From assembly GCA_048886185.1 (NCBI GenBank), contig JBHLKY010000008.1, positions 153,047-185,046 on the forward strand: DNA of 32,000 nt, read 5' to 3'. Below, in pieces: positions 1 to 32,000 of this stretch. A program made the translations under genes and the position numbers. This DNA is from Candidatus Hermodarchaeota archaeon (GTDB lineage: Archaea > Asgardarchaeota > Heimdallarchaeia > Hodarchaeales > Hodarchaeaceae). The notes beneath the pieces were generated by a model that made no database searches, had not been told where the DNA came from, and saw only the letters and a program-made list of their open reading frames with translations. How positions within the stretch are numbered: position 1 is the stretch's first letter; every line of letters begins with the position of its first letter.

Positions 1-366
1 ATTCAAGAACTTCATAATGACTTGACATTTTTCTTTGGCATTTTCTTGACCAACTATATCAAAAAAATGCAATTCTTCTTGTATCTGTGTAATGGGAGGT
101 TCAGGAGAATCTTCCGAAAATAAGATAATTTGCGTCCTCTTAGATATTTGCGACTCACTGGGTTCTACATGAATAGCACGGAACGCATAATCAGGGTATA
201 AGAGCGAATCAAATAAAAAATCCCCTTCCTTAACAATCAATCCTATCCACTGGCTACGCGCATATTGTTGAAACAAAGTTGGATCATCAGTAGTTAAAAA
301 TGGTGAAATATCTTCACTCCTAGCGCGTAGAGGATAACCTACCGGGAGGAGAGTCAATGATTTCAT
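1..366 (-). CDS. Archaeal AAA+ ATPase (COG1223-like), N-terminal part; truncated by the window edge
   Basis: Not in the ORF track; translated by hand from ATG 366: MKSLTLLPVGYPL...TDDPTLFQQYARSQWIGLIVKEGDFLFDSLLYPDYAFRAI...FFDIVGQENAKEKCQVIMKFLN. The PVGYP, FQxYARxQW and DIVGQExAKxKC motifs fit this family. An alternative TTG start lies at 426. Walker A is outside the window. Confidence 0.8.
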   Translation of the reverse strand, partial: MKSLTLLPVGYPLRARSEDISPFLTTDDPTLFQQYARSQWIGLIVKEGDFLFDSLLYPDYAFRAIHVEPSESQISKRTQIILFSEDSPEPPITQIQEELHFFDIVGQENAKEKCQVIMKFLN

Positions 367-662
367 TTTTCTTGAGCGTTTAAGTGATGGATCCCTTTTT
401 GGCAGTATTTTGGATTGATGTTCCAAGAGATTTAATCATCTCCACTTTTTCATGCTTTATTCCTCCCTTCAATAATTACTTTCAAATCCTTTTTCAAACG
501 ACGAAGTTATTAATACATGTGCTTAGTTGTGGAACAACTTTTTATTTCTAGATTTAGTGGTGTATTCAGCCTAAATTCAAGTCACAATCAAACAACCAAA
601 TTAATATTATTTGATACTCTCAAAATAAATCCATCTTTCGTCACACTAAGGCATTAAGACCA

Positions 663-668
663 TTTAAA
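663..668 (+). promoter_or_regulatory. Possible TATA box for tRNA-Pro
   Basis: TTTAAA about 20 nt upstream of tRNA G1; the AT-rich background makes this weak. Confidence 0.3.
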
Positions 669-684
669 ATCAAATCAAGAAATC

Positions 685-758
685 GGGTTCGTGGTCTAGT
701 TTGGTAGGATCTGCGCCTGGGGCGCGCAAGATCGGGGGTTCAAATCCCTCCGAACCCA
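685..758 (+). tRNA. trnP: tRNA-Pro(GGG)
   Basis: Acceptor stem GGGTTCG/CGAACCC, anticodon arm TGCGC-CTGGGGC-GCGCA (GGG at 719-721), T arm GGGGG-TTCAAAT-CCCTC; no encoded CCA. Confidence 0.97.
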
Positions 759-969
759 TCTTACTCTTTTTCATCTACTTGAAAAATAGTGATTGAATTC
801 TCTCAAGGAACATTGTTCTAGATATTCAGCTCATACCTATTAATGAATTATTCTTTTTGACTTTCTATGAAAAATATCCCTTTCATTTCATCATATTATG
901 AGAATGACATTAGTTCATTTATTTTTTTTGTCGGATAAATTATTAAGACAAAGAAGGAAGCTATTTTTT

Positions 970-2241
970 ATGGAATCGATTTTAAAAGATGCTTTGAACG
1001 GATCTGGTTCGTTTAAAAATCTAGGTGAACCTAAAAAAGAACCTATTTCTTTATACCCACCCCCTAGAAACCTAGAAAGTGAAATAGCAGATATACTCAC
1101 AGAAAGGTTACCTCGGGTTCAAGTTATCGGCGTAGGTGGAGCAGGGAATAATGCTGTGTATCGTTTAATGAGTGCGGGAGTGGATGCGGAATGTGTGGCA
1201 GTAAACACGGATGCTCAGCACTTATTATCGACCAGGGCTCATAAAAAAGTACTAATAGGTAAAGATACCTCCCGTGGTTTTGGAGCAGGAAATAATCCTG
1301 AAGTTGGCGAGACGGCTGCACGAGAATCATTGGATGACATTAAAGACATGATAAATCAGGCAAACATGGTTTTTGTCACTTGTGGTCTCGGGGGTGGAAC
1401 TGGTACTGGAGCTGCTCATGTTATTGCCAAGCAAGCAAAAGAAAAAGGAGCTCTCACTGTATCAATTTGCACTTTACCGTTTCAAATGGAAGGAGTAAAA
1501 CGATACGAAAATGCTAGAATGGGGCTGAAAAAACTTTACGAAGCATCGGACACAGTTATAGTCGTACCTAATGAAAAGCTCCTTCAAATCTCCGATGATA
1601 TAACTATGATGGCTGCATTCAGAATTGCTGATGAAGTCCTCCTCCGTGCTGTTAAAGCGATTACAGAATTGATTACGAAACCACAGTTAATTAACCTTGA
1701 CTTCGCTGATGTTCGTAAAATTTTAACTGAGGGTGGAATGGCTATGATCGGTCTAGGAGAGTCTGATCATCAGCACTTGAAAGTTGATGAAGCTGTCTTT
1801 GAATCGCTAAAAAATCCACTACTAGATGATTTAGATATTAGTAGTGCAAAAAAGGGATTAATATGTGTTTCAGGAGGAGAAGGACTTGCTCTGAAAGATG
1901 CTGAAGAAGCAGTTATGAAGATTGCATCAGAAATTGACAATTCAGCCGAAATAATCTGGGGAGCTACTATAGATCCTGATTTGGGGAGCAAGATTAGGAT
2001 AATCGTAGTACTGAGTGATGTCCATTCCCCTTTAACTGAAAACGAAGGTTTATACTATTCTAAAAGTGATTTAGAGTCATTATTATCTGATCTTGATTCT
2101 CCTTTCTCTATAATATCGACTCAAAAAATAGAAGAAAACCAAACAAAAAGGGGATTCCCTTCAGCTCGGTTCACGATCGAAGATGGAACGTCCTCCATTG
2201 ATACAAAAAAGAATAGAAAGAAATTTTTGGGTATTTTTTAA
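970..2241 (+). CDS. ftsZ: Cell division GTPase FtsZ
   Basis: Motifs VIGVGGAGNN, GAGNNPEVG, GLGGGTGTG (tubulin signature) and T7 loop INLDFAD. ATG 970 is preferred to the ORF-track ATG 898 because the extra N-terminus lies in AT-rich, UTR-like sequence. Confidence 0.96.
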   Translation: MESILKDALNGSGSFKNLGEPKKEPISLYPPPRNLESEIADILTERLPRVQVIGVGGAGNNAVYRLMSAGVDAECVAVNTDAQHLLSTRAHKKVLIGKDTSRGFGAGNNPEVGETAARESLDDIKDMINQANMVFVTCGLGGGTGTGAAHVIAKQAKEKGALTVSICTLPFQMEGVKRYENARMGLKKLYEASDTVIVVPNEKLLQISDDITMMAAFRIADEVLLRAVKAITELITKPQLINLDFADVRKILTEGGMAMIGLGESDHQHLKVDEAVFESLKNPLLDDLDISSAKKGLICVSGGEGLALKDAEEAVMKIASEIDNSAEIIWGATIDPDLGSKIRIIVVLSDVHSPLTENEGLYYSKSDLESLLSDLDSPFSIISTQKIEENQTKRGFPSARFTIEDGTSSIDTKKNRKKFLGIF

Positions 2242-2283
2242 ATTTCTAGCTCTTTCTTCCTTTTTTTTACATAAAACTATAAA

Positions 2284-2940
2284 TTATTTTCTTTCTAGTC
2301 CAATTCTCCTCGCTAGAACATCCATCCCTACCCCTGTTTTCGCACTAGTGGGAATGATTTCTAGCTGAGGGTACATGCTTTGAGCATCAGAAATAATCGT
2401 AACAACTTCAATTTCCATTGCTGGGGCTAGATCCACCTTATTCAAAACAGCCAAATTACTTGTTTTGAAGGTAACTGGATGTTTTTGGAATACATAAGGC
2501 CCTTCTGTTACACTAGTCACTGTAATTTTCTTATCCGCCCCTACATCTGTTATTGATGGACAAATTAAGTTTCCAACGTTTTCAACAAAAATAAAGTCGT
2601 AGTGAGTAAGATCGATTTCCTTTAATGCTTGCTCAATCTGAAATGCTAACAGATGGCATCCTCTTCCAGTATTAATTTGTAGACATGTACTTCCAAATCT
2701 ACTAATTCGTTGAGCATCAATATCTGTTGCTAAATCACCATTGATTATGAGTAATCTACAGCTAGGCTGATATTTTTTAGCAAAAAATTCAAGAATGGAG
2801 GTTTTTCCTGATCCAACACTACCCATAATGTCAATCATAGGAATATCATGTTCTCGTCGTTTGTTTCGGACACGATCTGCAATTAAGTTATTAGCTTCTT
2901 GGATTTTCTTGTCAACGGTTATTTTTCGTACATCAGGCAA
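2284..2940 (-). CDS. hypB: Hydrogenase nickel-incorporation GTPase HypB
   Basis: P-loop GSVGSGKT, INTGRGCHL (Ni site), ENVGNLICP, NKVDL, SAKTG; TTG start. Confidence 0.95.
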   Translation of the reverse strand: MPDVRKITVDKKIQEANNLIADRVRNKRREHDIPMIDIMGSVGSGKTSILEFFAKKYQPSCRLLIINGDLATDIDAQRISRFGSTCLQINTGRGCHLLAFQIEQALKEIDLTHYDFIFVENVGNLICPSITDVGADKKITVTSVTEGPYVFQKHPVTFKTSNLAVLNKVDLAPAMEIEVVTIISDAQSMYPQLEIIPTSAKTGVGMDVLARRIGLERK

Positions 2941-3010
2941 GAATACAACCTCAAGGAAGTTATAACAAAGATTTTTTTAATCTCTTCTGATGGATGGATT
3001 TGGACTTAAA

Positions 3011-3379
3011 ATGCATGAATTCTCCCTCGCACAATCAGTGCTTGAGACCGTGTTGGCTATTGCAGAAGAACGCCAAGTTAAAAGAATTAAAAAGATAATC
3101 TTAAAATTTGGAACATTTGCTTTGGTTCAAGAGGATCAATTCCGTTTTTGTTTTAATTTAATTAAAGCTGACTCAGAATTGGTAGCAACATCAGAATTAG
3201 AAGTCATTTGGACCCCTGGAGAACTTCATTGTGATAGATGTGGCTTTGAAGGAAAGATAAAGGACTCTCCTCAAGAACATTATAACCTGGGTTCACTATT
3301 TCAATGTCCTGTTTGCAATAGTTATTCTACGAATATTATCTCTGGAACTGAGACGATTATTGATTCTATCCTTGTTTAA
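3011..3379 (+). CDS. hypA: Hydrogenase nickel metallochaperone HypA
   Basis: N-terminal MHEFSL (Ni-binding MHE, which fixes the start at ATG 3011) and two CxxC motifs (CDRC, CPVC). Confidence 0.95.
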   Translation: MHEFSLAQSVLETVLAIAEERQVKRIKKIILKFGTFALVQEDQFRFCFNLIKADSELVATSELEVIWTPGELHCDRCGFEGKIKDSPQEHYNLGSLFQCPVCNSYSTNIISGTETIIDSILV

Positions 3380-3474
3380 TTCAATTAATTACTTCCATTT
3401 TAAGGAGAATAATCTTCTTTCTTTTGATTAATATACATTTAATCCTAATATTCTTCAATGTTCTAAATGAAGAC

Positions 3475-4008
3475 TTATTTAACTAAACAATCTATTCGAT
3501 TATTTCTAGGATTTAAAACGCAGTGAAAACTTGATTGCTTCTGGAGTGGAATAATTAAAATATCATCTTCTTTCCAATTTACTTGAATAAGTTGGCCAGA
3601 AAACCCATTTTCATGAATTGCTGGCTCCCCTTGCATTACTACCACAGAGTCATCCTCTCCACTCACAAAAATAACATTATTACGTCTTTGAAGGTCAACC
3701 ACGACTCCATCGAGCGGATGGATCTCTTCTCGGATTTCAAACCCAGATGGTATCCATTTTATTCTTGTTCGAATTCCCATACCAACTACTTGTTGGAAAG
3801 CAATAATACGGACTCCTGAAACAATAAATCCAACCTTAGCTGTGGATTTATTTTGATTCAAGCCCTTAAGGCCAGACACTTGGAATCCCGAGGTTCCCCT
3901 AGTGTCATCTGTGATTCTTACACATGATATTTGCTGAACAATAATACTTTTTGGTGACACACGGTTTTCCTCTTTAATATTTTGATTTGAAAATACTTTG
4001 AGGAACAA
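3475..4008 (-). CDS. Hypothetical beta-rich protein
   Basis: 177-codon ORF filling the gap between hypA and the deacetylase; no motif recognised; start uncertain (TTG 4008 or a downstream GTG). Confidence 0.55.
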   Translation of the reverse strand: MFLKVFSNQNIKEENRVSPKSIIVQQISCVRITDDTRGTSGFQVSGLKGLNQNKSTAKVGFIVSGVRIIAFQQVVGMGIRTRIKWIPSGFEIREEIHPLDGVVVDLQRRNNVIFVSGEDDSVVVMQGEPAIHENGFSGQLIQVNWKEDDILIIPLQKQSSFHCVLNPRNNRIDCLVK

Positions 4009-4281
4009 TCAAAATGTGATCGTATTAGTCTTTTCTTTGTTGGCCCTGAGACTTAGTATTTTCAAAGCAGAATACTGGCCCTATTCTACTTCGAATAGGC
4101 AAATTAATCAGTCTTTTGGATAAAACTCATGTGTATAACATAAAGTACTTCTATACGATCATTATTCTCTGAATAATTGAGAAATATTGTTAATCAATAA
4201 AAAAGATCTCCTTTTAATCATTAAATCAAAAGTTTTACATACGACCGTAGACAAGTCTATATTCAGTCAGGAAGAAATAGC

Positions 4282-5325
4282 GTGGTAAGGATCAAATTTA
4301 TTTCAAATTCGCTTGCAAAAAAACATTCTTGTGGAATGTTTCATCCTGAATCAGCACAAAGAATTGATGTTATGGAAGAATGGATACTTTCCCACTTAAG
4401 TGATCTCATAAGTTATGAAATCTCAGACCAATCTGCATCTAGAGAAGATATTCTTGTGACTCACACACCTGATCTTTATGAACTCATTGAAAAGTCCCAA
4501 GATCAATCTGGTCACTTCTATTTTGATGCAGATACTGCTGCTAATAAATATACTTTTAAGGCAGCACGAGAAGCGGTAGAAGTTGGGAGAAAAGCACTTT
4601 GGGGGAGCGATCGAAATGTTTCAATCTTTGCTCTGGTAAGGCCACCTGGCCATCATGCGACTCGCTCCTCTCCTGGGGGGTTCTGTATTTTTAACAACAT
4701 TGCAATTGCCTCGGAATTAGCACTTCAACAAAAAAAGTATCAACGGGTTGCAATATTGGATTTTGATCATCATTTCGGTAATGGTACTGCTTATACCCTC
4801 GAGGAAAACCCAGAAATACTATATGTCAGTACACACGCTTCCCCAAGACTCTCGTACCCAGGATGTGGTTTTGTTGAAGAAATAGGCCGAAGAGATGGAA
4901 TAGGATATAATATTCCTATTCCTTTGGATTTCAGAGCATCTGAAGCAGATCTTAGGATAGCTTTCGATCAAATTATTATGCCCATTATTTTTCAGTTTAA
5001 ACCAGAGTTCCTAGCTATTTCTGCTGGCTTCGACGCTTATGAAAGGGATCCAATTGGTATATTAGGAGTTACAATTGAAGGATTTTCTGTGATCGGATCA
5101 CTTATAAATCAGATTTCATCTGAACTTGATATTCCCTTTGCAAATTATCTGGAAGGAGGATATAATATTCAGATGCTCCCAAAAATGCTTTCCTCTTATA
5201 TAAATCCCTTTATTCATCCTGATCAAGACTATTCGAATCTATCCAGTCAATTAACTCCAAACATTCAAACACAACTTACTCTAGATCAGTCTAAAAAAAT
5301 TCTAAAGAATTATTGGGAATTATGA
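4282..5325 (+). CDS. Zn-dependent deacetylase, HDAC/AcuC/APAH family
   Basis: HPESAQR, RPPGHHA (His dyad), GFCIFNN, DFDHHFGNGT (Zn ligands D, H), SAGFD, EGGY (catalytic Tyr). Confidence 0.93.
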   Translation: MVRIKFISNSLAKKHSCGMFHPESAQRIDVMEEWILSHLSDLISYEISDQSASREDILVTHTPDLYELIEKSQDQSGHFYFDADTAANKYTFKAAREAVEVGRKALWGSDRNVSIFALVRPPGHHATRSSPGGFCIFNNIAIASELALQQKKYQRVAILDFDHHFGNGTAYTLEENPEILYVSTHASPRLSYPGCGFVEEIGRRDGIGYNIPIPLDFRASEADLRIAFDQIIMPIIFQFKPEFLAISAGFDAYERDPIGILGVTIEGFSVIGSLINQISSELDIPFANYLEGGYNIQMLPKMLSSYINPFIHPDQDYSNLSSQLTPNIQTQLTLDQSKKILKNYWEL

Positions 5326-5380
5326 TTCTCTTCTCACACATTAATGCGAAACTAGATTAGAGGAAGTTCTGGATAGCGTG

Positions 5381-6481
5381 TCAGTCCCAATGGAGAGCAT
5401 ATCTCAAAAGTCCAACAATTCCTCCAAATGTCTTCATACGGTTGGCATTTTCACTTTGAGACGAGACAAGGAAAATCCTACCACGGGTTTTTTCTACCTC
5501 ACGAAGTACTTGTTGTACTTCATCTGGACTGATCCCATCGCTCCCTCTTAAAAGAGAGTCCAGAGAGATTAATGTCTCTATAGCTCCCGTGCTAGCGATT
5601 TTTTTAATTTCAGTAAATCCATATGCCACATTTGCGCTTCCTTGATTCATTCTCTTGAAAAATTCATCCATCAAATTGTTTTCTTCAAAAACTTGGAAAT
5701 CTATTGCAAGTTTATCTACAGCCTCCATTTGTAAGAGCTCTGATAATCCAACACGGTTTCCACCACTTAAAGAACCAGCAACAATTACAATTAGATTCTC
5801 TTTAGAAAATTTTATCCTTAAAAATGTGGCTAATTGTTCTTTAACAAAACCAGGACCACCTAATACGATATTCTTAGTTTCAGGTAAGATTTGTCGGTTA
5901 ATGATCAGAGCAATTCGCTCAAAGAAAGATTGAGTCTGCTTTGAACGAATTTTTTCTTTTGTAAGTTTTCGTGAAATATGAGATTTTTCATGAGCTATTA
6001 CAGTAAGATTATAGTTATCAAGAAGGCCAATACACACTTCTGCTTTATCAGCAGCAATAAGACATATTTTAGGTTTCTTACTTGCTTCTTCAGCCTTTTT
6101 CAGTAATTCAAGATAATATTTTGACCATTCAGGTTTAATTATAGTTATTACTTTTGTTAATTCCAAATTGAGGGTGTGGTAAGAGCCTATTGATACATAT
6201 TGTTCAGGACCTTGGAAAATTTTCCCCTTAACGCGAAGCCGATTGCTTATTGAACTATCTTGAAAGGCGAAATCTTCTGCTTCAATTCCTATAACCATTG
6301 TGATACGTTGACTATCGTCACCAGATCGTCCCTCGCTTCCTGAGCGTCTAACTCTTCTACTAGATTTAGATATAACGCGATCTCCAATACTTATAATATT
6401 TGAAAGGACATAAAGATCAGTTGCATTTTCAGGTCGTACAACAACCTTTCCATTCTTCATGTCTATCTTCAGAATACGCAT
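5381..6481 (-). CDS. pelA: Ribosome rescue factor Pelota/Dom34
   Basis: eRF1-like fold motifs: PENATDLYVL, RLRVKG, GSYHTL, GGPGFVK, AYG and GGIVGLLRY. Confidence 0.93.
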   Translation of the reverse strand: MRILKIDMKNGKVVVRPENATDLYVLSNIISIGDRVISKSSRRVRRSGSEGRSGDDSQRITMVIGIEAEDFAFQDSSISNRLRVKGKIFQGPEQYVSIGSYHTLNLELTKVITIIKPEWSKYYLELLKKAEEASKKPKICLIAADKAEVCIGLLDNYNLTVIAHEKSHISRKLTKEKIRSKQTQSFFERIALIINRQILPETKNIVLGGPGFVKEQLATFLRIKFSKENLIVIVAGSLSGGNRVGLSELLQMEAVDKLAIDFQVFEENNLMDEFFKRMNQGSANVAYGFTEIKKIASTGAIETLISLDSLLRGSDGISPDEVQQVLREVEKTRGRIFLVSSQSENANRMKTFGGIVGLLRYALHWD

Positions 6482-6527
6482 AAATACTCACTTGATTTCT
6501 TTTATGAGCTCAGGGGATGATTACATG

Positions 6528-6884
6528 TCAAAATAATTTCAAGGTTGAAGTGATTTCTTCAACGTTTCGTTGAGCATGAGGCCCAATGCCAAGTGCCGTT
6601 GTTGTATTTGGAGGAAGTTGAGTTCTTCCAGCATCATCAATTTTTACAACAATGACTCCAGTAGCTCGAAGCCTTTGTTCCAGTTTGAGTAATTCATCTT
6701 CAGATTCAACTGCCAGTACAATTTTTTTTTGACCAGTGTTCCACCATAATGCAAATTCATTCGGTTTTTCCCGCTTAGATTTGATGGCAGCTGCAACTGC
6801 AGCATGGGATGCTTGAGCTGCAGCTTTACCCTTGGACATATTCAAATCTTTTCGGAGAATAATGACTTGCTTTAATTCTAGCAA
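6528..6884 (-). CDS. pth2: Peptidyl-tRNA hydrolase, Pth2 type
   Basis: KQVIILRKDLNMSKGKAAAQASHA, GQKKIVL, DAGRTQ, TALGIGP. Confidence 0.96.
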   Translation of the reverse strand: MLELKQVIILRKDLNMSKGKAAAQASHAAVAAAIKSKREKPNEFALWWNTGQKKIVLAVESEDELLKLEQRLRATGVIVVKIDDAGRTQLPPNTTTALGIGPHAQRNVEEITSTLKLF

Positions 6885-6976
6885 TCACTAATCACACCTT
6901 TAAATCGACTTGTGAGAGGGGCTGTTATTAATCACAAGTAATGAAACTAGTCCTTCTTTCAATTCCCTTGTGATAT

Positions 6977-7072
6977 TAATCCTCAGAGAGGTACATGAAC
7001 ATCATTAACGAACTCAAATGGTGTCCTGTTTAGAATTCGTATTCAGTTTAGGTCAGTATCATCACGGGTCTA
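6977..7072 (-). ncRNA. Box C/D methylation-guide sRNA candidate 1
   Basis: On the minus strand: box C GUGAUGA (7065-7059), 12-nt guide, box D' CUGA (7046-7043), hairpin ACGAAUUC/GAGUUCGU, box C' AUGAUGU (7005-6999), 12-nt guide, box D CUGA (6986-6983); imperfect terminal stem UAGACC/GGAUUA. Confidence 0.8.
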
Positions 7073-7142
7073 TGGTTTTCCTCACATCTTTTTGCGAATG
7101 CTTTCAAGGTTTCGCCATATAAGTAAAATAAAAAAGTGGATT

Positions 7143-7661
7143 TTACATTACTAGCTCTTGGCCTTTCGTGATTTTGATCCGACAGGGAGTTGGAAATTTA
7201 GCTTTTCCGCGACGTAAGGCATCTTTGGCTAAAGCTAAGTTTTCCGGGTATGTTCGTATAAAAAGAACACGATCTCCTTCAAAAACTCGCGCAGCAACGC
7301 TAATAATCTTTCCAAAAGCCTTTCGCATCCCATCTTGCAGCCGATCTGCCCCAGCTCCAGTCATCATTTTATTCTCACGTAATCTATGATGGGGATAGAC
7401 ACAAACACGGTAGTGATAGTTATCCCTTCCAAGTTTTCGCGTTAAAAAACGATTAACATGAATACGAGCTGCTTCAAGGGCATTATGTGAAATCTGACAT
7501 CGTTCATCAGTGATCAATGAGACTTCTAGCGGGAACTCTTTTTCTGGTGATCCGAAATCAAAAGACCTTATTTTAGGCTCAGGACCACCTTTAATATATT
7601 TCTTCCGTGTGTAGGGTGGTCTATCAACACGAGAATAGCAATATGCTGGCCTTTTTCCCAT
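7143..7661 (-). CDS. rpl10e: 50S ribosomal protein L10e (uL16)
   Basis: MGKRPAYCY, ALEAARI, RENKMMTGAGADRLQDGMRKAFGK, KFPTPCRI. Confidence 0.98.
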   Translation of the reverse strand: MGKRPAYCYSRVDRPPYTRKKYIKGGPEPKIRSFDFGSPEKEFPLEVSLITDERCQISHNALEAARIHVNRFLTRKLGRDNYHYRVCVYPHHRLRENKMMTGAGADRLQDGMRKAFGKIISVAARVFEGDRVLFIRTYPENLALAKDALRRGKAKFPTPCRIKITKGQELVM

Positions 7662-7934
7662 ATAATTTCAACTCAATTGTCCTTTCTCGATCTTTCAACC
7701 GAATTCAGTAGAGTATTCGATAAAAGAGTCCGATTTTTTCTGATTCAAGCTTCTTTTTGATCAGCATTTTAAATTTATGTAGCTATTTCAAAAACTAATC
7801 ATCTCTAGAGAATTTGACAATATCTTAACCTATCAATATGGAGTGATTCCTATAGAATTATCAAGTTTAAAACTCGATTTTAAAAGAAAAATTAATCTGT
7901 ATAATTAAATAACATTTTGTTAGGGGTAGAACCA

Positions 7935-8153
7935 ATGGTTGAGATTCCAGCTTCATCAATTGATCGAATTATTCGAAAAGGAGGGGCAACAAGAGTTTCA
8001 AAATCTGCAATATTAGCATTACAAAAGGAGCTTGAGGAGTATGGAGTTTTAATTGCAAAACTGGCATGGGATTTCGCTAATTATGCTGGTAAAAAAACAG
8101 TAGAAGGGAAAGATATCTATTTAGCCTTACGAAAGAAAAACATGATGATTTAG
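7935..8153 (+). CDS. Archaeal histone (HMf family), tailless
   Basis: From ATG 7935: MVEIPASSIDRIIRKGGATRVS...AGKKTVEGKDIYLA, which aligns without gaps to the HMfA/B histone fold. Confidence 0.88.
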   Translation: MVEIPASSIDRIIRKGGATRVSKSAILALQKELEEYGVLIAKLAWDFANYAGKKTVEGKDIYLALRKKNMMI

Positions 8154-8527
8154 AATTGTAGTAAATTTTTTCCATCTACCCATAATTTAAAATTCTTGGA
8201 ATTCCTACGTTATCCCAGCAAGCAAAAAGAACTAACCCTTGTCCTGCGGGTTCATTCACTATGAGGTATGTATTTAAGGGGCCCCTAAGGCCCAATAATG
8301 AATATTAATAGATTATATAACGATTCAAGCGAATTTCACTGCTTGTAAGTGATTTCAATTCATGAGGTTTGGCCAATCATAATAATTCAGATAGAGGCCT
8401 TATTAAAAAAAATTAAACACCAATCACGCAAGTGGAACCGCATATTCATCATTATTATCCTGATTCAATCTAATTTCGTAAAGTTGTAACGTATTATGAT
8501 TATACATCTTGTTCATTATAATGAAAT

Positions 8528-9805
8528 ATGCAGTTTCACCAAGCGATCATTGGAGGTGAAACAACAGTGGTTAACGAAGAGGATATCGATACTTCAACTG
8601 TAAAGTATCTTATCCATGAAAAGTTTAGCATTAACGGTGTGGCTGAACGGTCAGATATTATTGGAGCACTGTTCGGTCAGACTGAAGGATTAATTGGTGA
8701 GGGACTAGATTTACGAGAATTACAAAAAACATCAAGAATAGGAAGAATTGCTGTTAAATTACAATATCAAAAAAAGCAACGAAAAACAATAGGAACGATC
8801 ATTTTACCATCATCTCTAGACAGAGTCGAAACAGCTTTGCTTGCTGCTGCTTTGGAAACCGTAGATCGAGTTGGACCTTGTGTTGGGAAGATTTCTCTCC
8901 TGAAAATTGAAGATGTCCGTGAGAGTAAACGGAGACAGATAATCACTCGTGCTTCTCAAATTCTTAAAACATGGGATCACGAGATAGCCCCAGATTCAAT
9001 CTCTGTTTTAGAAGAAGTTCTCAAAGAAGCTCGAATAAGCATTATTCAAAAATTTGGAAAAGAAGAATTACCTGCTGGGCCAGGTATTCAAGATAATGAC
9101 AATTTGATTATTGTTGAAGGAAGAGCTGATGTTGTTAATCTCTTAAAACATGGATTCAGGAATGTGATTGCAGTACAAGGAACAAATGTTCCAGCAGATG
9201 TTATTGAACTCTCTAGAAAAAAAGTAACTACTGCATTTCTAGATGGAGATCACGGTGGGGATCTTATTCTTCGAGAGCTTATTCATCTCACGGATTTAGA
9301 TTACGTTGCAAGGGCTCCACAAAATCGTGAAGTAGAAGAGTTATCTAGTAAAGAGCTTCTAAAAGCCTTACGTACTAAAATACCAATCGAGCAGATAATG
9401 AAAGAGATGAATATCTCTCCTGAAGAAATTGAAGCTCCAGATGAGACCCCCAATACGTCTCAATCTGAAATAGAACCTGATGAAATCCCAATTATCGTTC
9501 AATCTCAACCATTAAGATCAAAAATTCCACGAAATTTTGCAGAATTCCTGGAAAATCTCTCAGAACAAGAAGCCATTCTACTTGGATCAAATTTATCAGT
9601 TTTAAAAGAACATATCCCAATTAGTGATCTTCACGACACCATACTTAAAACAAATGATGTAGAAACTATAATTTTTGATGGAATAATTACCCAAAGACTT
9701 CTCGATGTTGCATTAGAACGCGGAATAAAATCTATTGTAGGGGCAAAACAACACGATGTCACAAAAAAACCCTTAGATATAGATATATACACATTCTCAG
9801 AATAA
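8528..9805 (+). CDS. dnaG: Archaeal DnaG (TOPRIM; exosome-associated DnaG-type primase homologue)
   Basis: GALFGQTEGL, LRELQKTSRIGRI, SSLDRVETA, IIVEGRADV, DGDHGG, YVARAP; the exact start may be slightly downstream. Confidence 0.95.
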   Translation: MQFHQAIIGGETTVVNEEDIDTSTVKYLIHEKFSINGVAERSDIIGALFGQTEGLIGEGLDLRELQKTSRIGRIAVKLQYQKKQRKTIGTIILPSSLDRVETALLAAALETVDRVGPCVGKISLLKIEDVRESKRRQIITRASQILKTWDHEIAPDSISVLEEVLKEARISIIQKFGKEELPAGPGIQDNDNLIIVEGRADVVNLLKHGFRNVIAVQGTNVPADVIELSRKKVTTAFLDGDHGGDLILRELIHLTDLDYVARAPQNREVEELSSKELLKALRTKIPIEQIMKEMNISPEEIEAPDETPNTSQSEIEPDEIPIIVQSQPLRSKIPRNFAEFLENLSEQEAILLGSNLSVLKEHIPISDLHDTILKTNDVETIIFDGIITQRLLDVALERGIKSIVGAKQHDVTKKPLDIDIYTFSE

Positions 9806-9821
9806 TCTCCCCTTTTTTCAT

Positions 9822-9853
9822 GCAGGAATTGCAGGACTCCTGCTTTTATTTTT
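9822..9853 (+). terminator. Hairpin plus T-run after dnaG
   Basis: GCAGGA (9822-9827) pairs with TCCTGC (9838-9843), followed by TTTTATTTTT. Confidence 0.3.
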
Positions 9854-9914
9854 AATCCACTGCTATTTCATATCATGTCTTCTGATGTGATACTCATAAT
9901 CTTTAAGATGAAAA

Positions 9915-10008
9915 GGGGTCTGTAACCCTAAACACTAACTCTTGCGACATCATATACAGGGATTTCCTAATTCAGTCGAGTTCTCTGGTGAAGGGCATTT
10001 ATGACCCC
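9915..10008 (-). ncRNA. Box C/D-like sRNA candidate 3 (degenerate outer boxes)
   Basis: 94 nt closed by GGGGUC/GACCCC; central CUGA (9975-9972), short UAGG/CCUG stem and AUGAUGU (9953-9947), the same inner layout as candidate 1. Outer box C is not recognisable, box D is at best CAGA, and the guides would be unusually long. Confidence 0.35.
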
Positions 10009-10404
10009 AAATTGTCCTGTTATTTAGGAGGGTTAACCCTAACGCTCATTGTTGGGTGACACACCCAGTCTCATGCGAGAGCCCGTCTCCTAATCTTATT
10101 GGATCGAAGAGCTCTGGATTTCTCTGCTTATTTGCACCATGAATCATTAATATCCTCAGGTCCTCGAGAAGCAGAAGTTATTCCATCACAGCGTATAGGA
10201 ATTATTAAACCAATTAAAAAAATCTTTCTATTTTTTTCTAGCAATGCTACTACTTATCAATAGTAACTAGTATTCTAAATAAAATCATCACATATTTCAA
10301 ATTATTAAAAGCAGAACGAGCCTTATAAAGTAAGGACAGATTAATGCTTATTATATTCCAAAAAACTCAGAAAAACCTTCAAACTCTTTCATGGAGATTA
10401 GAAT

Positions 10405-10866
10405 TTGAAACGATTTGAAAATGTTGGTTTAGGCGGAACATTTGATCGTTTACACTCTGGACATAGATTATTTCTCGATATAGCTACATATTATGGTGAA
10501 TCTGTTCATATTGGGTTAATTAGTCAAAGTTATTTGAATAAAATACATAAGAATTACAGGGAATCTATTCAAAACTTTCAAATCAGGCGGAAAGAAATTA
10601 AAAGTTTATTAGAGAAACGAAAAGCTCAATATTCTATTTCAACCATAGAAAATCCTGGGATGGACCGGGAATTAGCTAGTGAAGGGAATCTAAATGCTCT
10701 AGTTGTATCACAAGAAACATATTCAGGAGCTTATGTTATTAATCGTCTACGAGCTAGCCAGGGAAAATCAAAGCTTACTATCATTGTAATCCCCCGTGTT
10801 ATTCGTATGAATGGTACACTCGAAAGCAGTACAAGATTAAGAAAAGAGGAACTTGAAAAAAGTTAG
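10405..10866 (+). CDS. coaD: Phosphopantetheine adenylyltransferase (archaeal/eukaryotic type)
   Basis: GGTFDRLHSGH (HxGH), LVVSQET, ESSTRLR; TTG start. Confidence 0.88.
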   Translation: MKRFENVGLGGTFDRLHSGHRLFLDIATYYGESVHIGLISQSYLNKIHKNYRESIQNFQIRRKEIKSLLEKRKAQYSISTIENPGMDRELASEGNLNALVVSQETYSGAYVINRLRASQGKSKLTIIVIPRVIRMNGTLESSTRLRKEELEKS

Positions 10867-10885
10867 GTTTTAAAGAAAAACTATA

Positions 10886-10987
10886 TGGAAGGAGCACCTC
10901 CGAACTCAAGATCTTCATCATTTAAGACATAAATAGATGTATTTTGTGCCTTATCGGGAGGGCTAGAGCCGTCATTGGATCCTTCCA
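10886..10987 (-). ncRNA. Box C/D-like sRNA candidate 2
   Basis: 8-bp terminal stem UGGAAGGA/UCCUUCCA; box C AUGACGG (10975-10969), 11-nt guide, D' CCGA (10957-10954), hairpin UAAGGCA/UGUCUUA, C' AUGAUGA (10921-10915), 12-nt guide, D CGGA (10902-10899). The C/D deviations are compensatory (C-G pair). Confidence 0.65.
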
Positions 10988-11201
10988 ACGTTTTTCATCA
11001 AAAAAGAAAGTTATAAGGTTATCGGTGTTGTGTTTCACAAGAAAAAATAACTTACAAGACTTTAAGCAAAAAGTCCTTTAGTAACATTTAAACAGAGAAG
11101 ATTCAGCCTTATTCAAGAAAACCAACAAGATATAAATTTTAATTCGTTATGAATCTCAAAATATTCCGTACTTCATTAATTTCTATTGACAAGCAACAAG
11201 T

Positions 11202-12410
11202 ATGATGGAAGAAGAAATGGAACCAGTCATTTTCTTACTTATTGTTGGATTTAGCTGGATTGTTTTGAATGCTATCAGTCGGATTCAATGGTTTGACGTG
11301 AAAAATCCCGAGATAGGGTTAGGATATGCATTATATCGCACAACAAGATTGAATGACCTCATCGATCGACTTGCGAGTAGAGGGCGCATAATCTGGAAGT
11401 TTATATGGGATATAGGAGTAATTTCTGGATTGGGAATTCTGTTTGTTGGGTTAGCTATTTTTACAATCAATATTCCATTATTCTTTCAACCATCAGGAGA
11501 TGGAACAAGCACCGCAATCGCAGTGACACCAGTAATTCCAGGAATAACAATTTCATTTCAGACCCTCCCTTACTTTGTAGTGGCTATAATGATTGGAGCT
11601 ATAGTTCATGAATTTGCCCATGGGATCGCTGCAAGAGTTGAAGAAGTTGAGCTCAAAAGTACAGGGATCTTTGTTTTTTTAGTGCTCTTTGGAGCCTTTG
11701 TCGAACCAAATGAAGAAATTATTTCTCAAAAATCCCGTAGATCTAAAATAAGAATCTTTGCTGCAGGCGCACTTGCTAACATGGTCGTTGCAGGTTTAAC
11801 GATTCTGATTCTAATCATCCCAATAGGTTTTCCTCTATTAATAGCACCTCTTTATAATTCAGAGCCAAGTGGGGCTCTAATAATGGAAGCTATTCCCAAT
11901 AATCCAGCTTCTCAGGCTGGTATGAGAGCAGGAGATGCCATTATTGCAATTAATTCATCTGAAGGCTACAAAGATATAACTTCTTCTCGTGTTTTCCAAG
12001 AGTTTGTAAATTCATCAGTTCTCCCAAACCAAACTTTAATTTTTTATTTTGCTAATAAAAAGGATCCTATCCCCCTTGAAACCGTACCACGCAGTGATAA
12101 TCCGGATAAAGGATTCATAGGCATACGTACATGGGAATATTTCAAACCGCGTTTTTTTACACCATCACCTATTGTTAATTTTATCCCTTTTTGGACATTG
12201 AATATCATCATATATGTCTTCATGATAAATCTTATGGTCGCAATTATTAATCTGTTACCCATCCCCTTATTGGATGGAGATAAACTCTTAACTGAGTTTC
12301 TAGGCCCAAAGTTTAGTAAATATCTACCATGGATTAGATACTTCTCCTTGGGAGTACTCGGAATCAATATATTCCTATCCTTTTTACTCATGGGTTGGTC
12401 ACAGCTTTAA
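11202..12410 (+). CDS. Site-2 protease (M50 intramembrane metalloprotease) with PDZ domain
   Basis: HEFAH (HExxH), FGAFVEP, NLLPIPLLDG, PDZ-like segment PNNPASQAGMRAGDAIIAIN, multiple TM segments. Confidence 0.93.
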   Translation: MMEEEMEPVIFLLIVGFSWIVLNAISRIQWFDVKNPEIGLGYALYRTTRLNDLIDRLASRGRIIWKFIWDIGVISGLGILFVGLAIFTINIPLFFQPSGDGTSTAIAVTPVIPGITISFQTLPYFVVAIMIGAIVHEFAHGIAARVEEVELKSTGIFVFLVLFGAFVEPNEEIISQKSRRSKIRIFAAGALANMVVAGLTILILIIPIGFPLLIAPLYNSEPSGALIMEAIPNNPASQAGMRAGDAIIAINSSEGYKDITSSRVFQEFVNSSVLPNQTLIFYFANKKDPIPLETVPRSDNPDKGFIGIRTWEYFKPRFFTPSPIVNFIPFWTLNIIIYVFMINLMVAIINLLPIPLLDGDKLLTEFLGPKFSKYLPWIRYFSLGVLGINIFLSFLLMGWSQL

Positions 12411-12658
12411 TCCATATGATCAAAACTACACCCGTTTTAAGGGCTATTATTTCTTTCAAGGGAGAAAGTTTTTTTAGTCCTTATTCAATACTATCACTCC
12501 TGTTTGTCTTGAAACTATTTTGTCATTCAATTTTTTCAGATATGATGATTGAAAAAGCTAAATCTGATACCACTAAACAAGAAATAATAAAAGGAAGAAT
12601 AATTAATCTACTCGAGAATAATAATTTATCACAAAAGAAAAGCTAGGATTGGTTCTAA

Positions 12659-13270
12659 GTGGCTCTTGATCTTTTTGAACTCTTGTCTCAAACTCTAATT
12701 TCTTGGAATTTTCTCATTTTGATCATTGGTGGTTTTTTAGCAGCATCTTGGCTCTTTGTACGATTAGCTGGTGTAAGCACGGATGATATGTCTAACATTG
12801 TAGATAAATTAGCTCTTATAGGATTCCCTGTAGGTATTACTGCTTTAATTACCATAGGGGCTGGACTCTACCTTTGGTCAAAAGATTCCAATTTCATAGA
12901 AAGCTATAATACATTTGATATCATCACAATCAGTTGTTTAGGGATCCTGGGTCTCGTATTGATTTTAAGACCAATTAAAGATTTCAGATTTGGAGTATTC
13001 CTTTCTTTAGCTATTGGTCTACTAGGAGCAGGATTATTTGTATTTTTAGGCGCAAGATCTGTTCAAATTTTATCAGTAGCTTTCTTTGTACTCTTCTTAG
13101 TCATCTATCTGTCCATAAAAATGTTTGAAGATCTTTATCTTCTTATAGCGGAATTTCTCTCTTCTCCCTTGATTTCTGTTATTGTTGGAATTCTCTGCCT
13201 ATTGCAAGGTGTACTCCAACTATTTAGTTTGTCGATTGGAGGAATAATCGTATTCTTTTTCGCGGTATGA
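12659..13270 (+). CDS. Hypothetical polytopic membrane protein
   Basis: 203 aa, about six hydrophobic segments, GTG start; no family recognised. Confidence 0.75.
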   Translation: MALDLFELLSQTLISWNFLILIIGGFLAASWLFVRLAGVSTDDMSNIVDKLALIGFPVGITALITIGAGLYLWSKDSNFIESYNTFDIITISCLGILGLVLILRPIKDFRFGVFLSLAIGLLGAGLFVFLGARSVQILSVAFFVLFLVIYLSIKMFEDLYLLIAEFLSSPLISVIVGILCLLQGVLQLFSLSIGGIIVFFFAV

Positions 13271-13277
13271 AGAAACT

Positions 13278-13784
13278 TCACCTTATGATTTCTAATCGCA
13301 CAGGATTCTTTGAAATCAGCTCCGCAATCTGTTTGAGTTGATCCAATGGAAATCTCAGTAACTCAGGATCACCTCGTAAGGTGATCTTTAATTCAATATC
13401 ACCTTCAGGGGGAGCAAAGATTTGGTCAATTTCAAGGATATCTAAGGGAGCGAAGAAATCAGCAAAAGTTTTTCGTGTATCAGCCTTTCTTTCGATAATC
13501 TCAATTGGTTTCCTGATTTCAGATTCGATAAAATACTTAAGCTCTTCATTTTCCAGAATGTTACGTCCATTTTGCGTTAATAAGACAATGGAACCATTCA
13601 AACGATGTGCACGATCTAGGGTCACATTATGCAGTTGTTTTGGAAATCGTTGCTCAGCTTTAGCAAAGGCTATAGAAACATCAACATCCAATTGAGTAAA
13701 TTTCCCCTTTCGAAGTTTCTGTTTACATTTTTTACAGAGTACTCCAGTTTTTGCACAAAAGTTACATATGGGGGTTACAACCAC
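13278..13784 (-). CDS. Archaeal NusA-like protein with N-terminal Zn finger
   Basis: PICNFCAKTGVLCKKC (CxxC...CxxC) followed by TQLDVDVS and a KH-like region; this matches the recalled pattern of the archaeal NusA-like family. Confidence 0.75.
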   Translation of the reverse strand: MVVTPICNFCAKTGVLCKKCKQKLRKGKFTQLDVDVSIAFAKAEQRFPKQLHNVTLDRAHRLNGSIVLLTQNGRNILENEELKYFIESEIRKPIEIIERKADTRKTFADFFAPLDILEIDQIFAPPEGDIELKITLRGDPELLRFPLDQLKQIAELISKNPVRLEIIR

Positions 13785-13898
13785 GAATGCAGCCTCATTA
13801 TTTCTTTCCTTAATTCAATAATTATTTTGCATATTTCACTCATATAAATATTCTTAGGGCGATTATCCTAAAGTAACATACATTTCTTATACTGAATC

Positions 13899-14825
13899 TC
13901 ATAGAACATTCTTTAATACTGCTGCTACAGTGTGTAATCGATTTTCAGCTTCATCGAAAACAACAGAGTGCTTACCATAGATCACGTCATCAGAAACTTC
14001 TTCTTCATGACGAGGGAGGCAATGCATGAAAATAAAGTCCTTGTCTGCATGTTGAATTAATTGTTCATTAACCTGAAAGCCTTCAAACTTTCTCAATTTT
14101 GCTTGTTTTTCAGATTCTTGACCCATTGAAATGAAAGTGTCCGTTACAACAACATTTGCTCCAGAGGCAGCCAATTTAGGATCATTAGTCATTTTAACTT
14201 GCTCAGGTGATGAAGCATTTTTTTTACAGAAATTTAAAACGGTAGAATCTGGTTCATATCCTTCAGGCGTCGCAATATAGATATTCATACCCATTTTTAT
14301 TGAAGAAATCATTAAGGAATGGCATACATTATTACCATCTCCAATCCAAGCAATGGAAACTCCTTTTAGTTTCCCAAGATGTTCTTCTATGGTTAGGATA
14401 TCTGCTAATCCTTGTAGAGGATGAAATAGATCTGAAAGCGCATTAATTACGGGGACGCCAGAGTGTTCAGCAAGAACCTCAACATCGGTATGATCAAAAA
14501 CACGAGCCAAAATCCCAGATACCATACGACCTAATACTTTTGCAGTATCGTGTAGTGATTCGTTGACTCCTAGTTGAATGTCATCCTTTCCTAGAAATAA
14601 AGCATGCCCCCCAAGCTCAACCATTGCTGTTTCGGTCGAAACACGAGTCCGAGTTGATCGCTTTTGAAAAATCATACCTAATGTTTTTCCTCTCAAAGGT
14701 TGATTTTCAATAATTTTCCTTCTGTTTTTCTTAAATTCCTTTGCCTCATCAAGTAAGAATCGGATTTCTTCAGTTGTAAGATCTTTAAGTGTTAATAAAG
14801 AGCGTCCTTTCATGTTTATCGTCAT
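13899..14825 (-). CDS. argF: Ornithine carbamoyltransferase
   Basis: STRTR (carbamoyl-phosphate site), HPLQ, GDGNN, SMGQE, HCLP, EAENR. Confidence 0.96.
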   Translation of the reverse strand: MTINMKGRSLLTLKDLTTEEIRFLLDEAKEFKKNRRKIIENQPLRGKTLGMIFQKRSTRTRVSTETAMVELGGHALFLGKDDIQLGVNESLHDTAKVLGRMVSGILARVFDHTDVEVLAEHSGVPVINALSDLFHPLQGLADILTIEEHLGKLKGVSIAWIGDGNNVCHSLMISSIKMGMNIYIATPEGYEPDSTVLNFCKKNASSPEQVKMTNDPKLAASGANVVVTDTFISMGQESEKQAKLRKFEGFQVNEQLIQHADKDFIFMHCLPRHEEEVSDDVIYGKHSVVFDEAENRLHTVAAVLKNVL

Positions 14826-14845
14826 TACTCATCACTTCTGATATC

Positions 14846-15148
14846 TCATGCTTGATTAAAAATATATCCCCCATGAATTACTGGGATAAATGATATTGTA
14901 TCTTCAGCATTCACTTTTGTTTTCATCCCATCCAATACGGAAATTTCTTGCTCATTGATAAAAATTAGGAGAGATCGCTTTGAGTCTAATGACTCTGTAA
15001 AGAAGCTTTTCAGCTCTTTAAACTGAGAATCTTTTATTAGTTCTGAAACAATATCACGCACAGAATTCCCCGAGGAGATTTGAAAAGAGAGATAATGCTG
15101 GTTTATATCATATCGCAATGATCCTAGGAATTTTAAGCGTATTTTCAT
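14846..15148 (-). CDS. Ubiquitin-fold protein, Urm1/SAMP/MoaD family, with a 6-aa extension after GG
   Basis: KFLGSL...SVRDIV...IFINE...DTISFIPVIHGG-YIFNQA-stop; the C-terminus was checked on the DNA (cat ggg gga tat att ttt aat caa gca tga). Confidence 0.85.
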   Translation of the reverse strand: MKIRLKFLGSLRYDINQHYLSFQISSGNSVRDIVSELIKDSQFKELKSFFTESLDSKRSLLIFINEQEISVLDGMKTKVNAEDTISFIPVIHGGYIFNQA

Positions 15149-15176
15149 CGAAACATCAGTTTTTAGACTATAATCA

Positions 15177-15278
15177 TGCGCCGACCGGGATTTTCAGAAA
15201 ACCCCTGAAGAGGATTTCATTTGAACCCGGGTCACCAGCTTGGGAGGCTGGAGTCCTTCCAGACTAGACTATCGGCGC
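15177..15278 (-). tRNA. trnG: tRNA-Gly(CCC) with a 29-nt intron at position 59/60
   Basis: Acceptor GCGCCGA/TCGGCGC, anticodon arm CCAGC-CTCCCAA-GCTGG, T stem CCGGG/CCCGG. Removing 15191-15219 gives a 73-nt tRNA with T-loop TTCAAAT. Confidence 0.93.
15191..15219 (-). other. BHB-type tRNA intron in the T-loop
   Basis: CCGGG-TTCA-[AAT]-GAAA...TTTC-TGAA-[AAT]-CCCGG: a 4-bp central helix flanked by two 3-nt bulges. Confidence 0.9.
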
Positions 15279-15416
15279 CATATACCAATTTGAAGGAACC
15301 ATTTTCAATTCTATTATATATGGAATTTCATAGGGTGCTGTAAAAATGCATTCCATCTCCTCTTTCAAGAATACAGATTGTGAAAAATAGTTTTGACAAT
15401 GATTCTGTCAGTTTGA

Positions 15417-16163
15417 TCAGCGGAACACGTCACTTTGTGGATCCCTAATCAATATGGTAGCAGGCGCATCAGATGGAGTATATTTCACCCCACGAACAAT
15501 AATCACAGGTGTTCCTTCATTAGATTGGCCCATCACTAAACCAGCTGCAGCAGCTACTTCATCCACTTTAGCAACAATGGTAGATACCAATTCATATCCA
15601 AAAAGGTCTGTTTGCCCTCGTAAATCTTCGATAGGATTAATTCCAGCAACTCCAATAGCAACATTGACAGTTCCTATCCTAAAAGGTCTACCAAAAGTGT
15701 CGGAGATAATAACTGCTACATTCTTTCCTAAATCTGCCAGAACTTTATCTTTTATACGTTGAGCTGACAAATCTGGATCAGTGGGAAGTCCGATAACGGT
15801 CTCCCCCGGTGTATTAGATTTATCTACCCCACTATTCGCACAAATGAAGCCATGTTTCGTCTCTGTGATTAAAACACGGTTATTCATCCTTATGATTTCC
15901 TGACTTTCCTGAAGGATTACCTCAATTTTTCGGGGATCTTTCTCCTGAAAAATCCCGATACTCTGAGCAAAAGAACTCGGAATCATTTCGCTTAGATTAT
16001 AAACCCTATTTTCAGCTTTTGATATAATAGTATGGGCAATGACTAGAATATCATTATCTACTAGATCTATTTTCTGTAATTCCGATACTAAGATTTGTTC
16101 AAGATTATCTCCTGGATTGATAAGAGGAAAGCCTTGAAGAGGAAAAATTGTTATCGTCATCAT
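15417..16163 (-). CDS. cofE: Coenzyme F420-0:L-glutamate ligase
   Basis: PLINPGDNL, HTIISKAE, CANSGVDKSN, IISDTFGRPFRIG, DLRGQTDLFG, DEVAAAA. Confidence 0.93.
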   Translation of the reverse strand: MMTITIFPLQGFPLINPGDNLEQILVSELQKIDLVDNDILVIAHTIISKAENRVYNLSEMIPSSFAQSIGIFQEKDPRKIEVILQESQEIIRMNNRVLITETKHGFICANSGVDKSNTPGETVIGLPTDPDLSAQRIKDKVLADLGKNVAVIISDTFGRPFRIGTVNVAIGVAGINPIEDLRGQTDLFGYELVSTIVAKVDEVAAAAGLVMGQSNEGTPVIIVRGVKYTPSDAPATILIRDPQSDVFR

Positions 16164-16278
16164 TAATAATATCCTAAATGGAGTTTGAAAGCCTCAGACC
16201 GCTCATCGTTCATCATTAAAAGACTTCTGTTCCCTAAGCTATCATCATAGGCTATTTTATGAGTCATAAATTAGTAAA

Positions 16279-17037
16279 TCATATACCAAATTCTGAAGGG
16301 CGAGTTTTCACCTGTTCTGTTAAATCTTTTAATAAGAGTCGTACTTTTTCAGTTTGGGATGTATTTCCCACTTTATTGTATTTCTCATGAGCTTTGGCCA
16401 GCAGATCAATAACTTCCTTGACATTTTCTCGTGCACTTATTAAGGCCTTTGCTCGTTGGTATAATGCATGAGCTTCATATCGTGTTGGATCTTCCCGTCC
16501 TTTCTTGAACTCCTCTACAGCTTTTTCTAAATAATACGCCTTATCAAAGTTTGATTCCATAGCAGCAGCTCTTTGAACAAATGATCGTGCCCGAGCTCGG
16601 GCTGCCTCCATTTCTAAACCTGTAGTTTGGTAAAGGGCAGCTGCGGACTCATATAGACGAGCTGATTCAATAAATTCCCCTTCTTTTGCTTTCTCTTTCG
16701 CAAGTTCCCCCTGAGTCTGAGCTTGAATTGTACGAGCCTGTTTGGCTTCCTCTGAAAACCCTTCTGTTGAAAAAGTTACGTTTGCCTTACCAAAATATCG
16801 AATGGCATCAAGAAAATTCATATTCAGCATGTTTATATACCCATTGGTGCAGAATTGGTACGCTTCAGCCCTACGGCTTAATTTCTTTTGATCTCCTCCT
16901 GCAAAGAGCTTGGTCGCCTTTTTAAAACTCTCTAAAGCCTCATTATAACGCTGGGTTTCATAAAGAACCATGCCTTGATCGAATTCTTCTTGTGCTTTCT
17001 TGATTTTACTTCCCTTGAAAAATGGCATAATTGGCAA
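16279..17037 (-). CDS. All-helical TPR-like repeat protein
   Basis: Repeated patterns A.E.F.KA..LF, ESARLYESAAALY, AYYLEKAVEEF, LLAKAHEKY; start TTG 17037 or ATG 17028. Confidence 0.7.
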   Translation of the reverse strand: MPIMPFFKGSKIKKAQEEFDQGMVLYETQRYNEALESFKKATKLFAGGDQKKLSRRAEAYQFCTNGYINMLNMNFLDAIRYFGKANVTFSTEGFSEEAKQARTIQAQTQGELAKEKAKEGEFIESARLYESAAALYQTTGLEMEAARARARSFVQRAAAMESNFDKAYYLEKAVEEFKKGREDPTRYEAHALYQRAKALISARENVKEVIDLLAKAHEKYNKVGNTSQTEKVRLLLKDLTEQVKTRPSEFGI

Positions 17038-17431
17038 TTCCTTGACAAAAAAGTTAATGATTTGACAGATTTTTGGGATCCGAGTTTCATTAAATAACTT
17101 TTTATTACATGTTATTGAGATTGTTTATGATTAATTTTTTTCTAAAAAGCCAAGTGAACATTCTAGCATACACAGAATCCTGATTTAATGAATGGTACCT
17201 AATTCAAATCTGAATTCTACTCTGTTAATCTTCATACTGCAGAGAAAAATCTATAATAACATATTAATCTAGATAAATACCAATGGATCTTGACAAGTCA
17301 ATGAAAGACATTCAGTTCTCACTCTATTAGGGTCGTTCATAATCTCAATGGTATAAGAAAACATAAATAAAGAAAGTTAAATATCAAAGATCCTATAGAG
17401 TACTTTCCCTTAAAGTCATTCAAAATCTGGA

Positions 17432-20400
17432 ATGAAAGGGATTTTAGCTGTTCTCAAGAAAATAGAGAACAATCCTTTCGGTGGAATTAAAGTGAAAGAA
17501 CTTCGGATTGGAATAACTCTCTTTCTCTTATTAGTATCGATATTTGCTTTCTCAACACAAAATTCTCTTTATTTTCTCCCATTTACAAATAGAGACTCTT
17601 TATCTTCTTCGTCGGGAACAGAACGGATAAACCCATTACAAAATAATTTTCCCCCACCAACCTCAACAATCCATACAGGTATAATCCCTCCCTCAAGCTT
17701 TTCATCTCGAAATAGCATAAGCGATATTGAAGATCCACTACCTCAATATTTTCCTGGGAGTAATATCCACATTAGAAATCAGTTTACCCTTGCACAATAC
17801 AATGCTACCCACAATATCGTCATAGTATGTCAGATAATATACATCTTCCTTTTTGAGAGTAGTACAGATTTACAAACAATGATTAATGAAGGTAATAGCT
17901 CTGACCCAACAACCTCACCATATTATGTTCATGAAGCTATAACCAATGGCAGTCACGCCTTGGGGTGGCCTGCAATTGTACCTGACCTGATTCTAAACCC
18001 AACTGTCGGTTTCATTGATACCATTTTTCAAATTCCAGACAGTTCCACACTCGCGAACATGGGAATAACATCTGATGATGAAGTCACAATTTTTCAATAT
18101 TACCCCGCACATAATGAAACATCAAGAATCAACATACCTATCAGTAGAACTGATAACTTTACTCTGAGTTCAGTTGCCACATTCTCAGTAGACGCCCCAG
18201 GAATAATTAATCCTAATAGTGGGGATAATACTTTTCGACAAGGCGAATTTGCAACAGCTACCCTCAGCGCTATGTCAGGAACTACTCCGATAGATAATGT
18301 CTCTGTCAGCTGTAAACTCTATTTCGCGAATGATTCAGAAGTAACGGACTCTGGCTTTTTTTATGAGCTTCGAGAAGTCTCCTTTCCTTATTCACCTAGC
18401 ACTATAACAGATTTAAACGGAGATCTAGGATTATTCTTGAATACAACTTATCCAGATTCACCTGAGGGGGATTATTACATCAACCTAACGGCTGATTTTA
18501 CAGGTACACCTTTTTATCTCATGAACAGCGAAAAAGTCATTACTATTAAGGCAAGCTTTACCGTTGAAAATGAACCAGATATCGTTGCTGACAACTTATT
18601 CACAATTAGCAATGTACAACCTGATCCAATGGATCCCCCGAACGCAAATAATACAATAGTTACTATACAAATTCAAGCTTACGATGCGTATGGAACAGGA
18701 GCATATCCCTTAGCAAACATCCCCGTAAATGCAACATTAGACATTCAAGAAGTATGGGTAGACATCAATTTTGGAGCTGCTTTCACTCCAAATGGCACAG
18801 GATGGGCTCTTACTGATCTAAACGGAGAGATAACATTTGATATAACCGCAGGATTTCCCATCCCTTATGAATTGAAAACACCAATAATTACTGTGCAGGC
18901 CGATCTACAAAGTAATTTAGCGCCTATATATCCTCCTGGGGAACCTCATCGTTTTGTAGAGAATAGTACAGGTGGAAAGATCGTTACTGAAATTAGAGTA
19001 ATTAGTATTGACCCTGATTTCTGGGTTGGTGCCATTTATCGTATTAGTAGCCCTGTTAGTATTAGACCTGGTCAAAGTACAGAATTGGAGTATGAGGTTT
19101 CTAATGCTGGTGGGCCTACTCAAAATGTCCCAGTCAAAATTACTTCACAAGAATTTATCCCAGGTGTTACTCTATTCATCAATGAGACAATTTATCCTCG
19201 TTATGATATTTATGATTACTATTATACCGATTCAAATGGAAGGATCAAAGTAACTGTATATACAACATATCTAACCACTCCTGAATATGTGAAGAACATT
19301 GCTTTGAATATTACAGCAGACTTCGAAAATGATACCGAACCACGATGGATTGGAAGCACAAATGCCATTATAGCGTTTAGTGCAACAAACATTTATGCCA
19401 ACTTTGAAAGGACTTGGACCTCAGATATTCGAACCGATGACTTAACAATCAATCCCAATTTTAATAATTGTACAATCAGTTATTTAGCCACTAATGAATC
19501 TGATACCATTATTCGTCCTGGAGACGATATCGCAGTTACTTTTCAAGTTAGAGAGGAAGGTGGAACTCGTCTTAGTAATGTTTATGTAAATATCTCACTA
19601 TCTGGCTCATATCCAGGAGTCTCCCTTGCTATCCATCCCAGTTCAGGAGCTCAAGATCCTTTGAGAGCAGATTATTACTACACTAATGCTTCTGGAATGA
19701 TAACGGTTATTATTGGCACCATATATGGCACCACTCCAAAAACACTTGATATCATTCTTGATGCAACTGCAGATTTTGAGAATGATTCATATAGTGTCTG
19801 GTATGTTGGTTCGAAAGGTCTGCGACCTGATTTCCGTTCGAATAGCTCCTACTCTGAAGGTGTAGGCTCAATAACTGTGGCTCCCCAGTATTTCATAGGA
19901 GAGATTTCTGTGAAAGGAAATCCGAAGACAATAGTTCCGCAAAATGGTACTCTGATAATCGATTTCGAGCTTCGACTTAGAGATTATAATACAGGTACCC
20001 GTATCACTCCTCCTGCTATTTTAATTGATGGTGTAAATATCTCTATCTTGATAAATAATCAAGCACCAAGTGATTTGAATATGGAAGTTACACCAACATG
20101 GAAATACTCCGAAGATAGTATTGTTACATTTATCATCAAGACAAATAATACCTCAGGTATTGCACCTGAAGGAGATTATGTAATTAATGCTGAAGCAGAT
20201 TATGGGGCTGCACAGAGCTTAATCTATAACTTTACATATAATACAGTTCCAACAGGACACCTATCGGGGATTTGGGTGAATGCTTCTGATTCTGATGGCT
20301 ATTCCAGAACCTCACAATCATTTAAAGTGCAAAATAGGGATATAATTACAGTTTTAATTAGTGAAGTGACTGACCTCTTCCATCCAGATGCGGGATTCAA

Positions 20401-22570
20401 CAGCAATGATGGTTTATATGAAATTTATAGGGGCAGTACAAATATTAACATTACTGGGACTTACGAAGATGCTACTCAAGACCCTGTGCCCGTTGATAAT
20501 ATACAAATCCTTATGAATCATTCTAAAGGATTTGAAATATTAGCATCTTCTGTAAGTGTAACTGATGGAATTTTTTCAGTGATTGTCAATTTACCACCCA
20601 CTACTCCTCTTGAGGACGGAATTGAAATTTATGGTTATGACCCAACACCACCTATACCCCCAGAAGTGAGAGTGGGCTATAATGCCACTCGAGTAGTAAC
20701 CACTGTTGATCTTAGTCATGCTATCAGTGGTTTCAACGGAGATTCTGTATTCCCAGGAGAATCCCTTTCAATACAAGGTCGACTGACTGATAACTTAGGG
20801 AATTTCATCGATTCTTCCATACCAATGTTTCAGGATTCATTCTCCGAACTCACAGGACGTCTCCGTCTTGTTGGGTGGACTGGAACAGATGAAGTCGGGG
20901 TACCATTTGAAACAACTCCAAATCCTGATGGATCCTTCGATCTGTCTTATCAAATCCCCTACAATTATACCGATGACATCTTGTTCATAAGGCTGAATAT
21001 TACCAGTCTTGGATTAATTCATTATCGTACGAATTATATCCAAACCACATCAATTAACGTTTATCATGATTTCCAAATTGAGAATCTAGAAATTTATTTC
21101 CCTGGAAATGATTCTTCGACAGGACTAACGAACAATAGCATTTATATTGTTTCAGGAATTAACAATCGAGATATCACTATTAGGGGCACTCTAGTAGATT
21201 CAATTGGGAGAAATTTAATTGAGAAACAGATAAGGACAACGTGGAACGGTAGCCCCGCTCTGGGATCCGTAAATGCTGTTGGATATTTTTCCAGGGATTA
21301 TTCATTCTCAGGATGGGAAAATAATAGTTGGATTTGGCAATTCCACCATATTTTAGATAATGGGACAATCCTATCATCATTCTATATTATCACTCTTCAC
21401 TGGGAGGTGTATGACGAAACAGAACCTTCAATTACCATTGTTGAACCCATCGCTAATTCTTCTGAAGGTGTTGTACTTCTTCGACAAAATGACACAACAA
21501 TGATTATCGTGACAGTCAGGGATCCAGACTATAATGTTGTTTCAGTTGGTTTAGACCCCACGACAGTCATGATCATTATAAATGGCACTAGCGATACCAT
21601 GGTTTCATCCGATAATACTACATTTTCTTACATGTGGGACACTTCTGATCCTGTTGACGGTTTCTATATTATCACAATTCAAGTTTCTGATTTAGCTAAT
21701 AATACAAATCAGACAGAAATTATGATTGTGTTTGATGTAAAACTTCCAACTGGAACAATTGAGGCCCTAGCAAACAGTGAAGGATATCTAATTATCGATC
21801 ATGAAACTGGAAATGCGGTAATTTCAGGGAAAATCGAAGACAAAAGTTCTATCACTGGTTGGAATTTTGGTATCGATAATGTTTCAGCTCGTTTTTATAT
21901 TCTTAATACCCAAAGGGGTATTCTCATGGTTAATTCAAGCATTTTTATAAGTGAAAACAGTTATTCATATGATTGGGGTATAATCTTCAATCCAGATGAT
22001 TTTGAACAACTTGAACGTAATGGTTCTTTCGTTGGATATGAGGAATGGACATTACGAATTACATTCAGTGATTTGGCTGGTAATTCAAACCAAACTGAAA
22101 TAATTGTGAAGCTAGATAACACCCAACCCTCCTTAAGTATTAAAGACGAGTTACCTGACAATATAGAGAAAAATTTGGTATTAAATATTACATATGAAGA
22201 TCAACATAGCGGGATCTACATAGAATCTCTTTCGATTCAGCTTCTCAACTCAACGAAAGCTTTCGTAAATGGATATACTTTTTATTCTGGAGATAACAAT
22301 TTCATAGCTGTTTCAGAAAGTGAGGCAACTATTGATTTTGATCTTTCAGGATTAAAGAAAGGTAAATATTTTGTAAGAGTAGTCATTTTTGATAATACCG
22401 GAAATAAAAAAGAGATAATTTCTGACTCCTTTAATTTTACTCCTCCCAGTCCCCCATCAAACCCGCTTATAAACATAATCCTTGTTGTTTTGTCTCCAAT
22501 TCTCGCTTTTGGTGGAGGAGTTGGAATAGCTGCGCTGTATGAACGAATAAAAGGGATAAGAAGTGCATAA
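17432..22570 (+). CDS. Giant (1712 aa) membrane-anchored surface protein with tandem Ig-like beta modules
   Basis: N-terminal hydrophobic signal-like segment (an alternative GTG start at 17492 gives MKELRIGITLFLLLVSIFAFS), T/S/D/N-rich beta modules, many NxS/T sequons, a PPSPPSNP linker, a C-terminal TM helix and a short basic tail ERIKGIRSA. Confidence 0.88.
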   Translation: MKGILAVLKKIENNPFGGIKVKELRIGITLFLLLVSIFAFSTQNSLYFLPFTNRDSLSSSSGTERINPLQNNFPPPTSTIHTGIIPPSSFSSRNSISDIEDPLPQYFPGSNIHIRNQFTLAQYNATHNIVIVCQIIYIFLFESSTDLQTMINEGNSSDPTTSPYYVHEAITNGSHALGWPAIVPDLILNPTVGFIDTIFQIPDSSTLANMGITSDDEVTIFQYYPAHNETSRINIPISRTDNFTLSSVATFSVDAPGIINPNSGDNTFRQGEFATATLSAMSGTTPIDNVSVSCKLYFANDSEVTDSGFFYELREVSFPYSPSTITDLNGDLGLFLNTTYPDSPEGDYYINLTADFTGTPFYLMNSEKVITIKASFTVENEPDIVADNLFTISNVQPDPMDPPNANNTIVTIQIQAYDAYGTGAYPLANIPVNATLDIQEVWVDINFGAAFTPNGTGWALTDLNGEITFDITAGFPIPYELKTPIITVQADLQSNLAPIYPPGEPHRFVENSTGGKIVTEIRVISIDPDFWVGAIYRISSPVSIRPGQSTELEYEVSNAGGPTQNVPVKITSQEFIPGVTLFINETIYPRYDIYDYYYTDSNGRIKVTVYTTYLTTPEYVKNIALNITADFENDTEPRWIGSTNAIIAFSATNIYANFERTWTSDIRTDDLTINPNFNNCTISYLATNESDTIIRPGDDIAVTFQVREEGGTRLSNVYVNISLSGSYPGVSLAIHPSSGAQDPLRADYYYTNASGMITVIIGTIYGTTPKTLDIILDATADFENDSYSVWYVGSKGLRPDFRSNSSYSEGVGSITVAPQYFIGEISVKGNPKTIVPQNGTLIIDFELRLRDYNTGTRITPPAILIDGVNISILINNQAPSDLNMEVTPTWKYSEDSIVTFIIKTNNTSGIAPEGDYVINAEADYGAAQSLIYNFTYNTVPTGHLSGIWVNASDSDGYSRTSQSFKVQNRDIITVLISEVTDLFHPDAGFNSNDGLYEIYRGSTNINITGTYEDATQDPVPVDNIQILMNHSKGFEILASSVSVTDGIFSVIVNLPPTTPLEDGIEIYGYDPTPPIPPEVRVGYNATRVVTTVDLSHAISGFNGDSVFPGESLSIQGRLTDNLGNFIDSSIPMFQDSFSELTGRLRLVGWTGTDEVGVPFETTPNPDGSFDLSYQIPYNYTDDILFIRLNITSLGLIHYRTNYIQTTSINVYHDFQIENLEIYFPGNDSSTGLTNNSIYIVSGINNRDITIRGTLVDSIGRNLIEKQIRTTWNGSPALGSVNAVGYFSRDYSFSGWENNSWIWQFHHILDNGTILSSFYIITLHWEVYDETEPSITIVEPIANSSEGVVLLRQNDTTMIIVTVRDPDYNVVSVGLDPTTVMIIINGTSDTMVSSDNTTFSYMWDTSDPVDGFYIITIQVSDLANNTNQTEIMIVFDVKLPTGTIEALANSEGYLIIDHETGNAVISGKIEDKSSITGWNFGIDNVSARFYILNTQRGILMVNSSIFISENSYSYDWGIIFNPDDFEQLERNGSFVGYEEWTLRITFSDLAGNSNQTEIIVKLDNTQPSLSIKDELPDNIEKNLVLNITYEDQHSGIYIESLSIQLLNSTKAFVNGYTFYSGDNNFIAVSESEATIDFDLSGLKKGKYFVRVVIFDNTGNKKEIISDSFNFTPPSPPSNPLINIILVVLSPILAFGGGVGIAALYERIKGIRSA
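18227..20210 (+). repeat. Five degenerate protein-level modules spaced about 140-150 aa apart
   Basis: Recurring motifs TDLNGDL / TDLNGEI / YYYTDSNGRI / YYYTNASGMI and NLTADF / VQADL / NITADFEND / DATADFEND / NAEADY; boundaries approximate. Confidence 0.7.
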
Positions 22571-22738
22571 CGCTTATATAAAACACAAAAAATTACAGAT
22601 GTTTCAAGATGTCTTTAAAGAAATATTATAAATATGGAATAAAATAAAGATTAAAAAATAAATGAAAACCCTAGTAATCTAGATTGGATAAGATCAGGAT
22701 AAATTCAAACTATAAATCAATTGAGAATCGTGATACGA

Positions 22739-23245
22739 ATGATTGGAATCAACTTCTTTGCTCAAGGAATATTAGATTTACTCCTCCCTATTCTAATCTT
22801 AGGCGCTTTGATTATCGCTGGCTTTTTATTGTTCTATTTTCGAGAACAAATTGTAGAAGCCTTAGGAGTAGGTGGAGTGAAAAAGACTATAACAGAACAA
22901 GAGATCGAGCAACGTCTTGTTCAAATTCGACAATTGGCTCGCCAACAGATGTTTCGGGAAGCATCAGTCTTAATGTGGCAAACAATGACTCTTGCTTCAG
23001 AGTCTTTCCTCGGTGTTGGCCGTTCACCTAACGAATCAGCACGACAACTGGGTGTTAAACTCATGAATCGTGGAGATATAGACCCCAGTGCTATTAATGC
23101 CATTGTAATGGCTTTTGAGAAGGCACGATATGGCCAAGCTCCTCTCACCACTCAGGAATTCAAGGATGGTTTATCAGGACTTCACCAATTCCTCCAAACA
23201 GCAACATCAGCCGGTAGACTCGCAGAGACACCTGAAGAATATTGA
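22739..23245 (+). CDS. DUF4129-like protein with N-terminal TM anchor
   Basis: TM LLLPILILGALIIAGFLLFYF, RSPNESARQL and FEKARYG (DUF4129-type motifs); ATG 22739 preferred to TTG 22721. Confidence 0.7.
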   Translation: MIGINFFAQGILDLLLPILILGALIIAGFLLFYFREQIVEALGVGGVKKTITEQEIEQRLVQIRQLARQQMFREASVLMWQTMTLASESFLGVGRSPNESARQLGVKLMNRGDIDPSAINAIVMAFEKARYGQAPLTTQEFKDGLSGLHQFLQTATSAGRLAETPEEY

Positions 23246-23292
23246 TCGTAAATAGAGAATAGATACTGTCATTAAAAGCTTAGTGAGATCTC

Positions 23293-25056
23293 ATGGTAGA
23301 GATAAATCGAACAACAGCAGCATTAATTATCCTTGCTATTTTCATTAGCTATCCGTTTGCAGCTGCTTTTGTATTAGGATTCCTTCCGCGAGCATTTTCT
23401 AAAAACACCACTAACTTTTCAATCTATAATGAGGAGTGGAATGGAGCTAGCAAATTCAAGGAAATGTTTGAGGAAACCTCAAATAACGCTCAAATCTCTA
23501 CTATTGTTGGTAGCAGTAATATACTCAACCGTCTAAATAATACAGAAATGAATGGATCTCTTATTATTCTTGGCCCCGCGATTCACTATGATTTCTCTGA
23601 AGCCTTAGCTATTATTATGTTCGCCATCAATGGAGGACGAGTACTAATAGCAGATGATTTTGGAACAGCAAACGATATCCTTGGAGTTTTATCTATATTT
23701 TTGGGATTTATGTCACAAGTGGATCTTCTTGACTTGGGAATGGGAAATGTGGCAGGAACGAATATATTTGGGCTAAATACAACTACTGGGATTAATGCGA
23801 CTGAGAATGGGGAGGATGAAAATTGTACATCGGCTGCAAACTTCCCAATTGCTGGAATAGCCATTAATGGTAGTCTTCTCGCTGACCAAGGCAGCTATAA
23901 TGATACACCTCTTACTCCTGTATTCAGTTCTCCCACCTCGAGTACACAAGAAGGGACTAGTTATCGCATGCCAGCACCTTGGGTCACCGATTTTACAGAA
24001 GGTTTGAGCGGTAATGGGGTAATCGGAAATTTTGCTTCAATAATTTCGATGAAAGTTAGGTATCCAAAACCGAAAAGTGAGTATGAGAATCCCAATGATT
24101 TTGATGAGTGTAATCCTGAATTTATCACGAAATGGGTTCCAATGGGAGAATTTCCAGCTTCTGCCTCAGGAGCTTATAATGAATTAGCGGATTTGGGGAT
24201 AGCTGTGCCTGATTTAGATTTCAGTCTACAAATAGCGGTATTATATAGCAGTTCCCATGCATGGCTAGAATCAAACATTGAACTTGCAAAGAGAGATGTC
24301 AATAAAATTGGTCCCAACAGCTCAAATCCTTATGAATGGGCGCACCCAAGTGTTGGTTTTCCAGTATTCGTTTATTTTCCTTTTCCTTTAGGAGGAGACA
24401 TAATTATCTGTTCTGATCCATCAATATTCATAAATAAGTACATTGATGAAGATAGAAATGATTATGACGATACTTTTGATAATAATCAATTCGCTCAAAA
24501 TGTAATCAATAAAATCATGAGAGACCGAAGAGGGCAAACAATTATATTTGATGAAGCTCATCTTGCAAATCATCCCTTATCCCCTACTTTCCCCTTAAGT
24601 CTATATCTGAAATTTCTCGATATGATAACCATGTTTCCATTGTTTGCATGGGCATTACCTTTTGCAGCAATCTTATTATCCCGGCGTTTTATGCCAAAAA
24701 GAACTCAAGCTAAACCTCTCTTATTAACTCGTGTTGAACGTTATTACGGCCGAAGTTTCTTTGCTGTAAAAATGCGCTGGTTTCTTGAATATCAACAATA
24801 TTCACGTGGCTTAGAATTAATTTATCGCCGACTAAGGCGAAATTTGATCAGACGATATAATCCTGAGGTTGAACTAACTCCTGAAATCGCCGCCACTTAC
24901 TTAGTAAATGAATTTCCTAATCGATTTACCCATAGAGGTATTACTGAAGGTTTAACAATTATTGAACAGATTATTGATAGACGAGCTACAATTTCAGAAC
25001 AAGAGTTCTTAACCCATTATCTGTTCTTGAAAGACATCGGGGTGGAGATAACTTAA
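23293..25056 (+). CDS. DUF4350-like membrane-anchored protein
   Basis: N-terminal TM; SIYNEEWNGASKF, GGRVLIADDFG, DPSIFIN and IIFDEAH motifs; a second TM and a basic helical C-terminal domain. Confidence 0.7.
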   Translation: MVEINRTTAALIILAIFISYPFAAAFVLGFLPRAFSKNTTNFSIYNEEWNGASKFKEMFEETSNNAQISTIVGSSNILNRLNNTEMNGSLIILGPAIHYDFSEALAIIMFAINGGRVLIADDFGTANDILGVLSIFLGFMSQVDLLDLGMGNVAGTNIFGLNTTTGINATENGEDENCTSAANFPIAGIAINGSLLADQGSYNDTPLTPVFSSPTSSTQEGTSYRMPAPWVTDFTEGLSGNGVIGNFASIISMKVRYPKPKSEYENPNDFDECNPEFITKWVPMGEFPASASGAYNELADLGIAVPDLDFSLQIAVLYSSSHAWLESNIELAKRDVNKIGPNSSNPYEWAHPSVGFPVFVYFPFPLGGDIIICSDPSIFINKYIDEDRNDYDDTFDNNQFAQNVINKIMRDRRGQTIIFDEAHLANHPLSPTFPLSLYLKFLDMITMFPLFAWALPFAAILLSRRFMPKRTQAKPLLLTRVERYYGRSFFAVKMRWFLEYQQYSRGLELIYRRLRRNLIRRYNPEVELTPEIAATYLVNEFPNRFTHRGITEGLTIIEQIIDRRATISEQEFLTHYLFLKDIGVEIT

Positions 25057-25094
25057 TCATAGTAAAACTAATAAACTCATAAACTAGACTAGAA

Positions 25095-26159
25095 GTGAAA
25101 GAAATGAGTAAAACCAATTTGGAAGGTAAAGACTTCACTAGTGATGATCTAACTTATGAAATGCTGGAAGTTAGCGACGTTGCTCGTGCTTACCAGCAAA
25201 TTATGGGAGAAGTTCGGAAAGTCTACATTGGAAGGACTGAAATCTTTGAAATGCTTTGGATTGCAATGTTAACTGGTAAACATGTCTATCTTGAAGGTGT
25301 TCCTGGTATTGGAAAAACTTATATGGCGGAAACCTTCTCTAAAGTTCTTGGGACTGTATATAGACGCATTCAATTCACTCCTGATATGCTTCCTTCTGAT
25401 ATTGTGGGAACTAATATTTTCAATCCAAAAACAGGAACTTTTCGTCTTAAGAAAGGCCCAATTTTTGGAAATGTGATTCTCGCAGATGAAATTAATCGGG
25501 CCCCTCCAAAAACACAATCAGCAATGCTTGAAGCTATGGCTGAACGTCAGGTTTCAATAGAAGGAGAAACTCATAAGCTCGAAAAACCTTTTGTTGTTAT
25601 GGCAACTGCAAACCCTGTTGAACAAGAAGGAACCTATCCGCTACCTGAGGCGCAATTAGACCGTTTTATGATAAAAGTCATTGTTCATCACTCTTCTCCT
25701 GACGATGAACTACGAATTATTAAATTCAAAAACGAACCCGTTCCAGCAAAAGTCAACCAAGTTGTTTCGCCACAAACTATTGTTGCAATGATGGATGTGG
25801 TCAAGAGAGTGTACGTCTGTCCTGAACTCTTGGAATTAATCCGCGACATAACTGTTTCAACACGAACAGACCCCCGTTTAGTTTTAGGATGTTCTCCCCG
25901 TGGAAGTGAAAGCCTCTTATTAGCTGGGAAAGCACGAGCTGCAATTCATGCAAGAGAATTCGTCATTCCTGATGATATTCTTTTGATGATTCCTCATATT
26001 GTTCATCATCGCCTCATTCTAAAACCTGAAGCTGAATTAGAAGGAATTACTCAGATAAGAATCGCAGAGGACATACGTGATACTTTAGTTATTCCAGTAG
26101 ATCCAATCGAAGAAGGAGCGATTTATGAGGAGTATTACGAAGAAGTATATGAAGAATAA
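25095..26159 (+). CDS. moxR: MoxR-family AAA+ ATPase (MoxR proper)
   Basis: EGVPGIGKT, RIQFTPDMLPSDIVG, DEINRAPPKTQSAMLEAM, NPVEQEGTYPLPEAQLDRF, SPRG; start GTG 25095 or ATG 25104. Confidence 0.96.
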   Translation: MKEMSKTNLEGKDFTSDDLTYEMLEVSDVARAYQQIMGEVRKVYIGRTEIFEMLWIAMLTGKHVYLEGVPGIGKTYMAETFSKVLGTVYRRIQFTPDMLPSDIVGTNIFNPKTGTFRLKKGPIFGNVILADEINRAPPKTQSAMLEAMAERQVSIEGETHKLEKPFVVMATANPVEQEGTYPLPEAQLDRFMIKVIVHHSSPDDELRIIKFKNEPVPAKVNQVVSPQTIVAMMDVVKRVYVCPELLELIRDITVSTRTDPRLVLGCSPRGSESLLLAGKARAAIHAREFVIPDDILLMIPHIVHHRLILKPEAELEGITQIRIAEDIRDTLVIPVDPIEEGAIYEEYYEEVYEE

Positions 26160-26226
26160 CTTAAGCTCAAAAATCTATACCAATTATCGATTAAAAAAAT
26201 CTAGAATCTCCTAGGAGTATAATTGA

Positions 26227-27711
26227 ATGCTTTCGTCTCGTGGAGCCTTCATAGCCATTGGAGGTATTTTATTAATCTCAGTGGGGTTAAGTGCCAAGGG
26301 TATCGGAACTGTCGCCACAATGCTTCCTATTCTATTTGGAGAACAAGGATGGGAAGCGGAAACAACTGAACCAATAGAGCCCACTGAACCCGTGAATCAA
26401 ACTATTTCGATATCTGATCTAGTCAGACCGTTTAATATCTTGAATAGCTCGCCAATTGTGGATTATGGGATGTTTTTGGGAACTCTATTACTCTTGGCAA
26501 GCGTTATTGGTCTTCCTTTCTTCCGTGTTTCAGCAAATGCCTCATTGATACGAGTAACACGTACTGTAGATCGAGAAAAAGCTTTTGCAGGCGAATATGT
26601 GCATGTAACAGTCAAAGTAGAAAATACAGGACGAAGGCGTATGGATTTTCTCGAGATATATGATGCTATTCCCGATATGTTTGAAATTGCTTTAGGTGAG
26701 AACTTTATTATAACCCAGCTTGCAGGAAGAGAAACAAAAGAATTTTCCTACATAGTTCAAGTCAGTACTCGGGGAGTTTATCGCCTTGGGCCAGTCAAGG
26801 TTATTATCCATGATAGATTAGGATTCTACTTTGAGGAGGATGTGAGACATTTCTATACTGAAATTCTTTGTTACCCCTCATATGAAGATATTCGACGAAT
26901 GGAAGCATTGAGTAAACGCCGACAACAAGGTAAGATGTTTGGAGCTCACAAAACCAAACTAAAGGGAATGGGAGATGATTTTCATGCTTTAGCACGCTAT
27001 TATCCTGGAGCTCCCTTCAAATCTCTAGATTGGAAAGCATTCAGTCGTACGGGAGAACTTATGGTAAGAGAGTTTGAATCAGAGAAAAATATTCGAATGG
27101 TTGTTTTTCTTGACCATAGTGGGAGTATGGGAGCTGGTATTCCATTTAATACTAAACTGGATTTTGCTATACGTTCGACAATGCTTGTAATGAAGATGGC
27201 TGAAGAACGCCAGGATCTTTTCGGGTTGGTTACGTTTGCCGACCGCCCGACATCATTCCTTCCTCCTGGAGGAGGAAAAGCAAAGTTTTTCCAATTATTA
27301 GAGATTCTAGCATTGGTAGAACCACAAGGCCGTTCTGATCCCTTAGCTGCTGTGGATTTTGTGATGCAAAGGGTACCAAGAGCCTCATTTTATATTTTCT
27401 TAACAGATCTTGAATCTTCTGATTCAGAAATCTTCACAGAAGCTGCAAAGCGAGCACGGGCAACAAAGAATAATATTACTGTAATATCACCATTTGGCCC
27501 GTTATTTGAGACAAAACTTAGTGATCTGACAGCAACAGAAAGAGCAATAGCGGAAGCTATATTTGAAGAATATCTTGGATATAGGAAACAAGTAGAGGAC
27601 AGATTACGGGGATTAGGAGTAGAAATCATTAATGTTGGGCCTGATGACATGCTCCCTAACGTAATTAAGACATATATGGAAGGTAAGCAAGTAGGTAAAG
27701 GAACTGTGTAA
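26227..27711 (+). CDS. DUF58 / vWA-domain protein with N-terminal TM segments
   Basis: Two N-terminal hydrophobic segments, an Ig-like segment (RGVYRLGPV), DWKAFSRTGELMVREFESE and an intact MIDAS-like DHSGS. Confidence 0.9.
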   Translation: MLSSRGAFIAIGGILLISVGLSAKGIGTVATMLPILFGEQGWEAETTEPIEPTEPVNQTISISDLVRPFNILNSSPIVDYGMFLGTLLLLASVIGLPFFRVSANASLIRVTRTVDREKAFAGEYVHVTVKVENTGRRRMDFLEIYDAIPDMFEIALGENFIITQLAGRETKEFSYIVQVSTRGVYRLGPVKVIIHDRLGFYFEEDVRHFYTEILCYPSYEDIRRMEALSKRRQQGKMFGAHKTKLKGMGDDFHALARYYPGAPFKSLDWKAFSRTGELMVREFESEKNIRMVVFLDHSGSMGAGIPFNTKLDFAIRSTMLVMKMAEERQDLFGLVTFADRPTSFLPPGGGKAKFFQLLEILALVEPQGRSDPLAAVDFVMQRVPRASFYIFLTDLESSDSEIFTEAAKRARATKNNITVISPFGPLFETKLSDLTATERAIAEAIFEEYLGYRKQVEDRLRGLGVEIINVGPDDMLPNVIKTYMEGKQVGKGTV

Positions 27712-27714
27712 TAA

Positions 27715-29091
27715 ATGCCCGCAGGACAAACAACAGCTCATTTCTTTCGAATTCTATATATTATCGTATTTGTGTTCTCATGTCTCTTGGTTATCGGTAT
27801 ACCTATCCCTATAGACAATCCAATATTAGCTACAAGTATTGATCCCTCTATGTTTGATTTTACACAGGTCTTCAATATCTTAGAGTATATAATGATAATT
27901 GTTGAGGTGTTAATTCAAGGGTTTGCATCTGTAGCCTTTCAAGTAGTTTCAATAATAGCATCAAGTAAACAGGATATCTTTCTTATTGGTGATCAGTTTT
28001 TTGAGAGAGTAGATTCTGGAGACATGATGACCACTCTCACGGCTATAGTTAATCCTGAAAATGGCTTTTTTCCTCACAGTAGTGCGATTACTCTTGATAC
28101 TTTTCTAGAGGATTTTGGGAACTTCTTTGGAGCAACTACAATCCTAATCCTTCTTCCAGTTGCTATTCTTTCAGGAATTGGCTTTCTTCGAGAGGGAGAC
28201 ACCAAACTCGCAATTTATTCATTTCTAGGATTTCAACTTATCATTATCATTGCAATCTTTACTGAAAAAATCATTGTCACTACAAAAATAGACTCCTCAA
28301 ATATATTCACAATGTTGTTCAGTCCCATTTTCACTCTTGGATTTCTATTATATCTCCTTTTAGAGATTGCTTTCCAAACATCATATACTTTAAACATAAT
28401 TGAACCTATGACAGAACGTGAAAAACGAATTCAGGAGCATCTTAAACGAATACGTACTTTTGTTCCTTTATCTGAGGAGGAAAAAGGAAAGGAACAGTCT
28501 ATCCAAAGTGTTCAATCAAAAAAATTTGATTTACTTGCAGCTAGTTATTTACGGGAACTGGTAGAAAGACGTGTGTTCAAAAAGGGAGAAGTGATGCGTG
28601 ATGCCAAATCTACGATGCGGTTGCAGTCTTACCTTGCAAGTTTGAATCAGAGTGATCCTGAAACGGATTTGAAATTAGCTGCTAAAACTGCTCAACCCGA
28701 TATTTCTGCTTTAATTAAACATTTCGTTCCAGCTATGGCTTTTCGCATCATTACGGTCACAGTTCTCGCATATGTGATCTTAGCGCCTGAATTTCTTCTT
28801 ACCCCCCTCATGGGAACTTCTTTTCCAGCCCTTCTTCAGAGTCTGGAACTAACTCAGCCTGAATTTCAAACAATAGCCATTCTCAATGTAGTCTTACTTT
28901 TCATTCTAGTTGGTGCATTATTGCATTACTTTTCAGGTGGACGAACTGGTAGGATTCTAGAACGAGTAGTTCAACAAATTGATACTTTAGTAGATTTTGA
29001 TAGAGATTCAAAACCAACAATAACTCCAAGCGAAACTAGTGAAGAAGAAGTGGAAGAACCACCTTCAGATGATGAAGAAGAGATCTCCTAA
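27715..29091 (+). CDS. Hypothetical polytopic membrane protein with a soluble insert and acidic tail
   Basis: 458 aa with several TM segments, a charged central domain and the C-terminus SEEEVEEPPSDDEEEIS; starts 3 nt after the DUF58 stop. Confidence 0.8.
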   Translation: MPAGQTTAHFFRILYIIVFVFSCLLVIGIPIPIDNPILATSIDPSMFDFTQVFNILEYIMIIVEVLIQGFASVAFQVVSIIASSKQDIFLIGDQFFERVDSGDMMTTLTAIVNPENGFFPHSSAITLDTFLEDFGNFFGATTILILLPVAILSGIGFLREGDTKLAIYSFLGFQLIIIIAIFTEKIIVTTKIDSSNIFTMLFSPIFTLGFLLYLLLEIAFQTSYTLNIIEPMTEREKRIQEHLKRIRTFVPLSEEEKGKEQSIQSVQSKKFDLLAASYLRELVERRVFKKGEVMRDAKSTMRLQSYLASLNQSDPETDLKLAAKTAQPDISALIKHFVPAMAFRIITVTVLAYVILAPEFLLTPLMGTSFPALLQSLELTQPEFQTIAILNVVLLFILVGALLHYFSGGRTGRILERVVQQIDTLVDFDRDSKPTITPSETSEEEVEEPPSDDEEEIS

Positions 29092-29114
29092 TCCGCTCAC
29101 TTGAGGAATTTTGA

Positions 29115-29648
29115 ATGGTAAAATTAGATCCTGAAAGCAGTGAAGCTAGAAAAAGAATATCTAAAGTGGTTCCCAGCTATCGGAGCTATGAAAAACAGGT
29201 GGATCGTCAATCAACTGAGACAGCAATACGAACGTATTTAGAATCACAGCTCTCAAGCTATTCTGATGATATTAAAAAGATCCAAGAAGCAGCTTTAATG
29301 AGTCAAATGATTACAACTTGGTCTGATCTAGATCGTTTGATCTCAAGCTTTTCAGATATCCGATATTTGATCCAAATGACGGAATATGGAATAAGCACCT
29401 TCTTTGACTCAAATGTAATCAAAGAATTTGATTTAAGTTATCTATATACATTAGAAAAAACCATTCTCGACATTATTGGGCGTTTAGATGATAAAATCAG
29501 CCGTTTTGATGATGCTATTGAATCTGGTATGCTCTCGGACAGCAGTCGTCTGACAAATGAAATTTTGGATGACCTTTCTGCCATTAGAGACGCATGGGAA
29601 GAACGGAGAAAGTTGATATCTGATTTTCAGAAATTAGGATTAGTTTAA
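29115..29648 (+). CDS. Conserved hypothetical helical protein
   Basis: 177 aa; VPSYRSY...IRTYL and EYGISTFFD...LSYLY resemble a recalled uncharacterised family (IPGFxGY...DYGYSGFFD...LYxYD). Confidence 0.7.
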   Translation: MVKLDPESSEARKRISKVVPSYRSYEKQVDRQSTETAIRTYLESQLSSYSDDIKKIQEAALMSQMITTWSDLDRLISSFSDIRYLIQMTEYGISTFFDSNVIKEFDLSYLYTLEKTILDIIGRLDDKISRFDDAIESGMLSDSSRLTNEILDDLSAIRDAWEERRKLISDFQKLGLV

Positions 29649-29803
29649 TCAAATTGAATTATTTGTTGGATTCTCGAGTTATGACTATCTTATCACCATT
29701 TTTTGAGATTTCTTAACTTTATACTTTTATAGCTTTTATCTTTTTCTTCCAGCGGGTCTCTTTCATCGGAGAACATACTTTCTGATTTGAATTGATATGA
29801 ATA

Positions 29804-31081
29804 ATGAATGGCGGAATCAGTTTGAGTGAAACTAAAGTTTTTAATAGATATTTTGTGATGTTAGGAGCAGTAGTTGCACAACTGTGCCTAGGTTCCATTT
29901 ATGCGTGGACGATCTTTCAGACTGCACTGTTTGAAAATACCCCTTATCAATGGGATAAACTACTCACCCAACTACCTTTTTCAGTTGGGTTAGCCTCCTT
30001 TGCTTTTTTCATGATTTTTGCGGGAAAATGGCAGGACAGGGTTGGCCCAACCAAAGTCGCCACTGTGGGTGGAGTTCTTCTAGGTATTGGATATATCCTA
30101 GCTGGGCTGGTCGATTTTATAGCCACAGGTAATGAATTACTCGGTTTCTTATGGCTTGTTTTATCTTACGGAGTAATTAGTGGAGCAGGCATTGGATTTG
30201 CTTATGTCTGTCCCATTGCAGCATTAGTTAAATGGTTTCCTGATCTTAAAGGTCTAATTACTGGAATAGCTGTGGCTGGATTTGGAGCAGGAGCACTCAT
30301 ATTCACTCAAGTGGAAACAGCTCTCATACCAGAGGATGGTACGGTGGGAACAGCTTTTCTACTTCTTGGATTCCTGTATCTCATTCTTGTTGTGGGATCA
30401 GCTCAGCTTCTACGCAACCCTCCATCGGATTGGACTCCCCCCATACACTTGAAAAAGATATCTCCAAGTCCAACTCCTCAAATGGGATTAGATGTTCAAC
30501 CAAGGGAAATGATTCAAACACCTGAATTTTGGCTACTTTGGGGGATGTTTGTGCTAGCTGCTGCAGCTGGACTAATGACTATTGGAAATGTCAAATCTTT
30601 TGTTCAAATCAAAAATCCAGAAATTGATGCAGTAATGGCAGCAACCATTGCTGGTATCTTAGCAATTTTTAACGCTGCAGGACGTATAGTATGGGGTGCT
30701 ATCTCAGATCGGGTTGGCCGAACTGCTACTATGATTATAATGTTTGCAACTCTTGGGTTGGCAATGTTTTTCTTTGGACTTCAACCAACTAATGCAGATA
30801 TCTTAACACTAACAATAGGCGCTTCTATTATTGGATTCTGTTTTGGTGGTAACTTTGCTCTTTTCCCCTCAGCCACAGCAGACTACTTTGGAACAAAGAA
30901 TATTGGTAGTAACTATGGGTTAGTCTTTACAGCATATGGGGTAGCTGGAGTTCTTGGCCCCTTTCTAGCTGGGATCATGGACTATGGGGAGGCCTTTCCA
31001 CTTCTTGGTTTACTTGCCTTTCTAGCTCTAGGCCTAGCAATTATTACAGAGTTACTAGCACGAAACAAAGCAAGAATTTGA
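29804..31081 (+). CDS. MFS transporter, oxalate/formate antiporter (OFA)-like
   Basis: About 12 TM segments, GSIYAW, GKWQDRVGP, KWFPDLKGL, GRIVWGAISDRVGR, DYFGTKNIGSNYG. Confidence 0.9.
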   Translation: MNGGISLSETKVFNRYFVMLGAVVAQLCLGSIYAWTIFQTALFENTPYQWDKLLTQLPFSVGLASFAFFMIFAGKWQDRVGPTKVATVGGVLLGIGYILAGLVDFIATGNELLGFLWLVLSYGVISGAGIGFAYVCPIAALVKWFPDLKGLITGIAVAGFGAGALIFTQVETALIPEDGTVGTAFLLLGFLYLILVVGSAQLLRNPPSDWTPPIHLKKISPSPTPQMGLDVQPREMIQTPEFWLLWGMFVLAAAAGLMTIGNVKSFVQIKNPEIDAVMAATIAGILAIFNAAGRIVWGAISDRVGRTATMIIMFATLGLAMFFFGLQPTNADILTLTIGASIIGFCFGGNFALFPSATADYFGTKNIGSNYGLVFTAYGVAGVLGPFLAGIMDYGEAFPLLGLLAFLALGLAIITELLARNKARI

Positions 31082-31346
31082 ACAATTAAAGCGTCAGATA
31101 TAACGACGTTTTACCCCTATTTTTTTTATAAAATTAAATTGGTTACATCTAATTACTTTAGTTCGAAAATTTTCAGTAGAAAGAAGAAATTGCTTGCTAT
31201 AGATTAAAAATTAGTTACTTTTAAACGAAAGAAACTTATTAAAAAATTCTTGATCAACTCTGAATCAGATTATGGAGGCCCAATTTCCTCTGTAATGTTG
31301 TCTAAAGTTACGCAATGATGAAATGAATAATTTTTTAGGGGATACT

Positions 31347-32000
31347 ATGTCAAAGCTAACAGAAACAGAGAAAGAAAAAGCAAAAAAATATTATCCTCAG
31401 CCTGAACTAGCAAAAAACGCCAGAATTTTAAATATGGATGAATATTATAAAAAATGGAAATACTCCATTGATAATATGGAAGAATTTTGGGCTGAAGAAG
31501 CGAAAAAGATCGAGTGGATTGGTCCATACGAAAAAGTTTGGAATCCCCCAACAGGAAATAAGGATGATTTCGTAGGGAAATGGTTTGTAGGTGGTCGGCT
31601 TAATGTAACCTATAATTGCCTCGATCGATGGGTAAAAAAAGGATACGGTGATGAAACTGCTTTAATTTGGATGGGAGAAGACGATACAGTCAAAAAGTAT
31701 AGTTACAAATCGCTTATGGATGAAGTTAACAAGGCTGCTAATGCCCTAAAATCTTTAGGAATTAAAAAAGGCGACCGTGTCTGCATTTGGTTACCGATGA
31801 TCGATTCTCTCGCAATCATAATGTTAGCGTGTGCTCGTATTGGTGCTATCCACTCAATTGTATTTGGTGGTTTCTCCGCCGAGTCGGTTAAAGATCGAAT
31901 TGATGATTCTGAATGTAAAATTCTAGTTGTAGCTGATGAAGTTCGCAGAGCTGGGAAAAATAGACCAATGAAGGACAACCTCAGGGGAGTGATCGAAACA
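31347..32000 (+). CDS. acs: AMP-forming acetyl-CoA synthetase, N-terminal part; truncated by the window edge
   Basis: Not in the ORF track; translated from ATG 31347: ...EEFWAEEAKKIEW...KWFVGGRLNVTYNCLDRW...TALIWMGED...GIKKGDRVCIWLPM...CARIGAIHSIVFGGFSAESVKDRI. Confidence 0.92.
   Translation, partial: MSKLTETEKEKAKKYYPQPELAKNARILNMDEYYKKWKYSIDNMEEFWAEEAKKIEWIGPYEKVWNPPTGNKDDFVGKWFVGGRLNVTYNCLDRWVKKGYGDETALIWMGEDDTVKKYSYKSLMDEVNKAANALKSLGIKKGDRVCIWLPMIDSLAIIMLACARIGAIHSIVFGGFSAESVKDRIDDSECKILVVADEVRRAGKNRPMKDNLRGVIET

Follow-up and report, generated by a model that had tools for sequence, protein, structure and literature searches.

The spacer between rpl10e and pth2 in the genome of a Hodarchaeales archaeon encodes an unannotated box C/D guide RNA, which lies within the stretch of 32,000 nucleotides that was analysed here (the window). 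The boxes and 12-nt guides of an initial annotation of this DNA were found, as was conservation in related genomes, and the element is a box C/D guide RNA by every defining feature that could be tested. Taken as a whole, our explanation, which we consider very probable, is that this is a double-guide C/D sRNA derived from an rpl10e–pth2 transcript, and that it would both direct methylation of helix 34 of the SSU rRNA and act as a chaperone for this helix.

Anatomy and conservation of the guide RNA

The RNA of the rpl10e–pth2 spacer contains near-consensus boxes in the order C, D′, C′ and D (Table 1), and these boxes and the two 12-nt guides lie at the place originally indicated. From box C to box D the sRNA spans 83 nt (7065..6983, minus strand); the length of “~96 nt” given previously is reached with the flanks counted in. 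No ORF of at least 40 aa overlaps the sRNA on either strand. A regular expression for the strict full C-D′-C′-D pattern returned 3 matches in the 4.84-Mb genome and 0 in a reversed-sequence control, and with the anatomy as stated this makes the first observation right in every particular. The terminal stem amounts here to about 2 + 2 bp (CC/GG plus two further pairs) and is longer, with 5–8 bp, in some orthologues (G001 and G016, and the sister family f2). Short or absent terminal stems are common in archaeal C/D sRNAs.

Table 1. Features of the sRNA and its neighbouring genes, with positions in the window.
Feature	Sequence	Position	Strand	Basis or remark
Box C	GUGAUGA (DNA GTGATGA)	7059..7065	(-)	read in sequence
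D′ guide, 12 nt	UACUGACCUAAA (DNA TACTGACCTAAA)	7047..7058	(-)	predicted selector of the SSU G equivalent to E. coli 1197
Box D′	CUGA	7043..7046	(-)	invariant across 21 genomes
D′–C′ spacer, 37 nt		7006..7042	(-)	
Internal stem, 5′ strand	ACGAAUUC (DNA ACGAATTC)	7033..7040	(-)	partner 7015-7008
Loop motif, candidate accessory rRNA-pairing element	GGACACC	7020..7026	(-)	conserved loop in alignment
Internal stem, 3′ strand	GAGUUCGU (DNA GAGTTCGT)	7008..7015	(-)	
Box C′	AUGAUGU (DNA ATGATGT)	6999..7005	(-)	UGAUGU core invariant, 21 genomes
D guide, 12 nt	UCAUGUACCUCU (DNA TCATGTACCTCT)	6987..6998	(-)	predicted selector of the SSU G equivalent to E. coli 1051
Box D	CUGA	6983..6986	(-)	read in sequence and alignment
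rpl10e (uL16/L10e), upstream same-strand neighbour, likely co-transcription partner		7143..7661	(-)	ORF
pth2 (peptidyl-tRNA hydrolase), downstream same-strand neighbour		6528..6884	(-)	ORF

A BLAST-type search identified a copy of the sRNA in 20 of the 21 other congeneric genomes (Ca. Hodarchaeum-type MAGs), with identities of 77–91%, and the similarity between congeneric copies ends at the borders of the sRNA itself. The order rpl10e, sRNA, pth2, on the coding strand, is kept in all 21 genomes as well as in family f2. The proteins encoded on either side diverge more, with identities down to 74% for Rpl10e and 68% for Pth2. Within the sRNA, little or no variation is seen in the boxes, the guide cores and the GGACACC of the loop, whereas the flanks and most of the spacer vary. 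The cores of the D′ guide (ACUGACCUA) and of the D guide (CAUGUACCUC) are each invariant across the 21 genomes, and the D′-side guide, which has 12 nt here, comprises 13 nt in three orthologues. Box C reads RUGAUGA in 19 of 21 orthologues. In G001 and G016 it is GUGACGA and is paired with a box D of CCGA, so that the U.U of the K-turn has become C.C through a joint change; family f2 likewise has C.C instead of U.U, with both boxes changed together. The one congener that returned no sRNA match, G015 (70% complete), retains no more of rpl10e there than a remnant of 19 residues, and the absence of the sRNA is therefore uninformative. Outside the genus, a search of 62 further genomes of the class with the covariance model R1 was negative, and the f2 orthologue was reached through synteny only, not by this model.

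Comparison with Rfam yielded no match at gathering scores. The best sub-threshold hit was DdR8, which scored 19.8 bits where 80 would be needed for the gathering score, and the sR models scored 9–11 bits against gathering scores of 38–45. A genome-wide scan for half-units (box-guide-box with at least 9 rRNA pairs) gave 40 matches versus 17 in the control, and it is useless as a census because nearly all of its matches lie in coding sequence.

A covarying stem between D′ and C′

The D′–C′ spacer folds into an 8-bp stem, ACGAAUUC/GAGUUCGU, which in the centroid fold for this genome is extended by AAA/UUU; this stem and its extension are what had been described as an 11-bp interrupted hairpin. 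That hairpin is real. The covariation check proposed for the orthologous rpl10e–pth2 spacers was run and supports the stem, with compensatory changes on both sides in six of the eight pairs (alignment A2) and 92.7% of the stem cells paired, as compared to 24–45% when the 3′ partner is slid by 1–3 columns. The observed covariation score was reached by none of 500 column shuffles, and RNAalifold is concordant. The stem thus covaries although its sequence varies freely; the single-sequence fold of the sRNA is not better than that of shuffles (z 0.43). At the junction, some orthologues have a clean G.U/A-U run straight after CUGA, to which this genome adds one U, and the last U of C′ could pair with the invariant A before D′.

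Since the D′–C′ stem covaries, a true stem closes the C′/D′ motif, which makes it a K-turn instead of the usual archaeal K-loop. The short D′–C′ loop and length of ~50–60 nt that mark the canonical K-loop sRNA are not seen in this RNA, with its 37-nt spacer and its 83 nt. Canonical K-loop C/D sRNAs of archaea were reportedly described by Nolivos in 2005. Those of Pyrococcus, Sulfolobus and Pyrobaculum are of the K-loop type (PMC7994747, PMC6009581), and the sR families of Rfam span 52–57 positions. The sRNA shares with them the RUGAUGA and CUGA boxes, two 12-nt guides and the N+5 rule, as well as the genes for L7Ae, Nop5 and fibrillarin and an intergenic location without a promoter of its own. 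It differs in that the canonical sRNAs are ~50–60 nt long and have a loop of a few nucleotides, whereas here an 8-bp stem closes a K-turn within 83 nt.

Further C/D RNAs of this genome carry a comparable insertion. One on contig C19 has a perfect 9-bp, 24-nt hairpin between D′ and C′, and its D′ guide pairs at 10 of 10 positions with the SSU at about position 466. A C/D-like RNA at 10886–10987 of the window has a variable, base-paired insert of 32 nt and is kept in 18 of 21 congeners. By contrast, a candidate on contig C55, of which contig C66 holds a duplicate, has the canonical short layout, with 51 nt from box C to box D and 5 nt from D′ to a degenerate C′. The stem is therefore frequent in the lineage but not obligatory.

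The genome encodes fibrillarin (PF01269), Nop5 (PF01798) and L7Ae (PF01248), all with matches above the cut-offs. There is a single Nop5, compared to Nop56 and Nop58 in eukaryotes, and its gene lies side by side with that of fibrillarin. The L7Ae is of the archaeal type, with an E-value of 1e-37 to A. fulgidus L7Ae versus 1e-21 to human 15.5K, and the stem-closed K-turn is thus not explained by a Snu13-like protein.

Predicted targets on both strands of SSU helix 34

Neither SSU nor LSU rRNA is assembled in this genome, from which universal rRNA words are missing too, and targets were therefore read from the congeners G001, G002, G008 and G016. The reference rRNAs comprised one full congeneric LSU (L001), three full congeneric SSUs, and others from families of the class. 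The D′ guide, which the initial annotation had left unassigned, forms 10 contiguous Watson-Crick pairs with SSU UAGGUCAGUA within GGUAGGUCAGUA, at about position 1138 in the three congeneric SSUs; the two guide nucleotides next to the box are unpaired, leaving 10 bp. The D guide of this genome forms 12 pairs (9 Watson-Crick and 3 GU) with SSU GGAGGUGCAUGG, at about position 982, and the genus-consensus D guide CCAUGUACCUCA forms 11 pairs (10 Watson-Crick and 1 GU) with the same stretch. The search of both guide complements for runs of at least 9 nt, which had been suggested as a check, was thus positive on congeneric rRNA for the D′ guide with its 10 Watson-Crick pairs and for the D guide with its 11–12 pairs, wobbles included. 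An invariant U.G wobble lies at the centre of the D duplex. For a random 12-mer, the chance of either guide match against SSU plus LSU is ~0.01. In both duplexes the N+5 position is a G-C pair in the congeneric SSUs, and alignment to E. coli rrsH identifies the N+5 nucleotides as E. coli 1051 for the D guide and 1197 for the D′ guide. These two residues lie on opposite strands of 16S helix 34 (1046–1067/1189–1211). The D guide is accordingly directed at the 5′ strand and the D′ guide at the 3′ strand, two strands of one helix.

An earlier suggestion, that the D guide is directed at the vicinity of G2570 in 23S rRNA, was not borne out: the best runs in the congeneric LSU are wobble-rich, with 6–8 Watson-Crick pairs, and the complete LSU L001 contains no match to the D guide above 8 such pairs. 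Contig C26 does contain a perfect Watson-Crick match to the complement of the D guide, but within an ORF, and this is attributed to chance. Contigs from four sediment source runs, placed on the congeneric SSU, gave many archaeal fragments from mixed organisms; among the variants listed there was no well-supported one in the three target stretches, and as none of these fragments is attributable to the organism studied here, they do not count as evidence.

Family f2 of the same order (G019) has an orthologue in the same rpl10e–pth2 spacer. Its 5′ half consists of a ggcgcg terminal-stem strand, box C AUGACGA, the D′ guide UAACUGACCUGCU and box D′ CUGA, and its 3′ half follows a 27-nt hairpin spacer with box C′ AUGAUGA, the D guide GCGUGCACUACU, box D CCGA and the terminal-stem strand gcgcc. 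SSUs from other families of the class read GGCAGGUCAGU where the genus reads GGUAGGUCAGU, and GGUAGUGCAUG where it reads GGAGGUGCAUG. The f2 guides depart from the genus guides at just the positions at which this class-consensus SSU departs from the SSU of the genus, and at N+5 they still select the two Gs that are targeted in the genus. Judged on the SSUs of other class families, as that of f2 is unassembled, this points to co-variation of guide and target on strong but indirect evidence.

Members of two further families of the class appear to address one of the two residues in a different arrangement. G065 (family f7) has a full short sRNA in which the D′ guide selects G(Ec1051) and 4 nt separate D′ from C′, and G037 (family f3) has a D′ half selecting G(Ec1051), followed by a spacer of ~9 nt, at which point the contig ends. 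These short sRNAs have the same predicted target nucleotide and a 12-nt guide in common with the sRNA described here, but their G(Ec1051) guide is in the D′ position, whereas here it is in the D position. No guide for the 3′ strand of helix 34 was found in the sRNAs of G065 and G037. The G065 sRNA lies outside the rpl10e spacer, which is occupied there by an intron-bearing tRNA gene. A phylum-wide scan also gave five matches to the D-guide pattern in family f31, all in one conserved protein-coding gene, and these were discarded as false positives.

The same two residues appear to be methylated in eukaryotes. Counting along the yeast and human 18S sequences, with the mapping contexts GG(A/U)G[G]UGCAUGG and CA/UA[G]GUC, we take G(Ec1051) and G(Ec1197) to be Gm1271 and Gm1428 in yeast and Gm1328 and Gm1490 in humans. 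Four anchors served to check this assignment. One is ac4C1280/1337, which has a CCG context and lies nine nt to the 3′ side of Gm1271/1328; another is the distance that separates m7G1575/1639 from G1428/1490. The third is Cm1639/1703, the counterpart of E. coli C1402, and the fourth is the primer PE-34_18S, located at ~1316–1336 (PMC5464676). All four anchors agree, and with these cross-checks we infer that the two predicted Gs correspond to Gm1271/Gm1328 and Gm1428/Gm1490. In yeast, Gm1271 (guided by snR40) and Gm1428 (guided by snR56) are located in helix 34 of the 18S rRNA, beside the A site (PMC2794176, Table 1; PMC8817022, table). The same sites are Gm1328/Gm1490 in humans, Gm1272/Gm1431 in Arabidopsis and Gm1266/Gm1506 in Dictyostelium, where the guides for the pair are U32A/SNORD32A and U25/SNORD25, snoR21 and snoR19, and CD37 and CD1, respectively (PMC2794176; PMC8817022). 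U32A appears as “U232A” in the published table. On our numbering, snR40/snR56 and SNORD32A/SNORD25 thus act on the two helix-34 residues predicted here; yeast, humans and Arabidopsis use two snoRNAs for the two sites, whereas here one RNA would serve both. As regards common descent with snR40/SNORD32A or snR56/SNORD25, only the predicted targets coincide, the comparison with Rfam showed no homology outside the guides, and convergence is possible.

Double guides of this kind have been described in Nanoarchaeum equitans, in which sR17 pairs with both strands of helix 28 and sR15 with both strands of helix 30 (PMC4644070, Fig. 5). As in our case, a single sRNA directs its D and D′ guides to distant strands of one SSU helix, and methylation plus a chaperone role are predicted. 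However, sR17 and sR15 are described as ordinary short sRNAs with a central D′/C′, whereas the present sRNA is directed at helix 34 and contains a 37-nt covarying hairpin with a conserved loop. For other archaea, the region-level data in the supplement of the same study include many predicted sites in Ec1020–1120 and Ec1190–1210 (PMC4644070).

A conserved TATA-like box at a fixed distance and an intrinsic terminator were both sought in the flanks of the sRNA and not found, so that an independent transcription unit is not supported. The sRNA lies 77 nt after the rpl10e stop codon. Sulfolobus sRNAs are co-transcribed and then trimmed to a protein-protected core (PMC7994747), and co-transcription with rpl10e followed by such trimming would be the most economical reading here, the sRNA probably being cut from the rpl10e–pth2 transcript. 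L7Ae would then bind the C/D K-turn and the C′/D′ motif, the K-turn closed by the 8-bp stem, and the particle would further contain a single Nop5 dimer and two fibrillarins. With the D guide paired to the 5′ strand of helix 34 and the D′ guide to its 3′ strand, the N+5 rule would pick the targets, and the particle would place 2′-O-methyl groups on G(Ec1051) and G(Ec1197), two residues next to the decoding site. For as long as it stays on the rRNA, it would keep strands that are ~150 nt apart side by side and could in this way serve as a folding chaperone.

Two other accounts of the element have to be weighed against this one. The sRNA might pair with helix 34 purely as a folding or processing chaperone, in the style of U14 domain A or snR4, and leave one or both sites unmethylated. 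The central U.G wobble of the D duplex and the mere 10 bp on the D′ side would fit such a role, and a chaperone function has been proposed for archaeal double guides that pair with the two strands of a single helix (Dennis 2015, PMC4644070, Fig. 5 legend). Yet each N+5 position has a canonical G-C pair and falls exactly on a residue methylated in eukaryotes, active guides have just such consensus boxes and a spacing of 12 nt, and f2 keeps the same N+5 residues despite its changed guides; we regard a pure chaperone as improbable. Far less credible still is that the element acts in cis on the rpl10e–pth2 mRNA, for example as an L7Ae-binding K-turn regulator, or that its motifs are arranged by chance. 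It does sit between co-oriented genes without a conserved promoter or terminator, and L7Ae-binding K-turns are known in mRNA leaders (PMC5539422); against chance, however, the strict pattern is absent from the reversed genome and the element is conserved across two families.

The hairpin loop and the relation to snoRNAs

The loop motif GGACACC occurs in 20 of the 21 aligned genomes and in about nine additional variants drawn from public genome and metagenome data. The one exception is G032, with GGACACA, and the nucleotides that flank the motif vary freely. A metagenome scan returned further Hodarchaeum-type copies, all with GGACACC, and one unrelated match; it provided no new lineage able to test covariation of loop and target, both of which are invariant in the genus. 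Each of the three congeneric SSUs contains a single copy of the complement, GGUGUCC, at 1016–1022, which corresponds to E. coli 1081–1087. It is located 23 nt 3′ of the D-guide target and thus between the two guide targets, for which the chance is ~0.0085 for a preset 7-mer. The sRNA of this genome reaches a longer match of 11 nt, between AACAGGACACC and GGUGUCCUGUU, a result found in 0.0002 of shuffles. The f2 loop is unrelated; at its apex, GACUUAAC complements a directly neighbouring SSU stretch, GUUAAGUC at 1024–1031 (0.03 of shuffles), and the alignment of Dennis et al. shows this stretch to be conserved among archaea (PMC4644070). A role for the loop as a third methylation guide with boxes of its own was rejected, as the flanking AUGAU and UUGA are unconserved and the spacing is far too short.

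The loop may be a third, accessory rRNA-pairing element, in which GGACACC would pair with GGUGUCC of the SSU in the manner of the extra base-pairing of snoRNAs, a reading that we put forward tentatively. It would add to the double-guide explanation, with the rRNA clamped at three places that converge on the C′/D′ end. In its favour, the 7-mer is frozen while neighbouring loop nucleotides vary, the three congeneric SSUs all carry its complement between the guide targets, and both the 11-nt match here and the match of the different f2 loop to the adjacent GUUAAGUC are rare among shuffles. Extra-pairing elements of yeast, moreover, lie mainly between D′ and C′ (PMC3116282), and in the geometry that we envisage the 3′ exit of the D target and the 5′ end of the D′ target would emerge at the C′/D′ K-turn, at the base of the hairpin. 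On the other hand, 7 bp make a short duplex, the pairing does not continue beyond the motif in most orthologues, and a whole-spacer test gives p ~0.14 in most of them. The spacer of G002 also has an 11-nt match at position 216 of its own SSU, which is unrelated and indicates that chance matches arise once several sequences are inspected. In addition, the f2 target was read from the congeneric SSU, that of f2 being unassembled, and the two other hairpin-type sRNAs of the genome are without such complementarity. It is somewhat easier to believe, if still a little short of probable, that the hairpin is a structural insertion that makes C′/D′ a stem-closed K-turn, with a loop that would contact a protein or stabilise the RNP. 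A hairpin without a conserved loop is also present in at least two more of the conserved C/D RNAs encoded here, those on C19 and at 10886–10987, which suggests that the stem is a habit of the lineage independent of loop function, and a stem that covaries with its sequence left free is in line with this. What a structural insertion leaves unexplained is why seven loop nucleotides are frozen in this sRNA only, and why the loops of families f1 and f2 both match one short stretch of rRNA.

C/D RNAs are common to archaea and eukaryotes. Archaeal sRNAs are compact and symmetric and have a K-loop, whereas eukaryotic snoRNAs are longer and often have an internal stem as well as accessory pairing elements. 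The likeness to eukaryotic snoRNAs that the initial annotation had seen in the stem-closed second K-turn and the greater length is upheld, the K-turn being stem-closed and the RNA 83 nt long. In eukaryotes, an internal stem that brings D′ and C′ together goes back to Kiss-Laszlo 1998, as cited in PMC3116282, and snoRNAs with extra base-pairing between D′ and C′ that aids methylation have been described, such as snR70 (van Nues et al. 2011, PMC3116282). The sRNA resembles the latter in its longer D′–C′ region and in a conserved inner element complementary to rRNA near the methylation site. It differs from them in the symmetry of its two near-consensus box pairs, which is an archaeal trait, and in that its accessory pairing is a candidate. 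We found no description of Asgard C/D sRNAs in the literature searched, and one may still exist.

Hodarchaeales are, it is argued, the nearest archaea to eukaryotes in recent phylogenies. That they build C/D RNAs in the manner of snoRNAs, with a stem-closed C′/D′ K-turn and accessory rRNA pairing near the methylation sites taken jointly, is a proposition that we regard as somewhat doubtful. If it is true, one RNA clamps three stretches of the 3′ major domain of the SSU and installs both helix-34 methyl groups, sites that yeast, humans and plants would later have split between two snoRNAs. It would also be the first case of snoRNA-type extra base-pairing in archaea and an architectural intermediate on the way from sRNA to snoRNA. 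Together with at least two more in the genome, this sRNA joins archaeal symmetry to a stem-closed internal K-turn. Finders based on the K-loop and the Rfam models miss sRNAs of the hairpin type, and counts of Asgard sRNAs are therefore underestimates. The finding raises the question of whether the helix-34 modifications, which are at the decoding site and conserved across eukaryotes, were present before eukaryogenesis, and whether features supposed to be specific to snoRNAs may have arisen in Asgard archaea.

Surroundings and box sequences of the rpl10e-pth2 guide RNA

In the alignment of orthologues of the box C/D guide RNA encoded between rpl10e and pth2, a box C reading GUGACGA or AUGACGA is invariably paired with the box D sequence CCGA (columns 11 and 90). 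This coupled change is carried by two congeneric genomes (loci L036 and L037, from G016 and G001) and by G019 of a sister family (L109), and replaces U·U by C·C at position 3 of the K-turn, on both strands jointly and in two separate lineages.

The inverted repeat that follows the guide RNA (UUAAUAUCACAAG ... CUUGUGAUUAAUAA) closes a loop of ~27 nt; the resulting hairpin could be a processing or 5′-UTR structure and shows no obvious conservation in orthologues of the locus. In one subclade (L031, L032, L034, L038 and L039, from congeners G018, G004, G031, G013 and G002, respectively), the orthologue is bracketed by a long-range inverted repeat of 13-15 bp (GAGAUAUCCUUCA... / ...UGAAGGAUAUCUC), with arms ~95 nt upstream and ~25 nt downstream, that may act as a processing stem. 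No such bracketing repeat was seen in the genome of the window. Two further families of the class (L111 and L112, from G034 and G065) have a tRNA gene with an intron in the spacer that follows rpl10e, the place occupied by the sRNA in Hodarchaeales.

Location of C/D RNAs, candidates and the inverted repeat
Feature	Location	Strand	Setting
Inverted repeat, ~14 bp	window ~6916-6969	minus	directly 3′ of the rpl10e-pth2 guide RNA, ahead of the pth2 start
Weak C/D candidate	window ~8387-8452	minus	histone gene-dnaG spacer; from terminal-stem scan
Second hairpin-type C/D-like RNA	window 10886-10987	minus	
Third hairpin-type C/D sRNA	contig C19, 6123-6189 (minus-strand coordinates)		same genome, outside the window
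Compact C/D sRNA candidate	contig C55, 8513-8563; duplicate on C66, 9-59		same genome, outside the window

Further hairpin-type RNAs

In the second hairpin-type RNA, which is kept in 18 of 21 congeners, the boxes depart from consensus (AUGACGG and CGGA) and the terminal stem is long. Among these copies the guides CUCUAGCCCU and GAUCUUGAGU are invariant, and the D′-C′ insert is variable and base-paired. The top matches of its guides to rRNA are weak, with 8-9 pairs including wobbles. The third is laid out as GUGACGA-AGGUUUUACCGA-CCGA-[24 nt, perfect 9-bp hairpin]-UGAUGA-GAACUGGCAA-CUGA. Against SSU rRNA, the D′ guide pairs at 10 of 10 positions near position 466, and the D guide forms 8 pairs near position 997, which follows the helix-34 site closely on its 3′ side. 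At 2225 nt, the SSU rRNA gene of congener G008 (L016) is ~750 nt longer than in the other congeners, which would fit an intron or an insertion in the rRNA.

Compact and weak candidates

The weak candidate spans 66 nt from box C (AUGAUGA) to box D (CUGA), with a terminal stem of 6 bp and no clear D′ or C′ boxes in between. The compact candidate, present in duplicate, has a box C-to-box D length of 51 nt, a terminal stem of 8 bp, a gap of only 5 nt between D′ and C′, and a degenerate C′ (AUGUUGA); its guides gave no match to congeneric rRNAs. Its presence suggests that both architectures, hairpin-type and compact, occur in one genome.

Follow-up and report, generated by a model that had tools for sequence, protein, structure and literature searches.

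Ribose methylation at position 34 of tRNA-Leu(CAA) and tRNA-Leu(UAA) is carried out in bacteria by TrmL and in eukaryotes by Trm7/FTSJ1, which are protein-only enzymes that use no guide. [quoted passage not shown] We analyzed a 32,000-nucleotide stretch of DNA (the window) located on contig C8 of a Hodarchaeales genome (G000; assembly of 4.84 Mb, 35% GC). Judging from sequence comparison, one element in the window is probably (with a probability of roughly 0.7) a conserved C/D sRNA whose D guide would direct Cm34 formation in tRNA-Leu(CAA) and whose D′ arm would serve as an anchor on a tag in an intron of pre-tRNA-Leu(UAA).

The element was read on the minus strand from 10987 to 10886 and has a box C/D-type RNA architecture with all parts in the expected order. 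The order given by an earlier, sequence-only reading of this DNA (stem, boxes, guides of 11 and 12 nt, and hairpin) was recovered as follows.

11010 to 11025, minus strand: promoter-like block CCGAUAACCUUAUAAC, with TTATAA at −29 to −24 relative to the first terminal-stem base
10977 to 10987, minus strand: 5′ strand of the terminal stem, UGGAAGGAUCC, pairing with 10886 to 10898
10969 to 10975, minus strand: box C, AUGACGG (consensus RUGAUGA)
10958 to 10968, minus strand: D′ guide, CUCUAGCCCUC, 11 nt
10954 to 10957, minus strand: box D′, CCGA
10922 to 10953, minus strand: internal stem-loop between D′ and C′, 32 nt, with a 7-bp base (UAAGGCA/UGUCUUA) and an apical helix
10915 to 10921, minus strand: box C′, AUGAUGA
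10903 to 10914, minus strand: D guide, AGAUCUUGAGUU, 12 nt
10899 to 10902, minus strand: box D, CGGA (consensus CUGA)
10886 to 10898, minus strand: 3′ strand of the terminal stem, GGUGCUCCUUCCA (from sequence, fold, and RNAalifold)
10872 to 10880, minus strand: oligo-T run, TTTTTCTTT, a candidate archaeal termination signal just beyond the 3′ end of the element

The terminal stem pairs without mismatch over its outer 8 bp, and two further C-G pairs abut the boxes. Both the C/D motif and the internal C′/D′ motif expected of an archaeal box C/D sRNA are present, and in each a 3-nt AAU bulge precedes the tandem G·A/A·G pairs, which is the geometry of a kink-turn (K-turn). The guide spacers of 11 and 12 nt fall within the approximately 10 to 13 nt typical of archaeal C/D sRNAs, and the same spacing is found in the main-clade orthologues. 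The element departs from the archaeal pattern in its D′-C′ connector, which is a stem-loop of 32 nt instead of a short K-loop of approximately 3 to 9 nt, and in box C positions 5 and 7 and box D position 2, which are nonconsensus. Rfam yielded no match over the element at the gathering score or at an E value of ≤10, as anticipated by the earlier claim that consensus-based searches would miss it; the nearest match was a partial snoR66 hit (15.9 bits versus a threshold of 43) that lies upstream of box C and merely clips it. The arrangement is more than a chance occurrence: a relaxed scan of the whole genome for the architecture, requiring a closing stem and noncoding DNA, returned only five loci, and the longest stem among them was that of the element. 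The fold energy of the whole element is unremarkable (z of −1.2), as is usual for C/D RNAs. The neighbors of the element, both encoded on the plus strand, are a coaD-type open reading frame (ORF) on one side and the ORF of an M50 peptidase on the other. The coaD-like ORF (10405 to 10866; PF01467; 153 aa; cytidylyltransferase-like) ends 19 nt from the 3′ end of the element, which matches the antisense placement about 20 nt past the coaD stop proposed previously.

Other loci with C/D-like features were seen in the same genome. At 16194 to 16248 of the window, on the minus strand, a compact C/D candidate of canonical appearance (AUGAUGA, 12 nt, CAGA, 9 nt, AUGAUGA, 12 nt, CUGA), closed by a 4-bp stem, occupies the spacer between two minus-strand ORFs; a crude scan gave no clear rRNA target for it. 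Two more C/D-like loci with a long D′-C′ hairpin are located on the minus strand at G000:C19:88050 and G000:C14:88871. At the C19 locus, boxes C and D′ read GUGACGA and CCGA, respectively, and the D′ guide perfectly matches the small-subunit (SSU) rRNA of relatives over 10 nt (CGGUAAAACC). ARAGORN also called a tRNA-Trp with a 255-nt intron at 30275 to 30622 of the window, inside a 425-aa ORF (29804 to 31081), which is probably a false call.

The element is present in 22/22 genomes of the genus. BLAST detected it in 18 other genus genomes at 75 to 95% identity, with a conserved block that coincides with the ends of the element, and three genomes (G018, G001, and G016) carry more diverged copies. 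Column conservation was read from a MAFFT alignment of 21 sequences, which shows no variation in UGA.G (box C), CUCUAGCCCU, UGA.GA (box C′), GAU.UUGAGU, or the terminal A of box D. Box C keeps its U, G, and A together with the position-6 G, and its position 5 is C or U. Box D′ is CCGA, CUGA, or CAGA in 19 of the 21 aligned orthologues, and likewise CCGA in the unaligned G013; only the G001/G016 form departs from its GA. In box D, the G before the invariant A is retained in >90%, and all four bases (G, A, C, and U) occur at position 2. The GA dinucleotides of the boxes are thus nearly invariant, in agreement with the earlier description of tandem G-A pairs in both turns. The D′ guide CUCUAGCCCU is invariant across all 22 genus genomes, and the D guide core GAUCUUGAGU is invariant apart from one C-to-U change in G001/G016. 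The flanks, the hairpin/loop sequence, and the neighboring CoaD protein (37 to 70% identity) diverge far more than the guides do. The diverged form found in G001 (two copies, L099:171-262 and L100:176-267) and G016 (L101:189-280) has CCAA as both box D and box D′, which would swap one sheared A·G pair for A·A; its terminal stem is a different one, its hairpin is GC rich and 21 nt long, and its D′ guide is identical.

In the homologue comparison that had been proposed as a check of the structure, RNAalifold recovers the terminal stem, with G-C/G-U changes plus two A-U to G-C changes. Because of indels, RNAalifold misses the internal hairpin on the MAFFT alignment, so each spacer was folded alone: 21/21 orthologous D′-C′ spacers fold into a hairpin that closes directly on D′ and C′ despite sequence turnover, with shuffle z-scores of −0.8 to −4.4 (mean of about −2.6).

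The pair formed by box C position 5 and box D position 2, usually U·U, is C-G in the window's genome, and it had been interpreted as a compensatory Watson-Crick replacement. That reading describes the element itself, and C-G and U-A clades do exist, but it does not extend to the genus as a whole. Among the 22 orthologues, the pair is C-G in 9, U-A in 5 (one clade, with boxes AUGAUGU/UAGA), C·U in 2, U·C in 2, C·C in 2, C·A in 1, and U·U in 1, so that it is Watson-Crick in 14/22 and non-Watson-Crick in 8/22. So many states indicate a tolerant position and not a maintained Watson-Crick compensation. The 3b·3n-equivalent position of a natural C/D K-turn therefore drifts freely, through C-G, U-A, and mismatches, inside one genus.

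Some 25 nt upstream of the element on the minus strand there is a TATA-like block, whose spacing is shared by most orthologues though the flanks diverge; it reads CUUAUAA or AUUUAAAA, often with CCGAUAA before it, and is merely A-rich in 3 of 23. T-runs follow the 3′ end of the element in most orthologues, and the run in the window may be its terminator. Taken together, the TATA-like block and the trailing T-runs suggest an independent minus-strand transcription unit. The proteins expected to act with such an RNA are all encoded in the genome: fibrillarin (263 bits) and an adjacent Nop-domain protein (Nop5; 222 bits) are on the same contig as the element, and there are two L7Ae-family (PF01248) matches. 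Sequence conservation, the upstream TATA-like block, and the genes for the core proteins support the proposal that the element is a genuine double-K-turn RNA, which L7Ae would be expected to bind.

The sequence-only reading had left both predicted targets unassigned and considered that the RNA might be an orphan guide or act on a non-rRNA target. A genome-wide search located GACUCAAGAUCU within an unannotated tRNA gene, C8:75302-75434, which is tRNA-Leu(CAA), and the predicted D target, AACUCAAGAUCU, is the anticodon arm of this tRNA. The D guide pairs 12/12 with nucleotides 30 to 41, forming 11 Watson-Crick pairs and 1 terminal G·U, and the wobble C34 lies opposite the guide nucleotide five positions upstream of box D (the N+5 position). 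The D guide thus matches a stable RNA with N+5 on a plausible modification site. Only 22 sites in 9.7 Mb (both strands) pair as well with the D guide, so that the placement of N+5 on position 34 of a tRNA is expected at approximately 1e-4. GACUCAAGAUCU is kept in every tRNA-Leu(CAA) anticodon arm that was read (13 genus genomes and G001), whether the gene is intron-free, has a noncanonical intron, or has a 37/38 intron. Within the genus, the guide core differs only by the C-to-U change of G001/G016, which is opposite G37 and leaves pairing intact. At the level of the class, the motif comprising box C′ and the D guide was found in 39/83 genomes and in none of the reversed-pattern controls. Searches with box C and the D′ guide also gave matches in Methanococcoides, Archaeoglobaceae, Thermogladius, and bacteria; these were rejected since the rest of the architecture is missing and their number is below chance.

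The tRNA-Leu(CAA) gene (G000:C8:75302-75434; L043:153-285) was missed by both ARAGORN and the Rfam tRNA model. A noncanonical intron of 45 nt interrupts it in the window's genome, within the 5′ strand of the anticodon stem. G007, G003, and G008 have no intron in this gene, and in G018, G020, and G004 the intron is at 37/38, so the intron position is polymorphic within one genus. ARAGORN and the Rfam tRNA model find only 25 to 32 tRNAs because most genes carry introns, and the tRNA inventory is therefore incomplete.

The D guide also fits tRNA-Leu(UAA), with a G·U at U34 and a terminal mismatch. A G·U at the target nucleotide is usually unfavorable for guided methylation, and Um34 on tRNA-Leu(UAA) is thus uncertain. 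A search for a separate guide with A opposite U34 of this tRNA gave 58 sites, none of which follows a C′ box.

The D′ guide has a candidate partner in the precursor of the same tRNA-Leu(UAA). Intron 1 of the tRNA-Leu(UAA) gene at C3:54060-54222 carries one of the noncoding 8-mer matches to the D′ guide, and the predicted D′ target, GAGGGCUAGAG, has an 8-nt match to a conserved tag in this intron. In the gene aligned from 21 genomes, intron 1 is variable overall, and its best-conserved block is the tag GGGCUAGA, immediately 5′ to a hairpin that shows compensatory changes. The tag is exact in 20/21 genomes, with a mismatching version (GGGCUAAA, one base off) in G020. The orphan designation is accordingly not supported: complement searches place the D guide on tRNA-Leu(CAA) and the D′ guide on the pre-tRNA-Leu(UAA) intron, and in the rRNA sequences of relatives neither guide has a site with fewer than two mismatches. 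Outside the genus, the orthologous sRNAs have D′ guides that resemble that of the genus without being identical to it, and tags were read in the recoverable tRNA-Leu(UAA) genes of the motif-bearing genomes, where the matching tag lies in the 37/38 intron. The guide/tag combinations are as follows.

This genus (f1): D′ guide core UCUAGCCC, tag GGGCUAGA, cognate duplex of 8 to 9 bp
G044 (f3): D′ guide core CUAGCCCUU, tag AAGGGCUAG, cognate duplex of 9 bp
G053 (f3): D′ guide core UCUAACCCUU, tag AAGGGUUAGA, cognate duplex of 10 bp
G037 (f4): D′ guide core UCUGGCCCU, tag AGGGCCAGA, cognate duplex of 9 bp
G067 (f7): D′ guide core GGCCUU (plus U·G), tag AAGGCCG, 6 Watson-Crick pairs and 1 G·U

Across sister families, three different guide/tag base pairs change on both sides, as in CUAACCC/GGGUUAG (G053) and CUGGCCC/GGGCCAG (G037). 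When guides and precursors were cross-tabulated, cognate combinations formed 8 to 10 bp and mismatched combinations at the changed guide/tag (G053 and G037) formed ≤6 bp; guides with the shared CUAGCCC core match each other's precursors. Counterexamples are the two f2 genomes, which lack a convincing tag, and G020 with its mismatching tag base; the f7 duplex is also short. The tag also has 5-nt complementarity to nucleotides 8 to 12 (UAGCC) of its own tRNA, which could contribute to its conservation. Intron 2 of the genus tRNA-Leu(UAA), a short 37/38 intron, starts with AUC in every genome that has it. The AUC repeats exon nucleotides 38 to 40, so that pairing with the D guide is preserved before splicing, consistent with action on the precursor. 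The position of the tag in different introns per family suggests that the pairing matters, and not methylation of a particular intron nucleotide.

The tRNA-Leu(UAA) gene of the window's genome (G000:C3:54060-54222; L207:61-223) has two introns, one in the D-loop region and one at 37/38, and is miscalled by ARAGORN as tRNA-Lys. In several relatives, the 3′ end of tRNA-Leu(UAA) diverges after GGGUUCGAAA or GGGUUCAAAA, which suggests a third intron in the T-loop.

These observations can be assembled into a mechanism in which the sRNA, presumably transcribed independently, would assemble with L7Ae, Nop5, and fibrillarin on two K-turns, the C/D K-turn being closed by the terminal stem and the C′/D′ K-turn by the internal hairpin. 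With the D guide on nucleotides 30 to 41 of tRNA-Leu(CAA), fibrillarin would 2′-O-methylate the wobble C34. The D′ guide would pair with the 8- to 10-nt intron tag of pre-tRNA-Leu(UAA), gaining a second hand-hold by which the ribonucleoprotein would be recruited to the unspliced precursor, and this hold may offset the weaker anticodon duplex, with its G·U at U34, of tRNA-Leu(UAA).

Three other explanations were weighed against the mechanism outlined above. The view that there is no RNA gene at all, and that the conserved block acts on the plus strand as, for example, a terminator or stability hairpin in the 3′ region of coaD, draws on the ability of the terminal stem to form on the plus strand too (z of −1.7) and on the fact that the element follows coaD throughout the genus. 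It is very hard to reconcile with invariant columns that consist of the unpaired guides and the GA dinucleotides of the boxes and not of the stem, with boxes, a TATA-like block, and targets that all read on the minus strand, and with homologous sRNAs of other families that are not beside coaD, and we regard it as highly improbable. A more serious alternative, which we nevertheless consider unlikely, accepts a real Cm34 guide for tRNA-Leu(CAA) and assigns the D′ guide to some other methylation target, such as unassembled rRNA, with an incidental match to the tag. No SSU, large-subunit (LSU), or 5S rRNA is assembled in the window's genome and the rRNA of its relatives is patchy, the D′/tag duplex is short in the genus (8 bp), family f2 lacks a clear tag, and the second guide of tRNA-targeting archaeal sRNAs is often target-less according to reviews (PMC7994747). 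The rRNAs tested in place of the missing ones were the SSU of G002, G016, and G008 and LSU pieces of G001, G005, G008, and G016 that jointly cover nearly the whole molecule; in these three full SSU genes and the LSU pieces, neither guide had a site with fewer than two mismatches. The exact 10-mer target of the D′ guide is also absent from three genomes (G007, G008, and G014) outside the sRNA locus, and an incidental match would not lead one to expect guide and tag to change together at three base pairs, with duplexes at the changed guide/tag falling to ≤6 bp in noncognate combinations. Searches of the SRP RNA and RNase P RNA of the window's genome gave no target, and spliced-junction targets in candidate tRNA genes gave nothing plausible. 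A 9/10 match of the D′ guide to the anticodon/variable region of tRNA-Arg(CCG) was rejected because a C·A mismatch lies beside the N+5 site.

The remaining explanation, which also seems improbable, keeps the RNA and its partners and changes the function: a C/D-type ribonucleoprotein would act chiefly as an RNA chaperone or order-of-events factor that steers the folding or splicing of pre-tRNA-Leu, with methylation secondary or absent. Both arms contact one multi-intron precursor, the AUC start of intron 2 of tRNA-Leu(UAA) preserves the pairing with the D guide before splicing, the boxes are degenerate in one clade (G001/G016), and the location of the tag in different introns per family makes a fixed methylated intron nucleotide unlikely to be the point. 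All of this would fit a chaperone. However, C34 falls exactly at N+5, the same register that a proven methylation guide uses (PMC3413156), the best match of the D guide is tRNA-Leu(CAA), which is tag-free and in some genomes intron-free, and fibrillarin and Nop5 are present. A methylation guide with a second, anchoring arm is therefore the reading that we prefer.

One rRNA gene among those used for the target searches has an unusual length. The SSU rRNA gene of G008 (L022, G008:C9:1695-3919) spans 2,225 nt against a model of 1,478 positions, implying an insertion or intron of approximately 750 nt; two other genus genomes have uninterrupted SSU genes of 1,474 to 1,476 nt.

A broader proposal, for which we see about even odds, is that the tRNA introns of Heimdallarchaeia are handles for the modification machinery, that the seemingly orphan second arm of the tRNA-Leu wobble guide reads a short tag in the pre-tRNA-Leu(UAA) intron, so that one sRNA grips the precursor twice before splicing, and that in Hodarchaeales the tag moved from the 37/38 intron to the D-loop intron and the guide gained an internal stem resembling that of snoRNAs. 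If true, archaeal tRNA introns and orphan C/D guides would gain a selectable function, and the covariation of guide and intron tag offers a testable answer to two questions, namely, what role target-less second guides have and why archaeal tRNA introns persist. A partial literature search found no paper on Asgard C/D sRNAs or on intron tags read by a second guide.

Compared with sR47, which belongs to a different phylum, the element has the same substrate and nucleotide and likewise reaches them with the guide that precedes box D, and the 22-mer substrate used with sR47 (PMC3413156) contains GACUCAAGAUC, the same 11 nt as matched here. The likeness is at the level of guide and target, and convergence on a common target could also have produced the same guide. 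The element differs from sR47 in its nonconsensus boxes (AUGACGG/CGGA), in the 32-nt D′-C′ hairpin that replaces a short loop, and in a second arm with a covarying partner in a tRNA intron. The C/D guide encoded in the pre-tRNA-Trp intron (Haloferax volcanii; Pyrococcus sR50) likewise combines guided 2′-O-methylation of wobble position 34 with an unspliced precursor and the involvement of an intron (PMC7994747); there, the intron itself is the guide, whereas the element is a gene of its own and the tRNA intron contributes only a short tag that pairs with its second arm. TrmL and Trm7/FTSJ1 reach the end point proposed here as stand-alone enzymes without a guide RNA.

A structural parallel is with eukaryotic box C/D snoRNAs, which also have a long D′-C′ spacer closed by a real helix. 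Among orthologous sRNAs, the connector is a hairpin in f1 and in both relatives of f2 (L259 and L260), a family of the same taxonomic order; in the others (L229 to L236 and L261 to L265), it is 4 to 6 nt in f4, f7, and most of f3 and 19 nt in G044 of f3, such that most sister families retain the short archaeal loop. Hodarchaeales are an Asgard lineage often placed closest to eukaryotes, and the element documents in this order a predicted tRNA wobble guide that has nonconsensus K-turn boxes and a snoRNA-like, stem-closed C′/D′ motif. In yeast snoRNAs, a second duplex near the target reportedly strengthens a weak primary guide duplex, a role similar to that envisaged here for the D′ arm. Unlike the eukaryotic snoRNAs, the element resides in an archaeal genome with a single Nop5, would be transcribed from its own promoter, and would act on a tRNA substrate, and its entire second guide would be engaged in the accessory duplex, which involves an intron.

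Follow-up and report, generated by a model that had tools for sequence, protein, structure and literature searches.

A Hodarchaeales ornithine carbamoyltransferase in an Asgard short-loop clade within which animal- and fungal-type enzymes probably arose

Most eukaryotic metabolic enzymes are of bacterial descent, and a mitochondrial enzyme is expected to come from the endosymbiont; among archaea, the Hodarchaeales are the proposed sister group of eukaryotes. The ornithine carbamoyltransferases (OTCs) of known structure that best match the enzyme described here are the animal mitochondrial ones (human 1OTH/1C9Y, sheep 1FB5) and that of Pyrococcus furiosus (1A1S/1PVV), an archaeal enzyme of the 'anabolic' type. 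In PDB alignments, the human and sheep OTCs read KRSTRTRLSTE, HLGVNES and HCLPRKPEEVDDEV, and the P. furiosus OTC, a long-loop enzyme, reads KPSTRTRVSFE, QLRRGET and HCLPAHRGEEV, one residue longer, in agreement with the animal and prokaryotic states that a preliminary description of this locus had given. Novak et al. (2016) distinguished three groups of eukaryotic OTCs (PMC5052871), the first of which united Metazoa, Fungi, oomycetes, diatoms and other stramenopiles (100/100) with no prokaryotic sister being named, and the Lokiarchaeum OTC was placed near the second group (PMC5052871). The opisthokont-stramenopile clade was confirmed by Horak et al. (2020), in which archaea are not mentioned (PMC7542463), and our literature searches found no papers tying OTC to Asgard archaea. 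In addition, the Thermococcales provide a precedent for a pathway made of OTC and carbamate kinase without ArgG, ArgH or CPS (PMC11032458).

The locus lies in a stretch of 32,000 nucleotides from a Hodarchaeales archaeon, called the window hereafter, in which the OTC gene, its upstream neighbour, and the domains and motifs of the product are located as follows.

13899..14825, minus strand: ornithine carbamoyltransferase (OTC) gene, an open reading frame of 308 aa with an ATG start
14846..15148, minus strand: Urm1/ThiS-like gene, 20 nt upstream of the OTC gene (PF09138, 37.5 bits)
14382..14804, minus strand: carbamoyl-phosphate-binding domain, aa 8-148 (PF02729, 169.7 bits), containing STRTR (aa 57-61) and HPLQ (aa 135-138)
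13911..14366, minus strand: ornithine-binding domain, aa 154-305 (PF00185, 188 bits), containing DGNNV, the DTFISMG loop, HCLP and AENR
14631..14663, minus strand: signature KRSTRTRVSTE, aa 55-65 (typical prokaryotes: K[PSA]STRTRxSFE)
14553..14582, minus strand: signature DIQLGVNESL, aa 82-91 (typical prokaryotes: LGRGE[ST])
14115..14144, minus strand: SMG loop TDTFISMGQE, aa 228-237
14067..14108, minus strand: KQAKLRKFEGFQVN, aa 240-253, one of the strings quoted in the preliminary description
13983..14024, minus strand: short HCLP loop HCLPRHEEEVSDDV, aa 268-281, with an HCLP-to-AENR spacing of 21, not 22

The window gene itself is an ordinary, intact OTC gene, and by sequence its product is a complete OTC, predicted to be catalytically complete (ornithine + carbamoyl phosphate <-> citrulline + Pi). 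Indeed, the whole protein scored 424.6 bits against the NCBIfam OTC equivalog TIGR00658 (cut-off 280.85) and fell under every cut-off of the putrescine, N-acetylornithine and aspartate carbamoyltransferase models and of the YgeW model. It also remained under the cut-offs of the catabolic, ArcB-type OTC models (NF003286, 274.7 vs 515; NF002470, 213.6 vs 545; NF009213, 189 vs 559), and is classed by HMM as being of the 'anabolic' type. The motifs STRTR, HPxQ, DxxxSMG, HCLP and the C-terminal Arg (AENR), which we take from established OTC structural knowledge to be catalytic or substrate motifs, are all present, with DTFISMG at aa 229-235, HCLP at aa 268-271 and AENR at aa 293-296 in addition to the two listed with the first domain. 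Note that an alternative start at Met5 gives a product of 304 aa, which is the form called in public data (P0001, 100% identical). The AlphaFold2 model of the protein, built on an 18-sequence alignment, reached a mean pLDDT of 92.1 and a pTM of 0.91, and its best 50 PDB fold matches were all OTCs or putrescine carbamoyltransferases, headed by human OTC (1oth, rmsd 2.2) and P. furiosus OTC (1a1s), each with a TM of 0.93 and 51% identity. By sequence, the best PDB matches were sheep OTC (339.6 bits), human OTC (336.4 bits) and then Pyrococcus OTC (329 bits). The window OTC is thus the same enzyme, with the same fold, as animal mitochondrial OTC, residue 3 of the former aligning to residue 2 of the mature human protein, but it has no N-terminal targeting peptide; and unlike P. 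furiosus, the window host is no hyperthermophile.

All five strings quoted in the preliminary description as signatures of fungal and animal OTCs were found in this gene, and we followed them across Asgard archaea, other prokaryotes and eukaryotes. The Asgard survey scanned 400 genomes and then read the motifs in representatives of each family; families are given here by codes, and near-identical proteins with a known name allowed a taxon to be attached only to f1 (Hodarchaeales, including the window genus), f6 (Kariarchaeaceae and 'Candidatus Heimdallarchaeota archaeon LC_2') and f15 (Helarchaeota-type). Full signatures were found in f1, f15, f5 and f6 and a variant in f4, while other OTC types occur in f2 (same order as the host), f7 (same class) and most of the remaining Asgard families. 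More precisely, KRSTRTRxSTE is common to f1, f4, f5, f6 and the first eukaryotic group (group 1), f15 having S-A-E, and DIQLGVNESL is identical in diatom and brown-alga OTCs, the Kariarchaeaceae reading LGKNE[ST] instead. Stramenopile OTCs carry the same letters as the window OTC in KRSTRTRVSTE, DIQLGVNES and HCLPRH.EEV, but TDTW where the window OTC has TDTF; the latter is the state in the Hodarchaeales f1, the f15 group and an unbinned group typified by P0106, and TDTW is found in eukaryotes and Kariarchaeaceae. The fungal OTCs examined were those of Rhodotorula, Phaffia and chytrids.

The spacing from HCLP to AENR sharpens this picture. It is 21 residues in the window OTC and in Asgard families f1, f15, f4, f5, f6, f2, f26 and f27, as well as in 18 of the 20 rows of group-1 eukaryotes, and 22 residues in plant-like OTC representatives and in every named non-Asgard prokaryote OTC with both anchors (74/74, among the matches listed). 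The indel check proposed in the preliminary description thus found the short loop absent from these 74 and present in several Asgard families, three of which (f2, f26 and f27) branch outside the Asgard-eukaryote clade described below. As a control for non-Asgard prokaryotes we used 80 named OTCs from GTDB genome contigs (among the matches listed), all typical and at most 53% identical; KRSTRTRxSTE, LGVNES and the short HCLPR loop occur in none of them (0/80), so that the concern that such signatures might be common in prokaryotes was not borne out in this sample. A search of protein clusters gave generic OTC clusters of Bacillota only. Typical ArgF enzymes (Bacillota, methanogen, haloarchaeal and Nitrososphaeria) share with the window OTC the TIGR00658 model, the domains and the catalytic motifs, at 45-53% identity among the matches listed, but differ in having the 22-residue spacing, SFE rather than STE and LGRGE rather than LGVNES. 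As read from the sequences, the signatures are genuine markers, far from chance or commonplace, and the short-loop OTC subfamily is specific to Asgard archaea among the prokaryotes sampled; KRSTRTRxSTE, LGVNES, the short HCLPR loop and the 21-residue spacing are held in common with eukaryotic group 1.

When 1.84 billion representatives at 50% identity were searched exhaustively with HMMER, a mitochondrial OTC from the tunicate Styela came out on top (53% identity, 331 bits), with fungal OTCs next. The identity matrix gave 53-54% to animal OTC and 52% to a Bacillota OTC, and the Kariarchaeaceae/LC_2 OTC was 56-58% identical to the window OTC. That identity to animal OTC barely exceeds that to a Bacillota OTC, and that human and Pyrococcus OTC match the structure model equally well, would be expected if the window gene were a common archaeal ArgF without particular ties to eukaryotes, the resemblance being due to convergence, a tree artefact or contamination of the metagenome-assembled genome. 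We consider this highly improbable. The gene has no introns and no leader peptide and lies among archaeal neighbours in an assembly that is 96% complete, and the proteins nearest to its product, at 74-87% identity, bear the names Hodarchaeales, Hodarchaeota or Heimdallarchaeota. Indeed, the OTC gene is present at 74-87% identity in each of the 21 congeneric genomes, and those with enough flanking sequence keep the order membrane (TM) protein, 168-aa protein, OTC, Urm1-like and CofE; such presence and kept gene order indicate that the gene is a resident and no contaminant, and the conserved synteny rules out eukaryotic contamination. The association of the Urm1/ThiS-like gene with the OTC gene is one of conserved position. 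As for the trees, the clade that joins the window OTC to eukaryotes persists when all five motif regions are removed, site-heterogeneous ML yields starred support for it, and the sole bacterial label within it, 'Deferrimicrobium' (P0101), is a label conflict, since an Asgard genome of f15 encodes an OTC with 100% identity to that protein.

These trees were built on one gene, aligned over some 310 columns, with thin eukaryote sampling in which groups 2 and 3 are represented by plant-like sequences only. FastTree, applied to 298 rows, recovered a 61-row clade of Asgard short-loop and opisthokont OTCs (support 92), sister to Nitrososphaeria. Named stramenopile and cercozoan OTCs were added before the IQ-TREE runs. 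With LG+C20+F+G4 PMSF on 97 rows x 310 columns, for which the bootstrap had not fully converged, group 1 joined f5/f6 at 96/99, eukaryotes plus f5/f6 fell within a 48-row Asgard frame at 95/84, and the f1 clade of the window was sister to the f15 (Helarchaeota-type) group at 100/99. A 58-row subset tree returned a 44-row Asgard-eukaryote core (96/98), and this core was kept in a motif-free tree from which 78 columns over all five motif regions had been removed (94/83, or 98/95 with f32). The clade result is therefore not circular, and the shared motifs would be inherited clade characters; motif convergence is contradicted by the motif-free tree. The ML phylogeny called for in the preliminary description thus places the window OTC in one well-supported clade with eukaryotic group 1, apart from typical ArgF.

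The position of the eukaryotes within this clade was examined further in a 60-row tree with a larger sample of Kariarchaeaceae and animals, to which several transcript-like sequences of unknown origin were added. Eukaryotes and Kariarchaeaceae-like enzymes formed a clade at 100/97, and the successive Asgard-only outgroups had supports of 97/85, 94/96 and 98/90. Going outward, the order was the P0106-type unbinned group (97/85), f4 with (f1+f15), f32, f22/f24 and then the non-Asgard Nitrososphaeria. In AU tests, for which several groups were defined only after the trees had been inspected, an exclusive clade of eukaryotes with Hodarchaeales f1 was rejected (p=0.0004), as was one of eukaryotes with (f1+f15) (p=0.016), and an archaeal short-loop core without eukaryotes, at p=0.042 in a smaller set, was rejected in a better-sampled one (p=0.009). 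The preliminary proposal that this enzyme belongs to, or is sister to, the eukaryotic OTC clade therefore stands in part: the window OTC shares with group 1 an Asgard subfamily that encloses these eukaryotes, but it is itself neither member nor sister and falls outside the eukaryote-Kariarchaeaceae subclade. Note that a P0106-type copy was sought in five f4 genomes and none was found, the best match being 62-65% identical.

The search results point in the same direction. When the f6 (Kariarchaeaceae) OTC was used as query, the matches beyond its own group were a transcript of the amoebozoan Copromyxa and transcript-like sequences (65-70% identity), followed by vertebrate, cephalochordate and echinoderm mitochondrial OTCs (59-61% identity, full length), and no bacterial names appeared among its best 120 matches. 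Copromyxa protea (EukProt) provided the amoebozoan identity of one of the transcript-like unknowns, so that group 1 takes in Amoebozoa as well as Opisthokonta, Stramenopiles and Rhizaria (a cercozoan). Like the window OTC, the Kariarchaeaceae/LC_2 enzyme has 308 aa, the motif KRSTRTRVSTE and the short loop of the Asgard clade; unlike the window copy, it is the direct partner of group 1 and has TDTW, HCLPRK, LGKNE and SMGQD.

Altogether, we regard it as likely that the window OTC belongs to an Asgard-specific short-loop clade inside which the group-1 eukaryotic OTCs arose, with the Kariarchaeaceae as nearest relatives and a function linked to carbamate kinase. The clade, marked by the 21-residue spacing and by KRSTRTRxS[TAS]E, would comprise the Heimdallarchaeia families f1, f4, f5 and f6, the Helarchaeota-type f15 and unbinned relatives. 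The OTCs of animals (including human), fungi, an amoebozoan, stramenopiles and a cercozoan would have emerged within it, their closest archaeal relatives being the Kariarchaeaceae/Heimdall LC_2 enzymes, and the Hodarchaeales copy of the window would be related to them less closely, its sister being the f15 group. On the sequences compared, the simplest reading would be a monophyletic group 1, sister to the Kariarchaeaceae type and nested in Asgard diversity.

The interior of the eukaryote-Kariarchaeaceae clade is a comb. Without constraints, the ML trees set the Kariarchaeaceae amid eukaryote lineages (94/77 in the 97-row tree, 80/73 in the 60-row tree), with fungi or opisthokonts branching first. 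Such a topology is what a transfer in the opposite direction would leave, f5/f6 having received their OTC from an early eukaryote, so that the true archaeal sister would be the rest of the short-loop clade, including the window lineage. The amoebozoan group joining f6 at 98/91 in the 60-row tree, and TDTW and HCLPRK being common to Kariarchaeaceae and animals, would fit this as well. However, eukaryote paraphyly is weakly supported (94/77, 84/85 and 80/73), and long fungal branches may be drawn toward the base. Monophyly of group 1 (plus P0166) was not rejected in the 97-row set (AU, p=0.19), nor was that of all eukaryote-like rows in the 60-row set (p=0.45), where holding them together cost just 2.3 log-likelihood units. 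Since, in addition, the enzymes of the Kariarchaeaceae lack a leader peptide and are encoded on long archaeal contigs (up to 634 kb), we consider a eukaryotic source of the f5/f6 enzymes unlikely. Even under a eukaryote-to-Kariarchaeaceae transfer, the remaining Asgard clade would be the outgroup of the eukaryotic enzymes.

An origin of group 1 inside the Asgard clade can also be given a stronger form, namely that the last eukaryotic common ancestor (LECA) inherited its OTC vertically from a Heimdallarchaeial ancestor, the other eukaryotic groups being later replacements. The breadth of group 1 (Opisthokonta, Amoebozoa with Copromyxa, Stramenopiles and Rhizaria), the non-rejection of eukaryote monophyly (p=0.19 and 0.45) and the nesting of eukaryotes in a Heimdallarchaeia-rich clade all speak for it. 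On the other hand, three eukaryotic OTC groups have been published, with the Lokiarchaeum OTC near group 2 (PMC5052871), and the grouping of opisthokonts and stramenopiles could stem from transfer between eukaryotes (PMC7542463). Moreover, the sister group is the Kariarchaeaceae and not the Hodarchaeales, and the Asgard tree itself contains transfers between classes: f1 groups with f15 of another class, and f2 and f7, of the same order and class as the host, carry other types, so that the Asgard OTC tree is non-vertical. We hold vertical host inheritance as a possible reading, and a tentative one. Given that eukaryotic OTCs fall into three groups, of which group 1 is but one (PMC5052871), and given this non-vertical Asgard tree, either of the two implications drawn in the preliminary description, host ancestry or later transfer, may hold.

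The metabolic context differs from that of the eukaryotic enzymes, as the window OTC resides in a cell without ArgG, ArgH and CPS. Indeed, argG had no match in the host genome, argH had none above the cut-off (weak lyase-family matches, 73 bits vs 279.5), and the large subunit of CPS (carB) had none above the cut-off either (best 56 bits), while carbamate kinase (arcC) was found at 372.5 bits for a cut-off of 358.25. This holds throughout the class: among 83 Heimdallarchaeia genomes, argG was found in 1, carB above the cut-off in none and arcC in 74, arcC being present in 14 of the 14 high-quality genomes. Without ArgG, ArgH and CPS, the OTC cannot feed the classical citrulline-to-arginine route, and judging by gene content it is probably not serving classical arginine synthesis. 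On the same grounds, and as aspartate carbamoyltransferase (PyrB) and two proteins of the arginine deiminase (ADI)/DDAH family are encoded as well, the enzyme would most likely connect citrulline and ornithine to the carbamoyl phosphate that carbamate kinase makes or uses up, either in an ATP-yielding, catabolic route for arginine or citrulline or in a route supplying carbamoyl phosphate, as in the Thermococcales, and might thereby also supply PyrB. The OTC of P. furiosus and that of Thermococcus kodakarensis, ArcB of the arginine synthetase pathway (Michimori et al. 2024, PMC11032458), are likely functional analogues, from organisms that have no CPS and depend on carbamate kinase, with OTC and this kinase operating in the absence of ArgG and ArgH.

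These results add to the published OTC phylogenies a Kariarchaeaceae partner for group 1, the rejection of the Hodarchaeales as its sister, a broader eukaryotic span, a motif-free control and a metabolic context. They suggest that the human urea-cycle OTC branch is nested among Asgard enzymes, closest to Kariarchaeaceae/LC_2, a single-gene signal at odds with the proposed sister position of the Hodarchaeales. OTC may thus be a specific and testable example of metabolism that came from the host and was redirected to mitochondria. Taken to its full extent, this would mean that mitochondrial OTC of the human type descends directly from the Heimdallarchaeial host, where, for want of ArgG, ArgH and CPS, it partnered carbamate kinase in breaking down arginine or citrulline or in supplying carbamoyl phosphate, a combined proposition that we regard as doubtful; if true, the eukaryotic arginine/ornithine-urea pathway would have been built on an enzyme of archaeal and at first catabolic nature, which only afterwards moved to the mitochondrion. 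In addition, with ArgG and CPS lacking across the class and carbamate kinase kept, the role under which the 'arginine biosynthesis' OTC is annotated in Heimdallarchaeia should change.

Some further genes of the host genome belong to the same metabolic surroundings. Two proteins of the ADI/DDAH superfamily are encoded, of uncertain specificity and far below the curated cut-offs, as well as three carbamoyltransferases besides OTC, namely PyrB and two N-acetylornithine-carbamoyltransferase-like proteins, the latter below all cut-offs. The low ADI/DDAH scores and the 'anabolic' HMM type of the OTC weigh against the proposed function, as does the position of the carbamate kinase gene, which is not beside the OTC gene but lies on contig C11, clustered with the two odd carbamoyltransferases.

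The eukaryote sequences nearest the archaeal ornithine carbamoyltransferases (OTCs) are the OTC transcript of the amoebozoan Copromyxa protea (P0456; EukProt EP01127) and four transcript-like metagenomic OTCs (P0454, P0457, P0458 and P0461), which together display 65–70% identity to the Kariarchaeaceae OTC and cluster with that family (f6) with a support of 98/91. Two of these carry N-terminal extensions, one of which resembles a mitochondrial leader.

Within Hodarchaeales, the eukaryote-like OTC type is not uniform, since the OTC of the second family of the order (f2; loci L115 and L116 of genomes G078 and G079) is quite unlike that of the window's family (f1), with only 43–45% identity and the reading HCLPRT.HEI, and was placed outside the eukaryote-like clade. 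The f1 OTC clusters with a Helarchaeota-type family (f15) belonging to another class, a grouping that suggests OTC transfer between Asgard lineages. The OTC P0101 bears the NCBI label ‘Candidatus Deferrimicrobium sp.’ and shares 100% identity with its counterpart at locus L108 of an f15 genome (G123) that GTDB assigns to Asgard, which is probably a taxonomic label conflict over one MAG.

The window OTC has a same-strand upstream neighbor, ending 20 nt before the OTC start:

14846-15148, (-) strand, Urm1/ThiS-like gene

This adjacency is kept throughout the genus, and no functional link between the two genes is evident.

Among the 83 sampled Heimdallarchaeia genomes, OTC is present in most and carbamate kinase is retained in 74, while argininosuccinate synthase occurs in one and a carbamoyl-phosphate synthetase (CPS) large subunit above the cut-off in none; the labels of Heimdallarchaeia genes annotated ‘Arginine biosynthesis’ are worth re-examining. 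In the genome carrying the window, two proteins are candidate enzymes forming citrulline upstream of OTC:

C10:111653-112549 (L152:851-1780), arginine-deiminase (ADI/DDAH) superfamily protein, ~300 aa
C7:152858-153499 (L154:598-1497), ADI/DDAH-superfamily protein, ~300 aa

Both score well under the curated ADI and DDAH cut-offs, and in the whole-genome search the C7 match contains one in-frame TGA.

The same genome holds a further cluster:

C11:6426-12262 (L153:3412-9350), carbamate kinase flanked by two carbamoyltransferases

In profile scoring, these two carbamoyltransferases fell under all curated NCBIfam cut-offs, the top model for both being N-acetylornithine carbamoyltransferase (270 and 226 bits vs a cut-off of 288). 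Nearby genes code for a protein with DUF2804, an acetyltransferase of the GNAT family and a regulator of the TrmB type, and the cluster may represent an uncharacterised catabolic pathway yielding carbamoyl-phosphate. A comparable pairing of carbamate kinase with an odd carbamoyltransferase occurs on contig C107 of G019, a genome of another Asgard family (f4).

Follow-up and report, generated by a model that had tools for sequence, protein, structure and literature searches.

What is the gene for a giant beta-sandwich protein doing upstream of genes for a MoxR ATPase and its membrane partners in an Asgard archaeon? The Asgard cell surface is poorly understood and central to partner-interaction models, and the Hodarchaeales are often placed closest to eukaryotes. 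The locus lies in a window of 32,000 nucleotides (the whole stretch of DNA that was analyzed) from a Hodarchaeales archaeon (Heimdallarchaeia, Asgard). A sequence-only reading of this window had proposed that the giant occupies the place of a transglutaminase (TGase) gene and is a client to be matured or displayed by the neighboring proteins. The ORF call showed seven co-oriented ORFs on the plus strand at 17432-29648 (Table 1). The gaps from the DUF4129 gene to the coiled-coil gene were 47, 38, 67 (between moxR and the DUF58 gene), 3, and 23 nt; these and the 168-nt gap after the giant gene agreed with that reading, and its domain assignments were borne out by Pfam (DUF4129, DUF4350, AAA_3, and DUF58). 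The locus is flanked by genes for an F420 ligase, a TPR protein, an MFS transporter, and an acetyl-CoA synthetase. Because gene order and flanks were shared by about 16 genomes from the genus and the core of the locus repeats phylum-wide, the arrangement is more than chance. A scan of the locus with bacterial promoter and terminator models gave results at chance level; such models are not applicable to an archaeon.

Table 1. Features of the Hodarchaeales MoxR locus (positions counted from the first nucleotide of the window)
Feature	Position	Strand	Size and remarks
ORF1, giant beta-sandwich protein	17432-22570	+	1712 aa
Spacer between giant gene and DUF4129 gene	22571-22738	+	168 nt, AT-rich
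ORF2, small TM-DUF4129 protein	22739-23245 (open from TTG 22721)	+	168 aa
ORF3, DUF4350/arCOG01314-type protein	23293-25056	+	587 aa
ORF4, MoxR-proper AAA+ ATPase	25095-26159	+	354 aa, AAA_3
ORF5, DUF58/vWA protein	26227-27711	+	494 aa
ORF6, polytopic membrane protein	27715-29091	+	458 aa, no Pfam family
ORF7, soluble coiled-coil protein	29115-29648	+	177 aa

The giant protein starts with a TM or signal anchor (residues ~27-48), continues with an ectodomain of ~1630 aa consisting of MG/Ig-like beta-sandwiches, and ends with a Pro-rich linker, a TM segment (~1682-1700), and an 11-aa basic tail. Big_13 was its only Pfam match (2.3e-7). The protein contains 3 Cys residues and 51 N-X-S/T sequons (3.0 per 100 aa), and self-BLAST detected no internal repeats at E<=1e-3. 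An AF2 model of residues 1 to 600 showed one TM helix followed by an all-beta structure, which resembled the MG arrays of C3, TEP1, and A2M in a fold search (E ~1e-7). The giant is predicted to be a sugar-coated, membrane-anchored surface protein. In profile-profile comparisons by hhalign, it matched the proteins of family f4, in which an ectodomain is joined through a TM helix to DUF4129 (97.3%, E 1.6e-11, 308 columns), and showed no significant match to the 1231-aa proteins of family f3. The f3 and f4 proteins matched each other significantly, as did the f4 proteins and the giant. Because the homology involves common beta-sandwich repeats, orthology between the giant and the f4 proteins is mainly positional. 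The ectodomain evolves fast, with a median identity of 40% for the giant within the genus, versus about 89% (86-93%) for MoxR and 90% for the DUF58 protein.

The second gene encodes a small protein with one N-terminal TM helix and a predicted cytoplasmic DUF4129 domain (Pfam, 1.2e-6). Its start is probably the ATG at 22739: an SD-like GTGAT(A/G) lies 4 nt 5' of this codon and is kept across the genus orthologues, in 15 of the 16 aligned spacers; the sequence differs in f2, a second family of the order. The 168-nt length of the upstream gap follows from this placement. The spacer contains TATA-like runs, its 3' end is the SD-like GTGAT, and no oligo-T terminator was seen in it; a promoter that serves the module alone could lie within it. 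The DUF4129 profile found nothing meaningful among PDB sequences. The predicted complex of the DUF58 protein (residues 100-494) with the DUF4129 protein (40-168) scored 0.07 with a mark of 0.32, and was counted neither for nor against their association.

The DUF4350 protein (Pfam, 1.8e-8, with a weak ABC_transp_aux match) consists of a signal anchor, an ectodomain of ~415 aa, a TM helix, and a cytoplasmic tail of ~120 aa; all of its 11 sequons lie N-terminal of residue 345. The tail matched DUF4129 in hhalign (52%, E 1.4e-4), which is only suggestive of a DUF4129-like domain. Among prokaryotic proteins, MoxR is the one most closely related to the AAA domains of dynein and midasin. The protein encoded here matched AAA_3 (5.9e-64, 214 bits versus a cut-off of 27) and AAA_lid_2 (5.1e-17), and contains a Walker A motif (GVPGIGKT, 68-75) and a Walker B motif (VILADE). 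The DUF58 protein, which matched DUF58 (1.1e-23, 84 bits), VWA_2 (1.3e-7, 32.6 bits), and DUF11 (3.5e-4), consists of an N-terminal TM hairpin (~8-26 and ~77-95), an Ig-like (DUF11/BatD-like) domain, and a vWA domain. The MIDAS motif DxSxS of the latter is intact (DHSGS, 296-300), and neither D296 nor S300 varies among 18 sequences. With its Walker and MIDAS motifs intact and its high conservation, the MoxR/vWA machinery looks functional. Sequon density was ~0 to 0.8 per 100 aa in MoxR, the body of the DUF58 protein, the DUF4129 protein, and the polytopic protein, and high in the DUF4350 ectodomain. From the even number of TM helices, the charge distribution, and the low sequon density, we infer that the DUF58 body is cytoplasmic.

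The polytopic protein encoded by the sixth gene has ~7-8 TM helices; its middle part is a helical cytoplasmic domain, and its tail is acidic. It matched no Pfam entry at E<=0.1 and no NCBIfam family, although its alignment contains conserved motifs; the AF2 model was all-helical (pLDDT 66) and a fold search with it found no PDB match. The family is so far Asgard-only, all of its Atlas and database relatives being Asgard entries annotated as hypothetical protein. The gene was located directly 3' of the DUF58 or MoxR gene at every locus examined. With this protein as a marker, which was present in 183 of the 201 sampled genomes, nearly all sampled Asgard archaea carry the MoxR membrane module. 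The sequence-only reading had also counted the seventh gene as a member of the system. Its product, a coiled-coil protein with a weak match to NCBIfam LIMLP_15305 (E 1.1e-3), belongs to a family which is single-copy across Heimdallarchaeia. The gene adjoins the module only in the Hodarchaeales (f1 and f2) and lies elsewhere in the genome in f3-f7, so that this part of the claim did not hold; core membership is doubtful and the gene is better regarded as a lineage-specific neighbor.

To what extent is the giant tied to the module? The giant, DUF4129, DUF4350, MoxR, DUF58, and polytopic genes were contiguous, with conserved flanks, in the ~16 genus genomes, and the giant and DUF4129 genes were also adjacent in f2. 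Among 14 other Asgard families sampled, 11 encoded an Ig/MG-array protein of 0.8-2.4 kaa at the position of the giant, and the core was found 3' of the large ectoprotein in f2, f3, f4, f7, f11, f14, f17, f21, f22, f24, and f26. The linkage claimed from the sequence therefore held within and beyond the genus; unlinking in relatives, named in advance as a refuting outcome, was not what the relatives showed. Families f5, f9, and f25 have the DUF58 and polytopic genes (f5 and f9 also MoxR) without an adjacent giant, and the machine can thus exist without a neighboring ectoprotein gene. In some of the Ig/MG-array proteins, a single TM helix leads into a C-terminal DUF4129 domain; after the genes of the others comes a small DUF4129 gene. 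The fused TM and DUF4129 were found in f3, f4, f11, f17, f22, f24, and f26 (loci L093, L094, L099, L101, L102, and L103 among the fusions), the split state at L091, L092, L107, and the present locus, and both states occurred within f11. The small TM-DUF4129 protein is the counterpart of the C-terminal TM+DUF4129 tail which is fused to the giant in other families. There are two TM helices in the split form and one in the fused form; the fission was therefore not a simple cut.

These observations bear on the idea that chance alone placed the giant, as an ordinary surface or S-layer-like gene with its own transcript, beside the module. Such a neighbor could explain the AT-rich spacer with its TATA-like runs and the far faster evolution of the giant than of the module, and the module of one genome (G015) is separated by 1.4 Mb from a fragment of a giant. 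However, adjacency has been kept in the genus, in the order, and in 11 other Asgard families despite complete turnover of the ectodomain sequence, and the ectodomain has repeatedly been fused covalently to DUF4129; chance proximity is accordingly a highly improbable explanation. We rejected G015 as a counterexample to linkage: its giant (604 aa) and its DUF58 protein (from residue 225) are both truncated in a genome that is 70% complete, which resembles an assembly join and is probably one.

Next, we considered whether the giant hides a TGase domain. Pfam detected no Transglut_core in the seven locus proteins at E<=0.1, hhalign of residues 1-600 against the TGase heads of other Asgard proteins gave 2.6%, no Cys was invariant across 14 orthologues, and the predicted fold matched only MG/Ig arrays, with no TGase fold. 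A TGase was not found in the f2 orthologue of the giant either. A cryptic TGase, the presence of which had likewise been named in advance as refuting, was rejected on these four lines of evidence, and the earlier statement that the locus lacks a TGase stands. The three Transglut_core matches of the genome lie on other contigs (C11, C3, and C7), and the MoxR paralogues are on C4 and C9; a TGase supplied by the neighbor of another MoxR paralogue was therefore also rejected. The TGase-like protein on contig C3 is unlinked, has Ser at the catalytic Cys position, and lies among unrelated genes.

Outside the Hodarchaeales and one sister family, the large Asgard proteins carry Transglut_core in their extracytoplasmic part, and the catalytic Cys position was not Cys in 11 of 12 aligned domains. 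Weak matches to TgpA_N were found in the large protein of L102 and, marginally, in that of L099 (E 0.007); the present giant showed no match to TgpA_N (DUF3488) and has a single N-terminal TM-like segment. The other large proteins are giant TgpA-like proteins, whose TGase-like head is mostly noncatalytic and can be lost. Because Transglut_core, the Ig/MG array, TM, and DUF4129 make up the giant at the same position in other families, the present locus is the standard locus from which the TGase-like head has been lost and the DUF4129 domain split off. The proposal that the giant stands in for a TGase gene was right about the missing domain and wrong about simple replacement, since the giant sits in the TgpA position. 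It is best read as an ectodomain subunit in that position, not as a chance neighbor or free cargo, and the impression of an unrelated insertion into a standard locus is corrected.

The same data weigh on a role in membrane-proximal proteolysis or quality control, as inferred for the MoxR-vWA-YebA/TgpA operon (PMC3495828), in which the vWA protein recruits substrates, MoxR unfolds them, and the transglutaminase-like (TGL) peptidase cleaves. Here, either a peptidase encoded elsewhere would act in trans or the system would be a degenerate one. The frequent Transglut_core in the large proteins of most other Asgard loci and the unlinked protein on contig C3 fit this role; the missing Cys in nearly all aligned domains, the Ser in the C3 paralogue, the giant of the Hodarchaeales without any TGase-like domain, and the extracytoplasmic position of the domain, away from MoxR, make it very hard to credit.

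Altogether, we consider it likely that the locus encodes one membrane-spanning complex, an Asgard MoxR-DUF58(vWA)-TgpA system extended by DUF4350 and the Asgard-restricted polytopic protein, with the giant as the resident ectodomain subunit. Precedents are the MoxR-vWA-TgpA/YebA operon (PMC3495828), the neighborhood of DUF4350, MoxR, vWA, and Ig-like proteins (PMC5898192), and MoxR1, cited in PMC12067865 as a chaperone of the envelope enzyme RipA. The physical contacts, the direction of action, and the cellular role would be as follows. The giant would be held by its terminal TM helices, heavily N-glycosylated as its sequons suggest, and linked with the cytoplasm by way of the small TM-DUF4129 protein; in the Hodarchaeales, loss of the TGase-like head would have left the MG/Ig-like array alone. 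A MoxR hexamer and the membrane-tethered DUF58 adaptor with its vWA/MIDAS domain would operate from the cytoplasmic side, with the DUF4129 domain and the tail of the DUF4350 protein as their targets. As a result, the outer array of the giant and the DUF4350 ectodomain would be assembled, held, or switched in state. On this basis, we tentatively propose that the system may be an ATP-driven inside-out controller of a surface coat or contact structure.

The earlier interpretation of the giant as a client differs from this complex in that the giant would depend on a secretion or surface-biogenesis machine for its export, folding, or installation and be independent of it afterwards. Makarova, Galperin, and Koonin predicted a secretion or membrane-remodeling system for DUF4350, MoxR, vWA, and Ig-like surface proteins (PMC5898192, section 3.2), and the same section describes the DUF4350 ectodomain as GldG-like, GldG being part of the gliding/T9SS apparatus. 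The weak ABC_transp_aux match of the DUF4350 protein, the first place of the giant gene in the gene order, and the MoxR1-assisted export of RipA also fit. However, the supposed client is, in many Asgard families, a fusion with cytoplasmic DUF4129 that carries a TM anchor at each terminus. The locus showed no match to a channel-like or translocase family, the polytopic protein has no PDB analogue, and in f5, f9, and f25 the machine persists with no client gene beside it. Because of the DUF4129 fusion and the membrane anchors, the giant is better explained as a resident subunit, and the client claim was not upheld; we regard a secretion machine as fairly improbable.

The near-universal Asgard module ties the largest surface-protein class of these loci to a cytoplasmic AAA+/vWA machine, and its parts are now defined, including an unannotated membrane protein family. 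A broader and quite improbable reading is that of an envelope machine kept by nearly all sampled Asgard archaea, in which MoxR and its vWA adaptor are coupled, via DUF4129 tails and the polytopic protein, to a giant glycosylated array with a mostly noncatalytic TGase-like head. If such a machine organizes the Asgard surface or cell-cell contacts, it would represent a new kind of ATP-driven surface remodeling. It would also provide a concrete archaeal antecedent for the link between MoxR/TGL and dynein/ciliary TGL proposed by Zhang and Aravind (PMC3495828), and the Hodarchaeales form would show that the TGase-like head is dispensable.

Finally, we compared the locus with known systems. In the bifidobacterial PFNA cluster (pkb2-fn3-aaa_atp-duf58-tgm; PMC8430577), the MoxR and DUF58 genes likewise come immediately after a gene that encodes a large surface glycoprotein of the FN3/Ig-like type. 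PFNA differs in having a TGase gene along with a Ser/Thr kinase and in the far smaller size of its FN3 protein; it has no DUF4350, separate DUF4129 gene, or polytopic protein.

Also comparable are the Esr threat-sensing pathway of Actinomycetales, for which a 2026 preprint gives experimental data on sensing by Ig filament, MoxR, vWA, and TGase (bioRxiv 10.64898/2026.09.08.750141), and the MoxR-vWA-beta-propeller ternary conflict systems (Kaur et al. 2020; PMC7159879). In these systems, a long Ig-repeat surface protein is coupled to MoxR and vWA, the sensor is divergent while the machine is conserved, and a transglutaminase belongs to the set. By analogy, the giant could be an outside-in antenna for a ligand, virus, partner cell, or surface, relaying through the TM/DUF4129 tail to MoxR-vWA and gating a cytoplasmic response. 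The divergent ectodomain beside conserved MoxR and vWA repeats the Esr pattern, a DUF4129 domain fused to an ectodomain is a plausible signaling tail, and MoxR also matched bpMoxR (1.1e-12). However, that match (48 bits) lies far below the one to AAA_3, which marks a MoxR-proper ATPase, and Pfam detected no beta-propeller, STPK or phosphatase, FHA domain, or toxin/effector in the seven genes and flanks. The archaeal module is also near-universal, single-copy, and syntenic in a housekeeping-like context, whereas conflict systems form variable, mobile islands. An outside-in sensor is thus unlikely, although not negligible, and the giant as a resident ectodomain subunit of one complex remains our preferred reading.

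The predicted secretion/membrane-remodeling complex of archaea around arCOG01314 (DUF4350; PMC5898192) comprises, in one predicted operon, DUF4350 with a signal peptide and a C-terminal TM, MoxR, an Ig+vWA protein, and Ig-like membrane or secreted proteins. Correspondingly, the DUF4350 protein of the present locus has TM helices at 11-29 and 444-462, with MoxR and DUF58 encoded downstream and the giant Ig-like protein upstream. That description is generic, predates Asgard genomes, and has no giant TgpA-like or DUF4129 component; the membrane partner named there is arCOG02884 (pfam07760), and the polytopic protein with its ~7-8 TM helices does not match this family. The vWA protein was placed outside the cell there, whereas here the TM hairpin and the scarcity of sequons point to a body on the cytoplasmic side.

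A further close relative is the MoxR-vWA-TgpA/YebA transglutaminase-like operon described by Zhang and Aravind in 2012 (PMC3495828), which includes the TgpA of P. aeruginosa (PMC3507681). In both, MoxR-proper and a DUF58/vWA protein accompany a membrane protein with an extracytoplasmic domain; in the operon, TM and cytoplasmic DUF4129 follow that domain within the protein. Other Asgard families add to the likeness with Transglut_core and the two weak TgpA_N matches in their large proteins. At the present locus, TM and cytoplasmic DUF4129 are both present, but on a separate 168-aa protein whose gene comes directly downstream of that for the giant. The locus also differs in lacking a TGase-like domain, in an ectodomain that is a beta-sandwich array of ~1600 aa, in an N terminus with one TM helix instead of the multi-TM TgpA_N, and in the addition of DUF4350 and the Asgard-restricted polytopic protein. 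The earlier statement that no functional description of this configuration exists holds only in part, since genomic predictions are available for the neighborhood type (PMC3495828, PMC5898192, and PMC7159879) and experiments for an analogous pathway (bioRxiv 10.64898/2026.09.08.750141). Thus, the locus type had already been predicted from genomes (Zhang and Aravind 2012; Makarova et al. 2015), the function we propose for it is conditional, and the lineage-specific form without a TGase-like head is new.

The window corresponds to contig C8:153047-185046 of the source genome (4.84 Mb, 96% complete), which belongs to an archaeon of the order Hodarchaeales (Heimdallarchaeia, Asgard), and the features of its seven-gene locus are listed in the table. 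The spacings given by the sequence-only reading (47, 38, 67, 3, and 23 nt between the last six genes) were recovered in the ORF listing, and its DUF4129, DUF4350, MoxR, and DUF58 assignments were upheld by Pfam. MoxR matched MoxR-proper AAA_3 at 214 bits together with AAA_lid_2, and the DUF58 protein carried DUF58, VWA_2, and a DUF11/BatD-like Ig domain. Both the Walker motifs of MoxR and the vWA MIDAS motif of DUF58 (DHSGS, residues 296 to 300) were intact and conserved. Big_13 was the sole Pfam match of the giant protein, and the Pfam search with the polytopic protein gave no match. Genes for FtsZ, an aRF1/Pelota-like protein, a DnaG-type Toprim protein, F420 ligase, and OTCase occupied the rest of the window.

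Features of the locus in window coordinates, with evolutionary rates expressed as the median identity of the window proteins to their genus orthologues
Feature	Position	Strand	Type and length	Median identity
Giant beta-sandwich protein	17432-22570	+	ORF, 1712 aa	40%
DUF4129 protein	22721-23245	+	ORF, 174 aa	79%
Shine-Dalgarno-like element and probable DUF4129 start	22730-22741			
DUF4350 protein	23293-25056	+	ORF, 587 aa	68%
DUF4350 tail (residues 466-587)	24690-25056			
MoxR	25095-26159	+	ORF, 354 aa	89%
DUF58/vWA protein	26227-27711	+	ORF, 494 aa	90%
Polytopic protein, no family	27715-29091	+	ORF, 458 aa	73%
Coiled-coil protein	29115-29648	+	ORF, 177 aa	84%

The giant was present in 20 of the 21 genus genomes and the polytopic protein in all 21. 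In about 16 of them, the two were found on one contig with equal spacing and the same flanks, namely, F420 ligase and a TPR protein upstream and an MFS transporter and acetyl-CoA synthetase downstream. An 1816-aa giant with 26 to 30% identity was again followed by DUF4129 in f2, the second family of the order (genome G022), and likewise lacked a TGase. The proposed linkage of the giant to the MoxR module was confirmed across the genus and in f2. In another genome of the genus (G001), a 7-kb insertion (L060:9503-16639) lay between DUF4350 and a disrupted moxR, which was represented by separate 75-aa and 296-aa ORFs; the insertion encoded a classical AAA ATPase of 438 aa and a protein of 1500 aa without a Pfam family. 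In genome G015 (CP070760.1; loci L057 and L058), the giant was truncated at 604 aa at ~1.04 Mb, and the module started inside DUF58 (residue 225) at ~2.45 Mb, 1.4 Mb from the giant. Because this genome is a 70%-complete single-scaffold MAG, the separation is probably an assembly join and not real unlinking.

A phylum survey with the polytopic-protein profile from alignment A4 found this protein in 183 of 201 sampled Asgard genomes, including 85 of the 88 high-quality genomes. When 40 loci from 14 further families were annotated with profiles built for this analysis, the DUF58 and TM-protein genes were present in all loci examined, with MoxR and DUF4350 alongside in most; the exceptions were f5, without DUF4350, and f25, without MoxR and DUF4350. 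A large protein (~820 to 2377 aa) was encoded directly upstream on the same strand in 11 families (f2, f3, f4, f7, f11, f14, f17, f21, f22, f24, and f26), and none was found in this position in f5, f9, and f25. The f5 loci (L050 and L054) showed a DUF58-MoxR-TM protein order, with DUF4350, DUF4129, and a giant all absent nearby; in f25 (L100), a heparinase-like 1108-aa protein preceded DUF58 and the TM protein; and in f9 (L089), DUF4129 was the first module gene, with no large gene upstream. In these three families, the module is reduced or rearranged.

The large protein occurred in two forms. In the fused form, it terminated in one TM helix and DUF4129 (L093, 2261 aa; L099, 1852 aa; L094, 1184 aa; L101, 1242 aa; L102/L103, ~1170 aa; f3 proteins, 1231 to 1235 aa; f4 proteins, ~825 aa), and in the split form, a small TM-DUF4129 gene followed the large protein gene by a few nucleotides (L091, 2172 plus 147 aa; L092; L107). 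Both states were present in f11, and the set was divided into three parts in f14. Fusion and fission recurring in this way are classically taken as evidence that DUF4129 and the ectoprotein act as one unit.

By Pfam, the Asgard large proteins carried Transglut_core at about residues 270 to 450, followed by long arrays of CarboxypepD_reg, Big_1, Big_3_5, MG2, and MG4 domains, and a TgpA_N match was weak in L102 and marginal in L099 (E = 0.007). In f3 and f7, two adjacent genes were present, one for the TGase-bearing part and one for the Ig-array/DUF4129 part, and the f4 locus held only the Ig-array/DUF4129 gene. The large Asgard proteins represent giant forms of TgpA/YebA from the well-known MoxR-vWA-TGL operon. 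The TGase-like heads were compared in alignment A6 (L091 to L108 plus L048, columns around residues 315 to 400 of L093) at G-x-C-x-x-F-A, which we take to be the catalytic Cys motif of canonical TGase-like domains. Since Cys was kept in only 1 of 12 aligned locus-type domains (L101, f22; G-I-C-V-H-F-A), with P, D, S, G, or W in the other 11, most heads are probably noncatalytic.

A cryptic TGase in the Hodarchaeales giant was sought and rejected on five grounds, in agreement with the sequence-only reading. Pfam matched no Transglut_core in the giant at E ≤ 0.1, no invariant or near-invariant Cys was found among 14 orthologues, and the first 600 residues aligned with the Asgard TGase heads at an hhalign probability of 2.6%. 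The AF2 model (pLDDT 70) showed a single TM helix followed exclusively by beta-strands, and in the PDB it matched MG/Ig arrays, including complement C3, TEP1, A2M, and the SbsB S-layer protein. Finally, the three Transglut_core genes of the source genome were all on contigs other than C8. The best of these (G000:C3:31951-34362; L111:7952-10363) encodes an unlinked 803-aa protein with Ser at the Cys position, which was the top match of the genome to the locus-type head and had neighbors unrelated to the module. Giant residues 951 to 1296 aligned with the f4 fused proteins (hhalign 97.3%, E = 1.6e-11), and the f4 and f3 large proteins aligned at a probability of 97.6%; because beta-sandwich repeats are common, the orthology of the giant rests mainly on position. 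Altogether, it is well supported that the giant is the ectodomain subunit at the TgpA position of a conserved Asgard MoxR module and that the Hodarchaeales variant lacks the TGase and has DUF4129 split off.

The giant had a TM-like segment at each end and 51 N-X-S/T sequons (3.0 per 100 aa). All 11 sequons of the DUF4350 protein were N-terminal of residue 345, between two TM segments; the DUF58 protein had four, two of them in the N-terminal TM hairpin loop, the polytopic protein had one, and MoxR and the coiled-coil protein had none. Judging from the TM segments and sequon distribution, the giant and the DUF4350 ectodomain would be outside the cell, and DUF4129, the ~120-aa DUF4350 tail, the DUF58 Ig+vWA body, and MoxR would be inside. 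This placement of the DUF58 body differs from a previous description of the vWA protein as "likely secreted" (PMC5898192). The DUF4350 tail was weakly DUF4129-like (P0003, the window DUF4350 protein; hhalign 52%, E = 1.4e-4, 84 columns), and the giant and DUF4350 ectoproteins may share one kind of cytoplasmic docking domain. The divergence of the giant was evenly distributed over its length.

In the alignment of 16 orthologous giant-DUF4129 spacers, GTGATACGAATG contained a Shine-Dalgarno-like GTGAT(A/G) 4 nt upstream of ATG 22739, which was conserved in genus orthologues. Because this element resembles the archaeal Shine-Dalgarno core, DUF4129 probably starts at this ATG, and the conserved element suggests translation from a leadered or polycistronic mRNA. 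The 168-nt spacer was AT-rich with TATA-like runs, and inspection of its sequence revealed no oligo-T terminator. The polytopic protein was all-helical, with ~7 to 8 TM segments, a soluble helical domain in the center, and conserved LLE..FQTSY, RLQ.Y, and SLE..QPE motifs; no PDB analogue was found, and its database relatives were exclusively Asgard proteins titled "hypothetical protein." The coiled-coil protein showed a single match, near full length and weak, to NCBIfam LIMLP_15305 (Leptospira). Its family was single copy in 59 of 61 Heimdallarchaeia genomes and adjoined the MoxR module in Hodarchaeales only; it is not counted as a core member.

No paper on the Asgard system was among those listed in a literature search that paired Asgard with MoxR, DUF58, or transglutaminase. 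A neighborhood of DUF4350, MoxR, an Ig+vWA protein, and Ig-like surface proteins has been described in archaea, with a secretion or membrane-remodeling complex proposed (Makarova et al., PMC5898192, section 3.2), and membrane-proximal proteolysis has been proposed for the MoxR-vWA-YebA/TgpA operon (Zhang & Aravind, PMC3495828). Both a client/secretion role and proteolysis are less likely here, because the cytoplasmic tail is fused to the large protein in many Asgard families and the TGase is missing or inactive. The earlier proposal of a surface-protein biogenesis system is partly supported: the linkage of the giant to the module stands, and the client/secretion reading loses ground to the fused tail. 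We favor a mechanism in which MoxR and the vWA protein would act on DUF4129-type tails, thereby exerting inside-out control of a surface array; its main rival is sensing from the outside in. Among known systems, MoxR-vWA modules form ternary conflict systems (Kaur et al., PMC7159879), and in bifidobacteria, the gene for an FN3 protein is clustered with MoxR, DUF58, and a TGase (PFNA cluster, PMC8430577). For Actinomycetales, a 2026 preprint (10.64898/2026.09.08.750141) provides experimental evidence of joint epibiont sensing by MoxR, vWA, a kinase/FHA relay, an Ig-repeat filament, and a transglutaminase that keeps the filament on the surface.
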